Shown: positions 1 to 64,000, numbered from the stretch's first letter. The stretch: 64,000 nt of DNA from an uncultured Candidatus Saccharibacteria bacterium (GCA_964479955.1 CAYZNK010000001.1:13073-77072), one strand, 5' to 3'. Program-made: numbers and translations. Notes: a model not told the origin generated them from the letters alone.

Positions 1-85
1 GGCTGTGACCTGAAGTATAAAGAACCTTTCTGAAATTATCATTTTCTAAAGTTTCTTTTTCTATGTTTGCATTAAATCCTTTCAT
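1..85 (-). CDS. cupin domain protein, N-terminal fragment (gene runs off the left edge)
   Basis: Minus-strand ATG at 83-85. Translation MKGFNANIEKETLENDNFRKVLYTSGHS looks like the usual N-terminus of small bacterial cupins. Truncated by the window, so absent from the ORF track. Confidence 0.5.
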   Translation of the reverse strand, partial: MKGFNANIEKETLENDNFRKVLYTSGHS

Positions 86-174
86 ATTTTTTTAACTTAA
101 TTATATTCCACAATTTATTCTAACATTTTACTGCAAAAAAACAACCATTTTAGAATGGCTATCTTTTTTTATGT

Positions 175-250
175 TGGGGCGGTCGAGGAGAATCGAACTC
201 CCATCATCGGTGCCACAGACCGATACTTTAACCATTAAGCTACGACCGCC
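175..250 (-). tRNA. tRNA-His (anticodon GUG), CCA encoded
   Basis: Hand-folded cloverleaf. Anticodon stem tcggt/accga with loop ctGTGgc; 8-bp acceptor stem including the His-specific G-1:C73; T-arm GGGAGTTCGATTCTCC; 3' CCA present. Confidence 0.85.
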
Positions 251-729
251 ATAAGTTTTTCCTTTTCGCCGTGATAATGAACTAAATGATGACAATTTTG
301 ACAAAGAAAAACTAAATTTTTAATATTATTATTTTTTCTGTTTTGATCAATGTGGTGGACAGCAATAACCCTTTCGTCTTTTGTGTCGCATAATCTGCAA
401 AAAACCTCTACGCCGTTCTTAATTAAAAAATCTTTATGATGTATATTTTCTCCACCTTTCCAATTGCCATGCTTTGGTCCTCTAAATTCTTGATTTCGCC
501 AAAGCGTCTGACAAGATTTACTGCAAAAAAATTTTCCACTTTTTGAATGCTTTAAATCATTTGGCTGCTTCCATGTTTTTTTACCGCAAATAGCACACTT
601 TATAAATTTTCCTTTTCTATAAGATTTATACTGACATTTACTTGAGCAAAACTTTCCCCAGCCAACTTTTAACCAATGAGGCTTGGCATAAAATTCTTTT
701 TTACAAATTTTACATTTAACTATTGGCAT
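235..729 (-). CDS. HNH endonuclease with repeated CxxC zinc-ribbon motifs
   Basis: 164-aa ORF with several CxxC pairs and a C-terminal HNH core (VHHIDQNRKNNNIKNLVFLCQNCHHLVH). Its last 16 nt overlap tRNA-His. Confidence 0.8.
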   Translation of the reverse strand: MPIVKCKICKKEFYAKPHWLKVGWGKFCSSKCQYKSYRKGKFIKCAICGKKTWKQPNDLKHSKSGKFFCSKSCQTLWRNQEFRGPKHGNWKGGENIHHKDFLIKNGVEVFCRLCDTKDERVIAVHHIDQNRKNNNIKNLVFLCQNCHHLVHYHGEKEKLMAVVA

Positions 730-802
730 ACTTTATTTTATCTTAAAATATAGGTAAAGTAAAGTCACCGTCTTGTGGATATATTTTCTATATTTTATCC
801 TG

Positions 803-874
803 TGCCCCCGGTAGGAATCGGACCTACATCTAGAACTTAGAAGGTTCCTATTCTATCCATTGAACTACGGGGGC
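803..874 (-). tRNA. tRNA-Arg (anticodon UCU)
   Basis: Acceptor gcccccg/cgggggc, anticodon loop ctTCTaa, T-arm GGTCCGATTCC. No encoded CCA. Confidence 0.8.
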
Positions 875-943
875 TTACAATAAAATATTATCACAATTTT
901 TAGTCTTTGACAAGCACAATTTTTTAAGCTATAATTTAAAATG

Positions 944-1017
944 CGGGGCGTCGTATAATGGTAGTACGTGCGCTTTGGGAGCGTACAGCTTGAGTTCGAT
1001 TCTCAACGCCCCGACCA
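944..1017 (+). tRNA. tRNA-Pro (anticodon UGG), CCA encoded
   Basis: Acceptor cggggcg/cgccccg, anticodon loop ttTGGga, T-arm GAGTTCGATTCTC, terminal ACCA. Confidence 0.85.
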
Positions 1018-1055
1018 ATTGAAATTTCAATTTTTCTCTGCTAAAATTTATTTAG

Positions 1056-1129
1056 GCAGGTATCGTATATCGGTATTACCTTAGCTTTCCAAGCTAATGA
1101 GGGGGGTTCGACTCCCCCTACCTGCTCCA
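1056..1129 (+). tRNA. tRNA-Gly (anticodon UCC), CCA encoded
   Basis: Acceptor gcaggta/tacctgc, anticodon stem ttagc/gctaa with loop ttTCCaa, T-arm GGGGGTTCGACTCCCC, discriminator U then CCA. Confidence 0.85.
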
Positions 1130-1133
1130 ACAA

Positions 1134-1160
1134 AATAGCTCAATGACCGTTGAGCTATTT
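1134..1160. terminator. hairpin between tRNA-Gly and the 3' end of the RT gene (possible bidirectional terminator)
   Basis: atagctcaa-tgaccg-ttgagctat inverted repeat, placed right after the tRNA pair and abutting the RT stop codon. Confidence 0.5.
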
Positions 1161-2211
1161 ATTTAATTTTTAGCCAAAACCAAAATTGATTTTTAAGTTC
1201 ATTTATTATTTTATAAGCATTGGCGTGAGATAAAACGCCAAGATAAGACTGCAAAGATTGATTAAGCGCTTGCTCTGTTATTTTTTCCGTTCTAAATTCA
1301 ACAATTCTCTTTTTTAATTTCTTGAACATACGTTTTTTTGTTTTTGTGCGTAAAAGTCGATGGTGTGGCAAAATTATGTATCCAAGAAAATCTATACCTT
1401 GATTAAATTTGCGAATATATACCTTATTGGGGTGTAATCTAAGCCCCAGTTCGTCTGAAAGAAACTCACGAATTTGAGGGATAATATCTTCAAGGTATTT
1501 TTTGTCTCTGGAAACAACGACGAAATCATCGGTGTAGCGTATGTAATTTTTTATCCGCAGTTTCTGTTTGATAAATTGGTCAAACTCGTTTAGATAGATA
1601 TTAGCAAACAATTGGGAGGTAAGATTACCAATAGGCAATCCTTTCTTGAAAAAAATGTTTGAATATTGTGAAGAAAAACTCCCGATAATTTTTTCTAAAA
1701 GCCAGATGGCATTTTTATCTTTTATTCTTTTGCGGAGGATACTTAATAATTTTGAATGGTCGACAGTTTCAAAGAATTTTTTAATATCGCATTTGAGGAC
1801 AAAGCACAGTTTAAATCCATTCTGACTAAGTTGTCTTATTGTCTTGTCTAAAATATCAATTCCCCTATGAGTTCCTTTTTCTATTCGGCAGGACATGGAA
1901 TTTGGTATAAATATCAATTCAAATATAGGGTTAAGCACATTAGAAATGGCGTGATGCAGTATACGATCTCGGACTAGAGCTTTATGTATGCGTCGTTGTT
2001 TTGGATCGCGTATATAAAAAGAAACATACGATCCGTGTTTATATGTTTTGCTTGTCAAATCTCTGTGTAGTTGAAAAATATTTTTCTCCAATTTCCATTC
2101 AAATTGTTGCACATCCTGTTTTTTCTGTTTGTCTGATTTGAATTTGTCCCATGCTAAAAAAAGATTTTCTAGTGAAATAATTTTGTTAAAAATATCTTTA
2201 TAAATCTTCAT
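1159..2211 (-). CDS. DGR-type reverse transcriptase
   Basis: 350-aa ORF with RT motifs. LPIGNLTSQLFANIYL carries the IGxxxSQ signature typical of DGR RTs (group II intron RTs have QGxxxSP instead). The catalytic YxDD box is YIRYTDDFVVV. A TR/VR pair lies nearby. Confidence 0.85.
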   Translation of the reverse strand: MKIYKDIFNKIISLENLFLAWDKFKSDKQKKQDVQQFEWKLEKNIFQLHRDLTSKTYKHGSYVSFYIRDPKQRRIHKALVRDRILHHAISNVLNPIFELIFIPNSMSCRIEKGTHRGIDILDKTIRQLSQNGFKLCFVLKCDIKKFFETVDHSKLLSILRKRIKDKNAIWLLEKIIGSFSSQYSNIFFKKGLPIGNLTSQLFANIYLNEFDQFIKQKLRIKNYIRYTDDFVVVSRDKKYLEDIIPQIREFLSDELGLRLHPNKVYIRKFNQGIDFLGYIILPHHRLLRTKTKKRMFKKLKKRIVEFRTEKITEQALNQSLQSYLGVLSHANAYKIINELKNQFWFWLKIK

Positions 2212-2215
2212 TTTT

Positions 2216-2566
2216 ATGGATGAGTTTGATATACCAATTTTTAAGAAAACCTACGAACTTTACAAGCGGCTCTACGGTTTTCGCAATGCAGTTTCTAAAC
2301 AAGACCGCTATACAATTTGGCAACGATGTGAAACTATGATGCTGGATGTGTTAGAGGGCATCCTTTTAGCAAGTCAGTCATCAAAGTACGATAAACTTCC
2401 TGTATTGGAAAGGGTAAGCCAAAAGCTCAATTTTTTGAGAGTTTTCATACGGCTTATGAAGGAGGTAAAAGCCATTGATAACAAAAAATATGTTCTGCTT
2501 CAGCAGGACATTGATGAAATCGGCAAAATGCTTGGCGGGTGGATTAAATCTGCAAAGGAACGATAA
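2216..2566 (+). CDS. avd: four-helix-bundle protein (23S rRNA IVS protein family), Avd-like DGR accessory candidate
   Basis: 116-aa ORF (MDEFDIPIFKKTYELYKRLYGFRN...) with the typical length and helical pattern of the family that includes bAvd. It lies between RT and TR but on the opposite strand. Confidence 0.7.
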   Translation: MDEFDIPIFKKTYELYKRLYGFRNAVSKQDRYTIWQRCETMMLDVLEGILLASQSSKYDKLPVLERVSQKLNFLRVFIRLMKEVKAIDNKKYVLLQQDIDEIGKMLGGWIKSAKER

Positions 2567-2573
2567 GAAAAAA

Positions 2574-2598
2574 GCTCTCCCAGAGGGAGGGCTTTTTT
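2574..2598. terminator. bidirectional rho-independent terminator-like hairpin between avd-like gene and TR
   Basis: gctctccc / gggagggc stem (7-8 bp, one G.U) flanked by an A-run upstream and TTTTTT downstream. Confidence 0.55.
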
Positions 2599-2611
2599 GA
2601 TGAGGTAGAAG

Positions 2612-2730
2612 TTCCGAGCGGCGGCAACGCCCAAGTTGTCGTTGCGGTTGTCATCCCAGTTGTTGTTGACGTTGAGACCCTTCGCATCGAAGTTGCCGAC
2701 GTTGACACGGTTGCCGTCCGAGTTAACGCT
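2612..2730 (-). repeat. DGR template repeat (TR)
   Basis: 119 bp aligning without gaps to 3093-3211 at an offset of 481. By hand alignment 18 of 19 mismatches sit at plus-strand T, which is A in the minus-strand sense of the TR. The minus-strand reading is Asn/AAC-rich (NVNNNWDDNRNDN). Confidence 0.85.
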
Positions 2731-3011
2731 ATTTGCCAACTTTCGTCTGTTTCACTGGAAATTGAGATTTACTGCCCATAAGAGCTTATATCCTCTTTTT
2801 CCTGTATTTTATTCGGGAGCAGGGCGTTAGCCCATCTCCGCTAAAAGTCGGCAAGAAGTTCTATCTCAATCTTTTATCGCACGCTACCGTTATCCGTGAA
2901 CAACGATACTCTGGCGATGTCTCAAAAGATGAGACGCCTGCGAGGCGAAGCCTTGACCGCACCTGCATTAGCAGACAATTATATTTTACAAAATTTTTAA
3001 GAAAAGAAAAA

Positions 3012-3044
3012 GAGCCTCCAGCGAAAAATTTTCGCCGAAGGCTC
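3012..3044 (-). terminator. hairpin and T-tract downstream of the VR / target-gene stop
   Basis: Nested inverted repeat gagcct..gcgaaaa/ttttcgc..aggctc, followed on the minus strand by tcttttctttt. It lies about 40 nt past the target stop codon. Confidence 0.55.
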
Positions 3045-3082
3045 AAGGGTTCAAGAGGAACAAGCCCTCAAGACTTCAAGGT

Positions 3083-3877
3083 TCAGTCGAACTTCCGAGC
3101 GGCGGCAACGCCCAAGAAGTAGTGGCGGTAGCCATCCCAGCTGAGGCTGACGAAGAGACCCCCCGCATCGAAGCTGCCGACGTGGACACGGTGGCCGCCC
3201 GAGTAAACGCTCGACGTGCGAACGTAGAGCTTCTCGAACAGCCGCTCGCCAGTGTTGAGGTGATACCCGATGATGGTATAGACCATCACTTGGGCGGTCG
3301 GCGTTTCGTCGTCCTTACCCAGCAGTGCCTGCTGTTCCTGCCAGTTCTTACTGGTGGAGTCGGAGACTTCTGTCTTGCGGACGAGTTGCCAGCAGGTTTC
3401 GCCTTTCTCTGCGGCGAAGGACTGTTTGTCATACCAGTCCTGCTGGTAGAACAAGCCCTGCACCTTCTCCCGAATCTCCAAGATGGAGAGCGGGAACACG
3501 GCGACGAGCACGTGGGTGTCCTTGCACTGTAAGAGCACTTCCTCTGAAAACGGAACTTCCGACAGAGCGGCGAACTGACTGCGGGTCGGGTTGACGCCGA
3601 AGTGCTTAATGGCTTCCTCAACGCCAAAGAAGTCCTTGCCCATAATCTCACGGACACGCTTCTGGGAGGCGGTCGAGGGCTCGAAGCCATTGTTCGTCCA
3701 AAAGCGGACGAGGCGGGCACGCATCTCCTTGTCATCGATGGGCATTTGAAGAGCCGTATCGATGGGAAGACCAGCTTGCCGCATCACTCGCACGAACGTG
3801 GCGAGCTGTCCCAGTTGTTTCTCGAACTGAACACCATCTTCCACTACTGACGCTTGGTTCGCGGTGGAGTCTACCAT
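3083..3877 (-). CDS. DGR target protein with C-terminal variable region (C-type-lectin/FGE-like fold presumed)
   Basis: 264-aa ORF. VR codons occupy the last ~40 residues (...SSVYSGGHRVHVGSFDAGGLFVSLSWDGYRHYFLGVAAARKFD). SD-like GAAAGGA lies upstream of the ATG. GC-rich, with shadow ORFs in other frames. Confidence 0.8.
   Translation of the reverse strand: MVDSTANQASVVEDGVQFEKQLGQLATFVRVMRQAGLPIDTALQMPIDDKEMRARLVRFWTNNGFEPSTASQKRVREIMGKDFFGVEEAIKHFGVNPTRSQFAALSEVPFSEEVLLQCKDTHVLVAVFPLSILEIREKVQGLFYQQDWYDKQSFAAEKGETCWQLVRKTEVSDSTSKNWQEQQALLGKDDETPTAQVMVYTIIGYHLNTGERLFEKLYVRTSSVYSGGHRVHVGSFDAGGLFVSLSWDGYRHYFLGVAAARKFD
3093..3211 (-). repeat. DGR variable repeat (VR) inside the 3' end of the target gene
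   Basis: Partner of the TR. The invariant GC-rich end (cttgggcgttgccgccgctcggaa on the minus strand) sits next to the stop codon, as expected for an IMH region. Confidence 0.85.
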
Positions 3878-4056
3878 CGCACACCATCCTTTCTTTTATG
3901 CCAGAACCCGTCTGGCAACGGTCTGTCTCGGAATGAGACGAGCGGTTTACCTCGTTTTACGGGGCAAAACGCTCATCTCACTTAACTTAATCATAGATTT
4001 TAAGGTGCTTTCAATATAAATATATTATATCACCTTATAAATTATATGTCAAGACA

Positions 4057-5589
4057 CTACCTGGCGTATTCAACAACTCTTGTTTCTCTCATAACGGTAA
4101 CTTTAATTTCTCCCGGATATTTTAATTCGTCTTCAATTTTTTCAGCAATTTGCTTTGCGATTTTATGCGCACCCAAGTCATCAATTTTATCTGACTTTAC
4201 AAAAACGCGGATTTCTCTGCCTGCCTGTATTGCATATGTTTTTTCAACGCCTTCAAATTTATTCGCTATATCTTCCAAGTCTTTTAATCTTTGCAGATAA
4301 TTTTCAAGCGTGTCTTTTCTGGCTCCGGGCCTTGAGCTTGAAATTGCATCTGCTGTTTTTATTATAACAGCCTCAATACTTTCTGCGGGATAGTCATCAT
4401 GGTGGGATTTCATTGCTTTTATAACAGTCTCAGACTCCCCAAATTTTTCTAAAATTTTAATTCCAATTTCAATGTGCGAACCCTGAACTTGCTGGTCAAT
4501 GGCTTTGCCAATATCATGCAAAAGCCCGGCTCTTTTTGCAACCTGGCTGTTAGCCTTTAATTCTTCTGCAATTGTTTCAGATATCAAAGCAACTTCCATT
4601 GAATGCAATAAAACATTCTGACCATAGCTTGTTCTGTAAAACAGCCTTCCCAAAATCTGGATTAACTTTTCATTCAGACCAATCACTCCTGTATCATAAG
4701 CCGCTTTATCTCCGGCTTCTTTTATTTTTTGGGCAATTTCTGATTTTGCCTCTTCAACTTTTTCCTCTATTTTTGCAGGTTGTATCCTTCCGTCCTGAAT
4801 AAGCTTATCTAAAGCAACTTTTGCGATTTGCCTGCGAATAGGATTAAATCCTGAAATTACAACTGACTCCGGAATCTCGTCAACTATTAACTCAACACCA
4901 GTAAGCTTTTCAAAAGTCCTTATATTTCTTCCTTCTTTTCCAATTATTTTTCCTTTTAACTCCTCGTTTTGCAACAGAACTGTTGTTGTGGTCAGCTCCT
5001 GAGTCTGGGAAACAGCGCATTTTTGGATTGCTAAAGCAACAATTTCCTTTGCTCTGTTTTGCAATTTTTCCTGATTTTTTTCCTCCAATTTTCTCATTTT
5101 TTCTAAAATGTCTTTTTCGTTTTCAATTTCAACCAAGGCAAGCAGTTCTTTTTTAGCGTCTTCTCTTGAGAGGCTTGCAACCTTTTCCAGTTTCGTTTCA
5201 GCTTCGTCTCTTAATTTTTCCAAGTCTTCTTTTATGTCTTTTAATTTCTCTCCTTTTTCCTGAAGCTCTTTTTCTTTTTCTTCAAAAGAAGCTATTCTTG
5301 AATTTAAAAGGCTCTCCCTGTTTAGCAATAATTGCTGGGCTTTTAAAAACTCTCTTCTCCTTTCATCAACTTCTTTTTGCGCCTTGTCTATTATTTCAGC
5401 TGCTTTTTGCTCGGCTTTTTTGACCAAAGAAGCTGTCTCTTCTTTGACGTCAATTACTCTTTTTTGCAGTTTTGCCTCCAATGTGCCTGCTCTTTTTTTG
5501 GCTATGCTTTGGCGGGTATAATACCCCAAAACAGACCCAAAAATCAAAGATACGGCAGTGATTACAGACAATAATATTATTTGGTCCAT
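4057..5589 (-). CDS. rny: ribonuclease Y
   Basis: 510 aa with an N-terminal TM helix, a long coiled coil, a KH domain (GKEGRNIRTFEKLTGVELIVDE) and an HD domain (LLHDIGKA). Confidence 0.9.
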   Translation of the reverse strand: MDQIILLSVITAVSLIFGSVLGYYTRQSIAKKRAGTLEAKLQKRVIDVKEETASLVKKAEQKAAEIIDKAQKEVDERRREFLKAQQLLLNRESLLNSRIASFEEKEKELQEKGEKLKDIKEDLEKLRDEAETKLEKVASLSREDAKKELLALVEIENEKDILEKMRKLEEKNQEKLQNRAKEIVALAIQKCAVSQTQELTTTTVLLQNEELKGKIIGKEGRNIRTFEKLTGVELIVDEIPESVVISGFNPIRRQIAKVALDKLIQDGRIQPAKIEEKVEEAKSEIAQKIKEAGDKAAYDTGVIGLNEKLIQILGRLFYRTSYGQNVLLHSMEVALISETIAEELKANSQVAKRAGLLHDIGKAIDQQVQGSHIEIGIKILEKFGESETVIKAMKSHHDDYPAESIEAVIIKTADAISSSRPGARKDTLENYLQRLKDLEDIANKFEGVEKTYAIQAGREIRVFVKSDKIDDLGAHKIAKQIAEKIEDELKYPGEIKVTVMRETRVVEYAR

Positions 5590-5677
5590 ATTTTTAACTT
5601 TAATTTAATTTTTAATAAAATAAGCTCACCTGACGTGGTGAGCCGCATAACGAATATTTTCAATTTTACAATCCGGA

Positions 5678-6259
5678 TTATTTTTTCCCTATTACCTCGT
5701 CAATAAGGCCGTATTCTTTGGCCTCATCTGCTGTCAGATAAAAATCCCTGTCAGTGTCCTTTTCCACCTTATCTAATGGCTGTCCTGTATGAGAAGATAT
5801 TATTTCATTCAGCTTGCCTTTCATTTTAATAATCTGCTTTGCTGTAATTTCAATATCGGTTGCCTGGCCCTGGGCGCCTCCGGCAACCTGGTGCAATAAT
5901 ATTTCAGCATTGGGCAAAGAAAACCTTTTTCCCTTTGTTCCCGCAGCCAAAATTACCGCAGCCATTGAAGCTGTAAGCCCTATGCAGATGGTTGATACCG
6001 GGCATTTTAGAAATTGCATTGTATCATAAATTGCCAGTCCTGCTGTGACCGATCCTCCCGGGCTGTTTATATAAAGCTTGATATCTTTTTTGGGGTCTTT
6101 TGAGGCCAAATATAACATCTGGGCAATCACCACGTCTGCGTTTATATCATTTATTGGACCTGCCAAAAAAATAATGCGCTCTTCTAAAAGCCTTGAAAAT
6201 ATATCGTATGCGCGCTCTCCGCGCTGTGATTTTTCTACAATAGTTGGTACTATTGGCAC
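5678..6259 (-). CDS. clpP: ATP-dependent Clp protease proteolytic subunit
   Basis: 193 aa with full-length ClpP pattern ([18 protein letters not shown]..., [11 protein letters not shown] active-site Ser context). Sits downstream of tig. Confidence 0.92.
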
Positions 6260-6339
6260 GTTAATAAATTTTAATTTTTAATTTAAAATTTTCAGCTAAT
6301 TTAAAAAATCTGCTTTAAATTATAAACTCTAAATTAATT

Positions 6340-7650
6340 TTAATGAGATAAATTTTCCAACAACTGAAAAATTTTCTCGTTCATTAGTACATCTTTAGTA
6401 TACTCTCGAAATTGATTTATGTCAAACTTGCTTTTGTCCTGACCATGGTATCCTGAAAGAGCTTTTTCAATCTCATCTGTAACTTCTTTTTCGGAAACTT
6501 CAACATTTTCTTTTTTCCCAATTTCCTTTAAAACTAAAAACTTTTTTATTCTTTTTTCGGCTTCTTTTTTAAAACTTTCTTTTAACTGATCTTCTGTTTG
6601 CTTGGTTGTTGCCAAATACTGCTCAAAAGTGATTTTCATATTCTGGCTTACCCTGGTTTTTAAATCTTTCATTAGGTTTTCCTGCTCATAAGATACCACT
6701 GAATCTGGCAATTCAATGCTGACTTTTTCAATAATTTTTTCTAAAATTTCATCTCTGTGTTTTTGTTTTTCGGCTTCTTTTTTTTCTGATTCAATTCCGG
6801 TCTTTATACTGTCCTTTAATCCGTCCAAAGTATCAAAAGACAATACAGACTCCTTGCCCTGATTTATTGCTTTTATCTCTCCGCTGACTTCTTTTGCAAA
6901 CTGGTCATTGATTTCAGGAATTTCCATTTTAAAAACGGCTTTCAGTTTTACCTTAAACTCCATTTCTTTGCCAATCAAATCTTTGTTTGCAAAATCCTTA
7001 TCAACGGCTACTTTAAAAGTTTTTTCTTCCGCCTCTTTCATTCCTTCTATATTTTCCTCAAAGCCTTTCATAAATCCGCTCTCGCCCAAAACAAACTTAT
7101 CTTCAAATTCTTTGTTGTCTGAAAGGTCTTTGCTTTGATAAACAATATCCACAAAATCTTTTTTTTCTGCTGGGTCTTTTTTAGGAGTAAACTTTGCCCT
7201 GGATTTTTGCAAATAATTTAATGTGTCCTGCATTTCCTGGTCTGAAACAGAAACTTCATTTTTCTTTACCTTTGAGGCAATTCCTTTGTAATCTGGCAAA
7301 ACAACTTCTGGCAACAAAGTAATTATTGCCTTAAAAACAAACTCGCTTCCTTTTGCTATTTTAACAATTGAAACCTCGGGGTTTCCAACGGGCTCTAACT
7401 TGTTTTCTGAAATATAATCAAAATAAACATGCTTTACTGCATGGTCGCCAGCTTCCATAAGCAAGGCTTCTGGCTTTAATTTGTCTTCAACCATTGAAGC
7501 AGGGGCTTTTCCCTCTCTAAATCCGTCAACTTTTACATGGTGCTTTAAGTGCTCCAAAGCATGCGAAAAATGCTCCTTGAACTCGTCTGCTGTTAATTCA
7601 AAAGTTATTTCAATTTGAGACTTTTCCAATTTTTTTTGTTCTACCTTCAT
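6340..7650 (-). CDS. tig: trigger factor
   Basis: 436 aa with N-terminus MKVEQKKLEKSQIEITFELTADEF typical of trigger factor. Conserved tig-clpP order. Confidence 0.85.
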   Translation of the reverse strand: MKVEQKKLEKSQIEITFELTADEFKEHFSHALEHLKHHVKVDGFREGKAPASMVEDKLKPEALLMEAGDHAVKHVYFDYISENKLEPVGNPEVSIVKIAKGSEFVFKAIITLLPEVVLPDYKGIASKVKKNEVSVSDQEMQDTLNYLQKSRAKFTPKKDPAEKKDFVDIVYQSKDLSDNKEFEDKFVLGESGFMKGFEENIEGMKEAEEKTFKVAVDKDFANKDLIGKEMEFKVKLKAVFKMEIPEINDQFAKEVSGEIKAINQGKESVLSFDTLDGLKDSIKTGIESEKKEAEKQKHRDEILEKIIEKVSIELPDSVVSYEQENLMKDLKTRVSQNMKITFEQYLATTKQTEDQLKESFKKEAEKRIKKFLVLKEIGKKENVEVSEKEVTDEIEKALSGYHGQDKSKFDINQFREYTKDVLMNEKIFQLLENLSH

Positions 7651-7760
7651 CTATTTACAAGTTTTAATAATAAAAATTCTTGAATATAATTGCTTACTTT
7701 AACACTTTTTTTGATTCTTTTCAACCGAAAACCGCCTCTCGGCGGCTAGCAATTTGCTTT

Positions 7761-8150
7761 TTAACTTTTAAAATATTGTATCAAGTCATCCATATCTTCG
7801 GCGATATAATCAAAAAACGCTTTTCCCCAATCAGAAAATTCCCTGGTTTCTTCCACCTTTAGACCAACTAACTTTTTACCCAAAGCTTTTGCGTATCCTG
7901 CTTCAAGATAAACTCCGCGCGTATCAGATAAAGCAACAATCATTCCTTCGCAATTTCTTATTACCTCCAATTCTTTTTCTAGCAGGTCTTTCCCAGACAA
8001 GGTCTGGTCAGCATCACGATAGGGAAGGAAAACTTCAATTCCGCACCCCTCAAGATGTTTGCATAAACTTTCGTTTCTCTGAAGTTTTTTAAAATCCAGT
8101 GTATTTTCTTTTACGTTTGTTGCCACATGTGGCGTTGCAAAATAATACAT
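7761..8150 (-). CDS. nucleoside 2-deoxyribosyltransferase-like (SLOG/NDT superfamily) protein
   Basis: 129 aa. VFLPYRDADQ ... GVYLEAGYAKALGKKLVGL matches the D..G...E.GyA.alGk core of the family. Confidence 0.55.
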   Translation of the reverse strand: MYYFATPHVATNVKENTLDFKKLQRNESLCKHLEGCGIEVFLPYRDADQTLSGKDLLEKELEVIRNCEGMIVALSDTRGVYLEAGYAKALGKKLVGLKVEETREFSDWGKAFFDYIAEDMDDLIQYFKS

Positions 8151-8152
8151 AT

Positions 8153-8719
8153 TTATTTAAATAGAAAATGATTATTTAACTCAAATATATTTGAAGACTT
8201 TAAAAAATGAAAAAGAAAATAAGAAGCTATAAGAGAAAAAAATAAAGAGAATACAACTGCTATCCTTAATACGCCTGTATAAAGTCCATTTTTTCTATTA
8301 TCTATTTCTGACTTCCAAATGCTTAAAGTTTTTAATATTAAATAACCAATTATTATCGATTCTAAATTTATTGCAAAGAAAAAAGTGTAAAGTATCATTT
8401 CTAATATTCCAGCCAAACTTCTGATAATGCACTCTTGAAAATTTTCAATTACAAGTCCTCTATATTTTTCTGAAACCTTGTCTATATGAGGATCTTCGTC
8501 TGTTAAAACTGTATGTAACACTTGAGTAAATATCGCTATGAATAGATTTCCAAAAAAAACGACACTTATTGTCCATATTAAATTTATATTATAATTCTTA
8601 TTAAATATATAAATAATATTTAATATTACTAAAATCAAAAAAGCAATTAAAAAATATAACTTGGCGATTAACCTAATAGAGTTTCTCAATTTTGTGGAAT
8701 TATATATTTCTTTTAACAT
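8153..8719 (-). CDS. multi-pass membrane protein, unknown function
   Basis: 188 aa with 4-5 hydrophobic segments. Its stop is 3 nt from the start of the downstream NDT-like gene, so the two are a likely operon. Confidence 0.5.
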   Translation of the reverse strand: MLKEIYNSTKLRNSIRLIAKLYFLIAFLILVILNIIYIFNKNYNINLIWTISVVFFGNLFIAIFTQVLHTVLTDEDPHIDKVSEKYRGLVIENFQECIIRSLAGILEMILYTFFFAINLESIIIGYLILKTLSIWKSEIDNRKNGLYTGVLRIAVVFSLFFSLIASYFLFHFLKSSNIFELNNHFLFK

Positions 8720-8769
8720 ATAAAACTAATCGCCCCGTCCCGATTTTCATCAAGAACGGGGCGGTTTGA

Positions 8770-10767
8770 TTAAACTAGGAATGCAACTATTAGCAGTGCG
8801 ACAATATTGAGAACTTTTATCATCGGGTTTATTGCAGGGCCCGCCGTGTCTTTATAAGGGTCTCCAACAGTGTCTCCTGTTACTGCCGCCTTATGGGCTT
8901 CACCTCCTTTACCTCCGTGATTTCCTGCCTCAATATATTTTTTTGCATTGTCCCAGGCAGCTCCGCCGGTTGTCATTGAAATTCCAACAAACAATCCTGT
9001 TACAATTGAACCAATAAGCAATCCTCCCAAAGCCTCAACTCCCAAAGTAATCCCAACAATTATTGGGGCTACAACAGGTATTAAAGCTGGCAAAAGCATT
9101 TCACCAATAGCTGCCTTTGTTACAATGTCAACGCATTTTCCGTATTCTGGTTTTGAAGTTCCTTCCATTAAACCAGGAATCTGGTTAAACTGCCTTCTTA
9201 CTTCTTCAACAACTTTTCCTGCTGTTTTTCCAACAGCTCCCATTAAGAATGATGCAAACAAATAGGGAAGCAGACCACCAATTAAAAGTCCGGCAACAAC
9301 TTTTGGGTCTGACAAAACAAAGCTTGTAATCCCGCCAACGCTAACTTCCTCTGAATAAGCAGAAAACAAAACTAATGCCGCAAGGCCTGCAGAAGCAATG
9401 GCGTATCCTTTTGTTACTGCTTTTGTTGTATTTCCAACTGCATCCAACGCGTCTGTTGTTTCTCTGATTTCTTTTGGCATATCTGACATTTCTGCAATTC
9501 CGCCAGCATTATCTGTTATTGGTCCGTATGCATCAATTCCAACAACAATTCCAGAAACAGACAGCATTGCTGTGACGGCCAAAGCAACTCCGTAAATTCC
9601 TGCCAACTGATAACTGATAATTGTTCCAATTGCAATTAATAAAACGGGATATGCTGTTGACTGCATGCCAAGTCCCAAACCCCTGATTATGTTTGTTGCG
9701 TGGCCTGTTTCAGATGCCTTTGCAATTGACTTTACGGGGCTGTATTTTTTTGAAGTGTAATATTCTGTGATAACAAACATTCCAATTGATATTGCCAATC
9801 CAACCAAGCAGGAAAGATACAGGTTATTTACCGAAATTGCCTGATTTACCATTAATTTTGAAATAACAGGATAAAAAGCAATTGCTGACAAAATTACAGA
9901 GGCCGCAACTCCTTTATACATAGAGCCCATTATGCCGGCTTTTTGCGGTGATTTTTCTTTCCCAAGCCTTACAAAAAAACTTCCAACAATTGAAGTTAAG
10001 ATTGAAACAGAACCCAAAATCAAGGGAAGCAAAACAAACTGCGAAGATGCAGGGTAAAGCAATGCCCCCAAAATCATTGTGGCAACTATTGTAACTGAAT
10101 ATGTTTCAAAAATATCAGCAGCCATTCCTGCGCAGTCTCCTACATTGTCGCCAACTTGGTCTGCAATAACTGCCGGGTTTCTTGGGTCGTCTTCTGGAAT
10201 TCCTTTTTCAACTTTTCCAACAAGGTCGGCTCCAACATCAGCCGCCTTTGTATAAATTCCTCCGCCAACTCTTGCAAAAACAGAAATAAGTGATGCTCCA
10301 AATCCCAAGCCAACCAATCCGTTTATATCCTCTGTAAAAAGATAATATCCTGCAACAGATAACAATCCCAAACTCACAACCATCAATCCTGTTATCAATC
10401 CTCCTTTAAAAGACAAATCCAAGGCAGGCTGCAATCCTTTTTTTGCAGCTTCGGCAACCCTTGTGTTTGTCTGAGTTGAAACCAACATACCCACAAATCC
10501 CGAAACCCCCGAGAGCACGGCCCCAATCAAAAATCCAATTGCTATTGGCATACCCATAAACAAAAGTAAAATAAACAAAACAACAGCAACAATACTGATT
10601 GTTTTATACTGCCTTTTTAAATAAGACATTGCCCCTTCCTGAACAGCTTGTGTTATGGCAATGGCTTTTCCATCGGCTACCGGCGCCTTTTTTATCTGCA
10701 TTACCAAGTACCACACAAAGGCAATGGCAAACAGAGACACTATAATCGGAAAATATATTAAACTCAT
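8770..10767 (-). CDS. hppA: membrane-bound ion-translocating pyrophosphatase
   Basis: 665 aa with signature segments [46 protein letters not shown] and [19 protein letters not shown]. Confidence 0.93.
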
Positions 10768-10828
10768 ATTTTTTGCTGCTGCGTTATTTTTTCCGCAACA
10801 ACAGATTGCTTATTTAAATTTTATTATC

Positions 10829-11014
10829 TTAAACTTTATCAAGGTCTTTTATCATTTTTTCCGCATAGGATTTTTTTGAAGGGTCAAATATGGCAACAAT
10901 TTCGCAGGCATCGGAGAAAGCAACATTAAGGTCAATTCTCAAAAGAAGACATTTTCCATCAACATCTAATAAATGATGGCTATATTTATTATTTTTCTTT
11001 GTTGGCTCTTGCAT
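10829..11014 (-). CDS. small hypothetical protein downstream of nusA
   Basis: 61-aa ORF only. It occupies the position where ylxR-like genes often sit, but the sequence does not look like YlxR. Confidence 0.3.
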   Translation of the reverse strand: MQEPTKKNNKYSHHLLDVDGKCLLLRIDLNVAFSDACEIVAIFDPSKKSYAEKMIKDLDKV

Positions 11015-11038
11015 AAAATTTTATTTTTAATAATAATT

Positions 11039-12229
11039 TTATTCTTCAGATGACTCTTCTTTTGATTCCTCAATCGGTTCTTCTCCTCCAGATGGTTCTT
11101 TTGTTTTAATGTCTATTTTCCAGCCAGTCAAGTTTGCGGCCAGCCTTACATTCCTGCCGTCTTTTCCAATAGCCAGGCTAAGTTGGTCTTCAGGCACAAA
11201 AACAGTTGCCGTATTTTTTTCTTCTATTTTAACTTCCGTGATTTTTGCCGGAGCCAAAGAATTTGCAATATATTTTTCAGGATTGCTGTCCCATGGAATC
11301 ACATCAATTTTTTCTCCTCCCAACTCGTTGATAACTGCCATAATCCTTGTACCTCTCTGCCCAACGCAAGCGCCTATTGGGTCAACGCCTTTTTCTTCTG
11401 AGGCAACTGCAATTTTTGTCCTGAATCCGGATTCCCTTGCAATTGATTTTATAACAACTGTGCCAGCCGATATTTCGGGCGTTTCAAGCTCAAAAAGTTT
11501 TGAAACTAATTTTGGATATGCTCTTGAAACAACCACAACAGAGCCCTTTGGGGTGTCTTCAACTTTTAATATATAAAATTTAAGCCTTTGGCCTGGCTTG
11601 TAAAATTCTCCGGGAATTTGCTCTTCTCTGTTTAAAACTGCCAATGTTTTCCCAATATCAACAAAAACAGTGTGGCCTTCAATCCTTTGCACAACTCCTG
11701 AAATTATTTCCCCTTCCTTTGACTTGTATTCTGAAGAAATCGTTTCTTTTTCAGCTTCCCTAATTTTCTGTAAAATAACCTGCTTTGCGGTTTGGGCCGC
11801 GATTCTTCCGTAGTTTTGCTTTGGAGTCAAGGAAATTTCAATCTCTTCGCCAGCTTTTATTTTAGGATAATCTTTTTTGGCGTCAGTCAGCATTATATGT
11901 TTTTCTTCATTAAAAACAAATTTTTTGGGCAAATCTCCCTCTGTTGTTTCTTCTGGCTGAAATACTGCTGCCTGAGGGTTTTCTTTTAACTGTTCAATCT
12001 CTTCTTCTGTATAAAGCATTGAGGGCTCAACAACCATTTTTACTTGCCAAAACTTTACATCTCCTGAAACAGGATTAAATTTTGCCTTAATTTTTTGCCC
12101 TCTTTTTCCATAATCTTTTTTATAGGCAGTTGCAATGGCGGCCTCAATTGTCTCAATTATTTTTTCAGACGAAATTCCCCTTTCTTTGGCAATTTGGTCC
12201 AGCGCTCCTTTGAATAATTTTATATCCAT
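11039..12229 (-). CDS. nusA: transcription termination/antitermination factor NusA
   Basis: 396 aa. N-terminal domain (ALDQIAKERGISSEKIIETIEAAIATAYKK), S1 and two KH domains (GACVGQRGTRI, AIGKDGRNVRLAANLTGWKIDI). Confidence 0.92.
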   Translation of the reverse strand: MDIKLFKGALDQIAKERGISSEKIIETIEAAIATAYKKDYGKRGQKIKAKFNPVSGDVKFWQVKMVVEPSMLYTEEEIEQLKENPQAAVFQPEETTEGDLPKKFVFNEEKHIMLTDAKKDYPKIKAGEEIEISLTPKQNYGRIAAQTAKQVILQKIREAEKETISSEYKSKEGEIISGVVQRIEGHTVFVDIGKTLAVLNREEQIPGEFYKPGQRLKFYILKVEDTPKGSVVVVSRAYPKLVSKLFELETPEISAGTVVIKSIARESGFRTKIAVASEEKGVDPIGACVGQRGTRIMAVINELGGEKIDVIPWDSNPEKYIANSLAPAKITEVKIEEKNTATVFVPEDQLSLAIGKDGRNVRLAANLTGWKIDIKTKEPSGGEEPIEESKEESSEE

Positions 12230-12339
12230 AAATTTGTGAATTACTAATTACTGATTTATAAAAAATAAAGTCCGTGGTCAAACGGACAGAAACTCTTTTC
12301 TTTGTCTCTTATTTTATATTACTCCAAAAAACACCGATG

Positions 12340-12747
12340 TCAAGATTCGCTTACAATGTTTTCAAAAAAGGTTATTTCCGGATTGTCTTTAATTAAAATT
12401 GCTATTATATCAATCTGATAGGAAGTATTCTCAGAAATTTTATTTTCTAAAAGCCAAAGCTCTGCCAATTTTTTATATTTTTGCTGCTTTGCAAAACCAG
12501 CCCTTTGTTCAGGAAAAAAATTATTGTTTCCCGCCAAAGACGTTTTAACTTCAATAAAGTCAATCGGCTTTTTTGCAAAAAGCCCTTTCTTTTTTGCAAT
12601 AATGTCAATTTCTCCACAGAAATATTTACAGTTTTTACCCAATATTCTATACCCTTTGTTAACAAGATATTCACAAGCCAATTTTTCCCCTAATTTTCCC
12701 AGTTCTTTTGCATCCATAAAAATTGTGCGGATGTTGGACACCCGCAC
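12340..12747 (-). CDS. yraN: YraN family (UPF0102) endonuclease-like protein
   Basis: GEKLACEYLVNKGYRILGKNCKYFCGEIDIIAKK...FIEVKT pattern. The true start may be the internal Met at 12717. Confidence 0.75.
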   Translation of the reverse strand: MRVSNIRTIFMDAKELGKLGEKLACEYLVNKGYRILGKNCKYFCGEIDIIAKKKGLFAKKPIDFIEVKTSLAGNNNFFPEQRAGFAKQQKYKKLAELWLLENKISENTSYQIDIIAILIKDNPEITFFENIVSES

Positions 12748-12758
12748 AAAATTAATGT

Positions 12759-13706
12759 TTATTGTATTTTATTTGATGGCGGATACAAATCCTTATCAAT
12801 TTTTCTGTCAAAGCAAACCTTGCCGGATAAATGATTCCAATTTTGCGTAGCTATACCGTAATAATACACGCTTTGCGCCTTATCCATTTTATTTTCCCTG
12901 TCAAAATTGGCGCATAGTCGGAAAGATAATTCTTCTGAGTCGGTTATTATGTATTCGTAATCTAAATTTGTCACAGGGTCTGTTGGCACAAAAAAACCGG
13001 ATATTTCATCGTTTAAATTAGAAAGATTTTCAGGCAATCTTTTCTTTGCCTGCCAGTAGTTTACAATCTGGTATTGTATGCTCTGCAGGTCATTAACCCT
13101 TTGCTGGTCCAATTGCATCAACCTTGCTGTTGTAGGGGAACCTATGATAAAAAAGGCAAAAATTATTGCAGACGCAACTAATATACCCGAGACCCAGGCA
13201 AAATATCTTGCCAGAGGAGTTGGAACAGGCCTTCTTACATCATCCAGATAATATCCAAAAATAACTAATGCCACCAAAAATACCGATAATGATTTTAATA
13301 TAAACTTAATTGCTATTTCACCTCCCAAAAGAGCATTGATAACCGTTACCAGGTCTCCAATTATAACCAAAGATGCAACAAACAAAGTAAAATATATCAG
13401 CCATTTTCTTATCTTTGATTCCCTGACATTAACCTCTTTTTTGTAAATTTTGTTTAAATACCATGAAACAAAAATATAGATAGGAAAAACAATTATCAAA
13501 GAAGAAACTGAAAATCTTATAATATTTGAAAAAGAATTATATAAAAAATAATCCGTGGCATTTTGAAAAAAATAATTTATTATCTGCCACAAAATAGCTG
13601 TAAAGCTTATTGATGACCAATAAAGTGCAACTACTGCCAGAAGATGCAAAAAAACATCCCTTGGCAAATTTCCCTTTAGCGCTTGTGTTTGAAAATTTTG
13701 CTCCAT
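12759..13706 (-). CDS. membrane protein: DUF5671-like multi-TM N-domain fused to a pseudopilin-like C-domain
   Basis: 315 aa. The N-terminal half is DUF5671-like (LPRDVFLHLLAVVALYW...). The C-terminal half (QQRVNDLQSIQYQIVNYWQAKKRLPENLSNL...PTDPVTNLDYEY...LCANF) resembles the globular part of type II/IV pilin-like proteins. Confidence 0.5.
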   Translation of the reverse strand: MEQNFQTQALKGNLPRDVFLHLLAVVALYWSSISFTAILWQIINYFFQNATDYFLYNSFSNIIRFSVSSLIIVFPIYIFVSWYLNKIYKKEVNVRESKIRKWLIYFTLFVASLVIIGDLVTVINALLGGEIAIKFILKSLSVFLVALVIFGYYLDDVRRPVPTPLARYFAWVSGILVASAIIFAFFIIGSPTTARLMQLDQQRVNDLQSIQYQIVNYWQAKKRLPENLSNLNDEISGFFVPTDPVTNLDYEYIITDSEELSFRLCANFDRENKMDKAQSVYYYGIATQNWNHLSGKVCFDRKIDKDLYPPSNKIQ

Positions 13707-13711
13707 ATTTT

Positions 13712-14173
13712 TTATTCTCCGCCTCCGCCGATAAGGGCGGATGGCGAATTATTTTTTATTTTTAAATATTCTTTTATAGGTTCTGTTGTGGTTTGGGTTA
13801 TTTTTTCTGGAAGATCACTAAATTTAAACCATTTAATTTCTTCGTGCTTTTCCGGCTCTAAATTTTGGGGCTGACCCTTAATTATTTTTGCTAAATAATT
13901 AAAAGCTATCCAATGCTGGGACTCATCTTTTATTATTTGATTTGTAAATCCCAAAAATTTAGTAAGTTCAATATCTATGCCTAATTCTTCTTTTACTTCT
14001 CTTCTAACGGCATCTTCAACCTTTTCCCCAAATTCAACTCCCCCTCCCGGTTTTGACCAAAATCCAGCCTGATTTCTAGATTTGTCAGTCCTTTTAAGCA
14101 AAAGTGTCTCATTGTTTTCATTAATAATTAAAGCCCCGCATCCAATACCTATATAATCAATTCCTTGTCTCAT
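13712..14173 (-). CDS. NUDIX hydrolase
   Basis: Nudix box GGGVEFGEKVEDAVRREVKEELGI. Confidence 0.88.
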   Translation of the reverse strand: MRQGIDYIGIGCGALIINENNETLLLKRTDKSRNQAGFWSKPGGGVEFGEKVEDAVRREVKEELGIDIELTKFLGFTNQIIKDESQHWIAFNYLAKIIKGQPQNLEPEKHEEIKWFKFSDLPEKITQTTTEPIKEYLKIKNNSPSALIGGGGE

Positions 14174-14228
14174 AATATATTTGCTTTGTTTTCATTATAA
14201 CACAATAACACAAAAAACATATCATAAT

Positions 14229-14254
14229 TTGCTACTGAGCAAATTCAGTAGCAA
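14229..14254. repeat. 26-nt palindromic element, copy A (10-bp stem, 6-nt loop)
   Basis: ttgctactga-gcaaat-tcagtagcaa. Its reverse complement matches 16247-16272 with one mismatch. Confidence 0.8.
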
Positions 14255-14262
14255 GTCGCTTA

Positions 14263-16164
14263 TTAAAAATTAACCATCTTAGCAGATGCGGATTCCTGTA
14301 TTTCTCCTTCTGAGCCGTCAAAATCTTCCTCGTCTAATGCGCCGCATTCTTCATTTAAAAAACCGCCTGCCTGCATTTTCCAAAGATTTCTGTACAAGCT
14401 GTTCCTTTTTTTGAGCAACTCAGCATGCCCGCCTTGTTCAACTATTTTTCCCTTGTCCACAACAACAATCCTGTCCATTTTCTGAATCGTTGAAAGTCTA
14501 TGGGCAATAACTATTGTTGTGCAATTCTTCATTAAGTTGTTTAGTGCATCCTGTATCAAAGCCTCAGAGCCAGAGTCTAAGCTTGATGTTGCTTCATCTA
14601 AAATTAAAATTGGAGCTGATTTTAAAATCGCTCTTGCAATAGCAACCCTTTGCCTTTCTCCGCCAGACAACTTTACCCCTCTTTCGCCAACATATGTTTC
14701 AAGACCCTGAGGCATATTTTTTATAAACTCGTCGCAGTGCGCAAGTTGGGCGGCATTTTCAATTTCTTGTTTTGAGGCGTCTTTTTTTCCATAAGCAATA
14801 TTTTCAGCCAAAGTTCTGTGAAACAATATAGGGTCTTGCGGAACCATTGAAATATTTTTTCTCAAGCTTTCTTGTGTGCAAGCAACAATATCCTGCCCGT
14901 CAATTAAAATTTTTCCAGAAGAAGCAGAATACAACCTTAAAAGCAATCTTACAAAAGTTGTTTTACCTGCTCCCGAAGGTCCAACCAGGGCAATTTTTTC
15001 TCCGGGTTTTATTTCCAAATCAACATTTTCCAAAACTTTTCTTGTCTGGTTAAAACTAAAACTCAAATTTTCAAACTTTATTTCAGCCCCATTGCTTGAA
15101 GATTTTACAGCCAGCTCTTTTGCCTGCGGAATATCTTTTATTTCGTGGCTCAAAAGCAAAATTTCAACCATTTCCTTTGAGTCGGCATAACTTTGGTAAA
15201 CATCCCTTACAAGCCTTGTAAATCCCCATAACTGGCTGATTATGTTTATAACATAAGCCTGCAACAAAACAAAAACTCCCACAGTAATTATTCCTTGCTC
15301 CCAGTATTTTATTGCGAAGTAAAACAAAATAAATTCAATGCCAAAGCTTAAAAGGGCCTGCACGCCCTCAATAACAGAGTCCAAAGACCATGCAAAAGTG
15401 AGCGCCTTTGCTTGCTGTCCGGTAACTTTTTTATAGCCCTTTGATTCAAAATCAAAACCGTTAAAAAGCTGGACTGTATTCTGGTTTCCTATTGTGTCGG
15501 CCAGATATCCTGTTGCTTTTGAATCAATTTCCGCCACCTTTATGTCATATTTTAACTTCCACTTTGAAAACAAAACGTTAAAAGATAAAAATACAACAGT
15601 CCAGATTAAAATAACAAAAGCAATCCATTTATTAATAAATAAAACCACCAAAAATATTGAAACAATTCTTACTGCCAGCGGCAAAAGGTTCCAGGCTAAG
15701 TCGTCTGTCATCCTTTCAAATGCCCTTGCAAATCTGTTAACCTTTTGCACTAGAGAGCCAGCAAAACTGTTTGCAAAAAAAGAATATGAGTGTTGCATTA
15801 AATAGTCATAAGACTGCTGTTTTAACCTTGCCATAACTCCCGGCTCAAAAATAACATTTAAAATGGTTGCAACCCTGTAAAGCAGCCAAAATAATCCGTT
15901 TAAACCGGCAATATAAAAAATTATCAAAAATAATTGTCCTGCAATTTCAGAGGGATTTTTACCCCCGGAAATAATGTCAAAAAACTGCTTATAAAAAAGA
16001 GGGGTGATTACAGAAACAATGTTGGCTGCAACAATGGAAAGCAACAAAAGAAATAGCTGCCATTTTTGTGGCCTTATTCCACGCCAAAAAGCAAGCCAAA
16101 CATCTTTGAGCCTTACATCCCCTGAAATCTTTTTTCTTTTTCTCAATCTTATAAAAGTTTTCAT
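14263..16164 (-). CDS. ABC transporter, fused permease/ATP-binding protein (MsbA/multidrug exporter type)
   Basis: 633 aa with 6 TM segments, then Walker A GPSGAGKTT, signature LSGGERQRVAIARA and Walker B ILILDEATS. Confidence 0.9.
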   Translation of the reverse strand: MKTFIRLRKRKKISGDVRLKDVWLAFWRGIRPQKWQLFLLLLSIVAANIVSVITPLFYKQFFDIISGGKNPSEIAGQLFLIIFYIAGLNGLFWLLYRVATILNVIFEPGVMARLKQQSYDYLMQHSYSFFANSFAGSLVQKVNRFARAFERMTDDLAWNLLPLAVRIVSIFLVVLFINKWIAFVILIWTVVFLSFNVLFSKWKLKYDIKVAEIDSKATGYLADTIGNQNTVQLFNGFDFESKGYKKVTGQQAKALTFAWSLDSVIEGVQALLSFGIEFILFYFAIKYWEQGIITVGVFVLLQAYVINIISQLWGFTRLVRDVYQSYADSKEMVEILLLSHEIKDIPQAKELAVKSSSNGAEIKFENLSFSFNQTRKVLENVDLEIKPGEKIALVGPSGAGKTTFVRLLLRLYSASSGKILIDGQDIVACTQESLRKNISMVPQDPILFHRTLAENIAYGKKDASKQEIENAAQLAHCDEFIKNMPQGLETYVGERGVKLSGGERQRVAIARAILKSAPILILDEATSSLDSGSEALIQDALNNLMKNCTTIVIAHRLSTIQKMDRIVVVDKGKIVEQGGHAELLKKRNSLYRNLWKMQAGGFLNEECGALDEEDFDGSEGEIQESASAKMVNF

Positions 16165-16172
16165 GTTTTTTG

Positions 16173-16243
16173 TGGACCCACCGGGAGTCGAACCCGGACT
16201 TCACCCATGCGAAGGGTGCGTAATGCCATTTTACTATGGGCCC
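16173..16243 (-). tRNA. tRNA-Ala (anticodon CGC)
   Basis: Acceptor stem with the Ala identity pair G3:U70 (gggccca/tgggtcc), anticodon stem caccc/gggtg with loop ttCGCat, T-arm CCGGGTTCGACTCCCGG. No encoded CCA. Confidence 0.8.
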
Positions 16244-16246
16244 TTT

Positions 16247-16272
16247 TTGTTACTGAATTTGCTCAGTAGCAA
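16247..16272. repeat. 26-nt palindromic element, copy B (inverted relative to copy A)
   Basis: ttgttactga-atttgc-tcagtagcaa. Same stem as copy A (one C-to-T change giving a G.U pair), and the loop is the reverse complement of copy A's loop. Confidence 0.8.
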
Positions 16273-16299
16273 GTTCAGTAATTAATTCAGTAATTCAAT

Positions 16300-16446
16300 T
16301 CATAAAACCATAAACAAAGCTCTTATTGTTATAAATCCGGCCCCAAACGCTGTTTTCCATGTCAGTTTTTCTGCCAAAAACAAAGCTGCAAAAATTACAA
16401 CAAATACAACGCTTTTACAAGAGCGCCGACTAAATTTTGGTGTTCG
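16300..16446 (-). pseudogene. remnant of an EamA/DMT-family transporter C-terminus
   Basis: Minus-strand frame reads ...KSVVFVVIFAALFLAEKLTWKTAFGAGFITIRALFMVL*, a typical last TM and C-terminus of EamA transporters. Only ~49 codons remain, with no proper start and an upstream stop. Confidence 0.4.
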
Positions 16447-16476
16447 TTACTTGTTGCCATAAAATTATTATTTAAT

Positions 16477-16547
16477 TCGGGAGTAGAAGAATCGAACTTC
16501 TGCCCTACGGTCCCGAACCGTAGATTCTACCACTAAACCAACTCCCG
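16477..16547 (-). tRNA. tRNA-Pro (anticodon CGG)
   Basis: Acceptor cgggagt/actcccg, anticodon stem tacgg/ccgta with loop ttCGGga, T-arm GAAGTTCGATTCTTC. Confidence 0.8.
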
Positions 16548-16596
16548 ATGTTTTTAAAAATTGTTTATTAAAAATTAATTTAAAATTAAAAATTGG

Positions 16597-18051
16597 CTAT
16601 GTTACCCAGTATTTTTGTTTTGTCATATCGTCCCGCTTTGTTTCAACTTTTAACTTTTCTTGTTTTGATTTTTCAGACAATTGTTTTAATTCTTTGTCTG
16701 ATAATTTTCCTAATTTTTCAGCCTCTGGCTTTAAAAAACTTTCTTTATTATTTTTTGGGTCATCTAAAACATATCCCAAAAGTATATCCAAAATCTGTCC
16801 GATTTTAGGACCTGGCTTTATATCCAAAATTTTCATCAAATCGTTTCCGTTGATTTTTAACATTTTAGCTGATATCGGGTCCTGGGCAACTTTATCAATC
16901 AGATATTTTAAATGCCTTAACTTATAAGGTTCTGCCTTTGGAACTCCAGACCCAATCCTGTCAGCCTGCCTTACCTGCAAAAGCTCCTCAATGTTTTCTT
17001 GCCCCGCATTTTTTACAAGCCTTCTTACCGATGACTCTCCAACCTCGTCAACATTATAATAGAAAAGGTGGTATCTTACCAGCTTTACTATCTTCTCAAT
17101 GTCTTTTTTGGGAAGCTTTAACCTGTTTAGTGCTTGAAACGCTATTTTTGCTCCTACAATTTCGTGATTATAAAAAGTTGCATTTTCTCCCTCTCCGCTT
17201 TTTACTTTTGGTTTAGCAATGTCGTGCAATAAAGAAGCCAGCCTTACATATATATTGAAATTTTTCTTTGCGGAAAACTCCAGGGCTTTTAAGGCATGCC
17301 AATAACAGTCATATATATGATGCTTATTTTGAGGAACTCCGTAATTTTCCAAAAGCTCGGGCAAAACATATTTTAACAAATTTAACTGGCGCAAAAGTTC
17401 AATCCCCTCAACTGGCTTTTTGGACATGATTATTTTTAAAAATTCGTCCCGAATTCTTTCCTGGGAAATCGCTTCCAGCCAGATACTGTTTTTTTCAATG
17501 GCTTTTGCTGTTTTTTCTTCTATTTTCCAATTTCCCTCCAAAGAAGAAACAAACCTCACTGCCCTCAACATTCTTAAAGCATCTTCTGAAAATCTTTCTT
17601 CCGGATTTCCCACGGTTTTTATTATTTGGTTTTTCAAATCTTCCCGTCCGTCAAACAAATCAACAATTTTTTTATCCAAATCCATTGCAAGGGCGTTTAT
17701 GGTAAAATCTCTACGGGACAAATCCTGTTCAATGGTTTTAGCAAATTTAACTTCGTCTGGATGTCTTTTGTCGGAATATTTTGCATCAGACCTGTAAGTT
17801 GTAATTTCTATTTCGTTTAAATTTGTTTTTTTGCTTTTAGTTCTAACTGTAACTGTCAAAAATTTATTTTCATAAAAACTGTCGGGAAATATTTTTTGGA
17901 TTTCTTCTGGTTTGGCATTGGTTGCAATGTCCCAATCGTTTGCCTCCTTTCCTAATAAAAAATCACGCACGCATCCGCCTACAATGTAGGCCTCAAAGCC
18001 CGCTTTATTTAACTCTGAAATAATATTTTTTACTTCCTTTGGTATTGTCAT
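16597..18051 (-). CDS. cca: CCA-adding enzyme (tRNA nucleotidyltransferase, PolyA-pol family with HD domain)
   Basis: GFEAYIVGGCVRDFLLGKEANDWDIATNAKPEEI head domain and LLHDIAKP HD motif. I moved the start to the Met at 18051, because the track's N-terminal extension is antisense to tRNA-Arg. Confidence 0.88.
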   Translation of the reverse strand: MTIPKEVKNIISELNKAGFEAYIVGGCVRDFLLGKEANDWDIATNAKPEEIQKIFPDSFYENKFLTVTVRTKSKKTNLNEIEITTYRSDAKYSDKRHPDEVKFAKTIEQDLSRRDFTINALAMDLDKKIVDLFDGREDLKNQIIKTVGNPEERFSEDALRMLRAVRFVSSLEGNWKIEEKTAKAIEKNSIWLEAISQERIRDEFLKIIMSKKPVEGIELLRQLNLLKYVLPELLENYGVPQNKHHIYDCYWHALKALEFSAKKNFNIYVRLASLLHDIAKPKVKSGEGENATFYNHEIVGAKIAFQALNRLKLPKKDIEKIVKLVRYHLFYYNVDEVGESSVRRLVKNAGQENIEELLQVRQADRIGSGVPKAEPYKLRHLKYLIDKVAQDPISAKMLKINGNDLMKILDIKPGPKIGQILDILLGYVLDDPKNNKESFLKPEAEKLGKLSDKELKQLSEKSKQEKLKVETKRDDMTKQKYWVT

Positions 18052-18081
18052 GCTTTTTGCCTGCACTGAGTGTGCGAAGTG

Positions 18082-18153
18082 TGCCCTCGGCAAGATTCGA
18101 ACTTGCAACGGCTGGTTCGAAGCCAGTAATGATATCCATTTCACCACGAGGGC
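18082..18153 (-). tRNA. tRNA-Arg (anticodon UCG)
   Basis: Acceptor gccctcg/cgagggc, anticodon loop ctTCGaa (27:43 mismatch), T-arm GCAAGTTCGAATCTTGC, short variable loop. Confidence 0.7.
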
Positions 18154-18223
18154 AATTTATAAATTTTATCACAAATTGCATTAAAATCAACTTTGTGATA
18201 TAATTTAAAAACAAACTTTACTT

Positions 18224-18592
18224 ATGAAAAAAATATTGTTATTGGCATTTTTTTCAGTTTTAATGTTTTCGCCGGTTGTTATTTTTGCAGCAGGGCTTGT
18301 GCCATGCGGAAATCCGGGTGAACCAGCTTGCACAATAGGACACTTTTTTGTAATGCTTAGCAATATTTATGATTTCATTGTAAAATACTTAGCAACACCA
18401 TTAGCTGTAATAGCTTTAACAATAGGAGGAGTAATGATGCTGATTTCCGGAGGAAATCCTGGTTTGCAAAAAATGGGAAAAGATATTATATTTTCAGCAA
18501 TAATAGGCTTATGCCTTGCTTTTGGGTCCCTGCTTATAATAAAAACTTTATTGTCTGCAATGGGATTCGTATATATAGATACTCTTCAATAA
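18224..18592 (+). CDS. TrbC/VirB2-like T4SS pilin of the CPR type
   Basis: 122 aa. Signal/TM, then LVPCGNPGEPAC, then two hydrophobic helices separated by GGNPGLQKMGKD. The same architecture forms the N-terminal domains of the 50740-57729 genes. Confidence 0.65.
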   Translation: MKKILLLAFFSVLMFSPVVIFAAGLVPCGNPGEPACTIGHFFVMLSNIYDFIVKYLATPLAVIALTIGGVMMLISGGNPGLQKMGKDIIFSAIIGLCLAFGSLLIIKTLLSAMGFVYIDTLQ

Positions 18593-18631
18593 CAAAATGC
18601 CCAAAGTTGCAGTTCGGTATTCCTGTGTGAT

Positions 18632-19369
18632 ATGATTAGAGGTATGAAGAATTATAAAAAAATCAAACTAAAGGCTATTAAATTAAGAAAACAAGGATTA
18701 AGCTACGGCGATATAAAGAAACAAATAAATGTTTCAAAAAGCACATTAAGCTGTTGGCTTAAGGACATAGCTCTATCCAAGGAACAAAAAAAACGTCTTT
18801 ATACAAATAGTATTGCGATTTTAGCAAAAGGTTCGCAGTGCCAAAAAGAAAGACGCAAAAGAGAGATAGAAAAAATTTTACAAGAGGCGCAAAAAGAAAT
18901 ACCATTGCCTATCCCCTTTGAAACATTTCGATTTTTTGGAGCAGCACTATATTGGGCAGAAGGAAGTAAGGGAAAGTCATTTGAGATAACAAATTCAGAC
19001 CCAATTTTAATTGTTTTTATAATCAAGTGGTTTAAGGATGTTTTTAATGTTTCGTCCGATAGATTAGACGCAAGACTAAACATTTATCCCCAACAAAATG
19101 ATTTAGAAATCAAAAAATTTTGGTCAGATTTGACTGGCATACCACTGGATAATTTTGGGAAAAGCTTTGTAAAACCCTTGAATAAAAATTACAAAAAAAA
19201 TAATCTTTATTATGGGACAATAAAAATAAGAGTAAAAAAGGGGCTAGATATGAAATATCAACTCTACGGTTGGATAAAAGTAATGTTGAAAGACTTTAAT
19301 GAACGGATAGAACTTACAGAGAAAAGATGGATGCACTTGAAAGAATCTTCGCGTGCAGTAAATATCTAA
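18632..19369 (+). CDS. HTH protein with LAGLIDADG-like homing-endonuclease-type domain
   Basis: N-terminal HTH (RKQGLSYGDIKKQINVSKSTLSCWLKD). The internal FFGAALYWAEGSKGKSFEITNSD resembles LAGLIDADG-type motifs. Confidence 0.4.
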   Translation: MIRGMKNYKKIKLKAIKLRKQGLSYGDIKKQINVSKSTLSCWLKDIALSKEQKKRLYTNSIAILAKGSQCQKERRKREIEKILQEAQKEIPLPIPFETFRFFGAALYWAEGSKGKSFEITNSDPILIVFIIKWFKDVFNVSSDRLDARLNIYPQQNDLEIKKFWSDLTGIPLDNFGKSFVKPLNKNYKKNNLYYGTIKIRVKKGLDMKYQLYGWIKVMLKDFNERIELTEKRWMHLKESSRAVNI

Positions 19370-19378
19370 ATTAAGTAA

Positions 19379-19450
19379 GCCCTGCTAGCTTAATGGTAAA
19401 GCTACCGGCTCTTAACCGGCAGATTACAGGTTCGACTCCTGTGCGGGGCA
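19379..19450 (+). tRNA. tRNA-Lys (anticodon CUU)
   Basis: Acceptor gccctgc/gcggggc (one G.U), anticodon loop ctCTTaa, T-arm CAGGTTCGACTCCTG. Confidence 0.75.
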
Positions 19451-19526
19451 CAATTTACTTTACAAAAAAACAAAAATAGAGTATACTAAACAATACTAAT
19501 TAATTGATAATTAAAAAATTACCGCA

Positions 19527-19796
19527 ATGGCTTTAACAAACAAAGAAACAGCAAAAATAATAAAAGAATTAGCTATAAACGAAAAGGACACCGGGTCTGC
19601 GGATGTTCAAGTTGGCTTGCTTTCAAAGGAAATAGACAAACTTGTTTTACATCTAAAAAAACACCCCCAGGATTTTCACTCAAGAAGAGGATTGATAAAG
19701 ATGATTGTAAAAAGAAAAAAACTTTTGGCTTACTTAAAAAAAGTTTCCGAAAAAAAATATTCTGATTTAATAAAAAAAATCGGACTAAAAAAGTAA
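19527..19796 (+). CDS. rpsO: 30S ribosomal protein S15
   Basis: 89 aa with GSADVQVGLLSKEIDKLVLHLKKHPQDFHSRRGLIKMIVKRKKLLAYL. Confidence 0.93.
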   Translation: MALTNKETAKIIKELAINEKDTGSADVQVGLLSKEIDKLVLHLKKHPQDFHSRRGLIKMIVKRKKLLAYLKKVSEKKYSDLIKKIGLKK

Positions 19797-20309
19797 GTGA
19801 ACAAAATGCAGCCAAAACCAAAAGAACAAAGAGTAGAAGTTTTAATTGACGTTCAAAATTTATACCATTCGGCAAAAAACCTTTACCACACAAGGGTTAA
19901 TTTTCAGGAAGTTTTAAAGCAAGCCGTTTCGGGCAGAAAATTCATCCGCGCTTTTGGTTATGTGGTCAGAACAAAAACTGGCGAAGAAACGCCATTTTTT
20001 GATGCTTTATCAAAAATTGGAATTGAAACAAGGGTAAGAGATTTGCAGGAATGGTATGGAGGGGCAAAAAAAGCAGATTGGGATGTGGGTATTGTAATTG
20101 ACGCAATAAGAACTTCTCCCGGGTTGGATGTTATAGTTTTGGTTTCCGGAGATGGCGACTTTATAGCTTTGGTTGAATATTTAAAAAACCAGGGAAAGCG
20201 TGTTGAGGTAATGGCATTTGGAAAAACTACTTCTTTGAAATTAAAAGAAGTTGCTGATGAATTTATAGATATGGATGAAAATTTATCAAAATTTTTGTTA
20301 AAAAAATAA
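19797..20309 (+). CDS. NYN domain (LabA/DUF88-like) protein
   Basis: VEVLIDVQNLYHSAK ... VLVSGDGDFIALVEYLKNQGKRVEVMAF. Start is GTG at 19797 or ATG at 19806. Confidence 0.75.
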   Translation: MNKMQPKPKEQRVEVLIDVQNLYHSAKNLYHTRVNFQEVLKQAVSGRKFIRAFGYVVRTKTGEETPFFDALSKIGIETRVRDLQEWYGGAKKADWDVGIVIDAIRTSPGLDVIVLVSGDGDFIALVEYLKNQGKRVEVMAFGKTTSLKLKEVADEFIDMDENLSKFLLKK

Positions 20310-20405
20310 ACTGCGGAGAAAAAAATTGTGGCTGTGCGAAAGTGTTTTAGGGTTCTAAAACTTTTTGGCATATCCACATTCATTTGAACTCTGCAGTAAG
20401 GAATA

Positions 20406-22538
20406 ATGATAAAAGACAAATTTGAGATAGAGGTTGATGATAAAAAAATTATCGTCAAAACAACAGACTGGGCCGAGCAAGCGTCCGGTTCATGTTTGGT
20501 TCAATGCGGGGAAACCGAAGTTATGGTTAACGCAACAATGTCCCCAAATGTCAGGGATGATATAGATTTTTTCCCGCTTACTGTTGAATACGAGGAAAAA
20601 TTTTATGCAGCCGGCAAAATTTTTGGCTCCCGTTTTATAAGAAGGGAAAGCAGGCCAACCGACGAAGCAATCTTAACCTCCAGAATGATAGACAGGGCAA
20701 TAAGGCCTTTGTTTCCAAAAGACTTTAAAAGAGAAGTCCAAGTTATTGTCACCTGCCTTTCATGGGACGGCGAAAACGACCCTGATATTTTAGGAATGAT
20801 TGGGGCGTCTTTTGCGTTGTCAATTTCAAATATTCCATGGCAGGGACCGTTGGGGGCCTTAAGGATAGGCAGGACTGGTGGAAAATTGATTTTTAATCCA
20901 ACATACGAACAAAGAAAATCAAGCGACATGGATTTAACTCTTTCTGCAATCCAAAAAGAGAAAGATGTTTTAATAAATATGATTGAAATGGGAGCCAAAG
21001 AAATTTCAGAAAAAGATGTTTTGGAGGCTTATGAAGAATCGAAAAAAGAGTTAGAAAAAATAATTGAATTTCAGACTAAGGCAATAAAAAAAATTGGTAA
21101 AAAGAAAGACGACTTTATGCCTGCAGTCCAACAGGAAGTTGAAAACGAAATTAAGGAATGGCTTGGAGACAAGCTGGAAAAAGCAATTGACAACGCCCCA
21201 AAAGGAGAAAAGAATCTTGGAGAAACAGAAATCTTAAAACAAGAGCTTATAAAACATCTGGCAGAAAAATATCCAAACCAGGGTAAAGAGAAACAAGTGC
21301 TGGCTTTTTTTGAAAACGAAATTGAAAGGATAATCATTAAAAATATAATTGAAAAAGACAAAAGGCCTGATGGCAGAAAGCCGGAAGAAATCAGGCATTT
21401 GGCCTGCGAAGCCGGAGTTTTGCCAAGAACTCACGGGTCTGGAATATTTTACAGAGGTCTTACAAGAGTGCTTTCAATTTTAACACTAGGAGGGCCTGCA
21501 GACCAGCAACTGCTGGAAGGCATGGAAATTGTTGGCAAAAAAAGATTTTTGCACCACTATAATTTCCCTCCTTTTTCTTCCGGAGAAACAGCTCCTATGA
21601 GAGGCCCAAAAAGAAGAGAAATTGGACATGGAAATTTGGCTGAAAAAGCATTGCTTCCTGTAATCCCGGAGCCTGAGAACTTTCCGTATACAATAAGAAT
21701 CGTTTCAGAAGTTGTTTGTTCAAACGGATCAACATCCCAGGCTTCTGTGTGCGCAGCCTGCGTTGCCTTAATGGATGCTGGTGTTCCTATTAAAGAGCCT
21801 GTTGCAGGAATTTCAATTGGTTTGGCAAAAGACGAACAAACAGGAAAATATAAAGTTTTAACAGACATCCAGGGCCCCGAAGACCATTACGGAGATATGG
21901 ACTTTAAGGTGGCTGGCACAAAAAATGGAATTACTGCAATACAAATGGACATTAAGATTGACGGCATTGACAAAAAAATAATGGAGGAAGCTTTAACAAA
22001 AGCAAAAGATGCAAGATTTAAAATTCTTGATATAATAAAGAAAGAAATACAGGAACCAAGAAAATCCCTGTCTCCTTTTGCGCCAAAAATAATTTCATTT
22101 ACAATAAATCCTTCAAAAATAGGAGAGGTTGTTGGTCCAAAGGGAAGCATGATAAATAAAATAATTGATGAGTGCGGAGGAGTTGCAATAGATATCGAAG
22201 ATACGGGTCTAGTTTCCATTACGGGGCAAAACCAGGAAGATGTTGATAAGGCTGCAAACTGGGTAAAAAGCATTGTAAAAGAAGTTGCTGTAGGAGAAAC
22301 ATTTACGGGGACTGTCAGAAAAATCATGGAATTTGGGGCATTCGTTGACATTTTGCCGGGACAATCAGGGCTTGTTCATATCTCCAAGTTTATAAAAGAA
22401 AGATTAGACAGAGTTTCAGATGTGGTAAAAGAGGGAGATAAAATTCCGGTCAAGGTCATTGGCATTGACGAACAAGGAAGAATAAACTTGTCTGCAATTG
22501 ACGCGGGATTCAAGCCAAAACCAAAAAATAAGTTTTAA
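20406..22538 (+). CDS. pnp: polyribonucleotide nucleotidyltransferase (PNPase)
   Basis: 710 aa with two RNase PH domains, KH (VVGPKGSMINKIIDECG) and S1 (GETFTGTVRKIMEFGAFVDILPGQSGLVHIS). Follows rpsO. Confidence 0.93.
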   Translation: MIKDKFEIEVDDKKIIVKTTDWAEQASGSCLVQCGETEVMVNATMSPNVRDDIDFFPLTVEYEEKFYAAGKIFGSRFIRRESRPTDEAILTSRMIDRAIRPLFPKDFKREVQVIVTCLSWDGENDPDILGMIGASFALSISNIPWQGPLGALRIGRTGGKLIFNPTYEQRKSSDMDLTLSAIQKEKDVLINMIEMGAKEISEKDVLEAYEESKKELEKIIEFQTKAIKKIGKKKDDFMPAVQQEVENEIKEWLGDKLEKAIDNAPKGEKNLGETEILKQELIKHLAEKYPNQGKEKQVLAFFENEIERIIIKNIIEKDKRPDGRKPEEIRHLACEAGVLPRTHGSGIFYRGLTRVLSILTLGGPADQQLLEGMEIVGKKRFLHHYNFPPFSSGETAPMRGPKRREIGHGNLAEKALLPVIPEPENFPYTIRIVSEVVCSNGSTSQASVCAACVALMDAGVPIKEPVAGISIGLAKDEQTGKYKVLTDIQGPEDHYGDMDFKVAGTKNGITAIQMDIKIDGIDKKIMEEALTKAKDARFKILDIIKKEIQEPRKSLSPFAPKIISFTINPSKIGEVVGPKGSMINKIIDECGGVAIDIEDTGLVSITGQNQEDVDKAANWVKSIVKEVAVGETFTGTVRKIMEFGAFVDILPGQSGLVHISKFIKERLDRVSDVVKEGDKIPVKVIGIDEQGRINLSAIDAGFKPKPKNKF

Positions 22539-22570
22539 ATTGAAAATCAGTAATTAGAAATTCGTTTAAT

Positions 22571-23635
22571 ATGTCAACGCAAGTTGAAGAACAACAAGTA
22601 AGGGAATTTTTAAAAAGAGCCCAAGTAAGGACAATGAAAAAGGACCTCCAGGCCCTTCGTGAAATTGATGCATTAACAGAAAGGGATAAAATTGCCAAAA
22701 TAAAAACATTGGAAGAGCAGAGGCAGGAACAGGAGAAAAAACTGAAGATAGCAGAAAAAGAGCGAACTGAATTAGAGAAAGCAAAAAGAGATAAGGTCCT
22801 TTCAGAAAATGCCGCCCAGGAAGAGATGGCAGAAAAAGACCTAAGGCAGTATGCAACAGAAGAAGAACTTCAAAAAATTTTTCTTTTTGAATCCCAAAAA
22901 ATTTCGCTTGAAAAAAAGATTGAGGAAGTCATCAAAAGAGAAAGCACTGATTTCAGAAACGAAAAAAATAAAATATTGGGGCAAAAGGGAAACTTGCAAA
23001 GAAAACTTGATGAAATCATAGAAAAAGAGAAAAAACTGGAGGAAGAAGGAAAATTCATATCCCAAAAGTCTCAGGTAAGCAGCATACCTTCACAAAAAAA
23101 AGGGTTAGAGCAAAGAGAATTGGATATTGAAAAAGAAATCCAAGAAATTGAGAAGAAAAGATGGGCAGTTGAAAAAGAAATCCAAGATGTTGAAAACCAC
23201 ATAAGAGAAATTGACAAATCTTCTGAAGCTTCGATTTCTGAAAAGAATGATTTGAATGAAAAAATACTGGACATAAACAAATCCTTGCGCGAAATATATT
23301 TTGGAATAATTGAAAAAGCTGAAGGTCAGAAAAAACAGAAAACAGAAGAGTTGATGGCCTCAAGAGAAAAAGCAGCCGAGACAAGGTCTTTTGAAAAAGA
23401 AAAAGTCAGAAGACAGCAATGGGGAATGTCCTCTAAAGCAGAAAAATTTTACAATGAAGTTCCACGCCCCAACAGACTTAAAGTTCCTGTCAAAAAAATG
23501 CCTGCAAAAAAAATATTTGATATAGAAGCAGAAGAAAGCAAGAGAAAGCAATTTATGCAGGATGTTGAAAAATGGGCAGAAGACATTGAAAAGCTGGATA
23601 AAAAGCAGGGCATTGATATACAGCAAAAACAATAA
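22571..23635 (+). CDS. K/E-rich coiled-coil protein, unknown function
   Basis: 354-aa ORF of low complexity. The antisense ORFs are S/F-rich shadows. Confidence 0.55.
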   Translation: MSTQVEEQQVREFLKRAQVRTMKKDLQALREIDALTERDKIAKIKTLEEQRQEQEKKLKIAEKERTELEKAKRDKVLSENAAQEEMAEKDLRQYATEEELQKIFLFESQKISLEKKIEEVIKRESTDFRNEKNKILGQKGNLQRKLDEIIEKEKKLEEEGKFISQKSQVSSIPSQKKGLEQRELDIEKEIQEIEKKRWAVEKEIQDVENHIREIDKSSEASISEKNDLNEKILDINKSLREIYFGIIEKAEGQKKQKTEELMASREKAAETRSFEKEKVRRQQWGMSSKAEKFYNEVPRPNRLKVPVKKMPAKKIFDIEAEESKRKQFMQDVEKWAEDIEKLDKKQGIDIQQKQ

Positions 23636-23702
23636 TAAAGATACCAATAATACTGATTTTCATGCCAAAGGCATACTATTTGTAGATTAGTATCAGCATC
23701 AA

Positions 23703-24059
23703 ATGGATAAAAAAATAATTGAAGAGTTGAAAATAAAACTTGAAGAAAACAAAAAATCCCTTGAGGGAGAATTAGAAAAGTTTGCAAAAAAAGATGATTC
23801 ACCTAAAGGAGATTGGGAAACAAAATATCCAAACAGAGAAAACGGCACAATGGAAGAAGAGGCAGACGAAGTTCAGGAATACGGAAATTTGTTGCCCGTT
23901 GAACACAGCCTTGAAACAAAATTAAAAGATGTTAACTCTGCCCTGGAAAAAATAAAAAACGGAGGTTATGGAATTTGCGAAAACTGCGGCAAGGAAATTG
24001 ACGAACAAAGGCTTATGGCTTGCCCAGAAGCAAAAACTTGTTTAAAATGCAGCAAATGA
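23703..24059 (+). CDS. DksA/TraR family C4-type zinc-finger protein
   Basis: C-terminal GICENCGKEIDEQRLMACPEAKTCLKC, preceded by a helical region. Confidence 0.8.
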   Translation: MDKKIIEELKIKLEENKKSLEGELEKFAKKDDSPKGDWETKYPNRENGTMEEEADEVQEYGNLLPVEHSLETKLKDVNSALEKIKNGGYGICENCGKEIDEQRLMACPEAKTCLKCSK

Positions 24060-24070
24060 TAAAACTATAA

Positions 24071-24104
24071 ACAAAGACCGAGATAATCTCGGTCTTTGTT
24101 TTTC
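24071..24104 (+). terminator. rho-independent terminator after the DksA-like gene
   Basis: Perfect 12-bp stem acaaagaccgag/ctcggtctttgt, 5-nt loop, then TTTTT. Confidence 0.8.
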
Positions 24105-24192
24105 TTATGATATAATAAAATAATTTAAAATGTTAAAATCAAAATTTCCTTGTTGCTAAAAATTAGAAATTAAAACTTTAAAATTAGTAAAT

Positions 24193-25713
24193 ATGCCAAG
24201 CAAAGTTTTTTCAGGGTCAATTGAAGGACTGGAAGCCAAACCTGTTGAAATTGAAGTTGACGTGTCGCAGGGACTGCGGTCTTTTTCAATTGTGGGCCTT
24301 CCTGACAAAGCTATTAAAGAGTCCGAAGAGCGTATTGATTCTGCAATTAAAAACTCAAAGTTATCATCTCCTCACTCAAGAAATTTTAAAGTTTTGGTAA
24401 ATCTGGCCCCCGCTGACCTAAAAAAAGAAGGGTCAATTTATGACCTTCCAATTGCTTTGGCTTTTTTAATTGCTTCAAAGCAAACAAATTTTAATCCAAC
24501 AGACAAATTATTTTTAGGAGAACTCTCCTTGCAGGGAGAATTAAGACCAATAAAGGGGGCTTTGTCTTTTTCTCTGCTTGCCAAAAAATTAGGGTGCAAA
24601 GAAATTATTCTGCCAAAACAAAACGCAAAAGAAGCCTCTCTGATAGAAGGGTTAAACATTATTGGAATGAATTCTTTGGCAGAAACCTTGCAATATTTGG
24701 AAAATCGAAAAAGCGTTTTGCCCGAAGTTTTTGATATAAAAAACAATATTTTTGAAAGTGAAAACCAGGTTGATATTGGATGGGTAAAAGGCCAGGAGTA
24801 CGCCAAAAGGGCGCTGGAAATTACAGCCGCAGGCTCACACAATTTGTTTATGTTCGGCCCTCCGGGAGGAGGAAAAAGCTTGCTTGCAAAGGCACTGCCC
24901 TCAATATTGCCAAAGCTGAATTTTGCAGAATCGCTGGAAGTAACAAAAATTTACAGCGTTGCAGGACTTTTGCCAGAAAATAAAACTCTGATAACCGCCC
25001 GTCCTTTCAGGTCTCCGCATCACGTCTCATCCAGTGTTGCCTTGATTGGAGGAGGAAATCCAATAAAGCCGGGAGAAATAACTTTAGCGCACAGAGGAGT
25101 TTTATTTTTGGATGAGTTTCCGGAATTTCATAAAGATGTTTTAGAATCGCTAAGACAACCCATAGAAGACGGGGTTGTCACTGTTTCAAGGTCAAAAAAC
25201 ACTTTTACATATCCTTCCAGATTTATGCTGATTTCTGCATCAAACCCGTGTCCGTGCGGATATTATAACAACCCAGACAAGCCATGCTCATGTTCTCCCT
25301 CCCAGGTTGCAATGTATAGAAGAAAGCTTTCTGGGCCATTGATGGACAGAATTGATTTATTTATTGAAGTTCCTGCCGTGAAATATGAAAAGCTGGCAGG
25401 GTCAGAATCTAACAGCCAAAGCTCACTTGTCAGGGAAAAAATTGAAAAAGCAAGAGATATACAAAGAGTAAGATTTTCAAACAGCAATATTTTAACCAAC
25501 TCTGAAATGAATATACCTGAAATCAAAAAATATTGCGATTGTGATTTGCAGTCGCAAAATCTTTTGAAAAAATACGTTGACTCCGGGAAATTATCTGCCA
25601 GAGGATATCACAGAATCTTGAAAGTTTCCAGAACAATAGCGGATTTAGATAATTCCGACCAAATAAAATACGGGCATATAGCAGAAGCTTTAATGTATAG
25701 GATTAAAGAATAA
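24193..25713 (+). CDS. YifB/ComM family Mg-chelatase-like AAA+ ATPase
   Basis: 506 aa with an N-terminal Lon-like domain, Walker A GPPGGGKS and Walker B VLFLDEFPEF. Confidence 0.9.
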   Translation: MPSKVFSGSIEGLEAKPVEIEVDVSQGLRSFSIVGLPDKAIKESEERIDSAIKNSKLSSPHSRNFKVLVNLAPADLKKEGSIYDLPIALAFLIASKQTNFNPTDKLFLGELSLQGELRPIKGALSFSLLAKKLGCKEIILPKQNAKEASLIEGLNIIGMNSLAETLQYLENRKSVLPEVFDIKNNIFESENQVDIGWVKGQEYAKRALEITAAGSHNLFMFGPPGGGKSLLAKALPSILPKLNFAESLEVTKIYSVAGLLPENKTLITARPFRSPHHVSSSVALIGGGNPIKPGEITLAHRGVLFLDEFPEFHKDVLESLRQPIEDGVVTVSRSKNTFTYPSRFMLISASNPCPCGYYNNPDKPCSCSPSQVAMYRRKLSGPLMDRIDLFIEVPAVKYEKLAGSESNSQSSLVREKIEKARDIQRVRFSNSNILTNSEMNIPEIKKYCDCDLQSQNLLKKYVDSGKLSARGYHRILKVSRTIADLDNSDQIKYGHIAEALMYRIKE

Positions 25714-25858
25714 CAAAAAGCCTCAATTTCCGGGTTTTTGAAGGGGGATAAGTTCTGCATAAAAATATTGACCTAAATCCTTGAAAATGGTATTTTAGAA
25801 TAATTCGTTTATTATTTAAAATACTGCTATTTTTAAGATAACCGACAAATTTTCAATA

Positions 25859-27070
25859 TTGAAAAAAAGGGGGTTAGCCATCCTTAAAAAAGTAAAAGAA
25901 ATCTCCAAATTAAAAAGATTGCCAAGCAATCTCTTGTTTTTGTTTGATAAAAATAACGCTAAGACGGCCAAATTTTTCCACGGAATAAAAATATATTTTA
26001 GACGCAAGCCAGTTTTTAAAAATAGCGTTTTTTACTTTGCATCAATCTCGTTGCTGCTGTTTTCAATGATTTGCTCTTCCTGCCAAACTTTTGCTGATTT
26101 TAACGGCTCAGACAAGTGCCATATTGTATTCTTTAATTCTTTTGATAACGACGGCCTGCAAAACAATAAAGACTGCCTATTTTTAAGCCAAAGCCAAGCC
26201 GGACAGCTTGAAACTCCTGACTTAAAAATAATCCAAAATAATACCTTAGGCGGAGTTTCCACGCCATACATAGTATCAACAAAAGTTTTGGGTAGCGTTT
26301 TCGGAGGAAATTCTTCAAAAAACAAAACAATAACCGAATACAGTGTTCAAGCCGGAGATACATTGGATTCAATAGCCTCTTCATACGGAATATCTCCAAA
26401 CACTTTGCTCTGGGCAAACGACTTAACAAGCTCTTCAAAAATAAAAGTTGGCCAGGGACTGGTTATTCTGCCAACAGACGGAGTTTTGCATATTGTAAAA
26501 TCTGGAGACACAATAATTGACATTGCCAAAAAATATTCTGCTTTAGAGGAAGACATTATTTCCTTTAACGAACTTGCAGGCCAAGAAGATATCTATATCG
26601 GAGATATTTTGATTGTTCCAAACGGAGTAATGCCCAAAAAATCAACATCAACAATAAATGTTCAGGTTCCTTTGGCTGACAACTTCTTTATATATCCTAC
26701 AACCGGAGTTATCTCTCAGGGGCTTCACTTCTACAATGCAATTGACGTTGCAAACAAATGCGGAACTCCAGTATATGCGGCTGCATCAGGAACGGTCCAA
26801 AGGGTCAGATACGGATATAACTCGGGAGGAGGAAATCATGTAACAATATTGCACTCAGGCGGGATAGTAACTTATTACGGGCATTTAATGACAATATTTG
26901 TAAAATCTGGAGACAGGGTAAATGTTGGCGACAGGATTGCATTGATGGGCGGAGGAACCGGAACAATAGGGGATGGAATTTCAACCGGATGTCACTTGCA
27001 TTTTGGAGTTACAGGAGCAAGAAATCCCTTATTGAAATATTCAGTTGGCAGCAGTATTAAATTGAAATAA
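25859..27070 (+). CDS. LysM-repeat M23 family metallopeptidase (cell-wall hydrolase)
   Basis: Two LysM repeats (YSVQAGDTLDSIASSYGISPNTLLWAN; HIVKSGDTIIDIAKKY) and M23 motifs (GTPVYAAASGTV, HLHFGV). The start codon is uncertain (non-ATG in the track). Confidence 0.85.
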   Translation: MKKRGLAILKKVKEISKLKRLPSNLLFLFDKNNAKTAKFFHGIKIYFRRKPVFKNSVFYFASISLLLFSMICSSCQTFADFNGSDKCHIVFFNSFDNDGLQNNKDCLFLSQSQAGQLETPDLKIIQNNTLGGVSTPYIVSTKVLGSVFGGNSSKNKTITEYSVQAGDTLDSIASSYGISPNTLLWANDLTSSSKIKVGQGLVILPTDGVLHIVKSGDTIIDIAKKYSALEEDIISFNELAGQEDIYIGDILIVPNGVMPKKSTSTINVQVPLADNFFIYPTTGVISQGLHFYNAIDVANKCGTPVYAAASGTVQRVRYGYNSGGGNHVTILHSGGIVTYYGHLMTIFVKSGDRVNVGDRIALMGGGTGTIGDGISTGCHLHFGVTGARNPLLKYSVGSSIKLK

Positions 27071-27101
27071 ACTAAAACAAAAAACAGCGCTTGGCTGTTT
27101 T

Positions 27102-27956
27102 TTGTTAATTAAAATGGCTGAAAATATAAAAAACACTTTAAAAGATTTTGGCGCAAAACCCAAAAAATATCTTGGGCAAAATTTTTTAACAGACAAAAAT
27201 ATCTTAAACAAAATAATTGAATCTGCAGACATAAACTCAAAAGACACTATTTTAGAAATTGGGCCCGGAACAGGGATTTTAACAAAGGAATTGGCAAAAA
27301 GGGCCAGAAAAATATTTGCTGTTGAAAAAGACACATCAATGTGCAAAATTTTAAAAGAAGAACTAAAAGATTTCAAAAACACAGAAATAATAAATGCTGA
27401 CATTCTAAAATCCCAAATCCCAATGCATAACGCCCAATCAAACCCAAAATCTCAAAACTATAAAATTATAGCAAACATTCCTTATTATTTAACTTCAGCT
27501 GTAATAAGAAAATTTTTAGAAACAGAAAATCAGCCCGCAGAATTAATTTTGATGATTCAAAAGGAAGTGGCAAAAAGAATTTGCGAAACCCCGCCAAAGA
27601 TGAGCCTGCTTGCTGTTTCTGTGCAGTTTTACGCGGATACAAAAATTCTTTTTAATGTTTCAAAAAACAGTTTTTGGCCGGTTCCAAAAGTTGACTCTGC
27701 CGTCATAAAAATAACTCCTCATAAAACAAAATACAATCCGGAATTTATAAAAACATTTTTTAGAATTGTGAAAGCCGGGTTTTCCCAACCCAGAAAACAA
27801 ATTTCAGGAAACCTTTCAAAGATATTAAAAATAAAAAAAGAAAAAATAAACAGCCTGCTTTCAGAAAACAACATAAATCCAACCCAAAGAGCAGAAACTT
27901 TATCCATTGCCAACTGGAAATCTTTGACTAATTCAATGCAAAATTATATAAAATAA
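27102..27956 (+). CDS. rsmA: 16S rRNA (adenine1518/1519-N6)-dimethyltransferase
   Basis: KKYLGQNFLTDKNILNKII..ILEIGPGTGILT SAM motif. The start may be the Met at 27114. Confidence 0.9.
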   Translation: MLIKMAENIKNTLKDFGAKPKKYLGQNFLTDKNILNKIIESADINSKDTILEIGPGTGILTKELAKRARKIFAVEKDTSMCKILKEELKDFKNTEIINADILKSQIPMHNAQSNPKSQNYKIIANIPYYLTSAVIRKFLETENQPAELILMIQKEVAKRICETPPKMSLLAVSVQFYADTKILFNVSKNSFWPVPKVDSAVIKITPHKTKYNPEFIKTFFRIVKAGFSQPRKQISGNLSKILKIKKEKINSLLSENNINPTQRAETLSIANWKSLTNSMQNYIK

Positions 27957-27980
27957 TAATTTAATTAAATATTAAAAACT

Positions 27981-28286
27981 ATGGAATTTAAAGAATTGCA
28001 GGAAAAAATGTTGAAAACCGCAGACGCATATGGAAAAGAATATAATGTAAATATTAATGAGGATTTTGCCTTACTAAAACTATATGAAGAAGTTGGAGAA
28101 TTTGCTCAGGCTGTCTTGATACACAGGAAACAAAGCAGGCCTGAAAGATTTTTATCTGAAGAAGAATCAAAAAAGGAGCTAGGAAAAGAATTGGCCGATG
28201 TTATCGGCATGACAGTTTTAAATGCCCATCTTCTAAATATCGACTTAGAAGATGCAACAATTAAAAAATGGATAAACAGAAAATAA
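27981..28286 (+). CDS. MazG-like nucleotide pyrophosphohydrolase
   Basis: 101 aa with LYEEVGEFAQAV and LGKELADVIGMTVLNAHLLNIDLE, the EExxE/ExxD helices typical of the MazG fold. Confidence 0.7.
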   Translation: MEFKELQEKMLKTADAYGKEYNVNINEDFALLKLYEEVGEFAQAVLIHRKQSRPERFLSEEESKKELGKELADVIGMTVLNAHLLNIDLEDATIKKWINRK

Positions 28287-28469
28287 ATAGATATTTTTGA
28301 AGAAGTTAAAAGCTGGGGAGAATATAAATATAGAGAGGAGCCATATTTAAAGTTGCCTCAAAGTGACGCTGGTTTTCTTTATAAAAACAAAGCGGCAAAA
28401 AACATTTATGAAGAATTTATCCGAAAGCGCGAGAAGTCTTTGGATATTAAAATTTAACTAGCTAAGCTA

Positions 28470-28497
28470 TTGACACGGTTGAATAATCTGATATACT
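28470..28497 (+). promoter_or_regulatory. sigma70-type promoter upstream of the yerC-like gene
   Basis: TTGACA, 16-nt spacer, TATACT, about 22 nt upstream of the ATG at 28520. Confidence 0.55.
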
Positions 28498-28519
28498 TAC
28501 TTTAGTTAAGTAAAGTAAT

Positions 28520-28840
28520 ATGATCTCAAAGAAAGACAGCAAAAAAATAGGGGAATTGATGTGGGCGATTATGGTTTTAAAAACTGGCAGTGAAGCGAGG
28601 CGATTTTTTCGTGATCTATTAAGTGAAAACGAGCTTATCGAGTTTGGAAATAGATGGAAAGCCGCCAGAATGTTGGCAAAAAATGTTCCATATACGGAAA
28701 TTGAGAAAGAAACCGGTCTTAGCTCTACGACAGTGGCTCGGGTTTCAAAATGGCTTAGCGGGGGCACGGGCGGATATAGGCTTGTTTTAAATAGGTTAAA
28801 TCATCACAACCTCTCTTGTATTGGGAAAGGTTTGCGTTAA
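28520..28840 (+). CDS. YerC/YecD family TrpR-related regulator
   Basis: LKTGSEARRFFRDLLSENELIEFGNRWKAARML...YTEIEKETGLSSTTVARVSKWL is the family pattern. Confidence 0.8.
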   Translation: MISKKDSKKIGELMWAIMVLKTGSEARRFFRDLLSENELIEFGNRWKAARMLAKNVPYTEIEKETGLSSTTVARVSKWLSGGTGGYRLVLNRLNHHNLSCIGKGLR

Positions 28841-28856
28841 AATACTAAAAATATTT

Positions 28857-28900
28857 GAACATAATCCCTTCCCAACTTTGGGAAGGGATTATGTTCTTTC
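28857..28900 (+). terminator. rho-independent terminator
   Basis: Perfect 17-bp stem gaacataatcccttccc/gggaagggattatgttc, 6-nt loop, then TTTC. Confidence 0.75.
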
Positions 28901-28918
28901 ACAACTAGAGCGAGGAGA

Positions 28919-29353
28919 TTGACGATGAGAGTGCTCAGACCTAATTTTGAGAAGCGGGGCGGTTTGGTTGATGTGATTGTTCAGTGTTTTTGGACGCGGA
29001 GAGTTTTAATGAAAGCCTTTACCGACGAAGCAGGGTATTTGGAAACTCTCAAAACGGGAAAGGCTGTATATTTTTCAACCTCTCGTAACAAACGCTGGAT
29101 GAAGGGGGAAGAGAAAAGCGGTGCTTTTCAAATTGTTCACCAAGTCTTGATTGACTGCGACGGCGATACACTTATTTATATAGTGGAACAGTTAGGATCG
29201 GGGGCTTGCCATACAGGAGCATTAACCTGTTTTTACAGAACGGTCGCTGAAAACGATTCGCTTTTTCCTGCACCCGATGCTGGTGAGACAGAAGAGCTTC
29301 CGGTTATAGAAACAGAAGCGCATCCGCGCTTTCTCAAGATGCACATTTTTTAG
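28919..29353 (+). CDS. hisI: phosphoribosyl-AMP cyclohydrolase
   Basis: GLVDVIVQ...VLMKAFTDEAGYLETLKTGKAVYFSTSRNKRWMKGEEKSGAFQ...IDCDGDTLIYIVEQLGSGACHTGALTCFY matches HisI end to end. SD GAGGAG lies upstream; the start is TTG at 28919 or ATG at 28925. Confidence 0.85.
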   Translation: MTMRVLRPNFEKRGGLVDVIVQCFWTRRVLMKAFTDEAGYLETLKTGKAVYFSTSRNKRWMKGEEKSGAFQIVHQVLIDCDGDTLIYIVEQLGSGACHTGALTCFYRTVAENDSLFPAPDAGETEELPVIETEAHPRFLKMHIF

Positions 29354-29478
29354 TGCAGAGATACCAAGCCTGTCTTTTAAACAGGCTTTTATTTTTGACG
29401 TAAACTTAACTAAAAAAAATTAACCCTCAGTTGCTTTTTTAGCTTAAAAAAGACAGAATAAAATAATTATTAATAAAT

Positions 29479-30006
29479 ATGGAAATCTTAAAAATAGCAG
29501 TTGGCACCACCTCTGAGCCGAAATTGAAATATCTCAAGGAAGTTTTAAAGGAGCTTGAAATTAAAGCCAAGCTTTTTCCTGTTGAAGTTCAAAGCGGCGT
29601 TTCAGAACAGCCTAAAACCACCGAAGAAACCGAAAGGGGATCGATTAATAGAGCCGCAAGGGCGGCAGAGAAGGTTGAGGGAGAAGATTTCGCGATAGGT
29701 GTTGAAGTCGGATACCACCGAAACAAAAACGCTGAATATGAAATGTTCTGCTGGGTCACGATTATAGACAAAGACGGCTACCAGATTTCAAATCAAAGCC
29801 ACAGATTTTTACTGCCAAAATATTATCAGGAAGTTTTGGACAATGGTTTATTCGTGAACGAACACCTGGATGGTTTTATTAAAAATAAAAAGAAATTGTC
29901 TCACGCCGAAAAGCAAATCGATAATATTGTGCGACACAGAAAGCCATTTATTGAGAATGCTTTGAAACATGCTTTACTCCGTTATTTAAACAAGGAAAAA
30001 TTTTGA
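29479..30006 (+). CDS. YjjX-like (DUF84) non-canonical purine NTP phosphatase
   Basis: KIAVGTTSEPK...VQSGVSEQPKTTEETERGSINRA...DFAIGVEVG follows the YjjX pattern V.SGV.EQP...EET..G..NR...DF..G.E.G. Confidence 0.7.
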   Translation: MEILKIAVGTTSEPKLKYLKEVLKELEIKAKLFPVEVQSGVSEQPKTTEETERGSINRAARAAEKVEGEDFAIGVEVGYHRNKNAEYEMFCWVTIIDKDGYQISNQSHRFLLPKYYQEVLDNGLFVNEHLDGFIKNKKKLSHAEKQIDNIVRHRKPFIENALKHALLRYLNKEKF

Positions 30007-30007
30007 G

Positions 30008-30547
30008 ATGAAGAAAAATATCGGTTTACAAAAAGAAAAAGTGAAACTGCTGCCGTACGATCCGGTGTGGGTTGAATTATACAAAAAAGAAGAGAAGCTG
30101 CTTCGCTCTGCGCTGGGAAAAATTGTTTTGGAAATCCGGCATATCGGCAGTACTTCAATCCCTGGCGCTGTGGCAAAGCCGATTATTGATATTGCCGTAG
30201 GTATAAAAGATTTGGAAAAGGCGAGAAAATGCATCGGAGCGTTAAAAAAGATTGGATATATTTTAAAGCACGATGCGAAGGAGCACAAAAGATATTTCTT
30301 TTTGAAAGAAAAAGAAGGCGAAATAACACACCATTTGCATATAGAAAAATTGGGTAGCGACGTATGGAATCGTCAAGTTATTTTCATAAACTACCTTAAG
30401 AAAAACAAAGAAGCGCTTGATAGATATAATAAATTTAAAATTGAGCTGGCCGAAAAGTATAAAAATAATCGTAAGGCATACGTAGCGGCAAAAGTAAAAT
30501 TTATTGATGATATGATTGCGGAAGCTAAAAATAAAAAGAGCGTTTGA
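30008..30547 (+). CDS. GrpB family protein
   Basis: LLPYDPVWVELYKKEEKLLRSALG...IRHIGSTSIPGAVAKPIIDIAVGI. Confidence 0.85.
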   Translation: MKKNIGLQKEKVKLLPYDPVWVELYKKEEKLLRSALGKIVLEIRHIGSTSIPGAVAKPIIDIAVGIKDLEKARKCIGALKKIGYILKHDAKEHKRYFFLKEKEGEITHHLHIEKLGSDVWNRQVIFINYLKKNKEALDRYNKFKIELAEKYKNNRKAYVAAKVKFIDDMIAEAKNKKSV

Positions 30548-30571
30548 CATAATGCCTTGTTTCATGATAAT
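30544..30571 (+). promoter_or_regulatory. sigma70-type promoter for the T-box leader
   Basis: TTGACA (overlapping the grpB stop), 16-nt spacer, GATAAT. Confidence 0.5.
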
Positions 30572-30577
30572 CTGAAT

Positions 30578-30834
30578 TAACATTGAAAATTGCAAAACCG
30601 TTGATTCATGTCCCTGGCATAAAGCTGGGGGTGGGCATGATGAGGTGATTTCTGCGTAAGTGGAAATCCGGCTTCCTCCGTAATCATAGGATAATTGCTG
30701 AATCCCGTCTCGACGGGAGGAGTCAATGAAAGCGTCCCGAGTCGTTTCGGCGGAGGAAACAAAGGTGGTACCGCGAGACAACCTCTCGTCCTTTGAGCAT
30801 AATTTATTTATGCCTGAAGGATGGGAGGTTTTTT
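30578..30834 (+). promoter_or_regulatory. T-box riboswitch leader (tRNA-sensing transcription attenuator)
   Basis: Conserved T-box sequence AAAGGUGGUACCGCGAG at 30761-30777. It folds as a classic antiterminator: A1 AAAGG/CCUUU, 7-nt bulge UGGUACC, A2 GCGAGA/UCUCGU. The competing terminator pairs 30782-30793 with 30817-30828 (12 bp, two G.U) and is followed by TTTTTT. Stem-I, stem-II and stem-III-like hairpins lie upstream. Confidence 0.85.
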
Positions 30835-30875
30835 GTTACTTCCTAAAGCAGTTCTTTTACAATTAGGAGTTAGCC

Positions 30876-31613
30876 ATGAATACGACATTAGGTATTGAGC
30901 GCGAGCGTTTTATTATTAGCCGTTTCGATAATAAAATCATTTCAGCTATCGGAACTTTATTGCCAAAAGTGCAAGAAATTGGAAAAAGTAAAGGCTTGCC
31001 TATCGGTTTGTTTGGCTACGAACTCTTTGCCGGACAAATCGAGGATAGGACTTTACCGTGCGAATCCTTGTCCGTGTTAAGCGATGCATTGATTGTGAAT
31101 GATTCTGTAATGGACGAAGTTGCCGGCCAAGACGGATTGGCATTTGATTTTTCCGAATTCGTTGAGGAAAGCCAAATCGTAAGCTTGGAAGTGAATCCGT
31201 TTGACCGGCGCCATAAAGACATATGGCAATCAATATCTACCGAAAGACGTTCTGCTGCCTCAAGAGTGGCATCCGTCCATGTGCATCTGGCGGTGAACGA
31301 ATGCGAGGCATTGGCATTGCTTAATGCCTGCGGAAAAAAAGAAGTTGAAAGGCTTATCTCAATAGGAGACCATTCTCGGGGGAAGAGAATTGAAACTTAC
31401 AGAAAAATGGCCGAAACTGACGGGATTCCTCCGCAATTTCATTGTTTTGAAGATGTCGTGGCTTACATCAACAATCATGGAGGAGAAAAGAATGTCTGGG
31501 ATCTTGTGCGATACAAACCATCCACGAAAACTGTTGAATTCCGAATGTTCGGGGCAACGTCCAATGTACACGAAGTCATCGAATACGTAAAAGCATGTTT
31601 GGAGTTGCTTTAG
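30876..31613 (+). CDS. glutamate-cysteine ligase family 2 (GCS2/YbdK-like) carboxylate-amine ligase, short form
   Basis: GIERERFII, YELFAGQIEDRT, SVHVHLAV and WDLVRYKPSTKTVEFRMFG match the conserved GCS2 blocks. SD AGGAG lies upstream. Confidence 0.65.
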   Translation: MNTTLGIERERFIISRFDNKIISAIGTLLPKVQEIGKSKGLPIGLFGYELFAGQIEDRTLPCESLSVLSDALIVNDSVMDEVAGQDGLAFDFSEFVEESQIVSLEVNPFDRRHKDIWQSISTERRSAASRVASVHVHLAVNECEALALLNACGKKEVERLISIGDHSRGKRIETYRKMAETDGIPPQFHCFEDVVAYINNHGGEKNVWDLVRYKPSTKTVEFRMFGATSNVHEVIEYVKACLELL

Positions 31614-31627
31614 AAAACATGTAATAG

Positions 31628-31660
31628 AGTCTGCTTTCCTTATCGGTGGCAGACTTTTTT
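31628..31660 (+). terminator. rho-independent terminator after the ligase gene
   Basis: agtctgc...gcagact stem followed by TTTTTT. Confidence 0.65.
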
Positions 31661-31690
31661 AATTATTAAAATAGAGTAAAATAAAAGTAT

Positions 31691-32143
31691 ATGCAGTCAG
31701 AAAACAAAATTTTGTATTTCGCTTATGGCTCAAACTTGAATCATGAGCAAATGAAGCAGCGTTGCCCTGAGTCTGAATTTGTTGGCAGGGCTATGCTGAA
31801 AAATTATAAATTGATTTATGACGGTTACGGGCCGCACAGGCACGGAGCTGTAGCTAACATAGTGCCGCAGGTTGGAGGAACTGTTTGGGGCGGTTTATTT
31901 GAGTTGTCACAAAATGATTTGAAGAAGTTGGATAAATTTGAAGGATATCCCAATGTTTATGATAGAAAAGAGGTTTCATTGGAAAACGATAAAAATGACA
32001 CTGTTGCTGGGGTTTTTATTTATTACAAAAAACTTGAAGCGATAGGGCTTCCAAGTCAGGAATATCAAGATATTATTATTAAAGGAGCGGAACAATGTAA
32101 CTTGCCTCAAGATTATATTTATAAGGTTTTAAAAATTTTATAA
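31691..32143 (+). CDS. gamma-glutamylcyclotransferase (AIG2/GGCT-like) family protein
   Basis: ILYFAYGSNLNHEQMKQRCP ... VWGGLFELSQNDLKKLDKFEGYPNVYDRKEV. Confidence 0.8.
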   Translation: MQSENKILYFAYGSNLNHEQMKQRCPESEFVGRAMLKNYKLIYDGYGPHRHGAVANIVPQVGGTVWGGLFELSQNDLKKLDKFEGYPNVYDRKEVSLENDKNDTVAGVFIYYKKLEAIGLPSQEYQDIIIKGAEQCNLPQDYIYKVLKIL

Positions 32144-32454
32144 CATCAGATTTAAATGATGATTGGTGCCGTAAGATTTGACAAATCGTTATAATATGCT
32201 AAAATACAATATATGAATCAAATAAATCGCCAAATTAATAATAGGCCGGTTACCGGACAGCCAATGTCTGTGGTTTTGTTTTGCTATGCAAAAAGACCAA
32301 CATTCAGCTTATTTAGCCAAGGCGATTTTTATGGAACTCTTCGTACGTAAATTAGTTTAATCTTCCAAACATAAAGAGCGTCTCGGATAGATAAGCCGGG
32401 GCGCTTTTGGTAAGTGCCGTTATCTAGATAGCTCTTTTACAAGGAAAAGCAAAA

Positions 32455-33639
32455 ATGGCTAAGCGGACAATTCTGACGTACTTGTTTTTCGTTTTGGTTT
32501 CTAATTTTGCAAATTCGTTTGCAATGGCAATTTATGTGATTTTTCTGATGTCGCATGGCCTGGATATTTTTCAGGTCGGAGTGGTCAATGCTGCATTTTA
32601 TGCAACTCTGCTGATCTGCGAAATTCCCACGGGAGCATTCGCAGACATCTTCGGCAGGAAGACTTCATATGCACTCTCATATTTCCTGCATTCGGCAAGT
32701 ATGCTTGTTTACGGGGCATCAACTTCCTTTTCGGGATTTATAGTTGCTGAAATGCTGGGAGCTATAGGTGTAACGTTTGCCAATGGCGCATTCGACGCCT
32801 GGCTGAAGGACAAGCTGGATTTCCATGGTTTTGAAAACAGCAAGATGAAATCTGTATTTGCCAAAAAATCGCAGATTTCTCAGCTTGCCAGAGGTATAGG
32901 CGCTTTGATTGGTGCCTGTATCGGAGTGATAGATCTACGGTTGCCGTGGATTGCTGGCGGAGTGATCTTCCTGGTTGGCGGCATTCTAGTGATTCTGTTT
33001 TTGAAAGAAGAATACTTTGAGAAGAAATCAGTATCCTTCAAAGAGAGCATTCTTTTTACAAAAGATGCTCTGAAAAATGGATTTCAAAACAAAATCATCC
33101 GGTTTGTCGCCGCCATGACTTTGGTGCAGATAATTACTCTGCAGGCTCCAAATATGCAATGGCAGCCGTTCTTCATGAGTTACGGAGTTAGCAAGCCTGA
33201 TTTGGGATATATCTACTTTGGAGTTTCATTGGCCATAATAGCAGGATCTTCTCTTTCGTCTTGGCTTTTGCATAAGCTGAAAAAAGATGAAAAAAAGTTT
33301 CTTGTTGTCTCGCAGATTTTTATGGCCGCAGGCATGATTGCCTGCTGCGTCCCGAATATGTTTGTTCTGGCTGTTTTTGCTCTTCTTTTTCACGAATTCG
33401 CCAGAGGGCTTTTTGCCCCAATCAAGGATGACTATATCAACCAGAGTATTCCGGAGAAAAGCAAAGAAAGGGCGACACTGCTTTCAATCGAATCGATTTT
33501 CCACCACATCGGCGGAGTGATCGGTCTGATCGCAAGCGGTTTCATTGCCAAATACTTGCTCATCCCCAACACTTGGCTGATCTTCGGCGGGTTCTTGTTG
33601 GTTACAACTCTGCTTATTTCCAGAAACGGAAAGAAGTAG
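32455..33639 (+). CDS. MFS transporter
   Basis: 394 aa with about 12 TM segments and the loop 2-3 motif GAFADIFGRK. Confidence 0.85.
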   Translation: MAKRTILTYLFFVLVSNFANSFAMAIYVIFLMSHGLDIFQVGVVNAAFYATLLICEIPTGAFADIFGRKTSYALSYFLHSASMLVYGASTSFSGFIVAEMLGAIGVTFANGAFDAWLKDKLDFHGFENSKMKSVFAKKSQISQLARGIGALIGACIGVIDLRLPWIAGGVIFLVGGILVILFLKEEYFEKKSVSFKESILFTKDALKNGFQNKIIRFVAAMTLVQIITLQAPNMQWQPFFMSYGVSKPDLGYIYFGVSLAIIAGSSLSSWLLHKLKKDEKKFLVVSQIFMAAGMIACCVPNMFVLAVFALLFHEFARGLFAPIKDDYINQSIPEKSKERATLLSIESIFHHIGGVIGLIASGFIAKYLLIPNTWLIFGGFLLVTTLLISRNGKK

Positions 33640-33765
33640 GGTTGAGAAGCGGTTTGATTTAATATCAGCCGCTTTTTACTTAAAAAAAATTTGACGTTAG
33701 CTAAGATTTATATTAAGATAAATCCATAATTCACGTAACGTAGCACCTTTAAAAAGGAAGCATAT

Positions 33766-34026
33766 ATGAAAGGCTCAAAGGGTATTCGTATTCACGCGAG
33801 GCAACGTGCCATCCAAAGATATGGTGTGAGCATTAGTGATGCAAAAAGACGCAAGATCATTAATTTAATTCACTCTGGTAGAACTGGTCAATTTGTGAAA
33901 AGACATAGTCTCAGAGTAACTGAATGGGAAATTCCACTGGACGGGGAAACGTTCCGTGTTTTGTACGACAAAAAAAGAAAGGACATTGCAACCTTTCTTC
34001 CTCCGAGAGGTGGTCCCCTAAATTGA
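33766..34026 (+). CDS. small basic hypothetical protein (possibly DUF4258-like)
   Basis: 86-aa ORF. IHARQRAIQRYGVSISDAKRRKIINLI weakly resembles the H-A-x-x-R-x-x-x-R-G-I start of DUF4258 toxin-like proteins. Confidence 0.4.
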   Translation: MKGSKGIRIHARQRAIQRYGVSISDAKRRKIINLIHSGRTGQFVKRHSLRVTEWEIPLDGETFRVLYDKKRKDIATFLPPRGGPLN

Positions 34027-34134
34027 TAGGGGGCTTGACATAGATTTAGTTTTTTGATAACATATAGCCAACATGACGGACATAGGTTTTCGTCATCGAA
34101 ACTGGATCTTTACCAAAGAACAGAGGAGACTTCT

Positions 34135-34320
34135 ATGACTATACTGACAGAAACACATTCTTTTTGTGACATTTGTCAGAGGATGGTCTGCAACGCCGTC
34201 ACTCCGCATAGTGCGGATGTCGCCGTGTGCGAAAATTGCCTCAAGGAATTCGAGGCTTATAAGCTACAGTTTCCCAGAACCACGCTGAATGAATTCATGG
34301 CCATCAAAAGGTCCATTTGA
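34135..34320 (+). CDS. small zinc-ribbon protein
   Basis: 61 aa from the Met preceded by SD GAGGAG. Two CxxC pairs (CDICQ ... CENC). The track's longer N-terminus lacks an SD. Confidence 0.45.
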   Translation: MTILTETHSFCDICQRMVCNAVTPHSADVAVCENCLKEFEAYKLQFPRTTLNEFMAIKRSI

Positions 34321-34412
34321 AACAGCTGTTCTTTTCCAGAGTGAGTTCTTGCTGAATCGTTTCAGCTTCACCATATTTATCACCCTTAACTGAGTTGAAA
34401 GGAGGTGAAAAA

Positions 34413-34562
34413 ATGAAGAGCGTTCACTCTAACGCAAATGCGCAAAGCAAGACGGCCAAGTCCGTTGGCAAGCGCATCGTCGGTCGCATCAAGGATCTGG
34501 CCAAGCGGCAACAGATTGGATGCCACAACGACAACTCCGGCGGCACGCACAACGACAACTAG
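34413..34562 (+). CDS. 49-aa peptide, candidate RiPP precursor
   Basis: Not in the ORF track (<60 aa). Strong SD AAAGGAGGTGA lies 6 nt before the ATG. Sequence MKSVHSNANAQSKTAKSVGKRIVGRIKDLAKRQQIGCHNDNSGGTHNDN. Followed by a 12-bp terminator hairpin and adjacent to HExxH and radical SAM/SPASM genes. Confidence 0.55.
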   Translation: MKSVHSNANAQSKTAKSVGKRIVGRIKDLAKRQQIGCHNDNSGGTHNDN

Positions 34563-34589
34563 TCGTTATCCTTCCCCGGATGTTCACAA

Positions 34590-34620
34590 GGCCCTGGCAC
34601 TTGAATAAAGTGTCAGGGCC
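34590..34620 (+). terminator. hairpin terminator after the peptide gene
   Basis: ggccctggcact / agtgtcagggcc, 12 bp with one G.U and a 7-nt loop, then a T-rich tract. Confidence 0.6.
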
Positions 34621-34636
34621 GTATTATTATAAAAAT

Positions 34637-35611
34637 ATGAAATTCATTTTTAAAATATCAAGGCTTGATAATCTTTATTTTTTCATTTCCAATTTAACGG
34701 AGTTTCATTTTTCTTGCAGAAAACATTTTAATATTGATTGGATATCGGCTACCGGACCCCTAAATCAAGAAGATAAAAAAGCTTTAAAAGATATTAAACC
34801 CATTTTTGAAAAATACGGATTTGTTACCAAAAATAATAAATCGCTTTATCTTGGTAAATATTTTTATTGCCCAGAAGATAAAGAAAAATTTGATAGCCTT
34901 AAAAAATATTTATTACCGGAAGAATACAAAAGAATAAACAACAGTTTTAATGTCATAGAAAATCGGTTTAATAAAATTTATAATGAAAAAATGCTTGAAA
35001 ATTGGAAACTTGCGTTAGAAAAAGAACTATCAAGCGAAAAATTTTTAAAATTATTCAACTTCTCACAAAGATTTTTTAATCCCACGAAAAAAAATTCTGT
35101 TTTAAATGTGCATTTGTTGGCGTCGCCATCTGTGACGTGGAGCTCCTCGGGGAACGCTAATTTAGGAGATAAAGATATAACATTAGAAGTTCCCGTGTTT
35201 AATTTAACAGAAGAGCAGGTTGAATTAGCTGTTTGTATTTTATTGCACGAATTATCTCATATTTGGTTTGAAAATAGTTCTAACTATTCAATTGCAAAAA
35301 AATTCTCAGGAGATAATCTATCGTTAGTCAAGGAAATATTAATAGACAGCATTTCTCCGTCAGGTTTTCCTGCTCAAAAATATTCAAAGGCTAGCAACCC
35401 TTTCAAAAGGTTTCTATTTCACAATTTAGCGGACGGATTTAAGGCTCATGAAAATTTTATAAATAATAAAGAATTCGATAAGCAAAAATTATCGGCCTAT
35501 GTGAGCTGGCTTGTATATCCATTGACGGCGTATTACTATGCGAATGACAAAAAGCTTGATAGGGAATTTATTAAAACCATTACAGAGACAATAAAAAAGC
35601 GGACGACTTGA
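34637..35611 (+). CDS. HExxH-motif protein (putative zinc metallopeptidase), unknown family
   Basis: 324 aa from the Met at 34637. The track's upstream extension crosses the peptide gene and the terminator. Contains LLHELSHIWF. AT-rich, unlike its neighbours. Confidence 0.6.
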   Translation: MKFIFKISRLDNLYFFISNLTEFHFSCRKHFNIDWISATGPLNQEDKKALKDIKPIFEKYGFVTKNNKSLYLGKYFYCPEDKEKFDSLKKYLLPEEYKRINNSFNVIENRFNKIYNEKMLENWKLALEKELSSEKFLKLFNFSQRFFNPTKKNSVLNVHLLASPSVTWSSSGNANLGDKDITLEVPVFNLTEEQVELAVCILLHELSHIWFENSSNYSIAKKFSGDNLSLVKEILIDSISPSGFPAQKYSKASNPFKRFLFHNLADGFKAHENFINNKEFDKQKLSAYVSWLVYPLTAYYYANDKKLDREFIKTITETIKKRTT

Positions 35612-35643
35612 GGTTCGCCCGCGATGACGAGACAATGATGTTT

Positions 35644-36738
35644 TTACACATCGATTGTAGCATCTTTGAGTTTCTGGAAGATCTCTTTTTTGGCATCGCA
35701 AAAAATGTTGCGAGACCAAGTTCCGTTTTTGCCCGGGGAGCAATATCGAGAACAGCGATTGTGGCAACTTCCTAACCATTCACAATTGCCACACGTAGAT
35801 TCGCTTCTCTTGAGATCGGAAAGAAATCGAAAGAATCCCTCGCTCTGAAACAGCTCTTCCCACGTGCTGTCTGCGATGTTGCCGAATCTGTAGCTCTGCC
35901 GCGACAAGCTGTCACAAGGTCCAACAGATCCGTCAAATTCGACTTTTGGACAGAGCCAGCAGTGCCCGGAGAATTCGCACAAGGATGGTTTGCCACCGAC
36001 TACTCCAATCATCATTTGTTCTAGGTTTCTGACCGAGATAGAAGGATCGTCCCTTTCCAGCCAGATTTCGAGCATATTTAGCATAAACCTAGAAAATTCT
36101 TCCGAGGAAATTGAAAACTCCGTTGGTTTGCCGTCAGAAGAAAGCTCGTAGCAGGGCTTAAGAAGAAATCTTTTTATCTCAGCACTCGCAAAGAAGTCAA
36201 AGATTTCTTTTTCTTGACCGAGGGAAGCTTTGCTAACCAGGGCAATGGCACCGGGTTGAATTCCGACAGCACGGAGATTTTCAAGTCCATGCATGACTGA
36301 CCTGAAACTACCCTGCCCATTTATGAGTAATCGGCAACGATTGTGAACTTGCTCCGGTCCGTCAATGCTAATGCCGACCTTGAAGTCGTTTTGAGCGAAG
36401 AATTTAGCCCATCTTTTAGAGATCAAGGTCGCATTGGTCTGGATATGGTTCTCGACCGTTTTGTTACCCTTTAATTCCCCTTCAATCATAAGAATTTTCT
36501 CGTAAAGACCAATGCCGGCCAACATGGGCTCGCCACCATGCCACGTAATTTGCACAGGGTCGAGGTTGGAAAAAGTCAAAGTTTCGGCGATAAGCTTCCT
36601 TAAAACCTCATCGCTAATAATCCTAGCTTTCCCTTGGTCCTCTTGGTGGTAATAGCAATATAAGCACTTCATATTGCATCCACTAGAAACAACCTTAACA
36701 GTAGGAATCATGTTCCGAATATCTCGTGGACTCTTCAT
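35644..36738 (-). CDS. radical SAM enzyme with C-terminal SPASM domain (anSME/peptide-maturase type)
   Basis: CNMKCLYCYY (CX3CX2C), WHGGEPML, IQTNATLI, GISIDGPEQVHN and a Cys-rich C-terminus (CEFSGHCWLC...GPCDS...CGNCEWLGSCHNRCSRYC). SD AGGAG upstream. Confidence 0.88.
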   Translation of the reverse strand: MKSPRDIRNMIPTVKVVSSGCNMKCLYCYYHQEDQGKARIISDEVLRKLIAETLTFSNLDPVQITWHGGEPMLAGIGLYEKILMIEGELKGNKTVENHIQTNATLISKRWAKFFAQNDFKVGISIDGPEQVHNRCRLLINGQGSFRSVMHGLENLRAVGIQPGAIALVSKASLGQEKEIFDFFASAEIKRFLLKPCYELSSDGKPTEFSISSEEFSRFMLNMLEIWLERDDPSISVRNLEQMMIGVVGGKPSLCEFSGHCWLCPKVEFDGSVGPCDSLSRQSYRFGNIADSTWEELFQSEGFFRFLSDLKRSESTCGNCEWLGSCHNRCSRYCSPGKNGTWSRNIFCDAKKEIFQKLKDATIDV

Positions 36739-36904
36739 TTTAGTCTCCTATTGAATTGTTAAAAGATAGACCATATATCCGAACTGATTTTATAATAGCC
36801 GATTATTAATATTTTGTCAATTCATAACATTGACCTAATAAAGTTTTTATTATATTATAATAATAGGTTCCGTCATTTGTTCTTTTTACTAAAGGAGATA
36901 GGCT

Positions 36905-37468
36905 GTGAATACAAAGATAGTCAGAGAATTTCTATTAGACGATGATGCGGTGATATTTCGATATCCGCATTTTTCTGATTGGCAAGACATAATGAGGAAG
37001 GTGAATTCCTTAACAAAGGAAAAATCTTTCGGCAGTCCCCAACGTAGAACAACAGGAAAACAACATCGCAAATGGATGCGAGAAAGATTAGCGGGAATAA
37101 AAAAGAATAACGCTGTTTGCCTTGTTGTTGAAATTCGAGGCATAGTAGTAGGAAATGCTTCTATTTGGAGAATTCAAAACAAGCCCGATAGAGGATGCCT
37201 TGAAATCTCAATCAGAAGCAGTATGCCAGACAATCACGAGAAGCTTTGGGGGAGGGGCATTGGTAAAAAATTAATCCGTGCAATAATACACGAAGCCAGA
37301 GCTATTCTAAAAATTAAAGTTGTTGAGCTGGGCGTATATGCTGTTAATTACGGCGCAGTAAGCCTTTACCACCGATGCGGCTTTAGAAAAATGCACCGCA
37401 TTCGTAGGGAGAAAAATCACTACGGAATAATGCGAGATCGCATTTACATGAAAAAACGCCTGCGGTAA
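36905..37468 (+). CDS. GNAT family N-acetyltransferase
   Basis: WGRGIGKKLIRAIIHEA...VSLYHRCGFRK acetyl-CoA-binding pattern. GTG start preceded by AAAGGAG. Confidence 0.8.
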   Translation: MNTKIVREFLLDDDAVIFRYPHFSDWQDIMRKVNSLTKEKSFGSPQRRTTGKQHRKWMRERLAGIKKNNAVCLVVEIRGIVVGNASIWRIQNKPDRGCLEISIRSSMPDNHEKLWGRGIGKKLIRAIIHEARAILKIKVVELGVYAVNYGAVSLYHRCGFRKMHRIRREKNHYGIMRDRIYMKKRLR

Positions 37469-37622
37469 AACACATGGTCGAGGAATATCTCGACCTCTTT
37501 ATTTAATTTTTGAATTTGACAATTACTCTTGACCTTGGTATAGTGAAAACAAGTAAAGTTGGGAGTGTTTCCCAGCTGATCGTCCTTTGAAAAGTGAATC
37601 TACTAAACGGAAGGAGAGAGTC

Positions 37623-38630
37623 ATGCACAAGCCCATCACTGTGGCTTTGCAACCTGCCCAGGTGACTCTCTCTGACAAGAGGGTTCACAAGAGCGCAGTT
37701 GCAACGAAGAAATCGGGTTCGGGATTTTTTAAGTCCCATGCCCGCCGGCTCTTCACAGAGTTGTTGAACTTGTTTTTCAATCACGATTGGATTTTTTGGC
37801 TGGTCGGATTGATTAACAAAAGGATCGGTGTGATTGAATCGATTTTTCTCGTTTATCCGGCAACTGACGATTATACTTTTGCTTACTCTTATACTTACCG
37901 GTCTAGGTGGCATGAGTGGAGACCAGGACCGATTGGTTTTTTCCGCCAGAACGGAAAGATTGGCATCAAGTTCGCCATCTCGGCTCACAACGGCCAGTTC
38001 AGCGACCCGGCAAATAAGGATAAACTTCGCCAGCTCGTTGAGAGAATGGAGAGGCTCCGAAAGCTTTTCTGCGCAAAGCACAAGACTTTCGCAGGAATTC
38101 TTCCCGGAGTGCTCTTCATGAAGCGGTTGGTGAGAGAAACGCCCGAAGCCGATGTGACCGTTGAAGCCGTAAAGCAGGTGATTGGCAAAGTGAAGTCGCT
38201 CGAAGGATTGGACGAAGACACGCCGGTCATTGTGCTCGGTGGAAAGGGTTTCATCGGCCGCCGGGTTGTTGCCGCTTTGCCACAAGGCACGGTTTACAGC
38301 GTGGACATTGCCGGAAACAACGGCCAGAATTGCTGGCCGTCCCATTTGCAGGGAAAACCGGCGTTGCTTGTCAACATCAGCCTCAACTCTGCATTGAGTC
38401 AGTATATCCGCTTGATGTGGCCGGAACTGGTTATGGTCAACGAAGTGTATCCTGAGCCGTCTGACGAATTGGCGGAACAGCTGAAAAACATTGGCTGCCA
38501 CTGCTATCACATCGTTGGAGTTAAGGCAAGAGCACTGCCTTCGTTTCCTGGTGGTTATCAGGGAGGAATTCCTTGTTGCGCCGCCTGGCAATCGGAAAAG
38601 ATGGAGGCTTTGTTCAAGCGAATCGTTTAA
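37623..38630 (+). CDS. NAD(P)-binding Rossmann-fold protein (putative oxidoreductase)
   Basis: Start at the Met preceded by GGAAGGAGAG. VIVLGGKGFIGRRVV is a GxGxxG motif. The overall layout loosely recalls the shikimate-DH-like / acyl-ACP-reductase-like family (low confidence). The minus-strand 433-aa ORF is a shadow of this gene. Confidence 0.6.
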   Translation: MHKPITVALQPAQVTLSDKRVHKSAVATKKSGSGFFKSHARRLFTELLNLFFNHDWIFWLVGLINKRIGVIESIFLVYPATDDYTFAYSYTYRSRWHEWRPGPIGFFRQNGKIGIKFAISAHNGQFSDPANKDKLRQLVERMERLRKLFCAKHKTFAGILPGVLFMKRLVRETPEADVTVEAVKQVIGKVKSLEGLDEDTPVIVLGGKGFIGRRVVAALPQGTVYSVDIAGNNGQNCWPSHLQGKPALLVNISLNSALSQYIRLMWPELVMVNEVYPEPSDELAEQLKNIGCHCYHIVGVKARALPSFPGGYQGGIPCCAAWQSEKMEALFKRIV

Positions 38631-38697
38631 GGGCTTTGTCACAGAAATGACATCGCCCTTTTTTGTTTGCTCTGATTTTGTTGTATAATGAAACAAC

Positions 38698-40977
38698 ATG
38701 GATTTTATAAATATTTTACTCATTTTTGCGGGGCTATTTAATATTGTCTGGATGGCTTTCTTTTTAAGGGCATATTTTCGTGGCGTTAATAAAAAAATCG
38801 CCAATTTTTTTATTTTTAATGTAATTACAGTCTTTCTTTGGGTTGTTGCAATATTTTGCTATCGTTCCAGTCAAAACAATACGACAATTTTATTATATTG
38901 TCGTTTTTTATATGTAGCAGCGGCGTTAATTCCTATAACATTTTTGTACTTTGTATACTTTTTTCCGGAAGGAAAAAGAAAACACTCGTGGATAACGCTT
39001 ATCACAATATCGTTTCCGGTTATCATTTTAATAACTCTGGTTTTATTCACGAATTTAATAATTTCAGACGCCTATAAAATCAACAATCAAGAACATTTTA
39101 TAGTTTGGGGCAGTTTATATTTTTTATATGTCATTTATATCCCCTTATATTTTCTATGGTCTTTTGCAATTTTATTAAAACGATATCTAGAAAATACAGG
39201 TATCATCAGATTGCAGGCTCTTTATATTTTAATTGGCGTGTCCACGTCCAGTTTTATAGGCATGATCACAAATTTAATATTACCATCATTCTATAATTTT
39301 CGTTTCAATTGGCTTGGCCAAGTCGCGACCATAATCTGGGCATCGTGCGCAATTTATCCAATAGCAAGATATAGACTTAGCGATATTAGAATTATTTTCA
39401 GAAAAATATTTACCTATATTCTGTCGGCGGGGTTTGTTTATGGAATGTTTTATCTTATAACCTGGTTGTACAATAAAATCTTCGGAGGCATATATACTAA
39501 TGGCGCATATATTTTAGGCTTAATTATTGCTCCGTTGTTTGTGGGGCTTTTTGTCTGGGTAAATAGTAAAATAAGGGGTATAGCAAATAAATATTTGTTT
39601 TTTGACCTGTACACCCGCCAGGAGACAATTGCAAAAATGACAGACAAGCTTACAAGCTCAATTAATTTAAACAAGATTATTGACTTAATCGTAGACAGCA
39701 TAGAAGAGGCAATGCAGTTGGACAGGGCAGGGATTTTGCTAATAGACCAAAAAGAAAAAACCGTAAAATTTAAAATTGCAAAGGTGATTGGATTTAACGA
39801 AAACAACGGCATAAGTCTGGTGCAAGACAATTTCTTAACCCGTTATCTGGAAAAAACGCAAAAGCCGTTGGTTAGGGATGAACTCCAGATGATTTCACGG
39901 GATTTAAATGATGCCAATGAAAAACAAAGTTTTAGCCAGCTTGCCGAAAACATGAAGCGCATAGAAGCTTCGCTGTGTCTGCCAATGATAATTTCGGGCA
40001 AATTAATTGGAATAATTGTGTTGGGTTCAAAAATATCCGGAGATGCTTACACAAGCGACGATTTGAATCTTTTAAGTACGTTGTCAAAGCAAGCCGCTAT
40101 TGCAGTTGATAATGCCAGGCTGTATAAAGAAGTACAGGATTTTAGCAAGACTCTGCAGCAGAAAGTGGATGAGCAGACAAAAGAAATTAAGCAAGCATAC
40201 GAAATTGAAAAAAGGGCCAACAAAGACCTGCTGGAACTAGACGAAGCAAAAACAAATTTTATGCTGGTTACTCAGCACCACTTAAGAACGCCGCTTACAA
40301 TCACAACAGGATTTTTGGATCTTATTTTAAGCGGTCATTTTGGAAAAATTTCCAAAAAACTTTCTGCTGCAATATTAAAAGCAAATGATTCCGTAAAAAA
40401 AGAAATTGGCGTAGTAAACGACCTTTTGAGCGTATCGTCATTTCAACTTGGACACGGGTATGTACAGGTTAAGCCGCATGTAATAATTGAAGACATAATC
40501 AAAGAAATCATAATAGACTTAAGCCCCGTTGCCGAAGAACGCAAAATTTTTCTTAAACTTAATACAAAAGATAATATCCCCGAAATAACAGCTGACTCAA
40601 AACAAATTAAAATGGCATTTCAAAATATAATAGACAATGCAATGAAATACACAAAACATGGGGGAGTTTCTGTTAATATTGCGTTTGAAAATGATAAAAT
40701 AAAAATAGAGGTCAAAGACACAGGCATAGGAATGGACGATGAAGATGAAAAGTATTTGTTTGAAAAACCTTTTCAAAGAAGCAAAGAAGCCTGGTCTCAA
40801 AATGCAACAGGTAAAGGAATAGGCGTTTATCTTTCAGCTCAAATAATCAAGGCTCATGGCGGGACTATAAAAGCAAGTTCTGAAGGCAGAGATAAAGGAA
40901 GCACATTTTTAATAGAGCTTCCCATAGATGCATCTTTGTTTGCCAACAAACACGTGGTTTCAAAAGATTTAAAATAA
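38698..40977 (+). CDS. sensor histidine kinase (7TM N-domain, GAF, HisKA, HATPase_c)
   Basis: 759 aa with about 7 N-terminal TM helices, a GAF-like middle, an H-box (LVTQHHLRTPLT) and N/G boxes (IIDNAMKYT, DTGIGM, GKGIGVYL). Confidence 0.88.
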   Translation: MDFINILLIFAGLFNIVWMAFFLRAYFRGVNKKIANFFIFNVITVFLWVVAIFCYRSSQNNTTILLYCRFLYVAAALIPITFLYFVYFFPEGKRKHSWITLITISFPVIILITLVLFTNLIISDAYKINNQEHFIVWGSLYFLYVIYIPLYFLWSFAILLKRYLENTGIIRLQALYILIGVSTSSFIGMITNLILPSFYNFRFNWLGQVATIIWASCAIYPIARYRLSDIRIIFRKIFTYILSAGFVYGMFYLITWLYNKIFGGIYTNGAYILGLIIAPLFVGLFVWVNSKIRGIANKYLFFDLYTRQETIAKMTDKLTSSINLNKIIDLIVDSIEEAMQLDRAGILLIDQKEKTVKFKIAKVIGFNENNGISLVQDNFLTRYLEKTQKPLVRDELQMISRDLNDANEKQSFSQLAENMKRIEASLCLPMIISGKLIGIIVLGSKISGDAYTSDDLNLLSTLSKQAAIAVDNARLYKEVQDFSKTLQQKVDEQTKEIKQAYEIEKRANKDLLELDEAKTNFMLVTQHHLRTPLTITTGFLDLILSGHFGKISKKLSAAILKANDSVKKEIGVVNDLLSVSSFQLGHGYVQVKPHVIIEDIIKEIIIDLSPVAEERKIFLKLNTKDNIPEITADSKQIKMAFQNIIDNAMKYTKHGGVSVNIAFENDKIKIEVKDTGIGMDDEDEKYLFEKPFQRSKEAWSQNATGKGIGVYLSAQIIKAHGGTIKASSEGRDKGSTFLIELPIDASLFANKHVVSKDLK

Positions 40978-41042
40978 AATATAAAAGCCATTAAACAAGT
41001 CCGGCGTTTAATTTATAAAATTATATGCGGACTTTTAAAAAT

Positions 41043-41450
41043 ATGGAAAAACAAAACAAAAAGAAAATATTGTGGGTTGAAGACGAACAAATGCTAATAG
41101 ACCTGTATAAAGAGCTTATGGGAACTATGGATGGAATTGAGGTTGAGTTCATAAAACTGGGGCAGGAGGCAATAAACAGAATCAAAGAAATACAGGAGGG
41201 AAAAGCTGAAAAGCCGGACCTGATAATGCTTGACCTTTTGCTTCCTGATATTAATGGAGATAAAGTTTGCGAAGTTTCAAGAAATAATCCCAACACAAAA
41301 GATATCCCTGTTTTTGTCCTTACAAATTATACGGGAGAACAAATGGAACAAAAAATGACAAGTGGTTTGGGCGCTGAAAAATATCTTGTCAAAACAGAAT
41401 GGGGGCCAAATAAATTAATTCCGCTTATCAAGAAAAAATTAGGGATATAA
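41043..41450 (+). CDS. response regulator, receiver domain only (CheY-like)
   Basis: KKILWVEDE, PDLIMLDLLLPDINGD and IPVFVLTN. The track ORF starts 18 nt earlier (41025). Confidence 0.85.
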   Translation: MEKQNKKKILWVEDEQMLIDLYKELMGTMDGIEVEFIKLGQEAINRIKEIQEGKAEKPDLIMLDLLLPDINGDKVCEVSRNNPNTKDIPVFVLTNYTGEQMEQKMTSGLGAEKYLVKTEWGPNKLIPLIKKKLGI

Positions 41451-41556
41451 AAATAGAAAATAAAAGGTGTTGGGTAAATCAAAAACCTCACACTTTTTTT
41501 TATTAGCTGTGAATAACTTGACTATTTAAAAACTTCCGAAAGGGTTAAAATAAATA

Positions 41557-41928
41557 ATGGCGCAAAAAAATTTGGATGCAACCAAAAATGTTGAGCAAGA
41601 AGAATCTGTAAATGACGAAAATACTGGAGGGGGATTGGCCGGTCCGGAAGGAGTTTTAATGCTGTGCGTTGCCGTACTTTTAGATTTAGTAGGATTTTTA
41701 CTGTTCTGCGTATCGTGGCTGGGAGTTGATGACTATGGAATATTGGATGTTTTGGGAATGATTATCATAGGAGGATGGATGTTTACAAGAGGCTCTGGAT
41801 TAAATAAAAATATCATAAAAAAAGGATTGAAAAGATTTGGATTTGCAACCCTTGTGGAGTTAGTGCCTTTTTTAGGCGGGATAGCTCCTTCTTGGACTAT
41901 ATTAGTTTATAAAGAATTAAAAAACTAA
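41557..41928 (+). CDS. small membrane protein, first gene of the T4SS-like cluster
   Basis: 123 aa with 3 hydrophobic segments. Its stop is 2 nt before the VirB6-like gene. Confidence 0.5.
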   Translation: MAQKNLDATKNVEQEESVNDENTGGGLAGPEGVLMLCVAVLLDLVGFLLFCVSWLGVDDYGILDVLGMIIIGGWMFTRGSGLNKNIIKKGLKRFGFATLVELVPFLGGIAPSWTILVYKELKN

Positions 41929-41930
41929 AG

Positions 41931-43754
41931 ATGTTTAATTTTTTATCAGAAGTTTTAAAGAATAAAAAAGTATTTTTTTGCGTATTTTTATTTTTAGCTA
42001 TTGGAGGAATAATTGCTCCGCAAGTCACCTATGCCGGTTTTTGGTGCACAGTATCGTCGGTAGTTGGAGGACCTGCAGCAGACCTTTGGGGATGCGGACC
42101 GATAACAGCCATATCTTCTACTGTAAAAGAAGTTGCAGAAAAGGGCGCAGAAAGCGTTGGCGACAGCATTTTAAACGACCTTATATACGCTGTTGGATAT
42201 ATTATCACAACAATCACTTCCGGATTAATGGGATTAGCCGCCGGAACGCTAAAATGGATATTAGATTATCAAAACGCGTTTACAATAACCAGAGACAACA
42301 ATGTAGTTACGGTTGGCTGGAATAGCGTCAGAGATCTGGCGAATATGTTTATAGTTTTAGGGTTTGTTATTATTGGAATAGCTTTTACTTTAAGACTGGA
42401 GGGATATGGAAGCAAAAAAACGCTGATTAATTTGATTATGATAGCTCTCTTAATAAATTTTTCATTGGTTATTTGCGGAATATTCATTGATGGAGCAAAT
42501 AAGGCAGTTGATTTTTTCTTGCAAGGCAGCAATGTCCTGCCGGAAACTTTTATTGAAGGAATAACAAAACAGTTGGATGTTTTAGGCGGAGCATTTTCTA
42601 AAGATGATCCTGTAAATACCCTTGGAATAGCAACGCAATTTGCTTTTTATAATATTGTTGCTTTTATAGTTTTTTTACTTTTTGCTTTTTTGTTTTTATT
42701 CAGGCTAGTTGCCTTAATGATTCTTGTTATTCTGGCGCCATTAGCTTTTGTTTCTTATGTTTTTCCGTTCACAAAAAACATGGCTCAAATGTGGTGGAGT
42801 AATTTTTTCCAGTGGTGCATAATTGGTATTCCGGGAAGTTTTTTCCTTTATTTAGCTGATTTACTAACAAAACAGGCAAACATAACAGAAGCCAGCGACC
42901 CGATGCTTTTCTTATTGCCCGGATTTTTTCTTATCGTGGGATTTTTATTCTCCCTAAAGATGGCGCCTATGGGAGCCAGCGCTGTAACAGGACTTGCCAA
43001 AGGGACTATTGGGTTCGCAACAGGAGCAATAGCTGGAGGCGCAGCTGTTGCCGCAAAGGGTGGAATGGCTGGATTAAATGCATTAAGTGGGGGCAGAGCT
43101 TCAGCGGCCACAGAAAGAATCAGTTCCGGTGTTGGACGAGCTATGGATTATCTTGGAATTGCAGGACGTAAAAGAGGAATGACTGCGCAAAACTATCAAA
43201 AAGATATGAAAGAAACAATTGATAGAGTGGGTAGTATGGACGAAATGACCAAAACAAGAATAGCTACTAGCGGAGCAAATACCCCACAAGGAAGAAGGGA
43301 TAAAATAGCGGCGATACAAGATAAAATTAAAAATGGCAAAATTAGCGATCTGGGTAATGCAGCTCAACAGTCCAGGGCTATTGCTTTAGTAGAAAGTTAT
43401 ACAAGAGGACGAGGAGGTGTATCTACTATAAGAAAAGATGCTTTGAAATTAAATCCTAACATAGCTGCAAATTCTGCGGAGCTTAGAAGCGCAGTTCAAA
43501 ATCAAAATCCAGGTGATTTCGCTAAAAATATAGATTCCAGCGCTATTACTGCCGCCGTTTTAGGAGCTACTGACGACAGACAATTAACTATTTTGGCAAA
43601 TAGAGGCAGTAAAACAAAGAAAGATGCAATGAGGAATTTAGTCAGAACAGCAGCTGGGAGAGCACAAATACGCGCGCATGCATCCACTCTTAACCCCGCG
43701 GAAAGAGCTGAATTCGCCAGAAATATAAGGCTAGCTCGTACATTATTTAGATAA
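41931..43754 (+). CDS. polytopic membrane protein, TrbL/VirB6-like
   Basis: 607 aa with a signal/TM, about 6-7 further TM helices and a hydrophilic C-terminal tail. Same operon context as PrgI-like and VirB4 genes. Confidence 0.5.
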   Translation: MFNFLSEVLKNKKVFFCVFLFLAIGGIIAPQVTYAGFWCTVSSVVGGPAADLWGCGPITAISSTVKEVAEKGAESVGDSILNDLIYAVGYIITTITSGLMGLAAGTLKWILDYQNAFTITRDNNVVTVGWNSVRDLANMFIVLGFVIIGIAFTLRLEGYGSKKTLINLIMIALLINFSLVICGIFIDGANKAVDFFLQGSNVLPETFIEGITKQLDVLGGAFSKDDPVNTLGIATQFAFYNIVAFIVFLLFAFLFLFRLVALMILVILAPLAFVSYVFPFTKNMAQMWWSNFFQWCIIGIPGSFFLYLADLLTKQANITEASDPMLFLLPGFFLIVGFLFSLKMAPMGASAVTGLAKGTIGFATGAIAGGAAVAAKGGMAGLNALSGGRASAATERISSGVGRAMDYLGIAGRKRGMTAQNYQKDMKETIDRVGSMDEMTKTRIATSGANTPQGRRDKIAAIQDKIKNGKISDLGNAAQQSRAIALVESYTRGRGGVSTIRKDALKLNPNIAANSAELRSAVQNQNPGDFAKNIDSSAITAAVLGATDDRQLTILANRGSKTKKDAMRNLVRTAAGRAQIRAHASTLNPAERAEFARNIRLARTLFR

Positions 43755-43808
43755 AACATTTTTCATAAAATTTATATAATAAAGTTTAAAAAATAATTAG
43801 AACTAATT

Positions 43809-44381
43809 ATGATTGATATTGCTAAACAAAATGAAAAATTACTTTTTGAAGAAAATATTGGCCAGGTTCTTTTTGAGATTATAAAAAAATACAAACTGGA
43901 AGAATCGACCGATGAAGTATTTAAAAAAATAGAAACCGACCAGCCTTTTCCTGAAGAAATTATAATAAACATAATAGAAGATTTATTTTTTGGAAAAATA
44001 CAAGAAAAAAATATTCCTATTCTATTGCAACAAAAATTAAATATTTCACAAGATGTTTCTGAAAATATTTTTAGTGACATAAAAATAAAAATCATGCCAT
44101 TGATCAAAAAATCCCCAGAATCAGACGATACAGAACCGACTGCAAAAGAAAAATCACAAACAATAGAAAGCAATCGACCAGATTTAACAAAAAAAATTAT
44201 AGAGCCCAACAAGGTTGCAGAAAAAGTTTCAGAAAAAATAATTAGAAATCCTACCAGCTCAATCAATCCAGCAGAAAATGAAAGAAATAGAAAAAAAATA
44301 GGAAGAACAGAAACATCAAAAGAAATAAAATCTATAAAACAAAAAAATATTCAAGATAATTACCGAGAGCCCATAGAATAA
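43809..44381 (+). CDS. hypothetical K/E-rich protein
   Basis: 190-aa ORF. The antisense 164-aa ORF is an S/F/I-rich shadow. Confidence 0.45.
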   Translation: MIDIAKQNEKLLFEENIGQVLFEIIKKYKLEESTDEVFKKIETDQPFPEEIIINIIEDLFFGKIQEKNIPILLQQKLNISQDVSENIFSDIKIKIMPLIKKSPESDDTEPTAKEKSQTIESNRPDLTKKIIEPNKVAEKVSEKIIRNPTSSINPAENERNRKKIGRTETSKEIKSIKQKNIQDNYREPIE

Positions 44382-44393
44382 TAAAATAAATTA

Positions 44394-44441
44394 AAAGGAC
44401 TAAACCGTAGGTTTAGTCCTTTAGTTTTGCTCTCGCAAAAC
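44394..44441. terminator. two tandem hairpins between convergent genes
   Basis: aaggactaaacc-gtag-ggtttagtcctt, then gttttgc-tctc-gcaaaac. Confidence 0.6.
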
Positions 44442-44458
44442 ATCAGTTGTTTGCTATT

Positions 44459-45817
44459 TTAGTCATCCTCCTCATCGTCATCTTCGCCGTTTAGAAGTTC
44501 ATCAAGATAATCGTTTGCCTCATCATCTGTCATCTCACGCTGCTTTTTTGTCTTGTTCTTTTTTTGCGCCGGCGTAGTACCGCTGGCTTGATATCCACCC
44601 TGGCTACCAGCTTCTCCTCCTTTTGAGGGGTTATTAGGTTGACTCGCAGAATTTGCAGAAGCAGGCGGTAGAACCCCTCCGGGCCTCAAAGTTACTGCTG
44701 CGGCCAAATCGTTGCCCAAGGCAGTTTGGGCTCCGCTTATCTGAACGATCTGTTTTCTCACTTTAGCTCTCTCAACTTGCACAGTTTCAAGCGCTTTTTC
44801 AGACGAAAGATCTGGGTGAGCTGCCTGTATTGTTTTTGCGATTTTGGCAACGTGTTCTGCCTCTACCGTCTCCGCCTCTCTCTGTAATCTTTCTTCCTCT
44901 GCTTTATCGGCAAATTCAGCAGCAGCGCCTTTGGCTCTGATGTCGTTAACAACGAACATCAAGATTGTAATCCCCAAGCTCCTATTTGGAAAATGTCCAT
45001 TACCCTCCCTGAGTTCCCTTACAGTCCTTCTCCTATCTTCAACGGCGCTTCTTATCCTATTCCTTTCTGCTTCGGGAAGGCCATTAAAATAAGCTTGGAG
45101 CCCATCCCAATTCCAATCTCCTTTTTTGTCAGGATTTTTCCATGCCCAACCATTTTTGACATCAGCGTCAAAAACCGTTGGCGCTGATTGGGGCCTGTCA
45201 AAAAACCTCATCCATGTACTAGTGGGGACCTGGCTATCTATGGGTCCTAAGTTTTGACGCATAATTGCTTTTACGAGCACCTCATGAGCGTCATCTTTTG
45301 TCGCTTGAGCCTCTTCCCATGTCGCTGGTCCTTCCTTATTAGAACGAGCCCATGTTTTTGTACGATCTTCAACAATATTATGAAGGATCTCTTTTACGCG
45401 ATCCGGACCTCCAGAGTTTAAATATGTAATATACGACTCGGGTTCGTTATCTATTCCAGGGATCCACGTTGCGGCCACTTTGACGTCAAGCAGGGCATTG
45501 TCTGGTGTTCTTACCTCTTGCGGCTCAAAATTGTGGTTTATTTTTTCGACTTTAATTAATATAAAGTCAAAAATAATCCCACTGAATGGTAACCAATTAT
45601 ATCCCTCATCCAAAACCACATCTTGTCTTTTTCCTAAGAAAACCAATATGGCTTTGTGTGGAGGGTTTGCAGGCACCTCTATGATTCCATTCCAAACAAA
45701 CATCCCTGACAAAAAAAGAAAACAAAGCACCCCTGCTATCATCCCCAGAAAAATAGAAGTTATTTGACCGGTCAAAACAATCAAAATCAATACAATAAGG
45801 GTTACAAGAGCTCTCAT
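44459..45817 (-). CDS. SPFH/Band-7-like membrane protein with long coiled-coil and acidic tail (paralog 1)
   Basis: Start chosen at the Met preceded by GGAGAGGAG. Two N-terminal TM helices, then IIEVPANPPHKAILVFLGKRQDVVLDEGYNWLPF...EVRTPDNALLDVKVAATW (SPFH-like). C-terminus ...GEDDDEEDD. Confidence 0.55.
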   Translation of the reverse strand: MRALVTLIVLILIVLTGQITSIFLGMIAGVLCFLFLSGMFVWNGIIEVPANPPHKAILVFLGKRQDVVLDEGYNWLPFSGIIFDFILIKVEKINHNFEPQEVRTPDNALLDVKVAATWIPGIDNEPESYITYLNSGGPDRVKEILHNIVEDRTKTWARSNKEGPATWEEAQATKDDAHEVLVKAIMRQNLGPIDSQVPTSTWMRFFDRPQSAPTVFDADVKNGWAWKNPDKKGDWNWDGLQAYFNGLPEAERNRIRSAVEDRRRTVRELREGNGHFPNRSLGITILMFVVNDIRAKGAAAEFADKAEEERLQREAETVEAEHVAKIAKTIQAAHPDLSSEKALETVQVERAKVRKQIVQISGAQTALGNDLAAAVTLRPGGVLPPASANSASQPNNPSKGGEAGSQGGYQASGTTPAQKKNKTKKQREMTDDEANDYLDELLNGEDDDEEDD

Positions 45818-45916
45818 CGTTTGACTCCTCTCCATATTTTCCGCCAAAGCGGTTGTCAAAAAACTATTGCCTTAACTCGGCTACACACCGAATTTGTAAT
45901 TTCAGGCTATATATTT

Positions 45917-45945
45917 ATTATATCATAAATATATATTGATGTCAA
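45917..45945 (-). promoter_or_regulatory. perfect consensus sigma70 promoter for SPFH-like paralog 1
   Basis: Minus strand reads TTGACA (45945-45940), 17-nt spacer, TATAAT (45922-45917). About 40 bp of surrounding sequence is repeated at 47186-47222. Confidence 0.7.
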
Positions 45946-45978
45946 TACATATTTAATTACAACCAAAAATAACAAAAA

Positions 45979-46012
45979 AGAAGACCGGCAATGAATTGTC
46001 GGTCTTTTGATC
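45979..46012 (-). terminator. terminator of SPFH-like paralog 2
   Basis: aagaccggcaa/ttgtcggtctt imperfect stem, followed on the minus strand by CTTTTTT. Confidence 0.6.
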
Positions 46013-46028
46013 TCTGATAGGATCATGC

Positions 46029-47120
46029 TTAGTCATCGCTGAGTGCATCACTCAGCGATGACTCATCGGTTATATCTCGCGGATCTGTTTTTTTCTTTTT
46101 TATTCCAGACTTGCTGGCAGAGCTTACTCCTCCAAGCAAGATGCCTACCCCTCCGCCGCCACCAACGACTGCCGTGCTGGCATTTTCAAGCCCCTTAATG
46201 TGGACTTGTTGATATCCAGATGTTTTAGCAAGCGCACGTTGACGGAGTTCTTCTTGTTTTGCCTCAATCTGCGCCTGAGTTGGATTGTGCCCAGTAGCCC
46301 GTTGACCTTCCAACCAAGTTTTTAGGGCTTGATTGGTATCATCAAAAAGAATAGCGCTTGCTTCTGCCTTATGCTTAGCGGCGTCTTTTTCTCGCATAGC
46401 CTTATACGGAGCCAGGGTTGTTGCTCGCCAATCATCGGGCGGATCAATACTCCGTAGCTCTACGGATTCAACCCTAATTCCGCACTCCTCAAGTAGCTTT
46501 TCAATAATTGAAAGACTGCCATTTTCACTATGGTTAAGCTCTTCCCAAAGGCGCTCGCTGATGGTCTTTTTCGCCTGTTTCTCTTCTGTGTCTCGTCCAA
46601 CAATATCGTCGTCATACGAAACCTGAGCAATAACCTTGCGATAGCGCGCTAAAATCCGGGTATTCATTTCGGCATACCAGTCGCTTGTCTTAAAAAAAGC
46701 TTTCTGACAATTTTCCATAACGGCAAAAGCAGCAAGAATGCCAGATAAATGAAGTCCATGGCTGTCTTCTTCGTCCTTAAAGGGAAGAGCATACGGATAT
46801 CTTGTAGTTTTAAAACTGCTCACATCTTGATCTTCTTGGGGTTCCGCTTTTGGATTGCCGTCTTTGTCGGTCACGCTCTTAAAGAACATCATTTTGCGTT
46901 TATAAAGGTAATTTATACCCGGCAAACCAATCCATTGCAAACCAGGACCAATTGTTTCTTTGTATTCTCCCATTCCCATAACAATCTTGCACCATCCTTG
47001 CTCTACGATGGTCCACAGGATATCATTTTTGGCCAATGCCAAAAGGATATAGTATCCAAGCAGGCACAGGGCGCAAGCTCCAAAAACGCAGAAAACCAAC
47101 TGGTAAACGTACGTCAACAT
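46029..47120 (-). CDS. SPFH/Band-7-like membrane protein (paralog 2)
   Basis: 363 aa with an N-terminal TM, then WTIVEQGWCKIVMGMGEYKETIGPGLQWIGLPGINYLY (SPFH-like entry), a coiled coil and a Gly-rich tail. SD AAAGGAGAAGG upstream. Confidence 0.5.
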   Translation of the reverse strand: MLTYVYQLVFCVFGACALCLLGYYILLALAKNDILWTIVEQGWCKIVMGMGEYKETIGPGLQWIGLPGINYLYKRKMMFFKSVTDKDGNPKAEPQEDQDVSSFKTTRYPYALPFKDEEDSHGLHLSGILAAFAVMENCQKAFFKTSDWYAEMNTRILARYRKVIAQVSYDDDIVGRDTEEKQAKKTISERLWEELNHSENGSLSIIEKLLEECGIRVESVELRSIDPPDDWRATTLAPYKAMREKDAAKHKAEASAILFDDTNQALKTWLEGQRATGHNPTQAQIEAKQEELRQRALAKTSGYQQVHIKGLENASTAVVGGGGGVGILLGGVSSASKSGIKKKKTDPRDITDESSLSDALSDD

Positions 47121-47190
47121 AACCTTCTCCTTTAAGTTGGTTGATTATGACCCAAAAGTGAGCCATATTTGACAATGTTCAATTATATTT

Positions 47191-47219
47191 ATTATATCAT
47201 AAATACGTACTGATGTCAA
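47191..47219 (-). promoter_or_regulatory. perfect consensus sigma70 promoter for SPFH-like paralog 2
   Basis: Minus strand reads TTGACA (47219-47214), 17-nt spacer, TATAAT (47196-47191). Confidence 0.7.
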
Positions 47220-47341
47220 TATCTTGGGCAGTTGTTGATAACTTTGATTGTTAGCTTAATTTTATATGTGATATAATAATTAAATTAACGAACTTTCAAT
47301 TTCTAATTTTTAATTTCTATTAAATTTTAACATTAGAAATT

Positions 47342-47755
47342 TTGCCCATGGAGCAGTATCCTGTGCCACAATTTATTGAGCAAGAAGGAAAAATAGCTTT
47401 TTTCTTGTCGTTTAAACAATTTTTTTACCTTGTTGGGGCAGGAGCAATTTGTTTTATACTTTACTATATATTGCCTTTTGTGATTTTTGTGATGGCAAGT
47501 GTTATTATAGCTATTGCGGCAATTGCTTTGGCTTTTGTTTCAATAAACGGAGTTCCTTTGTTAAACATACTTTTAAATTCAATTGGATTTGCAACAGGGG
47601 GGAAAAATTACACCTGGAAAAAACAAGAGTCTCCGTATCCTTTTAAAACAATAAAGAGAGCCGCCATTAAAAAAATTGATAAAGGTCCTATCTTAAAAGC
47701 CCAAGAAAGCCAGCTTAGAAAAATAAGAACAGAGGTGGAGCTAAAAACAAAATAA
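47342..47755 (+). CDS. PrgI family protein (VirB3-like T4SS component)
   Basis: YPVPQFIEQEGKIAFFLSFKQFFYLVGAGAICFILYYIL plus a second TM helix is the PrgI pattern. Lies upstream of VirB4. Confidence 0.7.
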   Translation: MPMEQYPVPQFIEQEGKIAFFLSFKQFFYLVGAGAICFILYYILPFVIFVMASVIIAIAAIALAFVSINGVPLLNILLNSIGFATGGKNYTWKKQESPYPFKTIKRAAIKKIDKGPILKAQESQLRKIRTEVELKTK

Positions 47756-47809
47756 TTGTGAAATTTTAAATAACAAATTTTAAATTTTAATTGAAAAATA
47801 AATGATAAA

Positions 47810-48190
47810 ATGGATAAAACTAACAAAAGCTTTGACTTAGAAGAAAGAACTGCAAGATTTGGAGAGGATATGATCAAATTTATAAAAACTATTAATAAAA
47901 ACGAAATAAACAAACCATTAATAAATCAAATTATAAGGTCTGCCACTAGCTTAGGAGCAAATTATATGGAAGCAAACGGAGCTAGCTCAAAAAAAGATTT
48001 TAGAAATAAAATTTGCATTTGTAAAAAGGAGGCAAAAGAAACAAAACACTGGATTAGGATGATTGCGACAGCAAATTCCGAAAAATCAGAGAGATGCAGA
48101 AGACTATGGCAAGAAGCTCAAGAATTGACTTTGATCTTCTCTAAAATAATTATTTCTTCGGACACAAAAGATAAATTTAAACATTCATAA
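47810..48190 (+). CDS. four-helix-bundle protein (23S rRNA IVS protein family)
   Basis: FDLEERTARFGEDMIKFIK...IIRSATSLGANYMEANGASSKKDFRNKICICKKEAKETKHWIRMI is the family signature. Confidence 0.85.
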   Translation: MDKTNKSFDLEERTARFGEDMIKFIKTINKNEINKPLINQIIRSATSLGANYMEANGASSKKDFRNKICICKKEAKETKHWIRMIATANSEKSERCRRLWQEAQELTLIFSKIIISSDTKDKFKHS

Positions 48191-48241
48191 TTTAGTAATT
48201 AAATTAAAATTTATAATTTAAAATTTAAAATTCGCGCACAC

Positions 48242-48895
48242 ATGCCCGAGACAGCAACACAATCATTTTTGGAAATAAAAGATATAAGGGAGGGAGTTTT
48301 GCTTCTGAAAAATAATTCCATAAGGGGCGTGCTCATGGTCTCTTCAATAAACTTTGCCTTAAAATCAGAAGAGGAGCAGACAGCAATTATTTATGCCTTT
48401 CAGAGTTTTTTGAATTCCTTGGATTTTTCTTGCCAAATTGTCATTCAATCAAGAAACATAAATATTACACCCTACCTTGACGCACTGAAAGATTTAGAAG
48501 ACAGGCAGTCAAATGATTTAATGAAAAAACAAACAGCATCCTATAGGGAATTTATTAAAAACATGGTAGTGGGGGATGTTGTAATGACAAAAAATTTCTA
48601 TGTTGTTGTGCCTTATGCCTTGACAGAAATTTTTGGAATAAAAGCAGCATCAAGCCAGCTTAATCCTTTCAAAAAATCCGGACAGACACAAGAAATGGAT
48701 GATGATAAATTTGAAAGGTGCAAAACCCAACTTTGGCAAAGAATGGAGTATCTGGCAATGGGACTGAGAAGGTGCGGGCTTGAGGCGATTCCTTTGACTA
48801 CCCCGGAGCTTATTGAATTGTTTTGGGCAATTCATCATCCAGACCAGGCAGAAGTGGGATATTATCCAGAAATCCTGCCAGAGTTATTAAAATAA
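48242..48895 (+). CDS. T4SS-associated protein resembling the non-ATPase N-terminal region of VirB4/TraC-type proteins
   Basis: FLEIKDIREGVLLLKNNSIRGVLMVSSINFALKSEEEQTAIIYAFQSFLNSLDFSCQIVIQSR pattern. Sits 25 nt upstream of virB4, in another frame. Confidence 0.45.
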   Translation: MPETATQSFLEIKDIREGVLLLKNNSIRGVLMVSSINFALKSEEEQTAIIYAFQSFLNSLDFSCQIVIQSRNINITPYLDALKDLEDRQSNDLMKKQTASYREFIKNMVVGDVVMTKNFYVVVPYALTEIFGIKAASSQLNPFKKSGQTQEMDDDKFERCKTQLWQRMEYLAMGLRRCGLEAIPLTTPELIELFWAIHHPDQAEVGYYPEILPELLK

Positions 48896-48920
48896 TATTA
48901 GAAATCAAAATAATTCTAAA

Positions 48921-50723
48921 ATGGGATCATTTTTAGACAGCTTATTTGGAAAAAAAGAGGAAAATCTTCTGGAAGAAAAACTCTTTGAGGAGGAAAAATT
49001 TGATGTAAGAGACGTTATTGCGCCTCCATATATTGGCATAACGCAAGACCACATAAAACTGGGGGAAAGGTTTGCAAAATCTTTTTTTGTCTTTTCTTAT
49101 CCAAGATATTTAAATACCGGGTGGTTTTCCCCTGTTATTGATTTAAATACTGCAATGGATATTTCTTTTTTCATACACCCGATTTCTTCAGAGCTTATTT
49201 TAAAAAAATTAAGAAAAAAAGTTACTGAGGTTTCCTCCGAAATAATAGAAAGAGAAGAAAAAGGGCTTATCCGCGACCCGTCCCTTGAAACCGGGTATAA
49301 AGACATAGAAAACCTGCGCGACAAATTAATGACTGCCCAGGAAAAAATGTTTAGATTTGGGCTTTATATTACAGTTTATGAAAATTCGGAAAAAGAACTT
49401 CGCGACACAGAGCTCACGCTAAGGTCTATTTTTGAATCAAGACTAATTTATATAAAACCTGCATTGTTCAGGCAAAAAGAAGGATTTGTTTCCTGCAACC
49501 CTTATGGGATGGATTTGCTGGAGGTTGGAACGCCAATGGACACAGAGCCTCTTTCAACGTCTTTTCCTTTTATATCTTTTGATTTAAGCTCAAACGAAGG
49601 AATTTTATACGGCATAAACAGGCATAACAGCTCCTTGGTTTTGTTTGACAGGTTTTCTTTGGAAAATGCCAATATGGTTGTTTTTGCAAAATCCGGTTCT
49701 GGAAAATCTTTTGCGGTGAAACTTGAAATACTAAGATATCTGATGCAGGGCATTGATGTTATTGTCATTGACCCTGAAAACGAATACGAGTTTTTGTCAG
49801 ATGCGGTTGGCGGTTCATTTTTAAAAATTTCACTTACATCTCCCAACCACTTAAACCCGTTTGATTTGCCCTTGCCCGGTCCTGATGATAACCCGGAAGA
49901 CGTTCTGAGGTCAAACGTAATAAACCTTGTGGGATTGCTAAGAATAATGCTTGGAGGGCTAACCCCCGAAGAAGACAGCTTGTTAGATGAAGCGTTAACC
50001 GAAACTTACGCCGTAAGAGATATTACCGCACAGTCAGACCCAAAAACATGGAAAAATAATATTCCGCTTATGTCTGACTTTCAGGAAATTTTGGAAAGCA
50101 TGGCAGGAACTGAGTCCCTTGTAAAAAGAATTAAAAAATTCACCAAAGGAACATTTGCCGACTTTTTCAATAATCACTCCAATATTTCATTGGATAAAAA
50201 TTTTGTGGTTTTTGGAATAAGAGACATGGAAGACTCTTTGAGGCCAATAGCACTTTATATTGTAATGCGATACATTTGGAATATGGTCAGGTCCCAGCTT
50301 AAAAAGAGAATTTTGGTTATTGATGAAGCTTGGTGGCTGATGCAATCTGAAGACGGAGCTTCATTCCTTTTTGGGCTTGTAAAAAGAGGAAGAAAATACT
50401 GGCTTGGAGTAACAACAATCACGCAGGATGTTGCTGACTTTATGAAATCGGATTATGGCAGGGCAATTGTGACAAACTCCTCTTTGCAGTTTTTAATGAA
50501 ACAATCAACCGCAACAATTGATGTTGTCCAAAAAACTTTTAACCTTACAGAACAGGAAAAATATCTGCTTCTTGAAGCTGCCGTTGGAGAAGGCCTATTT
50601 TTTGCGGGCAAAAAACATGTTGCGCTTTCTGTTGTTGCTAGCCAGACAGAAAATGAAATTATAACAACTTCTCCGGAAGAAATTTTGCGAATCCGAGAAG
50701 AAAGGAAATCAGTATCTCTGTAA
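48921..50723 (+). CDS. virB4: VirB4-type T4SS ATPase (DUF87/TraC-like)
   Basis: 600 aa with Walker A FAKSGSGKSF, Walker B RILVIDEAWWLM and the N-terminal DVIAPPYIGIT...FFVFSYPRYLNTGW motif typical of Gram-positive VirB4 homologs. Confidence 0.88.
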   Translation: MGSFLDSLFGKKEENLLEEKLFEEEKFDVRDVIAPPYIGITQDHIKLGERFAKSFFVFSYPRYLNTGWFSPVIDLNTAMDISFFIHPISSELILKKLRKKVTEVSSEIIEREEKGLIRDPSLETGYKDIENLRDKLMTAQEKMFRFGLYITVYENSEKELRDTELTLRSIFESRLIYIKPALFRQKEGFVSCNPYGMDLLEVGTPMDTEPLSTSFPFISFDLSSNEGILYGINRHNSSLVLFDRFSLENANMVVFAKSGSGKSFAVKLEILRYLMQGIDVIVIDPENEYEFLSDAVGGSFLKISLTSPNHLNPFDLPLPGPDDNPEDVLRSNVINLVGLLRIMLGGLTPEEDSLLDEALTETYAVRDITAQSDPKTWKNNIPLMSDFQEILESMAGTESLVKRIKKFTKGTFADFFNNHSNISLDKNFVVFGIRDMEDSLRPIALYIVMRYIWNMVRSQLKKRILVIDEAWWLMQSEDGASFLFGLVKRGRKYWLGVTTITQDVADFMKSDYGRAIVTNSSLQFLMKQSTATIDVVQKTFNLTEQEKYLLLEAAVGEGLFFAGKKHVALSVVASQTENEIITTSPEEILRIREERKSVSL

Positions 50724-50739
50724 AAATAAAAAATGGCCG

Positions 50740-53700
50740 ATGAAAATAAAATCCATTTTATTTCTATTTTTTATTAGTCTGTTTTTGTTAAGTGCGGGGC
50801 TTGTATCTGCCCTTGAAGTTGAATATCCTGTAATTTTTGGAATGTCTATTGGCCCCGGTTCATCTTTTGCAGAATATGCAAAATATTTTTTTAATATCGG
50901 AGTATTTTTAGCTGTTTTTATATCTGCTATTATTTTAGCATTTGGCGGAATTTACTTTTTGATTGATTACTCCAAGGGAAAAATGGCAGGCGAAGGAAAA
51001 GAGTGGATTAAATCCGGAGCAATCGGGATGTTTTTGACAGTTTGCGCATATTTAATCGCCTTTACCATAAATCCATATTTGGTTATTTTTGACTTGAAAA
51101 ACCTTGGGCCCTTAACATATATAGCCAATATTTTAAATATAAATAAAGACAATCCTCTGCCCATTGATATTTATACAGAAATACCAATAGGAACCTTAAC
51201 CGAAAACCTTGTGGCAGGAACTATGAGTTGTTATGAATTTGACAGTTTTGGAGACCCGATTGACGGTGAAGTAATAAAAATAGATAGTGGAGAAAGAATT
51301 CCATCTCCCACTTTTTTAGAGCATGACAGGGTTGACTGTATTTTTCAATTAGCAAAAGCCGCAGATAAGAAAGCAGAGCTGGTTGATAATTTATCGCAAA
51401 AAATCATAGATATGATGGAGCAATGTAGTTGCAGTTTAAATATGCCCGCAGAAGATGAATCTGCCTCCAATGATTTTTATTTTGCCGCCAAAACTTCAGC
51501 ATACGGATATTGCACAAACAATTGTGGAGAAGATAGCTGTGGATATTCTGGTTCATGCGACAGTTCAACAGCGGCAAATAACGGAAGAACAGACATATGC
51601 TCTGATAATTGCCAGAGCAACGGATGTAATTGCAGCCACAATTCATGCGACCAATGTCCAGAAGGATACAAAAAAAAAATAGATGAAGGTCCAATATGTC
51701 TTACATACTTTTGTGGAGATGTTGATTCCTCTACAACTGACAATTCCGAATGTAATAAATACGAGAAAGACTTTAAGGGAATGAAAGAATTTAGGTCAGA
51801 TTATAACTGGAGCTATGAGGCTATAAAACAAGTAGTAGAGGTTGAAAAAATATTAAATAATAAAAAAATATTTATTTTTAATGACGGAGGATGCAGTCCC
51901 TGCGATATAGATTGTCCGTCAAACAATGATATTTGCCAAAGGGAATTATTAAAGTGTCGCAATAACCGCAAAAAATGCATGCTTCAAAAAAGTCCTTGGT
52001 ATAAATTAAAATTAGTGGACCAGCTTGTATATCTTCAAGGAAAACTGGAAGAAATAAAAAAAGAGGTTGAAGAAGATTATGAAAACCTAACATTAGCCGA
52101 AGATGAACTGGGAAATTGCTATCTTGCAGATTCTTATGTTGACTTTTTAAAAACATACGAACAAACGGATAAAACTAAAAAAACTATTTTAATTGAACAA
52201 ACTTATTCGGAACAAGGGGAGACAGAAATGGTTAATCCAGCAAAATATTGCAAGGGCTTCCAATATAACAATTCCGAATGTTATAGCCAGTGTCAAAAAT
52301 TGTGTCCTGGCGACCAACAAAAAGATTTTGACTGTTATAAATCAGGGGATATAGAAGATTGTTTTAATAAAAGATCCTGTACTCCTGGTATAAGTAATTT
52401 TTCAACATTTAAAGAATGCCTGTCTACGTGCAGAGAAAAATGCGAAGATTCTTGCGAAATATTGTGCGATGAAACCGACAAAGAAAACTGCAAAGAAAAA
52501 TGCAAAAATGACTCCAAGTGCGTGGTTGATAATGCAGACAGCTGTTTGATGGATTTTTCAAAACTTGGAAAAGACTGTTCAGAAAGTAAAAACTTAGAAG
52601 AATTCCAGCAATGTCTTGAATCCGCCACACTGTGCACATACTGTTCTGACCAATATGCAGGATATGCAGACTGTCAAAAACCAAATTATTATTTTGGAAA
52701 TGAGTACTCATCCTCTTATCTTTATAAGCATCCGGAAAGCCAGCTTTGTCAAAAACCGAACAAAAGCGTAGGCGCAACATCAAGTGGAGAGCAGATACCG
52801 TGCATAACAGCATACCCCGAAACAACGAAATGCTCATCAAGTTCAAAGTGTCCTGATTGCCCATGTGATATTACAAATAAAAATTCCGAATATATTTTTC
52901 CTCAGGACTACTCAACCTGCTCAGGAGACGATTTTGAATGCAGAGTATGTAGTGGGTCTTGCGATGAATTTTATTTTAACGATGACTCCCTAACCTTTTA
53001 CTGCAACCAATCTTGGTGGACAAAAGATGATGCTAAAAAGACGGTCCCCATTGGGGAAGAAAGAATTTGTTTAAAATCAAGAGAGGTCCCTGTTGGACAA
53101 GTTGTTGATGAGTCTGAACAATGGGGAGCAATCCTTGCAGCCAATATTAAAAGCATCTCAGAGAGCGTAAATAATTTGGTCAATTATTTAAGAAAAATAG
53201 GAGAAGAAAAAAATTATTGCCTTTGCAGTAGTAAATGCAATGAATCAGGAAAAGAATCTGCCTGCGAGGCAGAATGTGCATTTGTTGAAACTCAGACAAT
53301 TAACACAGATGAAGAAGGAAGCGAAACAATAACTTATAATTGCTCGTGTGAAAGACAGTCATGTGCTGGCAATCCTTGCCAAAAAATTATCAATTTGTTA
53401 AAGGGTAAAGCAGCTAATGAAAAATGTCCGAAAGGAGTAGAATATAAGGGGGTGAAATATTACCACAGTGGAATCAGTTTTGCAATTAAAAACTTTTACA
53501 CATTCACGATTGAAGGTGGAAGAAGTGATATTGTAAAAAAATTGGATTATGCAAGAAAATCAACGGGTGATTGTAGTACAACCCAAAATAATTATGGAGA
53601 AAATTATGTTCGACTTTTGAGCTGCACTCGAGTTGAAGACGAAATTGTGTCTCCCATCACAGATAAAGGAAAAAATATTTTTGCGGGAGAAACAACTCCT

Positions 53701-53802
53701 TTTTATTGCTATGGAAAAGAATTGGGAAAAGTAAGAGGATATGAAAGCCCTTTGATGGATAATTGGTTTTGCTGTGAAACAAGAAAACAAGAATTACAAT
53801 AG
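50740..53802 (+). CDS. giant Cys-rich surface protein with N-terminal T4SS-pilin-like domain
   Basis: 1020 aa. Signal peptide, ALEVEYP, then two TM helices ending TINPYL (pilin-like head). About 880 further residues contain roughly 73 Cys by my count, in CxC / Cx2-4C clusters. Confidence 0.75.
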   Translation: MKIKSILFLFFISLFLLSAGLVSALEVEYPVIFGMSIGPGSSFAEYAKYFFNIGVFLAVFISAIILAFGGIYFLIDYSKGKMAGEGKEWIKSGAIGMFLTVCAYLIAFTINPYLVIFDLKNLGPLTYIANILNINKDNPLPIDIYTEIPIGTLTENLVAGTMSCYEFDSFGDPIDGEVIKIDSGERIPSPTFLEHDRVDCIFQLAKAADKKAELVDNLSQKIIDMMEQCSCSLNMPAEDESASNDFYFAAKTSAYGYCTNNCGEDSCGYSGSCDSSTAANNGRTDICSDNCQSNGCNCSHNSCDQCPEGYKKKIDEGPICLTYFCGDVDSSTTDNSECNKYEKDFKGMKEFRSDYNWSYEAIKQVVEVEKILNNKKIFIFNDGGCSPCDIDCPSNNDICQRELLKCRNNRKKCMLQKSPWYKLKLVDQLVYLQGKLEEIKKEVEEDYENLTLAEDELGNCYLADSYVDFLKTYEQTDKTKKTILIEQTYSEQGETEMVNPAKYCKGFQYNNSECYSQCQKLCPGDQQKDFDCYKSGDIEDCFNKRSCTPGISNFSTFKECLSTCREKCEDSCEILCDETDKENCKEKCKNDSKCVVDNADSCLMDFSKLGKDCSESKNLEEFQQCLESATLCTYCSDQYAGYADCQKPNYYFGNEYSSSYLYKHPESQLCQKPNKSVGATSSGEQIPCITAYPETTKCSSSSKCPDCPCDITNKNSEYIFPQDYSTCSGDDFECRVCSGSCDEFYFNDDSLTFYCNQSWWTKDDAKKTVPIGEERICLKSREVPVGQVVDESEQWGAILAANIKSISESVNNLVNYLRKIGEEKNYCLCSSKCNESGKESACEAECAFVETQTINTDEEGSETITYNCSCERQSCAGNPCQKIINLLKGKAANEKCPKGVEYKGVKYYHSGISFAIKNFYTFTIEGGRSDIVKKLDYARKSTGDCSTTQNNYGENYVRLLSCTRVEDEIVSPITDKGKNIFAGETTPFYCYGKELGKVRGYESPLMDNWFCCETRKQELQ

Positions 53803-53825
53803 TAAACTGAATCGTAAAAAATTTT

Positions 53826-55238
53826 ATGAAAGATAAAAAGACATTTAAATTTATAATACTGCCTATTTTTATTTTTTACAGCTTGCTTTTTTTATGCGGA
53901 AATGTTTTTGCCCTGGAAATAACCGACTACCCAAGAATTCCAATGCTCCCAGAATTAAGCAGAGACAGCGACCTTGGAGATTATGTGGGATATATTTTTG
54001 GATTATTGACTTATGCGGCCGGCATTGTGGCTGTAATTTCTTTTGCAATAGGCTCAATTCAGTTGATAATGTCTGCTTCAAACCCATCTCTGGCAAAAGA
54101 GGCAAAAGACAGAATGAAGGGATCTCTGCTTGGTCTGGTTCTGACCTTATCAGCTGTTGTTATACTGCAGACTATAAACCCAAGTCTGGTAGAAACTACT
54201 CTCCAACCACTACAAGGGGTAGATGGAATATATTATACCAATGGCTCAAAATTAAAACCGGCTCCTAACTCCCAACCAAATACAGAAAATTCTCCCGAAG
54301 ATTACAGCGCAATATATTATAAATGCGATCTTAATAGTGCTCCAATCTTGTTATTATGGAGATTTCCAAATAAAAATTTTGACTATAGCAACGGAGCTGA
54401 TGTTATAAGAATGAAGTGCGGAGATGTTGTTTCCATATCGGGATTCGGATCTTTTAAAATGGACTATGAAACAGCCGGCATATACTTTTGTCTAAATGGA
54501 TGCGGAGATGAAGGCTTATGCTCAGGATATATGTCTAATGTTAATAAATTAAGCGGGGGCCTTGAAGATCCTTTTAAGGGGAAAATAGGAGGAATTAGAA
54601 TTGTTAATGATTTAGATAGGCCACTGTTTTATGGAGTTATCGGACATGCGCAACCAGACCTGGAAAGCGGAGGAACATGCACACCATATGGCATATCTTT
54701 AAAAGAAAGTGAATGCATACCGGTTAATATTCCTGTTTTTTCAGCAGATATTTTTGTATGGAATAAAAATGACCCCGACTCTTCGGGAGACGGAATTTCT
54801 TTTTTTGAACAGACATATGGATGGGACGCCGATGTTGAATCGGGGATATTTAATGTTTCAAAAACAACCATAAACAATATAAGCTCTACTGACGGCGTAT
54901 TTACACAAAATGCCGATACAATGATATTTGATTATACTGGGGTTAAAAGTTTGCAAGCAAATTATTGCAACAGTTCTGCATACTCCTCGTGCAACAGTGC
55001 ACAAGGCGTTGCGAGCAACGGAGAGTGCTGTCTCTGCCCGGCATTTCGCGATTGTCCTAAATCTATAAGAATAAAAGGGGATTATCTTGTAGCATTATAC
55101 AGTTACGGAATATATAACGGCGGCCAAGCATTAAACTGTATAACATTTAGCAAAAAAGATATTGAAAACTTGGATGCATATGATTATATAAAATCCGGAA
55201 ACAAAATAAATTATGTAAATGTAATACCAATAAAGTAG
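53826..55238 (+). CDS. pilin-headed secreted protein, paralog A
   Basis: 470 aa. Signal, ALEITDYP, two TM helices (…ILQTINPSLVE), then a beta-rich Cys-containing domain that ends ...YVNVIPIK. Confidence 0.7.
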   Translation: MKDKKTFKFIILPIFIFYSLLFLCGNVFALEITDYPRIPMLPELSRDSDLGDYVGYIFGLLTYAAGIVAVISFAIGSIQLIMSASNPSLAKEAKDRMKGSLLGLVLTLSAVVILQTINPSLVETTLQPLQGVDGIYYTNGSKLKPAPNSQPNTENSPEDYSAIYYKCDLNSAPILLLWRFPNKNFDYSNGADVIRMKCGDVVSISGFGSFKMDYETAGIYFCLNGCGDEGLCSGYMSNVNKLSGGLEDPFKGKIGGIRIVNDLDRPLFYGVIGHAQPDLESGGTCTPYGISLKESECIPVNIPVFSADIFVWNKNDPDSSGDGISFFEQTYGWDADVESGIFNVSKTTINNISSTDGVFTQNADTMIFDYTGVKSLQANYCNSSAYSSCNSAQGVASNGECCLCPAFRDCPKSIRIKGDYLVALYSYGIYNGGQALNCITFSKKDIENLDAYDYIKSGNKINYVNVIPIK

Positions 55239-55241
55239 ACT

Positions 55242-56546
55242 GTGTTTAAAAAAAAGAACAAATTATTATTTTTTTTAATGCTGGCATTTTTTCTGGCCAT
55301 TAACGGATCTTCTGTTTTTGCTTTGGAGGTTTCCGATTTTCCCATTATTCCCGGATTAAGAGCCCCAAGTGAAGACAGCCTTCCTTCGTACATTGCTTAT
55401 TTTTTTGGATTAATGGCATACCTGTCAGCAATTATAGCTGTGATTTCTTTGGCCATAGGAGGTATTCAATTGATAATGTCTCCCGCCAACCCATCTCTGG
55501 CAAAAGAGGCAAAAGAAAAGATAAAAAATTCTTTGATTGGAATTATTCTGACCCTATCAGCTGTTGTTATACTGCAGACTATAAACCCAAGTGTTATTGA
55601 AGTCCAAATGACAGAACTGCCGGAAACAGATGGTATTTTTTATACAAACGGCTCTAATTTTAAACCAGCTCCCATATCAGAATTAAACGTATCAAGTATT
55701 TCCAGAGGATATAGAAATATTATTTACAAATGCCAGACAGGCACTCCGATATTAATCTGGAAATATCCTAAAACAAATTTCAGAGGAAGTGATGGACTAT
55801 ATGAAGACATAACTGTTGTCAGAAAAAAATGCGGAGAACAGGAAAGCTTATCGGGCGTTGGCTCGTTTAAAATATCATATGAGAATCCGGGAATTTATTT
55901 TTGTCTTGACGGATGCAATGGAGATATGTGCTCAGGGTTTATGTCACAACCTATTGTTTCTTCAAATGTTCTTTTTGAGCCCTTTAAAAATAATTTGGGC
56001 GGAGTAAGAATTGTAAATGATTTATCTTCAAAATCAAGATATGGGATTATTTTTCATAATAAAGAAGACTCAACGTCGGCCGGAAACTGTTATAATCCGA
56101 TATATACCGAAGAAGAAATTAAATGCTTTGATTCTTTTCCAAATTTTCCATTAGCTTCTGCAACCGTCTTTTATTGGAACTACAGAGATTATCAGACATC
56201 CGGCCAGGGGGTTAATTTATACAGCGAACCATTTGGATGGGGGATAGGCGCCAGGGCAGGAGAAATTTCTTTAAAAAGTCAGACAATAGGCAGTAATTGG
56301 TCTGAGTTTGCTGATAATTTGATGTTTAACTATTCAGGTATTGAAAGACCCATCGGATATAAGCAAATATATGAAAACTTTAAACAACGATCCGGCTCTA
56401 TTGAATTTGAAGGAAATTATATTGTCGTTTTGTGGGTTGGTTCTTCGTGCCAAGTTTTTAAAAAAGATGTTGTAAATCTAAAAACAACAGAGCTTTTAGC
56501 TCCGGGAGCAAAAATAGAAAGGATTTATATCGCTCCGACAAATTAA
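55242..56546 (+). CDS. pilin-headed secreted protein, paralog B
   Basis: 434 aa with a GTG start. Same architecture as paralog A (ALEVSDFP, ILQTINPSVIE, GIYFCLDGC). Shares near-identical nucleotide tracts with paralog A. Confidence 0.7.
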   Translation: MFKKKNKLLFFLMLAFFLAINGSSVFALEVSDFPIIPGLRAPSEDSLPSYIAYFFGLMAYLSAIIAVISLAIGGIQLIMSPANPSLAKEAKEKIKNSLIGIILTLSAVVILQTINPSVIEVQMTELPETDGIFYTNGSNFKPAPISELNVSSISRGYRNIIYKCQTGTPILIWKYPKTNFRGSDGLYEDITVVRKKCGEQESLSGVGSFKISYENPGIYFCLDGCNGDMCSGFMSQPIVSSNVLFEPFKNNLGGVRIVNDLSSKSRYGIIFHNKEDSTSAGNCYNPIYTEEEIKCFDSFPNFPLASATVFYWNYRDYQTSGQGVNLYSEPFGWGIGARAGEISLKSQTIGSNWSEFADNLMFNYSGIERPIGYKQIYENFKQRSGSIEFEGNYIVVLWVGSSCQVFKKDVVNLKTTELLAPGAKIERIYIAPTN

Positions 56547-56547
56547 A

Positions 56548-57729
56548 ATGTTTAATAACTATCTAAAATTTAATTTAAAAATTTTTGGTTTTCTGGCAAT
56601 TCTCTGTCTGCTGACTTTAGTTCCTTCTGCTAAAATTTTTTCTGATTTTGAACTGGAAATTGAATATCCGCAGACAATAACAGGGTCTACCATAACCGGA
56701 GGGTCTGATTTATCCCAATATTTGAAATATGTTTTTGACGCCGGACTTTCAATTGGATTTACCCTGGTTTTTTTAACCCTCGTAATATCCGGTATCTTTT
56801 ATTTTGTTGCCCCTGCAAGCCCAGGCGCAATGGCTGCAGCAAAAGAAAGATTTTTTGGCGCAATCTCCGGACTTCTTATTTTATTGCTTACTTATCTTAT
56901 AATTACAACCATAAACCCCTATTTATCTATTTTTAAAACCAGCCCATTAGAAAAAGTAGAAGTTCAAATATCCGAATCAACAAGACCAGGAGTTCTTTTT
57001 TATAACTCAAAAGACTGTTCCGAAAAAAATACCATATATAATAAAAGTGTTCCCGATTTAGACGATCTAAAAAATAAAGTTAACTCAGTTAAAATTTTAC
57101 AAGATTCAATAAACAGTGTCTACTATATTTCAATTTTGTACGATAATATAAATTATTGGGGGGCTTGCCAGTATATAAATCCTAACACCGGGTGCCAAGA
57201 AGTTAAAATCTCCGCGTCCTCTGCCTCTATTTACGAATATGATTTTAACCCAGATGGGGATGGAGTATATATATATAGAAAATCACATAATTCTGTACCG
57301 GGCAAAGAAGAGAATAAGAGTGGAGGATATTTAAAAATAAAAAATTCGGAGATAAAAACATCTGCCGGAAAATCATTATATTTTAGAAGGCTAAGCGACT
57401 TAACGTTTATTGGCAGTGGGGGAGAATGCACTGTCCCCAAGGATGAAATGGATTGTGCTTTTTGGAAAGATTCGGGGTTATGCGAAAGATATAAATGTCC
57501 ATCGCTTAACGAAAAAAATATTTCTTCCATAAGTATAAATGGAGACTATTTGATTATATTAATGCACAGAGCCGACAATGACACGGGCCTGCTTTCAACT
57601 TATTGCCAGGCGTTCCCGACAGAAAACGATTATAATAAAATAGGGCCCCAACAAATAAAATGGGACCCCATAAACAGTTCTGGGTATGAACCAACCCATA
57701 TATTGATTATACCCATAAAACAAAAATAG
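56548..57729 (+). CDS. pilin-headed secreted protein, paralog C (more divergent)
   Basis: 393 aa with FELEIEYP, a TM pair ending TINPYLS, and a C-terminal GDYLIILMH...ILIIPIKQK tail like paralogs A and B. Confidence 0.65.
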   Translation: MFNNYLKFNLKIFGFLAILCLLTLVPSAKIFSDFELEIEYPQTITGSTITGGSDLSQYLKYVFDAGLSIGFTLVFLTLVISGIFYFVAPASPGAMAAAKERFFGAISGLLILLLTYLIITTINPYLSIFKTSPLEKVEVQISESTRPGVLFYNSKDCSEKNTIYNKSVPDLDDLKNKVNSVKILQDSINSVYYISILYDNINYWGACQYINPNTGCQEVKISASSASIYEYDFNPDGDGVYIYRKSHNSVPGKEENKSGGYLKIKNSEIKTSAGKSLYFRRLSDLTFIGSGGECTVPKDEMDCAFWKDSGLCERYKCPSLNEKNISSISINGDYLIILMHRADNDTGLLSTYCQAFPTENDYNKIGPQQIKWDPINSSGYEPTHILIIPIKQK

Positions 57730-57800
57730 CCCCGTGATAAAAGGCTATTTTTGTTATTATTTCTTGCCTGGATACCGCAAGACAATAAACCTATAGGTTT

Positions 57801-58286
57801 CTATTTTGGCTTTATTATTATCCTCCTCTCTAAGCCATCTCCAAAACTTTCCGCGATAACGTCATTTCTTTTTGATATTTCAGTATGAATTATTTTTCTT
57901 TCATATGAAGACATTGGAAGGAGAACCTTCTCTTTTTTGTTTACAGAGACTTCATCTGCCACCGATCTTGTAAAATCTCTTAAATAATCCTCTTTTTTCT
58001 TTTTATAATTATTTATATCTAAATTTAAATAAAAAATCTTTTTGATTCTTTTGTTTAAAATAATTTTTAACAGTTTTTGAATTTCAAAAAGAGTTTGGCC
58101 CTTTTCTCCTATTAAAATTTGCGGGTCGGATATCTCTATGTTTAAATCAACCACTTCACAAAAATCTTTTGTGCCATCAGTTTTTTCTTTTATTGATGTT
58201 TCTATTTTAAGGATCGGGGTTGTGGTTTTTTTAAAAAATTTTGTTGCCTCTTTTTCTATTTCAAGGATATCATTATTGTCTAACAT
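57801..58286 (-). CDS. jag: Jag/SpoIIIJ-associated RNA-binding protein (KH + R3H)
   Basis: C-terminal R3H motif (YERKIIHTEISKRNDVIAESFGDGLERRIIIKP). Sits downstream of yidC. Confidence 0.8.
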   Translation of the reverse strand: MLDNNDILEIEKEATKFFKKTTTPILKIETSIKEKTDGTKDFCEVVDLNIEISDPQILIGEKGQTLFEIQKLLKIILNKRIKKIFYLNLDINNYKKKKEDYLRDFTRSVADEVSVNKKEKVLLPMSSYERKIIHTEISKRNDVIAESFGDGLERRIIIKPK

Positions 58287-58300
58287 TTTTATTCTCTTTT

Positions 58301-59017
58301 TTAATTAAGTTTGTTAATCTTTTTTAAAATAAAATGCTGTTGAGTCGCAGAAAACAACCCACTTACAGTCCAATACAAACCCAGAGCAGAAGGCAAGTTT
58401 AGAAGTATTATTATTGTAAATATTGGAAGAAAGTAGGTTGTTTGAAACTGAATTGCTTTTGTTATGTCCCCGCCTGCTTCTGAAAGATTTTTTTTTGTTT
58501 TGGTTTTTGGCAAAAGCATTTTTGTTTGTAAATATTGTACAGCCCCGGCAATTAACGCAAAAAGCATGTTTGGTTTTGATAGATCTATAATGTTTAAAAA
58601 TAAAAAGTTTATGCTAATTGGATTTGAGACAAACGAATACAAATTTACAAGTTCACTTGATTTCAGGCCGTTGTTAAAAACCATATAAAGAGCAAGCAAT
58701 ATCGGAATTTGTAAAAAGGCCAAAAATATTCCGCTAAAAGGATTAATTTTCTGCGTTTTATAAATTTTTAAGATTTCATTTGCTTGCTTTTCTTTATCGT
58801 CTTTATGTTTTTCCTGGATTTCTTTTAATTTGGGTTGAAGATCTTGAAGGCTTTTTTGGGACTTTACCGATTTTACCGACAAAGGTATAAGGATAGTTTT
58901 TATGATTATTGTTAAAACAATAACAGCCACCCCAAAATCATTCCCTGGAATATAGTTATATATCAATATAAGGGAGTTAAACAGCGGTTTATACAAAACG
59001 ACATTAAAAATATCCAT
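58301..59017 (-). CDS. yidC: membrane protein insertase YidC (short form)
   Basis: 238 aa. PLSVKSVKSQKSLQDLQPKLKEIQEKHKDDKEK...YKTQKINPFSG and the 5-TM layout. Confidence 0.9.
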   Translation of the reverse strand: MDIFNVVLYKPLFNSLILIYNYIPGNDFGVAVIVLTIIIKTILIPLSVKSVKSQKSLQDLQPKLKEIQEKHKDDKEKQANEILKIYKTQKINPFSGIFLAFLQIPILLALYMVFNNGLKSSELVNLYSFVSNPISINFLFLNIIDLSKPNMLFALIAGAVQYLQTKMLLPKTKTKKNLSEAGGDITKAIQFQTTYFLPIFTIIILLNLPSALGLYWTVSGLFSATQQHFILKKINKLN

Positions 59018-59023
59018 AAAAGA

Positions 59024-59362
59024 TTATCTGTTTTTTATTATTTTATTTAACAAGACACTAACTTCTTCTTTGATTTCCAGAAAATTTTTTAGTTTTGCTT
59101 GGGGTAAAACAATAAAAACGACATCTGTTCCCGCAAGCATTTCTCTATATTCTTTTGTTGCCTCAGACAATCTTCTTCTTATTTTATTTCTGTCAACGGC
59201 TTTTAGGGAAACTTTTTTGCTAACAATAAACGCAAATCTGCCTATGTTTTCATCATTTTTTAAAAACCTAAGGATTAAAAAATTTCCCATAGCTACTTTT
59301 CCTTTTTTAAAAATATTGTCAAAATCCTTCTTTTTGCTTATTTTAATGTTTTGTTTTGCCAT
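59024..59362 (-). CDS. rnpA: ribonuclease P protein component
   Basis: 112 aa with FAFIVSKKVSLKAVDRNKIRRRL. Lies between rpmH and yidC. Confidence 0.88.
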   Translation of the reverse strand: MAKQNIKISKKKDFDNIFKKGKVAMGNFLILRFLKNDENIGRFAFIVSKKVSLKAVDRNKIRRRLSEATKEYREMLAGTDVVFIVLPQAKLKNFLEIKEEVSVLLNKIIKNR

Positions 59363-59497
59363 TTATAAGGCGATTTTTTTACGTCCTTTTCTTCTCCTTT
59401 TCTGCAAAACCTGCCTGCCCGTTTTTGAAACAGACCTTTTTAAAAATCCATGGGTTCTGGCTCTCTTTTTTTTCTTTGGTTTATATGTAAAACTCAT
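59363..59497 (-). CDS. rpmH: 50S ribosomal protein L34
   Basis: Not in the track (44 aa). Sequence [44 protein letters not shown]. Its stop abuts the rnpA start. Confidence 0.9.
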
Positions 59498-59790
59498 ATT
59501 ATTAATCTTAATTTTAGGTTAATATAATGTGTTTATTATATTCTAAAAATTGATTTTGGTCAAATAAAAATTTGCAGCAATATGCCCACCAATAATGTTA
59601 ATAAAAAATAAAATTTTACCGGTTTTTAAAATATAATAATTAAAAGACTTTTAATGTTAATATTGTGCGTCTGTGTTAAAATAAACATCACAGGTTATCC
59701 ACATGTTAATAACATGTCCGTTTAATTTAGTTTTGTTTGACATTTGTTAATAAAAAGAGAAAAATAGAATATACTTTAAATAAAAAAAAT
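59498..59790. other. oriC-associated intergenic region upstream of dnaA
   Basis: AT-rich rpmH-dnaA spacer with a perfect DnaA box TTATCCACA at 59695-59703, overlapping an 8-1-8 palindrome acatgttaataacatgt (59701-59717). Confidence 0.7.
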
Positions 59791-61146
59791 ATGAATAATT
59801 CAGAGCTTTGGCAATCCGTTTTAGCCCAAATGCAATTTAATATTTCTAAGGCTAATTTTTCCACCTGGTTTCAAAACACAGAAATTATTTCCAGAGAGAA
59901 TGGAAAAGTTGTTATTTCTGTACCAAATGCTTTTTCAAAGGAATGGTTAAGCAATAAATATAATAAGTTAATTTTAAAAATACTCCATACCACAGATGAA
60001 TCTATAAAGGATATTGATTTTGTGATTAAAATACAACCTCAAAAAAGCGCAAACAAAAAAAGCTTTTTAAATTTAGAAAAATCAGATGATTCTCAATTGA
60101 AATTTGATGAATTCAAAATTAATAAAGATACAAACTTAAACCCAAGGTATACTTTTGATAATTTTGTTGTGGGTTCTTTTAACGAGTTGGCGCACGCTGC
60201 CGCCCTAGCTGTCACAGATAACCCTGGTTTTAGCTATAATCCCTTGTTTATATATGGAGGAACCGGGCTTGGAAAAACCCATCTAATTGAAGCGATTGGA
60301 AACAAAATAAGCGAAGATTCAAAAAATAAAAAAGTAAAATATATCTCATCTGAAAAATTTGTGGCGGGGATTGTTTCTGCTATAAGGGCTAATAATATGG
60401 AATCTTTTAAGGCTGTCTTAGCTCCAATTGATGTTTTAATTCTGGATGATATTCAATTTATTGCCGGAAAGAATAAAAGTCAGGAAGAATTTTTCCATAT
60501 TTTTAACTCTTTGTATGAAAAAAACAAACAAATAATTCTTTCTTCCGACAGGCCACCGAACGCAATACCAGAACTAGAAGACAGACTGAGGTCAAGATTT
60601 GAAGGGGGAATGATAGCTGATGTAAGTCTACCTGATTATGAAACCAGGCTGGTTATTTTGAAAACAAAAGTACAAGAAAAAGAAGTTGATATTCCTGAAA
60701 AAATTTTAGAATATATAGCGGAAAATGTAAAAAAAAATATAAGAGAGTTAGAGGGGGCATTAAATAAGGTTTTAGCTTGTCAAAAACTAGGCCAATCTTT
60801 AAATATAGACAATATTAAAAAATCATTAAATGGGTTTATTTTTTCTCCATTTGATGTAGCTAATTATAAAAAAATAATAGAAACGGTGGCTAAATTCTAT
60901 AATTTGGAAGAAAAAAATCTTTTTGACCCAACAAGAAAAAAAGAAATAGTTAAGCCAAGACAAATTGCTATGTTTTTGTTAAGAAAAGAATTGAAATATT
61001 CTTTTCCCGCAATCGCAAGAAAGTTTGGGGGCAAAGACCACACAACAGCAATATATGCATATAAAAAAATACTTCAAGAAAACGAAGAAAATAATAAACT
61101 TACCGAGGAATTAAATTTAATAAAACAGAGGATATATAGTGGATAA
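59791..61146 (+). CDS. dnaA: chromosomal replication initiator protein DnaA
   Basis: Start at the ATG giving MNNSELWQSVLAQMQ. Walker A GGTGLGKTHL, box VII, and a C-terminal DNA-binding domain (RQIAMFLLRKELKYSFPAIARKFGGKDHTTAIYAYKK). Confidence 0.93.
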   Translation: MNNSELWQSVLAQMQFNISKANFSTWFQNTEIISRENGKVVISVPNAFSKEWLSNKYNKLILKILHTTDESIKDIDFVIKIQPQKSANKKSFLNLEKSDDSQLKFDEFKINKDTNLNPRYTFDNFVVGSFNELAHAAALAVTDNPGFSYNPLFIYGGTGLGKTHLIEAIGNKISEDSKNKKVKYISSEKFVAGIVSAIRANNMESFKAVLAPIDVLILDDIQFIAGKNKSQEEFFHIFNSLYEKNKQIILSSDRPPNAIPELEDRLRSRFEGGMIADVSLPDYETRLVILKTKVQEKEVDIPEKILEYIAENVKKNIRELEGALNKVLACQKLGQSLNIDNIKKSLNGFIFSPFDVANYKKIIETVAKFYNLEEKNLFDPTRKKEIVKPRQIAMFLLRKELKYSFPAIARKFGGKDHTTAIYAYKKILQENEENNKLTEELNLIKQRIYSG

Positions 61147-61369
61147 GTATATTAAATAATTTACAAAAAAAAGGTAATAATTTTTACTCCCCCAAAAACC
61201 ACACAATTTTATACTTATTATATATATTATTTTTCCACAGCATTTTCACAAAAAAAATAAATACAAACAAAAACATTCTACCCTTATTTTTACTAAAAAA
61301 ACTAGAGAAATTCTAATAATAATAACAATAATTAATAAAATAAATTATTTAATATTCTAACTATAAAAT
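61147..61369. other. dnaA-dnaN intergenic region, second oriC candidate (DnaA-box-like sites plus a very AT-rich tract)
   Basis: TTTTCCACA at 61231-61239 (one mismatch to consensus), aaaaCCACA at 61195-61203, and a nearly pure A/T tract at 61260-61360. Confidence 0.5.
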
Positions 61370-62494
61370 ATGAAGATTGAAATTTTAAGAGATAATTTAA
61401 AAAATGGATTATCTGTTGCAGAAAAAGTTGTAGGGAAGAATTTGTCTCTACCAATTTTAGATAATGTTTTAATAAAAACAGAGGACAATTTTTTAAATTT
61501 AAACTCAACAAACCTTGAAACAGCTATAAAGATTTGGATTTTGGCAAAAATTATTAGAAGTGGGAAAATAGTTGTCCCTGCAAAATTTTTATCTAATTTT
61601 GTATCTTCTCTGCCAGAAGAAAAAATATCCATAGAAGGAAAAGATAATTCTCTTTATATCGAGTGCAAGAATTATAAAACTAGTATCCAGGGTTTTAATC
61701 CAGAAGAATTTCCATTGATCCCAGAATTTAAGGACTTAGAGTATATAGAGGTCGATAATAAAACGTTTTGCCAAGGATTATCTCAAGTTGTCGATATTGC
61801 TTTTCCATCCCAATCAAGGCCTGAAATATCCGGTATTTATTTTAGTTTTTCTAAAAATATAGTAAAAATTGTTGCCACAGACAGCTTTAGACTTGCCGAA
61901 AAAAGCATATCATTAGGAGGTTCCGTAAAAAAAGACATATCTTTTATATTACCCCAAAAACCAGCTAAAGAGGTTTTAAATATTTTAGAAGACAAAGAAG
62001 GAAAAACAAAAATATATATACTGCCAAACCAAGTGATGTTTGAATTTCCTATGGAAGAATTTCAACATCCCCAAGTTCAAATTATTTCAAGATTAATAGA
62101 AGGAGAGTATCCAAACTATCAAGAAATAATTCCAAACGATTTTAAAACAAAAGTTTTAATTAAAAGAGATGATTTTTTAGACCAGATTAAAACAGCCGCT
62201 CTTTTTTCTGGAAAATTAAATGAAGTCAAAATAAAAATAAATCCAAAAGAAAAGGATATTCAAATATTTTCTCAAGACCCAGATATCGGACAAAATCAAT
62301 CAAGCCTTTCGGCAAAAACGGAAGGAGGGGTAATGGAAATATCATTCAATCATAAATTCTTAACAGATGGATTGTTAAAAATGAAAAGTTCAGAAGTTCT
62401 ACTGGGAATAAGCAAAGAAGAAGGAGCGTGTGTTCTAAAACCGGTAGGAGATGCAAATTATATATACGTTGTTATGCCAATAAAATCAAACTAA
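61370..62494 (+). CDS. dnaN: DNA polymerase III beta sliding clamp
   Basis: 374 aa with the typical start MKIEILRDNLKNGLSVAEKVV..NLSLPILDNVLI. Follows dnaA. Confidence 0.92.
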   Translation: MKIEILRDNLKNGLSVAEKVVGKNLSLPILDNVLIKTEDNFLNLNSTNLETAIKIWILAKIIRSGKIVVPAKFLSNFVSSLPEEKISIEGKDNSLYIECKNYKTSIQGFNPEEFPLIPEFKDLEYIEVDNKTFCQGLSQVVDIAFPSQSRPEISGIYFSFSKNIVKIVATDSFRLAEKSISLGGSVKKDISFILPQKPAKEVLNILEDKEGKTKIYILPNQVMFEFPMEEFQHPQVQIISRLIEGEYPNYQEIIPNDFKTKVLIKRDDFLDQIKTAALFSGKLNEVKIKINPKEKDIQIFSQDPDIGQNQSSLSAKTEGGVMEISFNHKFLTDGLLKMKSSEVLLGISKEEGACVLKPVGDANYIYVVMPIKSN

Positions 62495-62518
62495 ATTTTT
62501 TTAAAAATAATATAAAAA

Positions 62519-62542
62519 GGCGGAGTGAACCTCCGCCTTTTT
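62519..62542. terminator. bidirectional rho-independent terminator between dnaN and the PBP gene
   Basis: ggcggag-tgaac-ctccgcc, flanked by AAAAA and TTTTT. Confidence 0.8.
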
Positions 62543-62559
62543 ATATTTAGTTTTTTTTA

Positions 62560-64000
62560 TTATTTTTTTGAGTTTTGTATCAACCAATTATTTATTCCTA
62601 TTTGCCATAGTGCGTATTGAGGGTTCGTTTCAGGGGCGGCTGGTTGCTGCCCTAATGGGCTGTCTCGGTCTACATAATATAAAATAGTGTTAATATCGTC
62701 TTTTGGAAGCTGTCCCATTAAAACCGGGCTTCTATCTGTAATGGGGTCGGGCTGGGTAAAATTTTCTATGGGATTGGAGGACAACAGTTTTTCCATAATT
62801 TTTCGCCAAATAGGAGCTGCCAGCCCAACGCCCTTATCTTTTGTAGGAGAGTTATCATTATTTCCCACCCACACACCAACAGAGGCAAAGGGGGTATAGC
62901 CCATTGTCCAGCCATCATTATAATTTTGTGTTGTTCCTGTTTTTGCAGCTACTTGATAACCATCAAAATATAGTTCAGAATTATATCCAAAGATAAAAGA
63001 CCTTGCATTATTGTCGGATAAAATATTGTTAATTTGTCTTGAAACTTGAGTATCTAAAACTTTTCTGGCCTGTTTTTTATTTTCTTCTATAATGTTTCCG
63101 TTTACGTCCTCTATTTTTAATATTGCGACCGGAGTAGAATAATTCCCCTCTGCGGCAAAAATCCCATAAGCAGATGTCATTTCTAATAAATTAACTTCTC
63201 CTCCTCCTAAAACTAAAGATAGTCCATAAGAGCCAGTGTTATTTAAGGTTGTAATTCCCATTTCTTTAGCTGTTTTTATACTGTCTTCTATGCCTGCTAA
63301 ATAAAGAAGTTTTACAGAGGGGACGTTTAAAGAACCAGCTAAAGAATTGCGCAGGGTTACTTGACCCCTGTAAGTTCCGTCATAATTTTGCGGGTGATAA
63401 CAAATAGTTTTTTCATCCTCTCCAGAAGGGTTGCAGGCGGGGTTAAATTCCGTTTTTACATCCCATAAAATCGTGTCCGGAGTGTATCCTTTTGCAAAAG
63501 CAGTGGCATAAACAAAAGGTTTGAATGCAGACCCAGGTTGCCTTTCGCCCATTGTAGCTACGTCATATTTTGGCTCAAAAAGACACTTCTGGTTAGGGTC
63601 CTCGTCACACCCTTCGGGATAAGACTGGCTGTTCCAATTTTTTGACCCAAGCAAAGATAAAATTTCGCCATTTTTAGGATTAATTACAACAGCAGCAGTA
63701 TTATAAGCGCCTTTCTGAATATTTATCTGGTCGGCATCTTTAACTACGCCCTCAACGTATTCTTGAATATTCCAATCCAGCGTTGTATAAACCCTTAATC
63801 CTCTTTCTTTCAAATAATCTTCTCCATATTTATTCTCCAGATATTTTTTAACATATAAAACAAAATCAGCGGCTTTTATGGGGATTGTTGATTCAGCTAA
63901 ATCTATTTTTTCTTCTTTTACTATTTCTGCCTGCTCTATTGTAATATATCCGACTTTTGCCATCCTATCTATAACGTAGTCTTTTCTTGCCAATAGCAAA
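62560..64000 (-). CDS. penicillin-binding protein 1A family, C-terminal (transpeptidase) part; N-terminus beyond the window
   Basis: Transpeptidase motifs: RQPGSAFKP (SxxK), SLNVP (SxN) and KTGTT. The reading frame is open to the right edge. Confidence 0.85.
   Translation of the reverse strand, partial: LLLARKDYVIDRMAKVGYITIEQAEIVKEEKIDLAESTIPIKAADFVLYVKKYLENKYGEDYLKERGLRVYTTLDWNIQEYVEGVVKDADQINIQKGAYNTAAVVINPKNGEILSLLGSKNWNSQSYPEGCDEDPNQKCLFEPKYDVATMGERQPGSAFKPFVYATAFAKGYTPDTILWDVKTEFNPACNPSGEDEKTICYHPQNYDGTYRGQVTLRNSLAGSLNVPSVKLLYLAGIEDSIKTAKEMGITTLNNTGSYGLSLVLGGGEVNLLEMTSAYGIFAAEGNYSTPVAILKIEDVNGNIIEENKKQARKVLDTQVSRQINNILSDNNARSFIFGYNSELYFDGYQVAAKTGTTQNYNDGWTMGYTPFASVGVWVGNNDNSPTKDKGVGLAAPIWRKIMEKLLSSNPIENFTQPDPITDRSPVLMGQLPKDDINTILYYVDRDSPLGQQPAAPETNPQYALWQIGINNWLIQNSKK

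Follow-up and report, generated by a model that had tools for sequence, protein, structure and literature searches.

The window analysed here, a stretch of 64,000 nucleotides from an uncultured Candidatus Saccharibacteria bacterium, carries a T-box-like leader in front of a short carboxylate-amine ligase gene, which raises two questions: which tRNA does such a leader read, and what would this tRNA have to do with the enzyme? CPR bacteria (Patescibacteria) are ultra-small, mostly uncultured organisms with reduced genomes, generally without amino-acid biosynthesis, and to our knowledge very little is known about their gene regulation. A literature search for T-boxes in CPR, Patescibacteria or Parcubacteria found none described. 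The leader is very probably a Trp-specific, transcription-attenuating T-box riboswitch with a truncated Stem I, a member of a class widespread in Patescibacteria (CPR). Comparison of related leaders establishes the anatomy of the RNA, its conservation and covariation and its assignment to tryptophan, whereas binding of the tRNA and the ensuing read-through would follow from this anatomy. The leader comprises the following features:

30544-30571, plus strand: predicted sigma-70-type promoter (TTGACA at 30544-49, 16 nt, GATAAT at 30566-71; 11 of 12 consensus positions match)
30598-30645, plus strand: truncated Stem I, from the Rfam alignment, the MFE fold and the comparison of leaders
30632-30634, plus strand: specifier UGG (Trp codon), followed by the invariant purine G30635
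30647-30668, plus strand: Stem II, GAUUUC-UGCGUAAGUG-GAAAUC, from the Rfam alignment, the MFE fold and covariation
30669-30691, plus strand: Stem IIA/B pseudoknot, a CGG-CUUCCU-CCG hairpin whose loop UCCU (30674-77) pairs with AGGA (30688-91)
30695-30757, plus strand: linker hairpin (30695-30726) and Stem III (about 30732-30756), with boundaries predicted from the MFE fold and the Rfam alignment
30760-30795, plus strand: antiterminator with a 7-nt bulge, UGGUACC, at 30766-72; -11.6 kcal/mol when folded alone
30780-30834, plus strand: intrinsic terminator with an outer helix of 12 bp (30782-93/30817-28) and an inner 6-bp hairpin

A local permissive search of 401 nt aligned positions 30592-30796 to the full RF00230 model with 46.8 bits (E 2.4e-9). 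This score is about half of the gathering score of 93 bits, and for this reason the default Rfam scan of the whole window has no T-box in its output. The comparison with RF00230 proposed in the first-pass annotation was answered in two ways, with a significant full-length match on one side and a score below the curated threshold on the other. The ortholog L019 gave 71.7 bits (E 8.8e-16), and none of 18 related leaders tested reached the gathering threshold. It appears that the whole class of transcriptional T-boxes with a truncated Stem I escapes the curated Rfam threshold, so that annotation misses it. Among 77 related loci, all from Patescibacteria/CPR, about 44 have a T-box leader upstream of the ligase ortholog, with the core motif 117-290 nt upstream; over the roughly 600 kb of CPR sequence searched, this motif stood in leader position nowhere else. 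A horizontal origin from Firmicutes or Actinobacteria, which had been suggested earlier, is unsupported, as the leader-gene unit is conserved over many CPR lineages and the local GC is unremarkable.

The 3' half of the leader was described correctly in the first-pass annotation. The TTGACA-16-GATAAT promoter is present at 30544-30571, and its -35 element does not vary in L078 and L080, the relatives closest to the window. The T-box sequence AAAGGTGGTACCGCGAG lies at 30761-30777 as claimed; AAAGGUGGUACCGCGAG (30761-77) gives a bulged helix when folded alone, and the isolated fold of 30760-30795 reproduces the UGGUACC-bulged antiterminator. The 12-bp terminator with its U-tract (U6, 30829-34) was also recovered and takes over the antiterminator's 3' strand: positions 30782-30793 are common to both structures, which are mutually exclusive and form as alternatives when folded computationally, at -29.7 kcal/mol for the terminator and -11.6 kcal/mol for the antiterminator. 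The terminator sequence is identical in L078 and L080. Together with the full-length RF00230 match, this mutual exclusion upholds the earlier reading of the element as a T-box transcriptional attenuator. Control of translation, as in the short-Stem-I actinobacterial ileS class, would find an argument in the known ultrashort-Stem-I T-boxes, which were reportedly described as translational by Sherwood et al. in 2015; however, the alternative helix is here a strong hairpin, rich in GC and with U6 directly after it, a hairpin-plus-U-tract design common to most relatives, and the ligase RBS (AGGAG, 30865-69) lies about 30 nt past the terminator hairpin and is not sequestered, which makes a translational mechanism very unlikely.

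The 5' half of this transcriptional leader had been drawn differently. The gatttc/gaaatc hairpin, previously taken as part of Stem I, is Stem II, the CGGCUUCCUCCG...AGGA element is the Stem IIA/B pseudoknot, and the true Stem I is located upstream. At its base lies a CC/GG helix, accompanied by a putative GA motif of K-turn-like type, CCGUUGAU...UGAGG; GUUGAU...UGAGG aligns to the K-turn positions of RF00230, and many relatives show instead a three-way junction with an extra hairpin. Above the base follow a lower helix of 6 bp (30606-11/30635-40), an upper hairpin (30612-30630) and the 3' bulge G-UGG. The distal Stem I platform, which normally clamps the tRNA elbow and is a hallmark of transcriptional T-boxes, is missing (29 nt compared to 78 model positions, without the AG bulge and the distal loop), and the term canonical was overstated for a T-box that lacks the distal half of Stem I and scores half the curated Rfam threshold. 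In the relatives, the upper hairpin consists of 5-7 bp with a variable loop, except in L049, which has none and keeps UGG within the terminal loop in a manner resembling the ultrashort-Stem-I ileS T-boxes. The latter, known from Mycobacterium (Actinobacteria), are likewise truncated above the specifier and keep Stem II and IIA/B, and the accepted short-Stem-I ileS T-boxes are also devoid of the distal platform. They are Ile-specific and translational and sequester the Shine-Dalgarno sequence, whereas the CPR class, which is specific for Trp, retains an intrinsic terminator and in most cases a short hairpin above the specifier. Leaders with a truncated Stem I are handled in TBDB with a class II model (PMC7778990).

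Covariation supports this assignment of helices. The basal helix, Stem II and IIA emerged when MAFFT and RNAalifold were applied to the 5' domain, but the inner register of Stem I was lost because hairpin lengths vary, and Stem I was therefore re-extracted anchored on UGG. In the 35 leaders placed in register, 98.4% of Stem I was paired, a value inflated because the register was picked for maximal pairs, while the covariation is not so affected (0.788 compared to 0.231 in shuffles, with both sides changed in 9 of 11 pairs). The basal helix covaries as well (CG:23 / UA:14). Stem II is 99.1% paired, with both sides changed in seven of its nine pairs, and the IIA/B pseudoknot is 91% paired with both sides changed in all four. 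When Stem II, IIA and the pseudoknot are pooled with the basal helix, 96.5% are paired and 15 of 20 pairs show double changes, a level reached by none of 500 shuffles, and compensatory changes are already visible among the three closest leaders. Additionally, the CCGUAAUCA motif of the IIA/B region is conserved among leaders, and hairpins equivalent to the linker hairpin and Stem III are present in relatives.

These results bear directly on the specifiers CGU (Arg), GCU (Ala) or GUA (Val) put forward in the first-pass annotation, which would make the hairpin at 30637-30687 Stem I and a tRNA with A73 the ligand. The three triplets do occur in the sequence, and UGGU is able to pair with A73, which is common in those tRNAs. 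However, both the Rfam alignment and the covariation make the 30637-30687 hairpin Stem II plus IIA/B, and the extra gagg/ccuc and atgat/aucau pairings of the earlier drawing are at chance level (54.6% paired compared to 52.5% in shuffles). Because Stem I had been mis-assigned, the triplets fall outside the specifier loop; their places are the CCGUAA motif of IIA/B, which is conserved, and the loop of Stem II, and T-boxes of any specificity have both. With a bulge that is mostly UGGC across the family and contextual signals that all indicate Trp, the probability of this reading is almost negligible, and the Arg, Ala and Val specifiers are already contradicted by the comparative data. The specifier is UGG.

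Five independent lines converge on this specificity and point to tryptophan. The first is the specifier, UGG being invariant in all 37 aligned leaders (as UGGG) while the flanking helices vary; in the ortholog L019, which has a canonical Stem I, GAA-UGG-A stands at the Rfam specifier position, and L013 likewise has UGG in the canonical GAA-NNN-A context. Most leaders have UGGC as the T-box bulge and the others UGGU, and G73 was found in 16 of 17 linked tRNA-Trp genes. The earlier deduction that UGGU predicts A73 fails on these figures and on L046, in which a UGGU bulge occurs together with a G73 tRNA-Trp; the window's tRNA-Gly does have U73, as had been stated. In TBDB, 46% of Trp T-boxes place U opposite G73, as a wobble (PMC7778990). 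tRNA-Trp accounts for 20 of the 32 tRNA genes near ligase loci (P ~1.5e-24), and a TrpRS gene is located within a few kb of the ligase in 28 loci (TIGR00233, 283 bits). In L005, the ligase lies downstream of trpC-trpB-trpA. The tRNA-Trp gene of the window's own genome was not found, the contigs of the closest relatives carry no tRNA genes, and a search of the window for trpS, AstE and other cluster genes returned only GGACT.

The same bulge read in another frame gives NUG (GUG, Val, in the window; UUG/CUG, Leu, in most relatives) or GGG (Gly). If the invariant U.G beside the bulge pairs, the default TBDB frame yields NUG (PMC7778990); GGG is also invariant, and tRNA-Gly(CCC) genes occur near two loci. 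On the other hand, the identity of NUG shifts among orthologs (Leu, Leu, Met, Val) where UGG never varies, and Leu and Val tRNAs have A73, whereas most bulges are UGGC. As for GGG, U73 of tRNA-Gly pairs with neither C nor U, and both loci near tRNA-Gly(CCC) carry W-leaders instead of T-boxes. The canonical context of UGG in L019 and L013 speaks against either frame. Discriminator and conservation both led to the rejection of the GGG (Gly) and NUG (Leu, Val, Met) frames, which are extremely improbable. If, however, the invariant G that follows UGG is taken to form a U.G pair with an equally invariant U, a rigid rule by which the final base of the bulge is the purine leads to NUG (Leu, Val, Met).

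Further evidence for tryptophan comes from about 16 orthologous loci without a T-box, where a short leader ORF with WW, WWW or WxW precedes a terminator. These ORFs begin 222-290 nt upstream, comprise 16-28 codons and are followed by a hairpin and a U-tract. They recall E. coli trpL attenuation in placing a tandem-Trp leader ORF before a terminator, with the same charged tRNA-Trp as the putative signal; the type is absent from the window itself, and Rfam gave no match on these CPR W-leaders, which are unrelated in sequence to RF00513-type leaders. Because the T-box is replaced by another Trp-sensing attenuator in sister loci, the comparison shows the regulatory function to be under selection, served by two alternative tRNA-Trp sensors (T-box or putative W-leader). 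The window's leader could also be conceived as a decayed, non-functional relic, the ligase being constitutive or otherwise controlled, for example by a nearby TrpR-family protein. Its Rfam score under the threshold, its truncated Stem I and the TrpR-like gene linked in the window's clade would suit this explanation, but specifier, T-box bulge and terminator are precisely kept, with compensatory changes, over dozens of divergent genomes, which argues for purifying selection on the leader structure, and a relic would not account for the exchange of attenuators in sister loci. The chances of a relic therefore appear very slim, and a functional T-box is the preferred reading.

The genes linked to this T-box are located as follows:

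28520-28840, plus strand: TrpR-family (YerC/YecD-like) gene, from Pfam
28919-29353, plus strand: gene with a PRA-CH domain, from Pfam
30876-31613, plus strand: predicted minimal GS/GCL-fold (YbdK-like) carboxylate-amine ligase, 245 aa, from Pfam, AF2 and Foldseek
31626-31660, plus strand: intercistronic terminator-like hairpin, GUCUGC...GCAGAC followed by U6, between ligase and GGACT
31691-32143, plus strand: GGACT/AIG2-like gamma-glutamyl(amine) cyclotransferase, 150 aa, from Pfam PF06094 (59.5 bits)

Sequence searches with the ligase stay below the family cut-offs: it scored 16.1 bits against Pfam GCS2 (PF04107, cut-off 21) and gave weak matches only, far under the cut-offs, against NCBIfam, and a PDB sequence-profile search with the ligase family found no match even at E <= 1. 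Precomputed PF04107 matches exist for some homologs. The AF2 model (pLDDT 95.7) gave YbdK structures 1R8G and 1TT4 as top Foldseek matches (TM 0.72-0.74, 14-15% identity, E 6e-10 to 1e-7), with GCL and GS structures next, and this comparison of models shows a GS/GCL (YbdK) fold. Gene order and fold match thus agree with the earlier proposal that the T-box controls a short YbdK/GCS2-fold ligase and no aaRS. Compared to 1R8G and 1TT4 (TM ~0.73), the CPR ligase is about 110 residues shorter, lies under the Pfam and NCBIfam cut-offs at 14-15% identity, and differs in its control by Trp and in having an amide hydrolase as partner. E8, E10, E49, E56, H113, H135, H137, R212, E221 and R223 are invariant; conserved acidic, His and Arg residues of the central sheet would be a feature shared with YbdK/GCS2 ligases, and the 245-aa protein probably catalyzes an ATP-dependent carboxylate-amine ligation of the gamma-Glu type, for which E8, E10, E49, E56, H135, H137, E221 and R223 speak. 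Every named one among the 251 homologs comes from CPR and, judged on these sequences, the family is CPR-restricted and uncharacterised.

The second gene is better defined, with 59.5 bits for PF06094 (cut-off 22.8) and 57 bits for PF13772. Its earlier description as a GGCT-family gene after a terminator of the ligase holds for the ORF and for the terminator-like hairpin in between, and a functional link to the ligase, also proposed earlier, is borne out by about 56 of 78 loci, which have an amide-cleaving partner 3' of the ligase. The downstream slot is occupied by AstE/AspA in 46 loci, by GGACT in 7 and by GATase1/C26 in 5; a partner gene in the GGACT slot is also found in L041, L053, L055, L057, L075, L076 and L078-L080. 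Hairpins between ligase and partner are present in most loci (32 of 56 score terminator-like), and the hairpin is therefore considered a conserved operon feature. A terminator-like hairpin before GGACT could also mean that GGACT is outside the co-regulation.

From this arrangement, a mechanism can be proposed. Transcription would begin directly downstream of the promoter (30544-71), and the 3' bulge of Stem I (30598-30645) would expose UGG (30632-34) for pairing with the anticodon of tRNA-Trp, CCA. Extra contacts with the anticodon arm presumably come from Stem II and the pseudoknot IIA/B (30647-30691), as in actinobacterial ileS T-boxes. In an uncharged tRNA, the free NCCA end would pair with the bulge UGGU (G73 as a wobble, or A73) and stabilise the weak antiterminator (-11.6 kcal/mol) over the terminator (-29.7 kcal/mol), so that polymerase would enter the ligase gene and, by partial read-through of the intercistronic hairpin, reach the GGACT gene; with charged tRNA, the terminator would form. 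Ligase and amide-cleaving partner are most likely a gamma-glutamyl-type conjugation/deconjugation pair, and they may raise Trp availability in a Trp auxotroph through salvage, trapping or the handling of a Trp precursor. A ligase and hydrolase pair looks futile without a third step.

The class shares with the Firmicutes Trp T-boxes (trpS, trp operon, rtpA-ycbK, trpX) the UGG specifier, the competing antiterminator and terminator, Stem II and IIA/B, and a UGGN bulge that pairs with the discriminator, often with U opposite G73 (PMC7778990); the sensing logic, with induction on Trp starvation, would be the same. Unlike them, the CPR leaders are devoid of the distal Stem I platform, place the specifier, after which comes G and not A, in a small bulge on the 3' side flanked by two short helices, and in many cases add a small hairpin, often with a GNRA tetraloop, that creates a three-way junction; they control no aaRS, no gene of trp biosynthesis and no transporter, and the tested members are all under the curated Rfam threshold. 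With a minimal Stem I that would still drive transcription antitermination, and with variants that extend from a canonical form (L019) to a specifier in the terminal loop (L049), the class constitutes a natural experiment on T-box structure.

Ligase and interchangeable partner might constitute a previously unrecognised Trp-starvation pathway of CPR under two tRNA-Trp sensors, either a gamma-glutamyl-type conjugate route or a starvation-triggered modification, a proposal that we advance tentatively. A gene pair without characterised function that has come under two unrelated sensors of tRNA-Trp, beside tRNA-Trp and TrpRS genes and in one case in a trp operon, is in effect labelled as needed when Trp is scarce; the Trp-limitation response of a reduced-genome auxotroph becomes testable through ligase and partner and, if the proposal is true, they would represent a biochemical route not known before, by which Trp or one of its precursors is supplied, salvaged or trapped. 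In PuuA/PuuD, AtdA1/AtdA2 (aniline) and BtrJ/BtrG (butirosin), an ATP-dependent gamma-glutamyl amide ligase is paired with a C26 hydrolase or a GGCT-type remover. By analogy alone, the CPR loci may be likened to them, as they share the partner families GATase1/C26 and GGCT-type; however, the CPR ligase is of the YbdK and not the GlnA type, its commonest partner is AstE/AspA, and no intervening enzyme is among the identified genes. An amidoligase paper by Iyer et al. from 2009 is said to touch possibly on ligase/GGCT/AstE neighbourhoods. The TrpR-like and PRA-CH genes of the window may belong to the ligase-GGACT system, as their linkage suggests: the gene order in the window's closest relatives, L078-L080, is ligase, GGACT, TrpR-like, PRA-CH. 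An additional layer of TrpR-type control would be compatible with the T-box.

The leader of the ligase gene in the window is a real T-box element, yet an outlier of the Rfam T-box family (RF00230). As the first-pass annotation stated, the T-box sequence AAAGGUGGUACCGCGAG lies at 30761-30777. Folded in isolation, 30758-30796 gives a textbook antiterminator with a 7-nt UGGUACC bulge (-11.6 kcal/mol), and 30780-30836 gives a long hairpin (-29.7 kcal/mol) that is followed by U6 and comprises a 12-bp outer helix (30782-93 with 30817-28) and an inner 6-bp hairpin. Since both structures use 30782-30793 they are mutually exclusive, and in the MFE fold of the full-length leader the terminator prevails. 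RF00230 was not reported by the default whole-window Rfam scan; a permissive local search aligns the full model to 30592-30796 with 46.8 bits (E 2.4e-9), the curated gathering score being 93 in the Rfam release used. The earlier call would have fallen without a significant RF00230 match or without the antiterminator/terminator alternative; the match at this E value and both folds are present. It had the 3' half exactly right, whereas its reading of the 5' half and of the amino-acid specificity was wrong.

30544-71, promoter, TTGACA-16-GATAAT
30876-31613, ligase gene, 245 aa

For the ligase, 251 homologs of about 245 aa could be detected, and all the named ones belong to Parcubacteria/CPR. A scan limited to one genome per species yielded 77 related loci carrying ligase orthologs (L-numbers below), all labelled Patescibacteria with a few implausible bin labels, which split into a tier of 44-64% identity (tier 1) and a tier of about 30% (tier 2). 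About 44 of the 77, from both tiers, have the T-box core GGNGGNAYCRYR at 117-290 nt upstream of the ligase gene; the core is farther away in L060, L061 and L077 because a small membrane-protein gene intervenes (in the Moranbacteria L060, ~3585-3904, and L061, 3585-3908, it encodes an unannotated single-pass protein of ~107 aa). None of 18 related leaders attains the Rfam gathering score, so routine annotation overlooks this class of T-box. The leader-gene unit is kept across Nealson-, Staskawicz-, Kaiser-, Moran-, Uhr-, Komeili-, Kerfeld-, Torok-, Brenner- and Jorgensenbacteria, among others, compensatory changes distinguish the three closest leaders, and the local GC (0.40) is like that of the surroundings. 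A horizontal origin from Firmicutes or Actinobacteria had been proposed for this region; a recent import is unsupported.

The 5' half of the leader was reassigned by the Rfam alignment, which places Stem I at ~30598-30645 with 29 nt in place of 78 model positions, Stem II at the hairpin GAUUUC-UGCGUAAGUG-GAAAUC (30647-68) and the IIA/B pseudoknot at CGG-CUUCCU-CCG...AGGA (30669-91). What had been described as a short, atypical Stem I is thus Stem II fused with the IIA/B pseudoknot, and the specifier candidates CGU, GCU and GUA were drawn from these elements and not from the true Stem I. Across an alignment of 37 leaders, pairing reaches 96.5% in the basal helix, Stem II, IIA and the pseudoknot, and 15 of 20 pairs show two-sided changes (none of 500 shuffles scored as high; slid controls reached at most 52%). 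The extra pairings of the earlier model are at chance in the same alignment (54.6% paired vs 52.5% in shuffles). Stem I of the related leaders consists of the basal helix, a 6-bp lower helix and an upper hairpin of 5-10 bp whose loop varies; the 3' bulge of Stem I, 4-5 nt long, ends in UGG, then G. This UGGG (30632-35 in the window) is invariant in 37/37 leaders, while the surrounding helices vary freely (for example TCATGT/GCATGA, CTAGTT/GACTAG, CACAGT/GCTGTG or GCGTGT/GCACGC). With the register picked by best pairing, 98.4% of cells in the in-register segments of Stem I are paired, two-sided changes occur in 9 of 11 pairs, and the covariation score is 0.788, compared with 0.231 for shuffled and no more than 0.15 for slid controls.

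That the frame is UGG follows from three natural variants: L049 is devoid of the upper hairpin and keeps UGG in a terminal loop; in L019 and L013 Stem I is long and canonical; and the Rfam alignment of L019 (71.7 bits) places GAA-UGG-A at the specifier position. Two other frames were considered and rejected, NUG because its identity shifts among orthologs (Leu, Leu, Met, Val) and GGG (Gly) because it clashes with the discriminator evidence. In many tier-2 leaders a further small hairpin, frequently GCC-GNRA-GGC, separates Stem I from Stem II (L041 ~3685-3700; L053; L051; L057); it stands in for a K-turn-like motif and turns the base of Stem I into a three-way junction. The window and five other leaders keep the GA/K-turn-like motif instead.

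The bulge and the genomic surroundings also bear on tryptophan. Most leaders have a UGGC bulge and the remainder UGGU, from which the first-pass annotation had predicted a tRNA with A73. G73 was found in 16 of 17 tRNA-Trp genes read from related loci (L005 has A73), L046 combines a UGGU bulge with a G73 tRNA-Trp at one locus, and a U opposite G73 occurs in 46% of Trp T-boxes according to the T-box database TBDB (PMC7778990); the UGGU of the window thus fits the usual Trp pattern and need not mean A73. In the few kb around the ligase, tRNA-Trp(CCA) accounts for 20 of 32 tRNA genes (P ~1.5e-24 under a 1-in-40 expectation), and a TrpRS gene (TIGR00233, 283 bits) is present in 28 loci. L005, a Nealsonbacteria locus whose ligase has neither a T-box nor a Trp-codon leader, places the gene after TrpC-TrpB-TrpA; trpE, trpG, trpD and trpF were not found within the 8.7 kb examined there, and the fusion of kinase and IGPS may point to a non-canonical way into the pathway.

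L003, L005, L013, L021, L023, L027, L029, L031, L032, L034-L036, L042, L046, L047, L050, L067 and others, tRNA-Trp/TrpRS near the ligase
L005 222-6451, partial trp operon: PfkB-kinase::TrpC (IGPS) fusion, TrpB, TrpA, ligase, GATase1/C26, GNAT, then tRNA-Trp

About 16 orthologous loci that are devoid of a T-box harbor instead a conserved leader ORF, 16-28 codons long, that contains tandem Trp codons (WW, WWW, WxW), begins 222-290 nt upstream of the ligase and is followed by a hairpin and a U-tract. Examples of the peptides are MKFNQSIILLNWWRALQ..., ...IWWWTL... and ...NWWWTF...; for L006, L020 and L025, pairing is predicted between the UGGUGG codons and GCCAUCA directly 5' of the terminator. 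These leaders, which have no Rfam match, look like a CPR trpL-type attenuator. They never co-occur with a T-box, and the two kinds of leader are intermixed among close relatives. A second conserved structured element, UUGAUGGCUGG...AGCCACCAGCAC...GUGCUGG, was observed between the terminator and the RBS behind Trp-codon leaders and behind one T-box (L013); it is absent from the window.

L004, L006, L010-L012, L015, L017, L018, L020-L023, L025, L052, L058, L068, Trp-codon leaders (e.g. L006 3754-3900)
L006 ~3905-3990, L013 ~700-800 and most tier-1 loci, second structured element

The ligase falls under the Pfam GCS2 and NCBIfam cut-offs, and a sequence-profile search found no PDB relative. Its AF2 model (pLDDT 95.7) superposes on YbdK (1R8G, 1TT4) with TM ~0.73 at 14-15% identity, followed by glutamate-cysteine ligases and glutamine synthetases, and the family shares invariant acidic, His and Arg residues. 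The YbdK-like model and these residues mark it as a predicted minimal GS/GCL-fold carboxylate-amine ligase. The slot directly 3' of the ligase, on the same strand, is occupied by one of three unrelated families, each with members that break gamma-glutamyl or N-acyl amide bonds, a pattern suggestive of non-orthologous displacement within a single functional slot.

46 loci, AstE/AspA-type deacylase
7 loci (window, L041, L053, L055, L057, L075, L076) plus the closest relatives L078-L080, GGACT
5 loci, GATase1/peptidase-C26

The GGACT gene of the window had been described as lying after its own terminator (31626-60). A hairpin is indeed there; it is no sign that the two genes are unrelated, since most loci have a stem-loop between ligase and partner (terminator-like in 32 of 56), which makes it a conserved operon feature that probably sets the ligase-to-hydrolase ratio.

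A tRNA-Trp-sensing riboswitch is well supported. The CCA anticodon of uncharged tRNA-Trp would pair with the UGG of Stem I, and the NCCA end of the tRNA with the UGGU bulge, stabilising the antiterminator and allowing read-through; charged tRNA-Trp would be unable to do so and the terminator would form. The tRNA would be held without an elbow platform, for which Stem II and the pseudoknot likely substitute, by analogy with short-Stem-I ileS T-boxes. Uncharged tRNA-Trp would then induce an ATP-dependent amide ligase, probably gamma-glutamyl, and a de-conjugating partner. Such a pair, for which PuuA/PuuD, the aniline gamma-glutamylanilide system and BtrJ/BtrG are known analogies, would make and remove an amide conjugate, presumably and quite tentatively as a means to acquire, trap or salvage Trp or a precursor; alternatively, it may serve in regulatory protein modification. 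The T-box mechanism is of a known kind. The CPR lineage, the truncated-Stem-I transcriptional architecture, the target genes and the alternation with a WW leader peptide are new, none of them being described in the searchable literature.

In the clade of the window, genes for TrpR-family (YerC/YecD-like) and PRA-CH (HisI-like) domains stay beside ligase-GGACT despite rearrangement, and in L012 a TrpR-like gene lies directly upstream of the Trp-codon leader. Other recurrent neighbours of the ligase are a chorismate-mutase-II::SAM-methyltransferase fusion (13 loci), an ABC ATPase (11), a ~320-aa unannotated protein (8), a PLP-dependent decarboxylase (7) and a YbaK-type aminoacyl-tRNA editing domain (4).

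Window 28520-29353, L078 11349-12585, L080 2656-3430, TrpR-family and PRA-CH genes
L008, L032, L037, L045, L047, L049, L051, L059, L063, L066-L068, L073 and others, recurrent neighbours

Downstream in the window (32178-32454), a TTGACA-16-TAAAAT site that resembles a strong promoter and includes an extended TG lies ~250 nt upstream of an MFS transporter gene (32455-33639), and its leader, with a terminator-like hairpin at 32254-32270, may be another regulatory one. The window holds eight tRNA genes (175-1129 and 16172-19451); the 3' CCA is encoded only in His, Pro-UGG and Gly, and Arg (two genes), Ala, Pro-CGG and Lys end at the discriminator. In L074 (8073-8151, minus strand), ARAGORN predicts a tRNA with an unassigned four-base anticodon, ttcg (Rfam tRNA, 43.6 bits).
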